From Octopus bimaculoides (lineage: Eukaryota), in assembly GCF_001194135.2 (NCBI RefSeq), contig NC_068994.1:23032422-23093102 (forward strand): a stretch of DNA of 60,681 nucleotides. Reading direction: 5' to 3'. The position numbers were made by a program, and so were the translations under genes. This document shows, one piece after another, positions 1 through 60,681 of this stretch. Each line of letters begins with the position of its first letter. Position 1 is the stretch's first letter. The notes under the pieces were generated by a model that did not search any database, had not been told where the DNA came from, and saw only the letters and a list, made by a program, of their open reading frames with translations.

Positions 1-1109
1 TCCTATTCGAGGGATTTTTAATTACGAATAGTGCGTCGTCCCTGTATAATCCACCTTCCAGGTCTGGGAATTCCTCCTGTATGTAGGAGAGCAGATAAAT
101 TCCCACTAAGTCACTTATCTGAGCTGAATCCGGGGCTCCCATGGTGATATCGAAGGAGTTTGGGGAGTCTTTACGGACCCAGAGCTTATTATCAAAACTT
201 ATAATAGATTTTCTAGCTTCAAGTATTACATTAATTTCTTTCCTAGTTAGCTGTGAGTTGTTTTTGGCAAATATTAGGGCACTATTTAATATCGTGGGGT
301 TAATTGAGGAGTAGTAGTCTACTATGTCTATCTGTATGAATTTGTAGTTACTAGTGTTCTGTATTTTGGAGAACCAGTTTAGGGCTTCGTATGTGTTAGA
401 CCATAATTCGAGGGAGAGTTTACTTTTTTAGCGTAGGGATGTACTTATCTAGTATTAGCTTACTTAATTTACATAGGTCTGATCTATTTGGGCATATTAA
501 TCTAACTTTAGTGTCTGTAAGGAAGTTGGGTTTATGGTCTTTTAAATTGATTCTAGGTCTAAGTGATATAAATGGTTCAGTTTTTTCGGCTAAGTTATAG
601 TCTAACATGATGTCCTTGGCTGCTAAGTTCATGGACCGTAAGGTGCTATCTGGTGTTACTTTATATTTTTTTGTAATTTCTTTGTGTAGGAGTTGGTGGT
701 ATAAGCTGATGTCCATAGTATAAGAATTTCTAGTTTTGTCCGAGTGGATAATAATTCCATTCTGGGATTTTAACTTGTGCAGTAGGTCCTTAAGGTATCT
801 TTGGTAATTATTCCTTAGTGGGTGTCGCTTGAATTTGATGTTTTTGATGGTGTTCCATATTTCGTTTTCAAATGCTTCTAAGTGGTTGTTTAGTGGAGGG
901 GTTTTCTTGGTCCTAAAGGTTCCTTTGGTGAGTTGGTTATTATCTCTGTGGTGGTGTGGCTCATTATGGGCATTTTTATCATGGAATAATGCCTTCCAAC
1001 GCAGTCGATGGGTGAAGTCAATTATTTTGCTGATAACTTCTTTAAGGTATACATTCCTGGGTGGTATTGGTATGTCCTTTAGAGATGCTTCTATTAGTAT
1101 CTGCTCCAT
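1..1109 (-). CDS. Penelope-like reverse transcriptase ORF with one +1 frameshift near 419-430
   Basis: SLKDIPIP, RLRWKA, SDKT and LKDHK motifs. After the frameshift the frame from 418 reads FIQIDIVDYYSSI, FDITMGAPDSAQISDLVG and LYRDDAL without stops to base 1. Confidence 0.9.
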
Positions 1110-1457
1110 TTTTCAGTATGCACCTGTTTAAAGCTGGCTAAGGCAGTCTTAGTCAGAGGTATGTGAATATGTAAATGATAGGCTTGCCTCAATCCTTCAG
1201 GGGTAGTCTGAAGCATCGAAGCAACCAGCGGATGTTTAAATTCGGAGGCACTCCTGGGAATCACCTGTGCGGGTACCGTCTTGGTTAGAGGGCATCCAGA
1301 GGCAGGTAATTTATTGTTTAAACCGTAGTTTATAATTATATTTATGTGGAGAATGGAGCAACAAATACAAGAAGAAGCAATTCTGTTGGGCTAGTTAGCC
1401 ATTGTTTTATTATGTGGAGTTTATGTAATGAGTCATTGTGGATGTTATGCAATTAGT

Positions 1458-1509
1458 CATTTACGCACGTTTCAATCTGGTCAATGGTTTGGCAGATCTC
1501 TTCAGAATG
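1458..1509 (-). ncRNA. Type I minimal hammerhead ribozyme motif in the Penelope UTR/pseudo-LTR
   Basis: Minus strand reads CATT CTGAAGA GATCTG-CCAAACCATTGAC-CAGATT GAAA C GTGC G TA AATG: complete core, 4-bp stem I, 6-bp stem II, short stem III, GUA cleavage triplet. Confidence 0.85.
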
Positions 1510-1892
1510 TTGAGGAGTATGTTAAGAGTTCATGGTGTGAGAGATGTAGGAGAAGTGATTAGTGGATATATTGATGTATATGGTGGTGTAATAATAGCGT
1601 TAGGTAAAGAAAGCCTTACGTTTTAGTTGAAGTTATGTTGATCTTCCTGTAAGGGGATTTAAGCTCATTATTCCGATTTTAATCAAATGCATCTCCACGT
1701 GATTTTATGATTGAGGGATGCGTCGTATATTTATAGCACCGGCGGTGTTAGTGCAGGGAAGCAACCCTAAATTTATGTGAAAAGGGGGCTAACTCTGGTC
1801 TTATTCGTAATTAATTATAATTAATTATACTTAGAAGGAAAATTCTATTATGCATATTTAGTTTTACTTAGGAAGTGTAATGTATTATATAT

Positions 1893-2360
1893 TTAATTAT
1901 ACTTAGAGATTGAGTATTTCGTAGCGTGAAGACAGATAAGGCTAGATTCATATCTCCTGTTTAATAGGTCATTCATAGCCGTAAGGATCTCAAAGCGCTC
2001 AGTTAAACAGAGCTGACAGCGTCTGTTAGTTGGGTTATAGGAATTAGCTACTTTTAGTATATGCCACTTTAGTTTATATTCTATCTTATTGTCGTTTAGT
2101 TCCCAGATGTACCTACTAAGTCCTGTTGAATTTGTCTTATTTCTATTTTTAAAGCTGGATAGGTGCTCATTATATCTAAGTCGTACTTGGTTTTTAGTAC
2201 CACCTATATAAGATCTAGTGTGACTGCTTGTTTGTACGTCACATTGGTAAACTATATTTTCGGTCTTGCATCTATTGGAGAAATTACATTTATTCCTATC
2301 TCTACAGCCACATAGGTTGTAAGGGGTGTCTATGTCTGTGTGTTGTTGTGTGGCCCTATT
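1893..2360 (-). CDS. Penelope-like C-terminal GIY-YIG endonuclease domain (156 open codons; no ATG, so absent from the ORF track)
   Basis: Translation includes CGCRDRNKC...C, IVYQC...SYIG, R..EH, LSRYIWEL, RCQLCLTER, CLH; TAA at 1895-1893; truncated by the gap. Confidence 0.9.
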   Translation of the reverse strand, partial: NRATQQHTDIDTPYNLCGCRDRNKCNFSNRCKTENIVYQCDVQTSSHTRSYIGGTKNQVRLRYNEHLSSFKNRNKTNSTGLSRYIWELNDNKIEYKLKWHILKVANSYNPTNRRCQLCLTERFEILTAMNDLLNRRYESSLICLHATKYSISKYN

Positions 2361-2962
2361 NNNNNNNNNNNNNNNNNNNNNNNNNNNNNNNNNNNNNNNN
2401 NNNNNNNNNNNNNNNNNNNNNNNNNNNNNNNNNNNNNNNNNNNNNNNNNNNNNNNNNNNNNNNNNNNNNNNNNNNNNNNNNNNNNNNNNNNNNNNNNNNN
2501 NNNNNNNNNNNNNNNNNNNNNNNNNNNNNNNNNNNNNNNNNNNNNNNNNNNNNNNNNNNNNNNNNNNNNNNNNNNNNNNNNNNNNNNNNNNNNNNNNNNN
2601 NNNNNNNNNNNNNNNNNNNNNNNNNNNNNNNNNNNNNNNNNNNNNNNNNNNNNNNNNNNNNNNNNNNNNNNNNNNNNNNNNNNNNNNNNNNNNNNNNNNN
2701 NNNNNNNNNNNNNNNNNNNNNNNNNNNNNNNNNNNNNNNNNNNNNNNNNNNNNNNNNNNNNNNNNNNNNNNNNNNNNNNNNNNNNNNNNNNNNNNNNNNN
2801 NNNNNNNNNNNNNNNNNNNNNNNNNNNNNNNNNNNNNNNNNNNNNNNNNNNNNNNNNNNNNNNNNNNNNNNNNNNNNNNNNNNNNNNNNNNNNNNNNNNN
2901 NNNNNNNNNNNNNNNNNNNNNNNNNNNNNNNNNNNNNNNNNNNNNNNNNNNNNNNNNNNNNN

Positions 2963-3006
<44 letters not shown>

Positions 3007-3149
3007 ATATAAGGATAAAGTCTATATAAGAATTTATCAAGTAGCCAGTGTGAAAAACCAGTTAAGGGGAAAAATTTATACAAAATGGGTAATTATTTCC
3101 TTTAAATATAAATGTATTCATTATATTAAGGGCTACTTTAATAAATATA

Positions 3150-3418
3150 CACAGTACCGAAAGTGGGGGAATGCAACTTGGAAGTCACCTCTTAAAAAAA
3201 GATTTAGCTGCAAATCACATATAATTTCATAGTCAGTGCACATAATGCACTCTATACTCATTGGTGCAGACGTGTTCATTTTTATGTATTCTGATTATGT
3301 CTGCGCTGAGGAGTAGAGAGCGCATTATGTGGACTGACTATGAAATCATGTGATTTGTGACTAAATCTGTTTTTAAGAGGTAACTTCCAAGTTGCATTCC
3401 CTTGCTTTCAGTACCATG
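3150..3418. mobile_element. Palindromic MITE, probably Tc1/mariner-derived
   Basis: About 120-bp imperfect inverted arms around a roughly 27-bp spacer; flanked by TA at 3148-49 and 3419-20. Confidence 0.7.
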
Positions 3419-3498
3419 TATATTCAAGAGTCCCTTACAGTATGAGGCATTTATGTGTAGTAATAGCCCTTAATATAATGACTGTATTATAATGAATG

Positions 3499-3552
<54 letters not shown>

Positions 3553-4489
3553 AGTGCAGTTATGGTTATGTGGCTAAAAAGTTTGCTCCACAACCATGTG
3601 AGTTTGGTACACAGAAACTGTAGGAAGCCCACCGAAGAAGACTGGCCATTGACCATACATGCAACTTACTTCTCCCTCTGATTTGGAGTGATACAGCTAG
3701 ACATCATAGTCATCATAGGTATTGCTGTAGGAGATAAAGCATCAAGACACTGCAAGGCATCTGGCCTGAACTTTTAACAGTTCTGCTAATCCATAGCCAT
3801 GATGTTTTTTTTTGTTTAACCAGCTCAAAAGAATAAAAGGTAAAGTTGACCTTGGCAGGATTTGAACTCAAAACACGGAGAGCTGGAATAAATGCTGTAA
3901 GGGATCCTATCCAAGGCTCTAACATGGAGTTTAGATCACTGCTAGCACACAAAGGGATAGGTCTGTTAATTAATGAAGGGATTATTACTGGATCAACATA
4001 AAATATTTTGTGTATCTATATTTTGTTAATATCTAGAGAAGAGGAATTGAATTTTGATAATTAATATTCTGCTGAGATTAAGTGAAATTTCTTTATTTAA
4101 TCTAATCAATAATAAGTAAATGTATGCAGGTGCACTGCTTGCAAATACACTCTTTGGGTAAAGGTTAGGCTGACTTTAAAAGAAAATTACATCTACATTT
4201 TGTTGATGTCTGCTGCAACATTGGTATTTGTTTCTTAAGAAGAAAATCATCATCATCATCACCATCATTATCAATGCAGGAGACAGCATGTTCCCCTTAC
4301 CCACTTCTCCTCCTTAGGTATCTGTCACCTATGAAGAATTTTCTTCCATGGCTGCTGTGTTTTTATTATTTTGCTTTTGCTGGATGTTCACCATTGTTAA
4401 TGTTTAGTTTCTTTAGATATTTTTTGATTGTTTTCAGCCATTTTTTTGGCAGAGATATGTAAATTGTTTGCATGACACCCTTGAATGAT

Positions 4490-4870
4490 CAGTTTGATTC
4501 ACATGGCCATGCCAGCACAATTGTTGCTTTTTAATTTGGAAACAATTAGCTTCTAAAACCATGTTCATTAAGTGTGATCATTCTGCAAACTATTAATCTA
4601 TTATATTTTCAGTATTCAGCAAATGTACTCCATTTAAATGATGACCAACAATTAATTTCCAAATTGCTCCAGTATAATGACCATGGCATCATACCATACA
4701 ACCACACAAGAAATACATCTCACTGTTGTTTCCAAACACTTCAGTGAAGGAGGCCAAAAGCTAAAGACGTTGAGCCAATTCTATATTTGATGTCTAATGA
4801 AACAACAAAGTTTTTCTCTTCTACGCTTGATCCAAGGTATTTAAATACTGTAATTTGTTCTAACTCTACT
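4490..4870 (-). mobile_element. Degraded RTE-type LINE, region C-terminal to RT
   Basis: VFKYLGSS and KKQQLCWHGHV on the minus strand, with stops. Confidence 0.6.
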
Positions 4871-5067
4871 TATTGATTAAAATATCATCCATAACAAGTA
4901 TTTTAGTTTTATCAACATTGATAGTAAGACTAAATTATGAAGTTATACTTTCAATATTTTATAGCTGCTATCATTTATATGGTAGTCAACAAACAGATTC
5001 AATGTTTTAGTGGTTCTTTATAACTTCTACAAGATAACAAAATACATATATTTTTATCAGTGCAATA

Positions 5068-5737
5068 TGCGAGGGGAGATTAAAAATTATCTGCACTTTC
5101 GCCATATCATATCTTTATTATTGTCACACTGCCTTCTGCGCATAAGTGCTTATAGTTGGTACTATTGTGGTCATGTGATTGAAGTTTGAGCCTGATTGTG
5201 CCACTTTTCTTTCTGGCTTTACAGTGTAAGCATGGCCACTCCACCAGTAATGTGCACCAAAGAAGAACAAAGAAAAGGGGTGTACAAGATACAGTGCTTT
5301 GCTGGTCAACGAACTGAAGCCAGCAATTTGCACCAAATGCCGAAGCCTATTGTTGAAGAAAGTTTTGTTGTTGCATGACAATGCATGTCCACACATGGCC
5401 ATCCAGGCTGTTGAAACCATTAACCAACTGGGTTTTGAGGTTCTGGAACAACCCAGATCTTGCCCCTTCTTACTATCATACCTTTGGACTGCTCAAAGAT
5501 GGTTTACAAAGTCATTGATTTCCTATGGATAAAGATGTGAAGGAAGTGGTGCATAAATGGTTGTATGACCAACCAAAAACCTTCTTGGAGGGAATATGCA
5601 AGCTTGTGGGCTGCTGGACCAAGTGCATCAAAAAAGGAGGAGACTATAGAGAAAAATGGCGTACTTCTTTATCCCCTGCTTTTGTGAAAACACATTAAAA
5701 AAACAAAAGTGTGTATAATTTTTGACTCTCCCTCGTA
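5068..5737 (+). mobile_element. Internally deleted mariner transposon (transposase C-terminal half)
   Basis: TIRs (t)gcgaggggagattaaaaattat / ataatttttgactctccctcg with TA at the right end; LLLHDNACPH, LGFEVL. Confidence 0.85.
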
Positions 5738-6295
5738 TTTATATAAATATATGGGAGCAGGCATGTATGCTTAAGAAGGTCATTTCTCCACCGTGTGGTT
5801 TCAGGTTCAGTTCCACAATCTGGCATATTAGGCAAGTATCTTCTACTGTAACCCTGATCTGACAAAAGCTTTGTGAGTGTACTTGGTAGATGAACGAGGA
5901 GTGGGATGGGCAATATTAATAACTGGGGTCAAATGTGTAATTTCTGATTTCCTGTTAAATATTGCATCCATATTTTGTATTGTTGTATCATCTTTGGGTG
6001 TAAAAATTGGTCAGCATTGTTGTGATTGTTGAAGTTAGAGCATTTGAAACATAAGTCAGGCGAGGTGTACTTTTTTTCAAGAAGTTTTTTTCAACTTTGA
6101 CCCAATTGAAATTGAGGCTGCTAATAAAATATTTGGATGATTTTTGGAGTTAACAATCAATATTCTTTTCTCTGTTGGATTCCAAGTCAATTTTTTCCCA
6201 CACTAATGTCTTATTTGATAATATTCATGCACACACACACACACACACACACGCACGCACGCGCGCGCGCACACACACACACATACACATACACA

Positions 6296-7210
6296 CACGA
6301 GGTGCGTTGTATTCAACTTTATTTTTTCCTGCCAAAACTAATGCTGCATGGGCAAAATCTCTTGAGTGAAAGGTGATGTTACCCTTGATGCGCATGCATG
6401 AAAATTTTCGTGCTGGTAGGCTGTGCCAGTTCCCAGCTGTTACATCTGGAGTACAGAGATGTAGTGCATGCTTGTTGGATTTTCGTTTTCACCAAAGGCA
6501 TCAAGCAGAGATATGGCATCAAGTTTTGATCAAAGCTTGGTGATACTCAAGCTCAAACCATCCAGAAGTTTCAGCAGGCCTTTGGTGATGATGCCATGGG
6601 CAAAAATTCAAATCAAGAAGTGATATAACTGCTTCAAACATGGCTGCACCCCAGCAGAGAGTGAGGCATGCTCAGGTAGGTCATCCATAAGCTGAAATGA
6701 GGAGACAGTTGAGAAGGTTCAGCGAATAGCCATAGAAGACAATTACGTAACAATCAAAGAAATTGCTCAAGAAGTGGGAATAAGCACTGGATCAGTGCAT
6801 TCCATTTTAACAGAGGATTTGAGCATGAGGGGAGAGCTGACAAAATTTGTCCTCAAGGTTCTGGCCGAGCAGCAAAAGCAACTCTGCATAGAAATCACCC
6901 AGGACATGCTGGACAGCATAAACCACAACCCAGACTTCATGAAGATGATCATTACTGGTGAGAGACAGTGGTTTGTAGTCTCTGCTCGATGCATTTGGTC
7001 ATCTTGCATACAAACGGAAATCCAGCAAGTGCGCATTACATGTCTGTACTATTGGAGTAACAGCTGGGATCTGATGTAGCCTATAGGCACGAACATTTTC
7101 CTTCATGCACAAGAAAGAGGGCATCCCTTCCCACCCAAAGAATTTTGTCTACGTGACATTAGTTTTGGCAGGTAAAAATAAAGTCAGATACTTTTGGAAT
7201 GCACCTTGTA
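6296..7210 (+). mobile_element. Defective mariner transposon (N-terminal HTH to first catalytic Asp region)
   Basis: QRYGIKF..LG..AFGDDAM, ISTGSVHSILTEDL, MIITGE; ends cgaggtgcgtt / aatgcaccttg-TA. Confidence 0.85.
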
Positions 7211-7259
7211 TATATGGCTGCAGTCAAATGACTGAAACAAGTGAAAGAAAATGTAAAAG

Positions 7260-7333
<74 letters not shown>

Positions 7334-7367
7334 CGTTGTAGTTCTCTTGAGGCATTAAAGTACAAAA

Positions 7368-7808
7368 GTAGAAAAGGAAAATAAAGAAAGCTTATAACAA
7401 TGCAGAAAGTTTTACAAAAACCTTTATATTTCAGGCACAAAGGCCTATCTTCAGAAGAAAGCAGACCAAGAAATGTTTACTTACATTGATTTCATTATAT
7501 TATTTAAATTGCTTGGCATTTGAGTTAACAGCAACTCTTCAACTGTTGGTGCAAGCAACTCTCCAATTTGTGGTTGTTGTGACATATTTTCACATCATAA
7601 CATACACCACCAACACCACTTGAAAATACATCACAATGATCAACAGTTGGAGAGTTGCTGTTGCTAACCCAAACACAGAGCAGTTTAAATACAATAATGA
7701 AATTGATTTCTTGGACTGCTTTCTTCTGGAGACAGGCCTTAGCACCTGACATATAAAACTTTCTGCATTGTTAGAAGCTTTCTTTATTTTCCCATTTCTT
7801 TTTTCTAC
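7368..7808. repeat. Fold-back element or MITE with about 180-bp imperfect inverted arms
   Basis: 7368-7550 is the reverse complement of 7638-7808, with indels; partial pairing continues inside the spacer. Confidence 0.7.
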
Positions 7809-7862
7809 ACACATCTATATGCATATAAATCTCTCTCTCTCTCTCTCTCTATCTAAATATAT

Positions 7863-8110
7863 CTTTTATCTTTTACTTGTTTCATTCATTAAACTGCAAC
7901 CATGCTGGGGCACTACCTTAAAGAAATTTTAGTTGAATGAACTCACCCCAGTTTTTATTTTTTAAAGTCTTGTACTTATTCTATTGTTTTGTTTTTTGCT
8001 GAACTACTAAGAGGGACAAACACACCAGCACTGGTTGTCAAGCAGTGGTGGGAAACAAACACACACATGCACACGGGCCTCCTTATAAGATGTATACAAT
8101 GAGCCTCCTT
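7863..8110 (-). mobile_element. SINE family A copy (degraded)
   Basis: Same ttttacttgtttca..catgctggggcac...gtacttattc body as 45937-46326. Confidence 0.65.
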
Positions 8111-8114
8111 CAGT

Positions 8115-8490
8115 TTCATCATCATCATTTAATGTCCATTGTCCATGCTGACATGGGTTGGATGGTTTGATCAGGGCTGGTTAGCTGAGGGACTGCACCA
8201 AACTCCAGTCTGATTTCGTATGGTTTCTACAGCTGGATGCCCTTCCTAATGCCAATGACTCTAAGAGTGTAATGGGTACTTTTACGTGCTACTGGCATGG
8301 TTGCCAGTTGCATGGCACAAGTATCTTCCATGACTACGATTTCACTTGGCTTCATGGGTCTTCTTCTCAAGCACAGCATATTGCCAAAGGTCTTAGTCAT
8401 ATGTCATTGCCTCCATGAGACCCAACACTTGAAAAGTGCTTTTTATCTGATACTGACATCAGCCACATTGCCTCTGTGAGGCCCAATGCT
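8115..8490 (-). mobile_element. SINE or RTE-tail family B copy
   Basis: (CAT)n end followed by ttctacagctggatgcccttcctaatgccaa, shared with 51158-51640, 43770-44100 and 26480-26790. Confidence 0.65.
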
Positions 8491-9439
8491 CTTTTTCTTA
8501 TTAAATACTGGGGCATTTATCAACATTCTCTCTTAACAAATTTCATGCACAAATATTTCTCCCTAAAATATAAGGGGAAAAAATGAACAAGTCAAAGAAA
8601 GAAGTATGAAAAAATTATAAATTTTTTTATTCAAGTAAGTGAGGAAAAAAATCAAAAAAGGTCATTAGGAAATTTTTAAAAAATTGAAATATTTTTAAAA
8701 TGAACATCAAATCATTCATTCTCATGTACATACCAATATATACATGTAGATATATAGACCTTACACACAAGTATAAAGACCTGTACACAAGGTTTATAAA
8801 TCTTTACAGACATACATGCTGTGTAATTATAAATTAAAGTGTGTAGTGTTTTTTTTTGAATATTTTTTTGCTGATTTATTTAGCATATTTTTGAATTATT
8901 TTAAATTTAACTTTGCAAAGAGTGTCTTCTTTCTTAATATATTAACTTCAAATATTTTTAATATATGAAGAAGATGAGGCTGAGAGGTGAGCAAAAAGTG
9001 AGTATTGCAATTTTAAAAAAACAACAACCAGAACAACAACATTAAAGAAACATACCATTTACTCATTGTATGCTTGTTTTATCTTACTTCTTAGTTTTCA
9101 GAAGCAAACTAAGCAATTATATATACATGGTATATTTATTAATGACTTGAATAATTTCTAATAAGTACTCATAGCTAGCATCTCATGCTGTTTCAATGCT
9201 TTATAATATTTTAACTGTTATCTCAATTATATTGCTATACAGACTTTTAGTGGTTTAAACACTATATCAGTGTTGAGGGTTAAATTTACAAATTAGAATA
9301 TATGTTATATATATCAATGTTTATGCCATATGAATATTTATGGTATATTTAATTTTGGAACATATGTCATATTGTGTATATTATATTATGTGCGTAAGTG
9401 TGTGTTTGTGTGTATGTGTATGAGTGTACATGTAAATAA

Positions 9440-9489
<50 letters not shown>

Positions 9490-12238
9490 TCTCACACACA
9501 CACACATATATATTTATATATATACATGTACATATACATACACACACATATGTTTATATATATATATAGATGTATAACTGATTATCGAAAATGTTACATC
9601 AGTGTTAAAAAAATAATATCTAAGAGAGAAATTTTTAATTATCATTATATATGTTGACTATAAATTGCTTTCACTGCAAGGACTTTGCAGTAGATGCTAT
9701 AAAATACGAGTTACCTCTGTTTGGAATTGTAATCCCAATCTAACATGCATCCAAAAAAGATATTCACATTTTTAGGTTACATTTAAAAATGTCGAGGAAT
9801 GGGTCATGTATTTGGGTTATATTCATAAGTACTTGTAGTGGGTGCATAGATATTGTGTATTATGTTTAAATGCTTTTCACTTCTTTATGTGTTGTATTGA
9901 TGCTTATCAATAAATTCCTATGTAGTTGCATGAGTGTGTTTTCAGTGTGCATTTCAATATTTCAGAATTCACTTATTTGCTTGCTTGTCTGTCTGAGTTT
10001 ATGATTTGTCTGTCAGTCTCTCTCATATATACATATACACACACATCAGGATGTGCTGAAAGTTTTTAGCCTTGAGTATTTAAGTAAGTTTTGACTTGTA
10101 CTTGCTAGTCAAGTGACATTTTATTATGTATTTACTAACATATTTGTATATTTCTTTTATTATAGTTGTTTATTTAAATTATAAAAATTACAGCGGTTTT
10201 GAAATTAACAAATTGTAGTATCAAGCATTTTATCAAGGATTGTTTAAAAGACTAAACCACTCTACTGATATTTTCTATTGTTTGCAAACAATTTATAGAT
10301 ACCTTAATTTGTCATTAACTACATAAAAAAACAATCAAGAATAAATTAGGGAAGGATTTCTTATAAAATGAACTCCAAATTAATCAGCTGTGAACGTGAC
10401 ACTGCATTTAAGATTGAATGTCTTACAGAAACTCTTCTATGCTTGAACACTGTTCAAAGATGGAAGAGTTTCTTTAAGAAATACTCCTGGCATATGACCT
10501 TTCATTATAATGTTGTATAAATACTTTAGCATGATAATTAACACATGCAATTAATGAACGCCTAATTTTAATAAAACAACAAAATCTTGTTTAAGTGACT
10601 TGGGTGGATTTACCTATTCTATTATAATTTTATTTACACTGGGATGCTTCATAAGGAATATTAAATAAACCCCAGTTTTTGACTACTACTTTATTTTGTT
10701 CCATGCCACCCTCAGCCACAGGAGGAAAGGCAAATTTGATCTTTGCAGTATTTGAATTCAAAATGTAAAAGTTTGTAATTAAGATGATTCTGCCATGATT
10801 TTGTTGAAGTTTGATGCAAAAAATGATTTCTTTGAAAAATGGTTGTAATTTTGACAAAGTTTAGATAGTAAAGATTTGAGTACTCCTCTACCAAAGTGGC
10901 CAAATGTATTAAATTTGTTCAGAATATCAGGCTAACTGCTTTGGAATCTAAAAATAAATTTATACTTTGTTAAATTGTCATTAATCCAAACCAAGCAATT
11001 TATCTTTATTCCATGATCTTGGATAACTATTCAACTTCGCTATTATAATCAACTGATACTACGGCATAAGATTATTACATGTGTAGAGGCATGATCAAGT
11101 TAAGGTATGACTGATTTACATAATTATCTAAGCATTAAGTACTAAAAGGCTTCCTGGAATCTACAATCTTCAAAATAGAATGACATTAAAAAAATTTTTT
11201 TTAAATCATAAAAATTTCCCATTTAAATTCTAAGTACTTGTGAAAATTTTCATTTAAATTTCTCTCTTCTTCCTTTTATATGACATGTTGACAAACAGAC
11301 TGATGTAACAATATCTTTCTTGTTATAAGGGTAGTTATGCTCAATTAAACTTAACCTCTTGCAAATTTGTGCCATCATATAAGTTGGCCTTTATAAGTGT
11401 GCTGTCAAAGCTATACTAACACCTATATATAACTACACCAACTTTGTGATGTGTTTTGTGTAAGAAAATTGATGATATATAGCTAGAATGATTTAAGAAT
11501 GTTTGTACATTTGATTAACCATTTCTAGGAAAAACTATTATGAGATTAGTATGAAGTTTTATTGAGAATCTTATATTTATTGTTGCCAGTTGGTAGAAAT
11601 GTTAAACATTGACTAAATATCATATTAGATAGGCTCCTAATTTGTGTTGAGGGTAAGATTTTTATGGGTGGATAATGGTGCCCTATAGGTAAAAATATGC
11701 TAGTGCTGTAATGGTGTTAATAAGGGTGATAACTAGTGATATAAGTGATCCTTAAAAGATAATGTTACCACAAAAACTAGGCGTATAAGTGAGAAATTGT
11801 GAGAAAGTGTGAGAAGTGTAAGCTAAAAATTAAAATTGTGGAATTAGAGTAATAACTATTGAGACAACTTCACAATTTTAAGGCAGAGATAAGAAATAAT
11901 TAGGGAGATTTTGGTGGCAGGTGGTGAGAATAGAGTTATAACTAGGAGTGAACTATCAATTATTTTATTAATATATTCTAAATGGGGTCTAGTTAGTTGT
12001 TGAGTGGAATGTTGTGTGGAAGAAAAAAAATCAGCACTTAGCTGGTTTTTCTGCATCATTGTAATTGTTTGTGGAAGGCTACTAATGTCACTATAAACCA
12101 TTTCAGCATTAAAAATTTAGACTATAAAAATGTATGTATACATGTGTGTATGTGTGTGTGTATGTGTGTGTGTGTGAGTGTGTGTGTGTGACATATATAC
12201 ATGTCACACTCACACACACATATATATGTACATATATA

Positions 12239-40800: not shown

Positions 40801-43800
40801 TAAGGTGCCATCAACAAGGTATGGTATATCACTAAACGAATATTTTAAGCTGAGTGTACCAGTAGTATTATGATCAGAAACCATGATCCTAATGCTTTAA
40901 ATGCAAAAATATCCTTTTTTTGATTTGTAGTATTATAGATACTAGCGGGACCTGTGAATATTTCATAAAATTAATGGTAAACCTATCGGGTTATTTCTGA
41001 AAACTTTATCTAAAAAACCTGAAAGTGTGGCCTGTGTTGTTTCTGTATGGAAAGATAGTCGCTAATCTGCTACTCTTTGAAAAGTGAAAGAAATTGGAAT
41101 ATGATGATTACTTAATGCCCTTTATATACTTTATGCACAATTTTATAGACTTAATGCAGAACACTTATAAAATATTCACTCTTATTTTTCCATTTTCCCC
41201 ATAAAAAAATATCTTGTACATATAATACAACCTTTAGTTAAATTGCATATACCTGCCACGTAAATAAGCATGAATATTTCACGGAATCACAATGATGTGC
41301 ATGTTTTAAGTGATAGGTAATATAAAAGACTTAGTTCAATTAAAAAAAAAAGCACTTTTCACTATCCCATCATCACCCCTCCCCCCACACCACCTCCATC
41401 GCCACCACAACCACCATTATCATCTCTCTCTCCCTCTCCTCTCTTTTCCACCTCTCTCTTCTCTCTTTTCCTTCTCTGTGTGCCTTTCTTTAACCTCACC
41501 ATCAGAACATCACCTCCCTGCTAAAGTTATATTTTTAACTCTCCTCCTCTGCCTTCAACTAACTATTTTTAACCACATAATAAATATCACGTTTCCCCTA
41601 CCTCACATCATGGATGCTTCTCTGTCCCTCTTTTTTTTTCTCCCTCTTTCTATCTTACTCTTCGTCTTATCCTCCTTTTTCTTTCTGCTCTCTTTCTTTC
41701 AACTAATCACATGAAAGCATTACAATTACATTCCCTCTACCTCATGTCATGGACGTTTCCCTCTCTCTCATTTTTCTCTCCTTCTTTTCTTTCTCCTTCT
41801 TTTTCTCTAATCATGTGAAAGTGTTATTGAAGGGATAAGTAACACAATGACAAGCAGAATTATTATAAGATGTTTCTAAGAAATATCTGTATTTTGGAAC
41901 TCCTAATTGGGACCGATTCTTTCAGTCCTATTTGGAGAGATCCATTAACAAATGATGTGCAGGGCATGATTGTTTGCTTCTGAATGTGTGTAATTGAAAA
42001 TGAGATAGAAAAGAATATGATATGAAGAGGGAAGTGGGGTGAAACCTTGAAGTTGATGTATTCAGAGAGCTCACTTTGACACATTTTGAAAGGATGTGTT
42101 CAGTGGAGACAATATATTTGAAGGGGAATATGTCTGAAGATTTCTGATTGAATTACTTGGAGATAAAAGAAAGGAATAAACATGGATAAGTTGTTGTTAC
42201 CTTGCTTTACCAGGAGCAAAATGGTCAGTCAGCAAGTGATGTTTGAGTCCTTCTTTTGTCCATGCTGAACAATACATCTGAGAAAACAAAATGAATTTTT
42301 TTTTTATAATTCTTTTAATTGTTTCAGTCATTTGACTGCGGCCATGCTGGAGCATCGCCTTGATGTTGAAGTTTTTAAATGAAAAGTAATACTGATTCTG
42401 ATTAAAAGTTTTATTTTAATTTGAATAAAGTTCTTTGAAAGGTTTTAGTTTTCAAGAAATCCAATTATTTTATGATTTGATTATTCATTTTCTATGAATT
42501 GCAATAACGAAGTGTGATGTTTGGTCAACCCAAATTATTTTTTCTTTCACAAAGCAACATCTAAACCATCATTGAGGAAAGTTAATTACTATCAGGGAAT
42601 GAAATAAATTAATGAACCTTACTTGGGCAAAGCTGACATAAAATAACTGTGTTGGTGTCAAATCTAGTCCTGGAAGAGGTTTTTCAATTCCGTTTTCTTC
42701 TGTCCAGAGAAGGTAAGCCTGTCCAATAAAAAAGTTGAGAATGAGGAGTAAGAATTACTTCATTTATGTAGTGAAAATACATACAAGACTTGAATACATT
42801 TTGTGACCATTTGTATACTTTACATCATAATAACAAAGAGTCTTAAGACTTTTCTCATTTGGTTTTAATGAGCATTAGTGGTTTTCAGGAAGCGCATAAC
42901 TTGTAAACTATAGTATGACTAAAGAATCTTTACAGGGCTGTCTGACCTTCTAGAAACAGCAGCCAAATTTCTCTCATATCACACATTATAATCTTAGAAA
43001 AAAGGAAGGACAAAATAGATAATCTACTTCTAGATATCTAAAGAATGACAGGAGGGTCATGGTTGGAATGTTTTTGATCATAGATCTACTTGATCAGCAT
43101 TGAGTTGAAAACCAAACATCAGCCACAACAGCAGCAGCAACAACAATAATAACAACAGCAACCATAACTACTGTTATTGATTTTTCAGAGGCCTAATCTG
43201 ATACATAAGAACTTTTACTGTCTTCAGAATTAGCTGAAGACAATGCAAGACTGTTGCAGATTCATCGCAAAAAGTAAGTCATGTGAGCAATGATAGCAAA
43301 TGTACTTCTGCAGCTTCAAAATGAAGACCAGCATGACATTGATTGTAAGTATCAGTTGTTAAGCAATAAGTAAAAAATATAAAATATGAAGAAATACAAA
43401 TAATGTTGTTGCCCCAATATCAACAAGTCATAGAGATTGAAACTAGGTGCTAGATTGCCAACAAATTATTTTGTGCCATTAATTAGAATTTGTCCATATT
43501 TTACATTTAAAAAAAAATGTTTATATCAGACATTTGTTTTTTGTGTTGTTTATAGGTTTGTAATGTGCCAGTCACTAGTTCACTGTATTTTTGATGGTGA
43601 GAGTGACAAGGGAGTGTTTATGCAACTCAGGTAGAATTAATACCATAATGTATTTTTCTCTGAACAGACTGGCTTTCACTGATAAACAACAGCAAAAGAT
43701 ATAAATGCAAGCCATGCTAGCATATACGTATATGTGTATATATCATTATCATCATCATCATTCTCATTGCCATTCTTAACATCTGCTTTCCATTTTGGCA

Positions 43801-46119
43801 TGGATTGGCAGGCTTAACAGGAACTGACAAGTGAGGAGACTGCCAGGCTGCTTTGGCATGGTTTCTATAGCTGAACGCCCTCCTTCATGCCAACCACTTT
43901 ACAGAGTGTTGTGGAAGCTTTTTACATGGCACCAGCACCAACACCAGCAAGGTTACTAAGTAACTTGCAAGACAAGACTCCCTCAACTGAGTGGGGGAGT
44001 AGTACTGAGGAGGGTGGCTTTGTATCAGGTAATGAGAGGTTGGAGTATGACAAAAGAACTGAAACAGGTGTCTTGCAGTAGAGGAGATAGAAGGCGAGCC
44101 CAGTAGCCATTTATATATATATTTTATATCGCCTACCTAATGCCTCAAATCCTGATAGTAAATCTGAGGAAAGCCTTACAATGATAAAAGAAGTACTAAC
44201 AAAAGTAGATTAATGCATTAATATACTTCTGATTGGTGGCTTCAACTTCCCTAACACAAGATGGCTGGAAGGTGGCATACTCTCAGGAATGCCATGTGAA
44301 GAGCACAGTCAAGCAGAGTCTCTGCTTGATCTCATTTAAATGGTGTTCATGGAGCAAACCATACTCTTCCCAACCAGAAACAGTAACATATTAGACCTCT
44401 GCTTCACCAGCAATATGGAACATATCCACATGTGAACATATCACTGACAATCTTCTCAGATCACAACAATAAGAGAAAATTGCTTTCTAAAGACTATAAT
44501 AGCATTTACTGTTGGTAATATCTCTATTATCAAGTTAAATGAGCTGTTGAAGAGTTGTCAGACACTGAATAATTCTATATACTAGATGACAACAAATATT
44601 CAAGTTGATTAGAAAAGTTTTAGAGTAGAAATTAAAAAAAAAGTCTGAATTAGCTAACAAACCACTAGCTATTGTTTTATGAGATCTGAGATAAACTTAC
44701 AACATAGGCAGCACGTAAACCTCCATTGTCAGCTATATTTTCGTCAAGTGTCACCTCGCCATCAACCTAGGAGTAAACAGAAGAAAATATCAATACATCT
44801 TCTTGTATGAATACATTGATTAATTAAAGAGTACCAAAGTTAATTAGATTAATCAAAGTATAAAATGTAGAAAAACTTCAATACTTACATACAAATGTTC
44901 CACTTGATATGAACTGTAAGTTTTCCGAACACATTGTGTTGTGATGTTAAACTTTTTAGCCGTGTCTGGATTCCACCAGTTGCGTAACTGTCCATTTCCA
45001 TCATAATGCATTCCTTTATATATTGGTAAAGAACTACTTTTAGAATACATTCAGTTATTTACTATTCCTACATATAGTCATTCACATACATAGCGTAATA
45101 TATATAAATATTTGTATGAATATAATATATGTGTCTGTGTGTGTGTGTACACATATACATACATACATATGTACATATAAACAAACATATGTATGTGTGA
45201 GTGAGAGTAGCTACAGTAAAGTTAAATGATTAAGCTGTTCTCTTTGCACCCATGAGATATGGGTTTGCTCTCACTGCATCACACTTTGAAACTTAAAGTA
45301 CTAAACTGTTTTGATCCATACATGTAACTCCCAATGTGTATATAAGTCTGTGTGGAAAGAGGTTGTTCTTTCCAAGTATACACCAGTTTAGCAAATATAT
45401 TGATTATTCTGTGTATACATTTTCAATTTTCCTTGCATTGTTTTATATATATATATATATACTTTCTTAATCTATAAGTTTGCTCCTGTTAATATGTATA
45501 TGCATGTATGTTTTTGACTATATCATATATGTGTATTTATATTTATGTGTGTATGTGTGTGTGTATGTATATGCATTTATTTGTATATATTTGTATATGG
45601 TTGCTTATTTGTTTATATATTGTGAGTGGAAATGACTAGCAGGCAAGTGTCCAGTACTGAGGATGGGTAAGGCCCCAGAAACCAGTTCTAGTTTACTGGT
45701 CTTGCCATGCTGGAGGGAAGTGGTTTACTCCCTTACTCAGTATATCAGACACAGGTTGTCTGTCGTTAACCAGCTGGAAAAGATGTTTTCCTGGAGTTAA
45801 AAAGTAGTAACATAGTTCTGTATGGAACAGCCATGCTGAAGTGGCAACAAACATTACATTTTAGTATCATTAATACTTGTATCTCTTTTAGAGATTTTAG
45901 CACTTTGTAAATTAGGTCATCCATATTCTTTCATTCTTTTACTTGTTTCAGTCATTTGACTGTGGCCATGCTGGATTTATTCTTTGTAAGCCTAGTACTT
46001 ATTCTATCAGTCTCTTTTGTTGAACCACTAATTGACGGAGACGTAAACTCACCAACATCGGTTGTCAAGCGATGATGGAGAGGCAAACACAGGCACAAAC
46101 AACAAACACATACATACAC

Positions 46120-46158
<39 letters not shown>

Positions 46159-46806
46159 TATATGACGGGCTTCTTTCAGTTTCCGTCTACCAAATCTACT
46201 CACAAGGCTTTGGTTGGCCTGAGGCTATAGTAGAAGACACTTGCTCAAGGTGCTACGCAGTGGGACTGAACCCGGAACCATGTGGTTGGGAAGCAAGCTT
46301 CTTACCACACAACCACTCCTGTGCCTGTATGTTTAGGATTTTGTTATTGTTTCTCTTCTGTTTTGATGTATTTAACCTTTTTGCATTATGATTACTCTGC
46401 CTAGTGTAATAATTTTTCATCCATGATGTTTTGAATTAATCATGCATTATTTTGGAGCTTTGAGACTTCAATGATGTTATTGTGTAATTATTTCAATAGT
46501 GTTTCACAATGAGGTTATTATTCATTTGGTGGTGTTTATCTTCATGAAACAGCTGGTGAACACAATCAATTTATGCACTATGTGTGAAATTTATGCTTTT
46601 CTGCTAAATATATATATAAAGAGATTAGTGTTGATCTGTGTCAGCAAGGCTTTTATTTACTAAAATCAACAAAAAGAGTTCAGTGAACTTACTATGGGGA
46701 TTGGAAGATCCAATGTTTGAGACAAAAATCCTTCTTTGACAGAAAAATTGTCAGAAGAGAATTTTCCATTCCCCATGGTTAGTTCACTGAACTCTTTTTG
46801 TTGATT

Positions 46807-46838
<32 letters not shown>

Positions 46839-47760
46839 CAGAGATACATACATACATGCATACATACACACACACACACACATCACTTCAACCACATATT
46901 TACAAACACTGGAATCTTAACTCAAAAAGTTTTGTTGTTTTGTTAGTGTTGCTTTGTTAGCGACCTGCTTGAACTCTCTCAAGAACTTCAATAAAAGTAA
47001 AATAAAAATTTTACGTACATATGCATACACACATACACATACATTCATACACACATACATACATATTGAGTTACATTGCAAATATATTTTAAGTTGACAT
47101 AATCTTACTAATTGTGCCATTTACATTTGAGGAATGATAAGATAGAATTCAATACTGCTCACTGATTGCATCAGACTGTAGGGTGAATCTAATTAGCAAC
47201 TAATAGTACTTCTTATAATTATAGAGTTGCTTTTCAATTTTCCTAGGATACAAATTGGCTCAGTAATGGTAAGAGAGAAAGTGCCACATGTTCTTTTATG
47301 ATTTATTCTGGTTATTCATTGTCCTACTCTGGTTTTCACGTCTTGTATGGCACTTCATGCATTTGCATTTTTTAAACTGTGCTTCCTTAAAAAATACCAA
47401 ACCCATTCAGAGTGCTGCATATGCACATACATTCTTATATCAATAGAGAGTAGTGTGGCATATACTTACCCCTGATGCCAAATGCATGTGTTATTTCATG
47501 TCCTATAACTGATCCTATGGCACCAAAGTTCAGAGATCTGAAAATAATGACGAGAATGTGAGATAGAAAGTCATTCTAGAACAAATATTGTTGGTTAGCT
47601 GCAGGTCATACATGATTAGGCACCCATGATCAAAAGGAGGTATGTGTGGGGGGATATCGGGGAATAGGGAAAAGATGATAGAAGAATTAGAGGAGTGTGT
47701 ATATATATATATCATCATCATCATCATCATTGTTTAACGTCTGATTTCCATGCTGGCATG

Positions 47761-47791
<31 letters not shown>

Positions 47792-48683
47792 NNNNNNNNN
47801 NNNNNNNNNNNNNNNNNNNNNNNNNNNNNNNNNNNNNNNNNNNNNNNNNNNNNNNNNNNNNNNNNNNNNNNNNNNNNNNNNNNNNNNNNNNNNNNNNNNN
47901 NNNNNNNNNNNNNNNNNNNNNNNNNNNNNNNNNNNNNNNNNNNNNNNNNNNNNNNNNNNNNNNNNNNNNNNNNNNNNNNNNNNNNNNNNNNNNNNNNNNN
48001 NNNNNNNNNNNNNNNNNNNNNNNNNNNNNNNNNNNNNNNNNNNNNNNNNNNNNNNNNNNNNNNNNNNNNNNNNNNNNNNNNNNNNNNNNNNNNNNNNNNN
48101 NNNNNNNNNNNNNNNNNNNNNNNNNNNNNNNNNNNNNNNNNNNNNNNNNNNNNNNNNNNNNNNNNNNNNNNNNNNNNNNNNNNNNNNNNNNNNNNNNNNN
48201 NNNNNNNNNNNNNNNNNNNNNNNNNNNNNNNNNNNNNNNNNNNNNNNNNNNNNNNNNNNNNNNNNNNNNNNNNNNNNNNNNNNNNNNNNNNNNNNNNNNN
48301 NNNNNNNNNNNNNNNNNNNNNNNNNNNNNNNNNNNNNNNNNNNNNNNNNNNNNNNNNNNNNNNNNNNNNNNNNNNNNNNNNNNNNNNNNNNNNNNNNNNN
48401 NNNNNNNNNNNNNNNNNNNNNNNNNNNNNNNNNNNNNNNNNNNNNNNNNNNNNNNNNNNNNNNNNNNNNNNNNNNNNNNNNNNNNNNNNNNNNNNNNNNN
48501 NNNNNNNNNNNNNNNNNNNNNNNNNNNNNNNNNNNNNNNNNNNNNNNNNNNNNNNNNNNNNNNNNNNNNNNNNNNNNNNNNNNNNNNNNNNNNNNNNNNN
48601 NNNNNNNNNNNNNNNNNNNNNNNNNNNNNNNNNNNNNNNNNNNNNNNNNNNNNNNNNNNNNNNNNNNNNNNNNNNNNNNNNNN

Positions 48684-48724
<41 letters not shown>

Positions 48725-51116
48725 TACTGTGGCCCTTCTTCCGAGAAAAATGGTAGATGAAAAAGCGCCATAGGGAAGAAAAGCTCATTTCTAATTGGTG
48801 AATAGAAAGGGCTGACTGTGACTGGTGGAGATATCCATCTGAAGAGAAATCAATTAATTACAAAGATTGATATGTGTACAGTATTAGTAAATATATTTAA
48901 TCACCAAACGCACGCTGAAGCAACATATAAAATGTAGTCTTACTGAAATAAGGAAGTTTTTGTTAGCTAGAGTCTCATATTGATACATCAACTCATTAAT
49001 ATTGTATATCATATTTTGTAAACAATAGTGTTGTTGATTACAGTTTTCCACTGTGGCAATCATTGGTTCAGTTAATTTCTGATGGTGAAGGTGATGAGGG
49101 GGTGCCAATGATTTTCATATTCAGTGCATACAATGCCCCCCCCCCTACACACACACAATCACACTCTCATTGTGTGTGTATATATATATATATATATAAA
49201 CAAATAGCAACAGATAGATTGTGGTCCACTCACTACAGCTATTTCAGATGTATTTTTTATTGATGAATAGAATTATTGCATCATGTGAAAAAACTGTTTT
49301 CATCAGGTGAATATATGTCTGAATTAAACATTTCAAAACATCTTAAATTCCCAAGTGAGTGCCATTCAAGTCTCTCCAATGAAATTTGGTCAGAGGGTGA
49401 TTACACTCCTCTAGTTTGTTTGTACTCTATAAAGAGGAAGCCTTTAGGTGACTGGAATGAGGAGGGGAGTGAAAAGTAATTATAGTGGGAGGATGAATGT
49501 GGAATAGGAGATGAAAAGTGTATATTGCATTCTACCTCATGAAAAAAAATTATAAATTAGTTGTTATTTTATTTTATTTTAATCTATAAATAGCTAGACA
49601 ACAGAGTTCCTGTGGGGTGAGGGGGGGGGGGCGGCGGACGCAAAACTCATTAGAAGATAATATAAATCTAAGGCTGGGGACAGATCATTATGTACTTGCA
49701 TACATTCATTTGTGTACAAAGATAAAAGGAGATATAATAATATACCAGCCTATACATACAGTAATAAAGCATACATATACATAAAAATGTACTCTTACGC
49801 ACACACATACCTACACATACCTACACATACATACACACACACACATATATATACATATGTAAATATATATATATTCACATGTACAACCATATATATATAT
49901 ATATATATGCAATTAAATACACACATACACACACATATATATGCAATTAAATACACGCACATACACACACATATATATCTTAGGTTCTGGTAGGGTATAA
50001 AGGTAGGGTGTTTCCAGAGAAGCATTCAACTCAAATTCTGGGCTACCAACACTGTCAGGTTCCAGGTCAATGCCAAAATTCTTCAAGTGTAGAAAATCCT
50101 GGTTTCACAACAGTAACACTGCTGTGTGGGTTTGGCAAAGAGTAAATTATAATCCAAATAATAAGACAAGGGAACTCCTTAACACATCTTCCATGAATTG
50201 CCTCAACTGCCTCTGCACCAAATCAGCCTGCAATGCTAGTCAATGCAAAAATTCAAAGCAAAAATCCATGCAATGTTTGTGGTCTCAAACAATTGAGTAG
50301 TACCTCATCAAACCTGCATCAAAGGGTGCACTTTCACATTGTGCGCATTGTGAAAGTGCACTCCCAATGCAAGTCTGATGATAAGAATAAGAATAGAGAG
50401 AATCACATCTTTAATTGGTGATTATGAAGTACATTATCAATGATTGTTTCTTAATTCTTTATTGCCCACAAGGGGCTAAACATAGAGGGAACAAACAAGG
50501 ACAAACAAAGTGTGTAACTGGTATTTAATTTATCAATCCCGAAAGGATGAAAGGCAAAGTCAACCTCAGTGGAATGAACTCAGAACGTAACGGCAGACGA
50601 AATACAGTAAAGCATTTCGCCACCTTTTTAGATTGTTTCTATTTTGCCAGCATATTTAGATTCAGGAAAAGGTATAAAATACCAGTCGAATTAACATATT
50701 CAAAAATATATGCTAACACAACATTATCAAAACAATCCAAAATTGGTTAAATTCAAAGTGAACCAAGAAAATATCTCCAATACGTGAACAGATACAAAAA
50801 GAACATGAAGAAATATAATATTCATAGAAAAAACAGTTTCGTATCTAACTTTTGCTAATGTCAACGAAAGAATAAAAGATAAACAGAAATTTCTTAAAAT
50901 TCTTCTACACGATATTTGGATTTACTTGCCATACATGAAGAATTACCTTGGATGTTAATTATACTTGCATTTATTGGTATCTGATTGTTGGATATAATTA
51001 ACCAAAATCGTTTAACACTGAGTGCTTTATAGATATCTGCCTGGATTTATTAATCCCTTTTATTTCTTATATATATATATATATATATAATAATACGAAT
51101 AATATACATATATATA

Positions 51117-51158
<42 letters not shown>

Positions 51159-53753
51159 ATCATCATCATCATCATTGTTTAACGTCTGCTTTCCATGCTA
51201 GCATGGGTTGGACGATTTGACTGAGGACTGGCGAACTGGATGGCTGCACCAGGCTCCAATCTGATCTGGCAGAGTTTCTACAGCTGGATGCCCTTCCTAA
51301 CACCAACCACTCCGAGAGTGTAGTGGGTGCTTTTATGTTCCACCAGCATGAGGATCAGTCTGGTGGTACTGGCAACGACCAGGCTCAAATGGTGTTTTTT
51401 ACGTGCCACCTGGACAGGAGTCAGTCCAGCAGCACTGGCAATGATCTCACTCAAATGTTTTGTTCACATGCCACCAGCACAAGTGCCAGTAAGACGACAC
51501 TGGTAACGATCACGCTCAAATGGTGCGTTTTCCGTGCCACCGGCACAGAGGCTGCTCTGGCAGTGATCCCGCTCGGATGATGCTGTTAGTGCTCCACTGG
51601 CACGGGTGCCAGTCATCAAATTTGGTTCGATTTTGAATTCGATTGGGTGTGTGGAATAGAGTAGGTAATTATGTACTGCATATGTTTCTAAGAAAAGTTG
51701 ACTGAAGCTTATGTAACATTAGGTTATTACATATATGTTCAGCTCCCTTTTCTTTAGGTACATTTACCTTTTGTTTACAAAGTTCATTGTTGAAAAAAGT
51801 AGGTTTGATACATATATNNNNNNNNNNNNNNNNNNNNNNNNNNNNNNNNNNNNNNNNNNNNNNNNNNNNNNNNNNNNNNNNNNNNNNNNNNNNNNNNNNN
51901 NNNNNNNNNNNNNNNNNNNNNNNNNNNNNNNNNNNNNNNNNNNNNNNNNNNNNNNNNNNNNNNNNNNNNNNNNNNNNNNNNNNNNNNNNNNNNNNNNNNN
52001 NNNNNNNNNNNNNNNNNNNNNNNNNNNNNNNNNNNNNNNNNNNNNNNNNNNNNNNNNNNNNNNNNNNNNNNNNNNNNNNNNNNNNNNNNNNNNNNNNNNN
52101 NNNNNNNNNNNNNNNNNNNNNNNNNNNNNNNNNNNNNNNNNNNNNNNNNNNNNNNNNNNNNNNNNNNNNNNNNNNNNNNNNNNNNNNNNNNNNNNNNNNN
52201 NNNNNNNNNNNNNNNNNNNNNNNNNNNNNNNNNNNNNNNNNNNNNNNNNNNNNNNNNNNNNNNNNNNNNNNNNNNNNNNNNNNNNNNNNNNNNNNNNNNN
52301 NNNNNNNNNNNNNNNNNNNNNNNNNNNNNNNNNNNNNNNNNNNNNNNNNNNNNNNNNNNNNNNNNNNNNNNNNNNNNNNNNNNNNNNNNNNNNNNNNNNN
52401 NNNNNNNNNNNNNNNNNNNNNNNNNNNNNNNNNNNNNNNNNNNNNNNNNNNNNNNNNNNNNNNNNNNNNNNNNNNNNNNNNNNNNNNNNNNNNNNNNNNN
52501 NNNNNNNNNNNNNNNNNNNNNNNNNNNNNNNNNNTATATATATATATGATATTATTTGTATTATTTTTTAATTGAATGCCACGCATCCATTTCGAAGTAA
52601 GTTTATGTATATACACACACACAATATTTTGTGTCTATTACCAATGTATACAAGTGAGGCTGTATATTTGGTTCTATTTTGCTCCTTTTCCAAAAGTGCT
52701 GTCATGCTTGTATCTATTCTATCACCATGCCTAGCTGGTGTCATTTTGTGGGTGTTGTACATCATACACTGTCAAGGTTTGGACCTAAAACAAGCAGCAT
52801 ATATCTTAACAAATGTAGAACATTTAAGAAGTATGTTATGCTTGTTTCCTGAATTTTGATAATATTTAGTTCCAGGTTAGCCCTCATTGAGCATGTTTGA
52901 AATGAGAAGCATTTCAAACATGACCATCTGTCATTTCTTTTTATTTGTTATAGATGTAGTATATCAAAGAATACATTATCCAATGTGTCCTCTGTTCATT
53001 ATCCTCCTCCTCCTCCCCTGCTACCCATCATCATCGTTGTTATCATTATCATTGTTGTTGCTTTAACATCTATTTTTCCATGCTTGCATGGTTTAGATGA
53101 AAATAAGTTGGGGCAGAGCTTTCTATAGCTGGATGCTGTTCCTGATACCATCACTTGCCAGTTTCCCGGTTCAGGTTATAAACTCCCTGTTTATTGAACA
53201 ACAAACAACCCAGACATGTTTACATGGAGAATTGGAAACAAACAACACTGGTTGAATGTACTTTTTTTGTTTACAAATGTCACACATGACATCTGGGCAT
53301 CTTTTTTGCAGTGAGACTGCAAGCATACAACATCTTTTGCTTGTGTATCCATTGTTTACAATCAATGAACACAAATGAAGATGAGAAATATGACCTCACT
53401 CATGTGTGCACGTGTGCGTTTGCACACACACACACACACATGTATTTATGTACGATGAGCCTGCCAATTCTACTCACAAGGCTTTGGTTGGTCTGGGATT
53501 GTAGTAGAAGACACTCAAGATGCAATCCAATGGGACTGAACTCAAAACCACATGGTTGGGAAACAAACTTCTGAACAACACAGCCATATTTGCACTTATA
53601 TTTATGTACACTAATGACCTCTCATTCCACACCATGCTACACCATTAATATTGATTGACTTATTGCCACTTCTTGTATCAAATTAATGAGAATGATTCAG
53701 ACAAATGGCTTCTGATGCTGGATTAATGATATTAACTCATTGCTTAGTCTGTA

Positions 53754-53800
<47 letters not shown>

Positions 53801-56800
53801 CACGCACACATATGCACGCACACACATGCACGCACACACATGTGCACACACAAACATAAAACTAAAGAGAAGAAAAGGAAGACACCGATAGAATTCGAGT
53901 GAAACCAAACATAATATAAAATGAGTCATTAGACAGCTGATATATGAAAAGAAATTGACAGATGAAAATTTTTGAGGAAAATTGTGATATATATATATAT
54001 TTGGAAAAAAAGACAAAAAAAAAAAAAAGAGAATCAGTTGATTTTGAGTGGATTATAGGTAAATCTTGGTATATACATATGTATTCTAAAGTGAGGAAGG
54101 ATACCAGCTGTTGTAGTTCTACTGTTCTTAATAAATGGGATGTAGATTAATGGAATGCTTCAGCAGGATCCTAATTCAAATATTGCAATGGAACAAACTG
54201 GTTGTCATTAGATTACCAGATCTGTGCTGATATTCATTAGCAATGGAATTTGTTTTATTAACAGAAGTACTTTTGAAGTGGTACATTTGTTAGGTCAATC
54301 AGTTCTATCTTTTGTAACCCATTTCTGACATGTCATAACAGTTTCAAATTTGGGTACAAGGCTAGTAATTTTGGGGGAGTGGGTAAGTCAATTACATCAA
54401 TCCTAGTGATCAATTGGTACTTATTTTATTGATCCTGAGAGGATGAAAGGCAAAGTTGGCTTTGGCAGAATTTGAACTCAGAACATGAAGATGGATGAAA
54501 TGCCTCTAAGGATTTTTCCCAGCATGCTAACAATTCTGCTAGCTAACTGCTCTATTTCTGACATATAATATCAATGACCCAAACTCTTATGATTTATAAA
54601 GTTCAAGTGTAATGTTTTATTGCTTTCTCACTGTCATAGATTTTAAATTCAAAAGCATAATTACATGTAAATTTTCTTTTAATAAAAGTAAGATAAAAAC
54701 ATTAAAAGTATACTACTCTTCATATAGACAAATTGCACTTACCTCCGTCTGTCAGGTTTTTCTATTAATTGTGCTATCATCTTTTCTAAATCAAATTTTT
54801 TCCAGTTTATTAAATTAGTAAACCAACTTGACTCCAAAACATCAAACTAACAAAGATAAAAGAGACATCGTTTCATAAAATCAAAAAAAACAGGTTTAAT
54901 ACAAAGTCTATATATCTTGTACATCATTATATGTGTAAATAATTTTGATTAAGTGTATAGTATCACTTCTAGAACCATTATATGGGCAGGTCACTTGAGT
55001 TTGCCACTGGCAACATGTAATCTAGTACAACATATTTCATGGTTGATTTGTCAGTAATCCTACCAAGTTTGCTTGATGAGGAGGGTGATTTTTGACACCC
55101 TGCAAGATGAAAAACCAGGCCCTGCCTAAAAGCAGATAAACCCAGGGAAGTTGATGGCCATCCAATAATATGCACAGAAGTATCGTCAGATGATGGCTTA
55201 GCTGGCTGAAACTTCAAAGCCACTCTCAACAACATTCTTGTTTAAGAGTAATAAATTTGTACTCTGCTAAACCATAGAGTAACCCATCAGATTATTGTAA
55301 AATTGTTTTCATTATAACTGAACACAAAAACAAACACAAAAAAACAAACACAAAAAAACAAACAAACACACACACACACACACACACGTTTTGCTTATTG
55401 GAAGTGGATTTGTGTTTAACATTGTTATCTAATAAAATGCTAATCATATACTCAATATATCTGTTATTACTGTAGTGAAGGCCTAGTTGAAGTGGGTCAT
55501 TGAAAGAATTTCTTTAGAAATGTATCCCAGTTTTACACAGTAAATAAAAACTTGTGAAAGTTACTTACCTGTTTATAATAGTTATTAAGAAATGTAGTAT
55601 TGAGCATGAATGAAGGGTAACTGACTTTCTCTATCATAGAATCCAGCTAAAAAAAAATGAACAGAATTAGTAGTATTTAACACACACAGATACACAAGCA
55701 ACAAAAGAAAGAAAAACTGAAATGGAAAATAGAAGTTATCTGGAGTCTTTTCAGAGACTCTTTTGCTGACATAACTATAGACTAGTGCCCATATTACTGA
55801 TTACTAATATCCAGTAATATAGGTTGGATAATATAGTATACAGCAGTTGCTGTATCAGTATACAGCAAACAGATGCAAATAAAGAACAACTGGATGCATT
55901 CATAATAAATCACTTGAAACTGATTACTTGGAAAGAGAGGGTCAGCAATACCATAATCCTAGAGAAAGCCAAGCTTCTTAGCAAAGAAAAAATATTGGTT
56001 CAATGAATTCTCCACTATCTTGGGTTTGTTGTAAGAATGGAGGAAACACAGTTATCAAAGCAAATATTAAACTTGCAACTATCTAATGGTAGAAGAAATT
56101 GAAGAAGATCCTGACTGAAATATGAGAATGTGAACAATTCAAGCCATCATAATGGATGGTTAATTTTGACTATCAACAGAGTACCCATAATGGTTATGAT
56201 TATCTGCATCATTGTTCTTCCAAAATAAGATCTTTCATATAAGCCATGATGATCATAAAGCTAGAAGTTTGTGTATTGGATATTACTAAGTGATATCTTG
56301 GTTGTAAGTGAGAATGTAATGACATATCACTTAAAAGTAAGAATAACTTCAATGGCGGAGCATCCAAGGAAAGCTGAAATCATGTGCTCTGGTGGTCTTC
56401 ACACTAGAGATAATGGGGATTTATCTCCCTGCTAGTGATATAAATAACATATATAACATTATTTGTTGGAGAATATGAGGCTATGATAGAAAAATACCAA
56501 ATATAAAGAAAAATTACAATCATTTCAATCATAGCCAGAGTATGGTTATTTTCACTGTATGTGCATTAATGAGTTTTATTTTACAATACAAATACCTAAT
56601 CATTTAAAAGTTAAATTGTTCATTCTTTATACAGTTTTATTTTTTCTTTGTAATAATTATAGAGTGGAAGAACTATTTTGTCTGAAGTCATATGAAAGCT
56701 GTTACATTCATTTTCCATTTTGTGAAATGTCAAAATTTTCAAAACAATTGCAAGACAAGCATCAAGTGGATGTGGAACAAAGAAGATGCCAGAGTCCAAC

Positions 56801-57333
56801 ATTACTCACAGTCAACACTTTATAAACAAGTTCACATTGTTGACATTACAAATGAGAATGGTTTGGTGTTAAATAACTCTTTTTTGTGATAATCACAATT
56901 TGAAATTGCTATTCTCACTTTGAAATTGCAATTCTCATTTTGAAATCATTAATTTCACTTTGAAGGGACAATATCTTCCATTAGAATTACAAACATTATT
57001 GTGGTCACTGCAGTGCTATTGAATCCAAATTAATAATTACAATGTTGTTACTTAGAAGTTTGATCTCATTCTACTTAATGGTCACTACAGCTTTGCTATC
57101 ATACGACTTTGGTCTACCTTGGTGTCATACCACTAATAATTACTGTGTTATACTACTTATATCTCACAAAAAATAACGATTAAGTTCTGGTTGACACTAA
57201 GTAGAAGGTTAAATAGGGTAGTAACTAGGTAGAGAATAAATTGTTTTTATAGGGTGGATATCACAGCCTTTTGGCTAAGATCAAAGTACAGTATGTATGT
57301 ATGTGTGCACGTGTGAGTGTGTATGTGTGTGTA

Positions 57334-57405
<72 letters not shown>

Positions 57406-60139
57406 TATACATATATATACATATATATATACATATATATACATATACTGAGAGAGAGAGAGAGAGAGAGTGAGAGAGAGAGAGAGAGAGGGAGAGAGAG
57501 AGAGAGAGAAAGAGAAAGAAAGAGAGCTAAGGAAGTAGATTGTTAATAAAGTAGAATTAATGGTAAATAGTTACTTTTGCAGCCGCCGCAGCTTTTGTAT
57601 ACTTGTCCATCCAGAACTTTCTCAGGATGTAGGCTTTAAATGCCTCCTTGATATATTTAATTAAGTTTTCAATCTAAATTAGAAATAAATAAAAAATATA
57701 TAAACAATACAACATATTTTTGATTGTAATAAATTTTGGGTAGTATGTATCATAGTTATCTTTGTGTCTGTGTAAAGTTTTAGTTTACTTGAGTGTTGCT
57801 GTGTATTGTGTATGTGTGAGTATTTGCATGTATGCATGTGTGTAGGCTGTGTGTGTGTAATTTGAATATTTGATGTCCATGCAGTACATCTATTTATAAA
57901 TATCACATACATACATACACATAAAAACATATAGTCTATGATCTCCTCATAACAGAAGTTAGCTAGTTAACAATGTATTGGAGTAAGGCAATATTGGGCT
58001 GAATTCTAGTTGATTAGAATTAGATTATTAATTACTCAACCTAAGTTAAGTTATCCTTGTGAAAGTGGATTGTAATGATTATTTTTATTTATTCAAGGCA
58101 AAAAATGTTTAAAAAATTGGAGACAATTGTAAAGAGTTACCTCTATTCCTACATTGTATCTCTTTCTCTACTCATTGGTAAGTAAAATGGAGCTTTGCTT
58201 ATATACAGCATGTGACAGTAGTCTCTTATCTTTGAGAGCTTCAGCAAAAGCAATCATTCCTTCTGGGACAAGATACACTTAGTAAAGATACCTGTCTATG
58301 CACTCCACCTATCTTTCATCTCAAGGATTAGTTGTTTCTTGTCTCAAAAACTGGCTCTTAGTCCCTACATCTTAAAGATTGGCCATTAGGGCTTGGAAGT
58401 TCTTCAGCTCCTAATATATGTTAATGGATCTTTCTCCAGCCCACATTAGGTTAACCTTTTAGCATTCAGTTTATTCTGTCAAATGTAATGTTTATTTATT
58501 CAATGTTTTGAATTAATCATGCATTGTCTTGTAACTTTGAGATTTCAATGATGTGATTGTTTACTTTTAGAATGGCATTATAAAGTAGGTGTGAGAAGCT
58601 GAATCTGATTTAATCATAAAACAAATTGAATATTTTGGCTGGATATGGTTGGTTTAAATGCTAAAGGGTTAAGTGTTCCTCTTGTTTTGGTTATGTCTCT
58701 GAGACTCTTCTCTCTCTCCACATAAATAAAATGCCAACTGTCATTTGTTAGGTGATACTACATTTTTCTTCTTGATATAAACATTTTCCACTTGTAACCT
58801 AAACACAGACTTTTATGAATGGTGAACTCGAAAAGATCCTGCAATGAGGATATCATAAATAAGTTTTATTCAACACCACTATGACATAGTCATTAGATAT
58901 ACCATGAAAATGTAAAAGTGTACACGTTTCTTACTCATCACTTAACTTTTGTATATTTTATAAATGCCAAGTTTCACAATTTTTGATCATCTTTTGTAGC
59001 AACCACACATTACACAATTAGATCTACACCTCAAAAGCTAATTTAGGAATTGATCAGTTGCTGACTCACCATCTCTAAGTAAGTCCTACTCACTGTCATG
59101 CTACAACCACAAGCTTTCAGACCAGACCATTAAAACACTTTTTGCTTTGTCTAAAGACACTGATCTAAAGATGTTTAAGCTGGATATTAACTACACCAGT
59201 TTGGTTGTGGTGGGAATCTAATGAAGCAGTAAGGTTTTCTGATTATAAGGAATTCAATTTATATTCACATCTCCCTGTTGCTTTGTATCAGATGAGCCCT
59301 AACTGAAAAGAGCTATGATCAAATGCATTCTGTCTATAACCATTGTTTTCTCTGTTATAATGCATTTGGGACTATATAATCCAGTGTGGCCTTATTTTAA
59401 AATGATAGGACATAGTTACAGAGGGATTTACCTGTTATATAATTGGTACTGTTTATATAAAAGATCAGTTATAATAAATTACCAAAACCTATGACACAAA
59501 TGACACAACTATAAAAGAATAAAAATAGGAGTGATTTAAGCATGATTACACTAGGAAAATATATGGAGTGATTAGTATCTTTACAGTTGGACTAAGTGAT
59601 AAAAATCACTCAACTCATCTTCGTCTGGAATTATACATAATTCAGAAACATGTCCATAGTTGTCACAATACTGTCAAAATCAGACAGACTTCCCATTGCA
59701 TTGCCTACATTATATTTTTAATTAATTTTAATTAATTAAAACAATGGGTTTGACTTTTCTGCTTCTTGATTAGTATTGATCATTAAGTTGATAATTCTTT
59801 TTCCCCACAACAGATATAAGCATAGGAGCTTAGATTTTACTTGAAATATGTTAGCACAGATCTTACTAAATAATAAGGATTAAAAAGAATTTGATGAATT
59901 GATGATTTAATTACTGGAGTTTTAATCAATCAAAAGAATGACAACTGACTGTCTGCAACTACAATTTTAACAGAAATTAATATTGGAAGAAAAAAAAGGG
60001 AAAGAAAGATTGGTTACTTTGTCATGGATTTCTCTCCCCTTTGTTGCTGCCTTTACGTAGATGGCACCAGTGGCAAAACCCAATGCTTTGTTTGTATAGA
60101 AAATGCATCGTTTCCAGTTGTCCAATGGTTTACGAGAAT
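37727..60139 (-). CDS. M13-family (neprilysin/endothelin-converting enzyme-like) zinc metallopeptidase, 3' part: 11 coding exons, 5' end outside window
   Basis: Join of 60139-60018, 57673-57575, 55646-55569, 54846-54743, 48838-48728, 47537-47470, 45013-44889, 44766-44701, 42718-42623, 42277-42201 and 37826-37727 gives 1046 nt in one open frame, with AG/GT at every junction and matching phases. Motifs: [24 protein letters not shown]-terminal KCEVW*. The orthologue cannot be assigned by eye. Confidence 0.95.
37871..38130. mobile_element. hAT-type MITE in the last intron
   Basis: TIRs cagtgattctcaac / gttgagaaccactg; 8-bp TSD accgaaat / acctaaat (7 of 8 identical). Confidence 0.85.
39270..40170 (+). 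mobile_element. Degraded RTE-type LINE reverse transcriptase core (intronic)
   Basis: [41 protein letters not shown]. Confidence 0.85.
42201..42277 (-). CDS. M13 peptidase exon: [25 protein letters not shown](R)
   Basis: ctcAG acceptor, GTAACA donor, 77 nt, phase 0 to 2; aligns with xWC...TDxHSP...R. Confidence 0.9.
42623..42718 (-). CDS. M13 peptidase exon: [32 protein letters not shown]
   Basis: acAG acceptor, GTAAGG donor, 96 nt; LPGL..T..QLF...FAQ motif. Confidence 0.95.
43770..44100 (-). mobile_element. SINE family B copy (intronic)
   Basis: (CAT)n end and ggtttctatagctgaacgccctccttcatgccaacc motif. Confidence 0.6.
44110..44480 (+). mobile_element. CR1/L2-type APE endonuclease fragment (intronic)
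   Basis: [34 protein letters not shown]. Confidence 0.7.
44701..44766 (-). CDS. M13 peptidase exon with third zinc ligand: [22 protein letters not shown]
   Basis: cctAG acceptor, GTAAGT donor, 66 nt; ENIADNGG. Confidence 0.96.
44889..45013 (-). CDS. M13 peptidase exon: (G)[41 protein letters not shown]
   Basis: aaAG acceptor, GTAAGT donor, 125 nt; YD..G.L..WW...T...F...QC motif; also visible in the ORF track. Confidence 0.95.
45636..45713 (+). ncRNA. Type I hammerhead ribozyme motif, solitary, antisense within an M13 intron
   Basis: CCAGTA CTGAGGA TGGG-TAAGGC-CCCA GAAA C CAGTTCTA G TT TACTGG; stem I extends through GGCAAG/CTTGCC and CTAGCA/TGCTGG. Confidence 0.75.
45937..46326 (-). mobile_element. 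SINE family A, best-preserved copy (tRNA-like head, (TG)n middle, body); other pieces near 3540-3700, 5760-5910, 19140-19320, 25560-25730, 42303-42365, 53400-53590
   Basis: Minus strand begins gtggttgtgtggtaagaag...gggttcagtcccactgcgtagcaccttgagcaagtgtcttctac (A-box- and B-box-like); recurs through the window. Confidence 0.75.
47470..47537 (-). CDS. M13 peptidase exon with zinc motif: [22 protein letters not shown](G)
   Basis: tttcAG acceptor, GTAAGT donor, 68 nt; HExxH present. Confidence 0.95.
47792..48683. other. Assembly gap. Other gaps: 2361-2962, 13466-13930, 16713-16726, 25790-25817, 35851-36047, 51818-52534
   Basis: N runs, mostly bordered by microsatellites; the M13 frame joins across the gaps without needing hidden exons. 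Confidence 0.98.
48728..48838 (-). CDS. M13 peptidase exon: (R)[36 protein letters not shown](Q)
   Basis: cttcAG acceptor, GTAAGT donor, 111 nt, phase 2 to 2; aligns with W...P..VNAFY...N.I.FPAGILQPPFF. Confidence 0.9.
51158..51640 (-). mobile_element. SINE family B, best-preserved copy (RTE-like 3' tail); others near 25250-25480, 34600-34830, 53050-53360
   Basis: catcatcattgtttaacgtctgctttccatgctagcatgggttggacg... recurs several times; the tail resembles the 3' end of the RTE LINE near 15740-15790. Confidence 0.75.
54743..54846 (-). CDS. M13 peptidase exon: [34 protein letters not shown]
   Basis: ttAG acceptor, GTAAGT donor, 104 nt, phase 0 to 2; fits both neighbours. Confidence 0.88.
55569..55646 (-). 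CDS. M13 peptidase exon: [26 protein letters not shown]
   Basis: (T)nAG acceptor, GTAAGT donor, 78 nt; corresponds to the KIGYP..I.N...L..YY segment. Confidence 0.9.
55800..56250 (+). mobile_element. Degraded RTE-type LINE C-terminal fragment (intronic)
   Basis: LDAF....[19 protein letters not shown]...GFVVRM...LSKQIL...NGRR. Confidence 0.6.
56896..56964. repeat. 20-bp minisatellite, about 3.3 copies
   Basis: tgaa recurs at 56901, 56921, 56941 and 56961. Confidence 0.75.
57575..57673 (-). CDS. M13 peptidase exon: [33 protein letters not shown]
   Basis: tttAG acceptor, GTAACT donor, 99 nt; I..AF...WMD..TK..A..K motif. Confidence 0.92.
58455..58668. mobile_element. piggyBac-type MITE (intronic); partial second copy at about 46375-46500
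   Basis: TTAA on both sides (58451-54, 58669-72); TIRs ccttttagcatt / aatgctaaaggg. Confidence 0.7.
60018..60139 (-). CDS. M13 peptidase exon (first in window): [41 protein letters not shown]
   Basis: ttcAG acceptor, GTAACC donor, 122 nt; matches the M13 RW..C...G.A.G..YV segment. Confidence 0.88.
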
Positions 60140-60292
60140 CTGAATTAGCAGAAAAAAGAAAATTAGAATTTTAAGTAATGAGATTATTAAAGAAATATGG
60201 CAACTGTTGTCAATGTATAGATGTTGCATAATCCACATAGTTGTAATATCCTTGGTTTTCATATTCGTGTAATGCATGTTAGCTTAGTCGAC

Positions 60293-60552
60293 ATGAAAAG
60301 AAAAGAAGATAGAGAGAACGAAAAAAATTTTTACAATTTCAGTTGTGGTGCACGTAATTCTTTTCTAAATTTCACTTGAAGTGCAAGGGTCTCTTCACTT
60401 TCTTAGCTTGTTATAACATTTCAGACTCTAACAAGCTAAGAAGGTGAAGAGATCTGTGCACTTCGACTGGAATTAAGAAAAGAACTACATGCACCACAAT
60501 TGAAATTGTAAAAAAAAAAATTTTTTTTCTTTCTCTCCATCTTTTTCTCTTT
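60293..60552. repeat. Intronic fold-back (long hairpin)
   Basis: 86-nt arms at 60328-60413 and 60429-60514 with a 15-nt loop; looser pairing continues outward. Confidence 0.85.
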
Positions 60553-60681
60553 CTTCTCCCATTTTTTTTTGGTATTTGAATAAATCTATTACAAAATTTA
60601 AAAACAACTGCACGTTTTGAGATTCAGGTGCATTTTCAAACCCCCAAACAAATTTTCCCATGTATATATATATATATATAT

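What the first reader, a model, noticed from the sequence alone, without database searches (positions are those of the whole stretch)
42201..42232. Catalytic His711 position is Phe, with a His one residue upstream
The exon reads [10 protein letters not shown] against neprilysin T-D-V-H-S-P-G-N-F-R. Spacing to Pro, Gly and Arg is identical, so Phe (TTT, 42220-42218) occupies the His711 column. The neighbouring His might compensate or might point away from the zinc. A-to-I editing cannot turn TTT into a His codon.
Basis: partly seen in the sequence, partly recalled or inferred. Interest (0 to 1): 0.7.

Follow-up and report, generated by a model that had tools for sequence, protein, structure and literature searches.

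The report
Octopus ECE-like peptidase lacking catalytic His
An octopus gene for a neprilysin/endothelin-converting-enzyme-type zinc peptidase carries Phe where the family's transition-state histidine sits; the change is real, shared by octopuses, an argonaut and a cuttlefish, and comes with two other active-site losses, so the protein is probably a weakened or non-canonical enzyme of an already known sort.

Summary
On the minus strand, exon 42277-42201 encodes [26 protein letters not shown]. Ungapped HMMER and MAFFT alignments put Phe (TTT, 42220-42218) in the neprilysin His711 / ECE-1 His732 column, with His (CAT, 42223-42221) one residue upstream.

It is not an assembly error or a pseudogene. 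The 347 residues encoded in the window match Octopus bimaculoides 'ECE-1-like' exactly. The same TDHFAPG occurs in O. vulgaris, O. sinensis, Argonauta hians and Sepia pharaonis, and in spliced transcript contigs from four sequencing runs. All 11 exons have clean splice sites. Octopus versus cuttlefish gives pN 0.064 against saturated pS.

The change is not isolated. Coleoids also have NAFY→SPFY (Asn542, Ala543) and Asp590→Gly. HEITH, ENIAD, Asp709, Arg717 and CxxW are kept. All 67 other M13 proteins aligned, including 16 gastropod and bivalve orthologues, keep His711 and Asp590.

The most likely reading is a conserved, membrane-anchored M13 protein with impaired or re-wired catalysis, comparable to the 'neprilysin-like' proteins of insects. 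Whether the shifted His compensates could not be tested, because no model coordinates were available. It is a new member of a known kind, of moderate to low interest.

The parts
42201..42277 (-). Exon E10 (penultimate coding exon), [25 protein letters not shown](R). This is the exon in the finding.
   Evidence: AG/GT splice sites and reading frame. Ungapped alignment to NEP and ECE-1.
42218..42220 (-). TTT = Phe in the neprilysin His711 / ECE-1 His732 column (the transition-state histidine).
   Evidence: His in 67/67 non-coleoid sequences of A1.
42221..42223 (-). CAT = His in the 710 column, which is variable in the family (Pro, Val, Ser and others).
   Evidence: Conserved in all five coleoid species.
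42224..42226 (-). GAC = Asp709 equivalent, retained. In NEP this Asp partners His711.
   Evidence: Role taken from PMC7822871.
47470..47537 (-). Exon E6, [23 protein letters not shown]. The HExxH zinc motif is intact (His 47500-47498, Glu 47497-47495, His 47488-47486). The Asp590 column is Gly (GGC, 47479-47477).
   Evidence: Asp in 67/67 other sequences.
48728..48838 (-). Exon E5, [37 protein letters not shown]. The NAFY substrate-binding motif reads SPFY (Ser AGC 48813-48811 for Asn542, Pro CCT 48810-48808 for Ala543).
   Evidence: Consensus Asn 57/67 and Ala 59/67.
44701..44766 (-). Exon E8, [22 protein letters not shown]. The ENIAD motif is intact (Glu646 GAA 44742-44740, Asp650 GAC 44730-44728).
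44889..45013 (-). Exon E7, MHYDGNG...[15 protein letters not shown]. Thr (ACT 44921-44919) replaces the conserved Gln624-column residue.
42623..42718 (-). Exon E9, [32 protein letters not shown].
37727..37826 (-). Last coding exon E11, (R)[32 protein letters not shown] plus the TGA stop. It completes the Arg717 codon and carries the C-terminal CxxW motif.
54743..54846 (-). Exon E4, [34 protein letters not shown](R).
55569..55646 (-). Exon E3, [26 protein letters not shown].
57575..57673 (-). Exon E2, [33 protein letters not shown].
60018..60139 (-). Exon E1, the first exon of this gene inside the window: (D)[40 protein letters not shown]. The N-terminal ~450 residues lie beyond the window end.
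   Evidence: Full-length orthologue P0377 is 796 aa.

Best explanation
The window holds the 3' half (11 exons, minus strand) of the Octopus bimaculoides orthologue of the molluscan 'endothelin-converting enzyme homolog'. This is a type II membrane protein of peptidase family M13. Before octopuses and cuttlefish split, its active site was remodelled at three places: the transition-state His711 became Phe (with His now at 710), Asp590 of the Asp-His587-Zn triad became Gly, and Asn542-Ala543 of the NAFY substrate-binding motif became Ser-Pro. The zinc ligands, the general-base Glu, Asp650, Asp709, Arg717 and the whole fold were kept under strong purifying selection. Shown here: the substitutions are real, transcribed, conserved across coleoids and concentrated in the active site. 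Inferred: canonical neprilysin-type catalysis is strongly impaired, so the protein works as a slow or altered-specificity zinc peptidase or as a zinc- and peptide-binding pseudo-peptidase, like the insect 'neprilysin-like' proteins.
For: Register.

Real and conserved: the window protein is 347/347 identical to O. bimaculoides XP_014790689.1. TDHFAPG, SPFY and [11 protein letters not shown] are also present in O. vulgaris, O. sinensis, Argonauta hians and the Sepia pharaonis cluster.

Transcribed: four intronless contigs from four SRA runs carry an identical CDS with GAC CAT TTT.

Intact gene: 11 exons, all introns AG...GT, in phase, no stops.

Selection: pN 0.064 against pS 0.78 (saturated) over 347 codons, octopus versus cuttlefish.

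Derived state: all 16 gastropod and bivalve orthologues and 51 other M13 proteins have His711 and Asp590.

Concentration in the active site: across the ~800-residue alignment only 6 columns have both coleoids departing from a >=85% consensus (N542S, A543P, D590G, Q624T, H711F, S712A). That is 4 of 10 conserved catalytic columns against 2 of 82 other conserved columns, Fisher p = 0.001.

Functional expectation: in the bacterial M13 enzyme PepS, D538N (= Asp590) abolished activity and H654A (= His711) left little (PMC4701951). Asp709-His711 and Asn542 roles are from PMC7822871.

Fold: AF2 model with pLDDT 84.9 and pTM 0.84, TM 0.87-0.91 to NEP and ECE-1.
Against: No activity, zinc-content or structural measurement exists for this protein. 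HEITH, ENIAD, Asp709 and Arg717 are retained in all five coleoid species. That is what one would expect if metal-dependent chemistry is still selected, so activity may be kept through the neighbouring His710 or another route. The mutational data come from other M13 enzymes and single substitutions, not this background. Whether coleoids also carry a canonical co-orthologue could not be checked exhaustively, and the state in Nautilus is unknown.
Confidence: 0.6

Rival explanations
1. Compensated active enzyme. The His at position 710 (or another group) takes over transition-state stabilisation in a slightly re-packed loop, and the protein is a fully competent zinc endopeptidase with changed subsite specificity (SPFY instead of NAFY).
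For: All first-shell catalytic residues are retained in all five coleoid species examined, octopods and a cuttlefish alike. His710 is conserved in all five coleoids. DHFAP lies in a loop between two helices in the model, so a register shift is sterically conceivable. His at 710 coexists with His711 in other lineages, for example Dreissena DHHSPG, which gives a plausible stepwise route. Purifying selection is strong.
Against: Asp590 is also lost, and the equivalent mutation killed PepS. Asn542 is lost too. No other M13 with demonstrated activity is known to me to use a 710 His. No coordinates were available, so the His-to-zinc distance could not be measured.
Confidence: 0.27
2. Assembly or sequencing error at the codon: the true genome has CAT or CAC.
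For: The window is a draft assembly with seven N gaps.
Against: The same TDHFAPG is found in independent assemblies and annotations of five species and in transcript contigs from four runs. CAT to TTT needs two base changes.
Confidence: 0.01
3. Decaying pseudogene or relaxed paralogue whose active site is drifting.
For: Three catalytic-site residues have been lost.
Against: All splice sites and the frame are intact. pN 0.064 against saturated pS. Identity between octopus and cuttlefish is 89% over this half, and 82% (octopus P0377) over the full-length cuttlefish query. Spliced full-length transcripts exist. Only 6 of 92 conserved columns have changed.
Confidence: 0.02
4. Alternative exon. A second, canonical copy of this exon (with DxHSPG) is spliced in instead, so the Phe form is a minor isoform.
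For: The cuttlefish gene does show alternative splicing elsewhere, a 30-nt microexon.
Against: A permissive tblastn (E <= 10, word size 2) with gastropod orthologues found a single match for this exon in the window. All annotated octopus, argonaut and cuttlefish isoforms carry DHF.
Confidence: 0.02

Closest known systems
Human endothelin-converting enzyme 1 (PDB 3dwb) and neprilysin (PDB 1dmt), peptidase family M13
   Same: Same two Pfam domains and the same fold (TM 0.87-0.91). Same type II membrane topology. HExxH, ENIAD, Asp709, Arg717 and C-terminal CxxW are all present. The last 175 residues align to ECE-1 without any gap.
   Different: His711/His732 is Phe, Asp590/Asp614 is Gly, and Asn542-Ala543 is Ser-Pro.
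Gastropod and bivalve 'endothelin-converting enzyme homolog' (e.g. Aplysia XP_035829094.1, Biomphalaria, Patella, Ostrea XP_048744475.2)
   Same: These are the orthologous clade, 52-58% identical over the C-terminal half. They share clade-specific features such as FPxAxFHLPFY and AQMYCS.
   Different: All keep DxHSPG and HEITHAFD. Gastropods keep NAFY. Bivalves have ESDY in place of NAFY, and Pinctada has HEITQ.
Drosophila neprilysin-like (Nepl) proteins, e.g. Nepl15 (PMC7822871, PMC8223033, PMC2259306)
   Same: M13 homologues that lack key catalytic residues (no His711 counterpart, no Asn542, Ala543 replaced by Pro in Nepl15), yet are conserved, expressed and biologically active. They are proposed to bind or sequester peptides.
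   Different: Nepl15 has also lost zinc ligands and the general-base Glu, and is secreted. The coleoid protein keeps the complete zinc site and its membrane anchor, and appears to be the only orthologue found rather than one copy of a lineage-specific expansion.
Engineered M13 mutants: PepS H654A and D538N (PMC4701951); NEP His711 mutants (Dion et al. 1993, cited there, not read here)
   Same: The same two positions are altered. From memory, a Phe substitution at His711 was among those made in NEP; I could not check this.
   Different: Those are single laboratory substitutions in otherwise canonical enzymes. Here the changes are natural, combined and long conserved.

Membership tests
Peptidase family M13 (neprilysin/ECE), as a protein family | Peptidase_M13_N (PF05649) plus Peptidase_M13 (PF01431) domains | tested here: met
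   O. vulgaris orthologue P0377, 99.4% identical to the window protein: PF05649 E = 7.8e-67, PF01431 E = 7.5e-56, both far above the curated cut-offs.
Peptidase family M13 (neprilysin/ECE), as a protein family | Two-domain neprilysin fold | tested here: met
   AF2 model pTM 0.84. Foldseek TM (target-normalised) 0.91 to 3dwb and 0.89 to 1dmt.
Catalytically competent neprilysin ('Nep' class, four-motif rule of PMC8223033) | HExxH zinc-binding motif | tested here: met
   HEITH at 47500-47486.
Catalytically competent neprilysin ('Nep' class, four-motif rule of PMC8223033) | ENIAD(xGG) motif (third zinc ligand Glu646, Asp650) | tested here: met
   DENIADNGG in exon E8.
Catalytically competent neprilysin ('Nep' class, four-motif rule of PMC8223033) | C-terminal CxxW motif | tested here: met
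   KCEVW followed by the stop at 37727.
Catalytically competent neprilysin ('Nep' class, four-motif rule of PMC8223033) | NAY/FY substrate-binding motif (Asn542) | tested here: not met
   VTVSPFYSP: Ser-Pro in place of Asn-Ala, in all coleoids.
Catalytically competent neprilysin (mechanistic residues beyond the four motifs) | Transition-state His711 with its partner Asp709 | tested here: not met
   Asp is present, but the His column holds Phe and His is shifted to 710.
Catalytically competent neprilysin (mechanistic residues beyond the four motifs) | Asp590-His587-Zn triad | tested here: not met
   HEITHAFG: Gly in a column that is Asp in 67/67 other sequences.
Catalytically competent neprilysin (mechanistic residues beyond the four motifs) | Arg717 / Asp650 salt bridge residues | tested here: met
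   GKAR and ENIAD are retained.
Catalytically competent neprilysin | Measured zinc-dependent, phosphoramidon-sensitive peptide hydrolysis | not testable with these tools
   Needs recombinant protein.
M13 non-peptidase homologue / 'neprilysin-like' pseudo-peptidase | M13 fold with one or more key catalytic or substrate-binding residues missing, yet conserved and expressed | tested here: met
   Three sites are lost. pN 0.064 against saturated pS. Spliced transcripts exist.
M13 non-peptidase homologue / 'neprilysin-like' pseudo-peptidase | Demonstrated absence of peptidase activity | not testable with these tools
   There is no assay. The zinc ligands and general base are all intact, so inactivity is an inference.

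The most novel reading that the evidence does not exclude
In the coleoid lineage, the only orthologue found of the molluscan ECE homologue did not simply lose function. It evolved a re-wired M13 active site: the transition-state His moved one residue (His710), the Asp590-His-Zn triad was dropped and the S2' Asn-Ala was replaced. The result would be a still-catalytic zinc peptidase with a new mechanism or specificity, conserved since before the octopus-cuttlefish split and possibly tied to cephalopod-specific neuropeptide processing.
Probability: 0.2. Interest if true: 0.55.

Novelty: new member of a known kind. Interest (0 to 1): 0.35.

Why it matters
M13 ectopeptidases switch peptide signals on and off, and cephalopods have unusually elaborate neuropeptide systems. 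A conserved coleoid ECE homologue keeps its zinc site but lacks the transition-state His, the Asp590 triad residue and the Asn542 substrate clamp. It is a clean natural test of how far the neprilysin mechanism tolerates second-shell loss. It is also another example, outside insects and nematodes, of an M13 protein kept by selection for a non-canonical role. For annotation, genes currently named 'endothelin-converting enzyme 1-like' in Octopus, Argonauta and Sepia should not be assumed to have ECE-type activity. The finding does not reveal a new kind of system.

Tried and rejected
1. Assembly error: rejected by five-species conservation and transcript contigs.

2. Pseudogene: rejected by intact splice sites and frame, and by pN much lower than pS.

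3. Mis-registered alignment: phmmer to PDB sequences and MAFFT on 69 sequences both give an ungapped register. An indel pair by descent (loss of residue 710, insertion after His) cannot be told apart from substitutions without intermediate taxa. It would not change the structural register either.

4. Alternative canonical exon in the window: none found with a permissive tblastn.

5. Measuring the His-to-zinc distance: structure prediction returns confidence values and secondary structure but no coordinates, and no model file appeared in /data. It showed only that DHFAP (756-760) is a loop between helices 746-755 and 761-770.

6. The first two word-index protein searches, with 176- and 347-aa queries, returned no hit longer than 308 and 608 residues respectively, and no cephalopod hit. 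The exhaustive representative search and a full-length query were needed to find them.

7. Reading Dion et al. 1993 for the kinetic effect of NEP His711 mutants: the paper is not held.

8. Looking up the O. vulgaris genomic locus through P0378: not on record.

9. Rfam scan of the window: no hits.

10. Search for an octopus counterpart of the cuttlefish 30-nt microexon: none found.

Full report
**1. What is at the coordinates**

Read on the minus strand, 42277-42201 is an exon flanked by an AG acceptor and a GT donor. It encodes [25 protein letters not shown] plus two bases of an Arg codon, which is completed by the first base of the last exon.

- Asp GAC 42226-42224
- His CAT 42223-42221
- Phe TTT 42220-42218
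- Ala GCT 42217-42215
- Pro CCT 42214-42212

**2. Register**

A phmmer search of the C-terminal 176 residues against all PDB sequences gives human ECE-1 (3dwb, E = 2e-54) and neprilysin (1dmt, E = 3e-44). The ECE-1 alignment has no gap at all; the neprilysin one has a single 3-residue gap about 80 residues upstream and none near the site. '[15 protein letters not shown]' pairs with 'LITDPHSPSRFRVIG' and 'IKTDVHSPGNFRIIG'.

A 69-sequence MAFFT alignment gives the same ungapped register. So Phe sits in the His711 (ECE-1 His732) column and His in the 710 column. Asp709, Pro713, Gly714 and Arg717 stay in place.

**3. The gene**

Eleven exons of one M13 gene lie on the minus strand between 60139 and 37727. 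All introns are GT...AG, all junctions are in phase, there are no internal stops, and the gene ends in the family's CxxW motif and a TGA stop.

They encode 347 residues, the C-terminal part of a protein of about 790 residues. The N-terminal part lies beyond the window end. No second M13 copy and no alternative version of the exon is present in the window.

**4. Whose gene it is**

The word-index protein search returned no hit longer than about 1.75 times the query (308 and 608 residues) and at first showed only a Pomacea fragment at 57-59% identity. The exhaustive representative search found P0220, 89% identical. Its 90% cluster contains 'ECE [Acanthosepion/Sepia pharaonis]'.

A full-length query then recovered Octopus vulgaris 'endothelin-converting enzyme 1-like / homolog'. 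Its cluster holds proteins from O. sinensis, Argonauta hians and O. bimaculoides. The window protein is 347/347 identical to O. bimaculoides XP_014790689.1. It is 345/347 identical to O. vulgaris and O. sinensis, and 333/347 to Argonauta. The window is therefore O. bimaculoides, from a draft assembly with seven N gaps.

**5. Real, expressed and under selection**

- Every one of these coleoid proteins contains TDHFAPG.
- Four contigs of 3.4-3.7 kb from four different sequencing runs carry the uninterrupted 2385-nt cuttlefish CDS. The octopus gene needs more than 22 kb and ten introns for its last 347 codons alone, so these contigs are spliced transcripts. All read ACG GAC CAT TTT GCT CCT GGA.
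- Nei-Gojobori counts for octopus against cuttlefish over 347 codons give pN = 0.064 and pS = 0.78, which is saturated. That indicates strong purifying selection.

Assembly error and pseudogene are both excluded.

**6. The change is not alone**

The coleoid proteins also read VTVSPFYSP where the family has V-N-A-F/Y-Y (Asn542 and Ala543 of neprilysin). They read [11 protein letters not shown] where the family has HExxHxFD (Asp590).

They keep:
- both zinc histidines and the general-base Glu (HEITH)
- the third ligand Glu646 and Asp650 (ENIAD)
- Asp709 and Arg717
- the C-terminal CxxW

All 16 gastropod and bivalve orthologues and 51 further M13 proteins in alignment A1 have His711 and Asp590, that is 67/67 each.

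Across the whole ~800-residue alignment there are 92 columns with a >=85% consensus among the non-coleoids. Both coleoids depart from that consensus in only six: N542S, A543P, D590G, Q624T, H711F and S712A. Four of the ten conserved catalytic-site columns are hit, against two of 82 others (Fisher one-sided p = 0.001). One of those two others is the residue next to His711. This is a focused remodelling of the active site in an otherwise tightly conserved protein, not general decay.

**7. Family and fold**

Pfam finds both M13 domains far above threshold in the O. vulgaris orthologue. An AlphaFold2 model of it, built on the 69-sequence alignment, has mean pLDDT 84.9 and pTM 0.84. It matches ECE-1 and neprilysin structures with target-normalised TM 0.87-0.91.

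In the model D756-H757-F758-A759-P760 is a loop between helices 746-755 and 761-770, with a block pLDDT of 88.

**8. What the residues do in known enzymes**

- His711 is thought to stabilise the transition state, and Asp709 orients it.
- Asp590 and Asp650 form Asp-His-Zn triads.
- Asn542 of the NAFY motif hydrogen-bonds the substrate or inhibitor backbone.
- Arg717 bridges to Asp650.

These roles are from PMC7822871.

In the bacterial M13 peptidase PepS, D538N (= Asp590) abolished activity. H654A (= His711) left little activity, with an unchanged CD spectrum (PMC4701951). The Drosophila classification calls an M13 protein a likely active 'Nep' only if HExxH, ENIAD, CxxW and NAY/FY are all present (PMC8223033). 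By that rule the coleoid protein would be 'neprilysin-like'.

**9. Most likely mechanism**

Shown: a conserved, transcribed, membrane-anchored M13 protein with a complete zinc site. It lacks the canonical transition-state His, one triad Asp and the Asn-Ala substrate clamp.

Inferred: neprilysin-type catalysis is strongly impaired. The protein would act as a slow or specificity-shifted peptidase, or as a zinc- and peptide-binding pseudo-peptidase, as proposed for Drosophila Nepl15. I put about 0.6 on impaired or non-canonical function.

The main rival, at about 0.27, is compensation by His710. Points in its favour:
- the whole first shell is retained in all five coleoid species examined
- His710 is conserved in all five coleoids
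- the site is a loop
- His710 coexists with His711 in other lineages, such as Dreissena DHHSPG, which gives a stepwise route

**10. Comparison with what is known, and novelty**

M13 homologues lacking catalytic residues are well documented in insects and nematodes (PMC2259306, PMC8223033, PMC7822871). In my sample of 469 domains, non-His residues at this column recur, mostly together with other losses.

What is particular here:
- the zinc site is fully kept
- the protein is the only coleoid orthologue found of a canonical molluscan ECE homologue, not a member of a gene expansion
- the state is shared by octopods and a cuttlefish, so it predates the octopus-cuttlefish split

I found no paper on it: a search for 'endothelin-converting enzyme' with 'octopus' or 'cephalopod' listed none about this protein. 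I classify it as a new member of a known kind, with interest about 0.35.

**11. Verdict**

The added value from this stage is threefold. The substitution is coleoid-wide. It is one of three coordinated active-site changes. The gene is under strong constraint.

Noticed in passing
window 12723-13058 (+): ORF fragment of a mariner-type transposase (Pfam Transposase_1 PF01359, E = 2.7e-20). It lies downstream of the M13 gene, not within it, and is probably a decayed transposon copy.
   Followed up: partly
window 420-1109 (-): 229-aa ATG-initiated ORF with no Pfam match. It may be derived from a repeat or retroelement; origin unknown.
   Followed up: partly
window 47792-48683 and 51818-52534 (five further N runs elsewhere): Assembly gaps inside introns of the M13 gene. 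The first gap starts 44 nt after the donor of exon E5 and is preceded by a long poly-T run. No coding exon appears to be lost, since the spliced product matches the annotated O. bimaculoides protein 347/347.
   Followed up: yes
L001 (cuttlefish transcript), between the equivalents of window exons E1 and E2; window intron 60017-57674: Cuttlefish isoforms P0220 and P0368 carry ten extra residues (EKYVRAIYAK) that P0370 and P0371 lack, which points to an alternatively spliced 30-nt microexon. No counterpart was found in the octopus intron at up to 3 mismatches.
   Followed up: partly
P0398 (O. sinensis XP_029645271.2): A 1921-aa 'uncharacterized protein' whose C-terminus is this M13 protein (TDHFAPG at residue 1880). 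It looks like a fused gene model in the O. sinensis annotation.
   Followed up: no
Orthologues P0387-P0390, P0224, P0227, P0237: Bivalve orthologues of the same clade have ESDY or EADY in place of NAFY while keeping His711 and Asp590. Pinctada P0237 has HEITQ (second zinc His lost), DDHGVEP, and an N-terminal EGF-like region. Active-site erosion therefore recurs in this molluscan clade.
   Followed up: partly
window 44919-44921 (-): Thr replaces a Gln (neprilysin Gln624 column, 'DQY' motif) that is conserved in 60 of 67 other M13 proteins and in all 16 mollusc orthologues. This is the only coleoid-specific change at a conserved column with no role known to me.
   Followed up: no
window 51368-51548: A 65-bp tandem repeat of 2.8 copies at 70% match, inside an intron. 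There are also many (TA)n, (TG)n and (TC)n simple repeats throughout the window.
   Followed up: no
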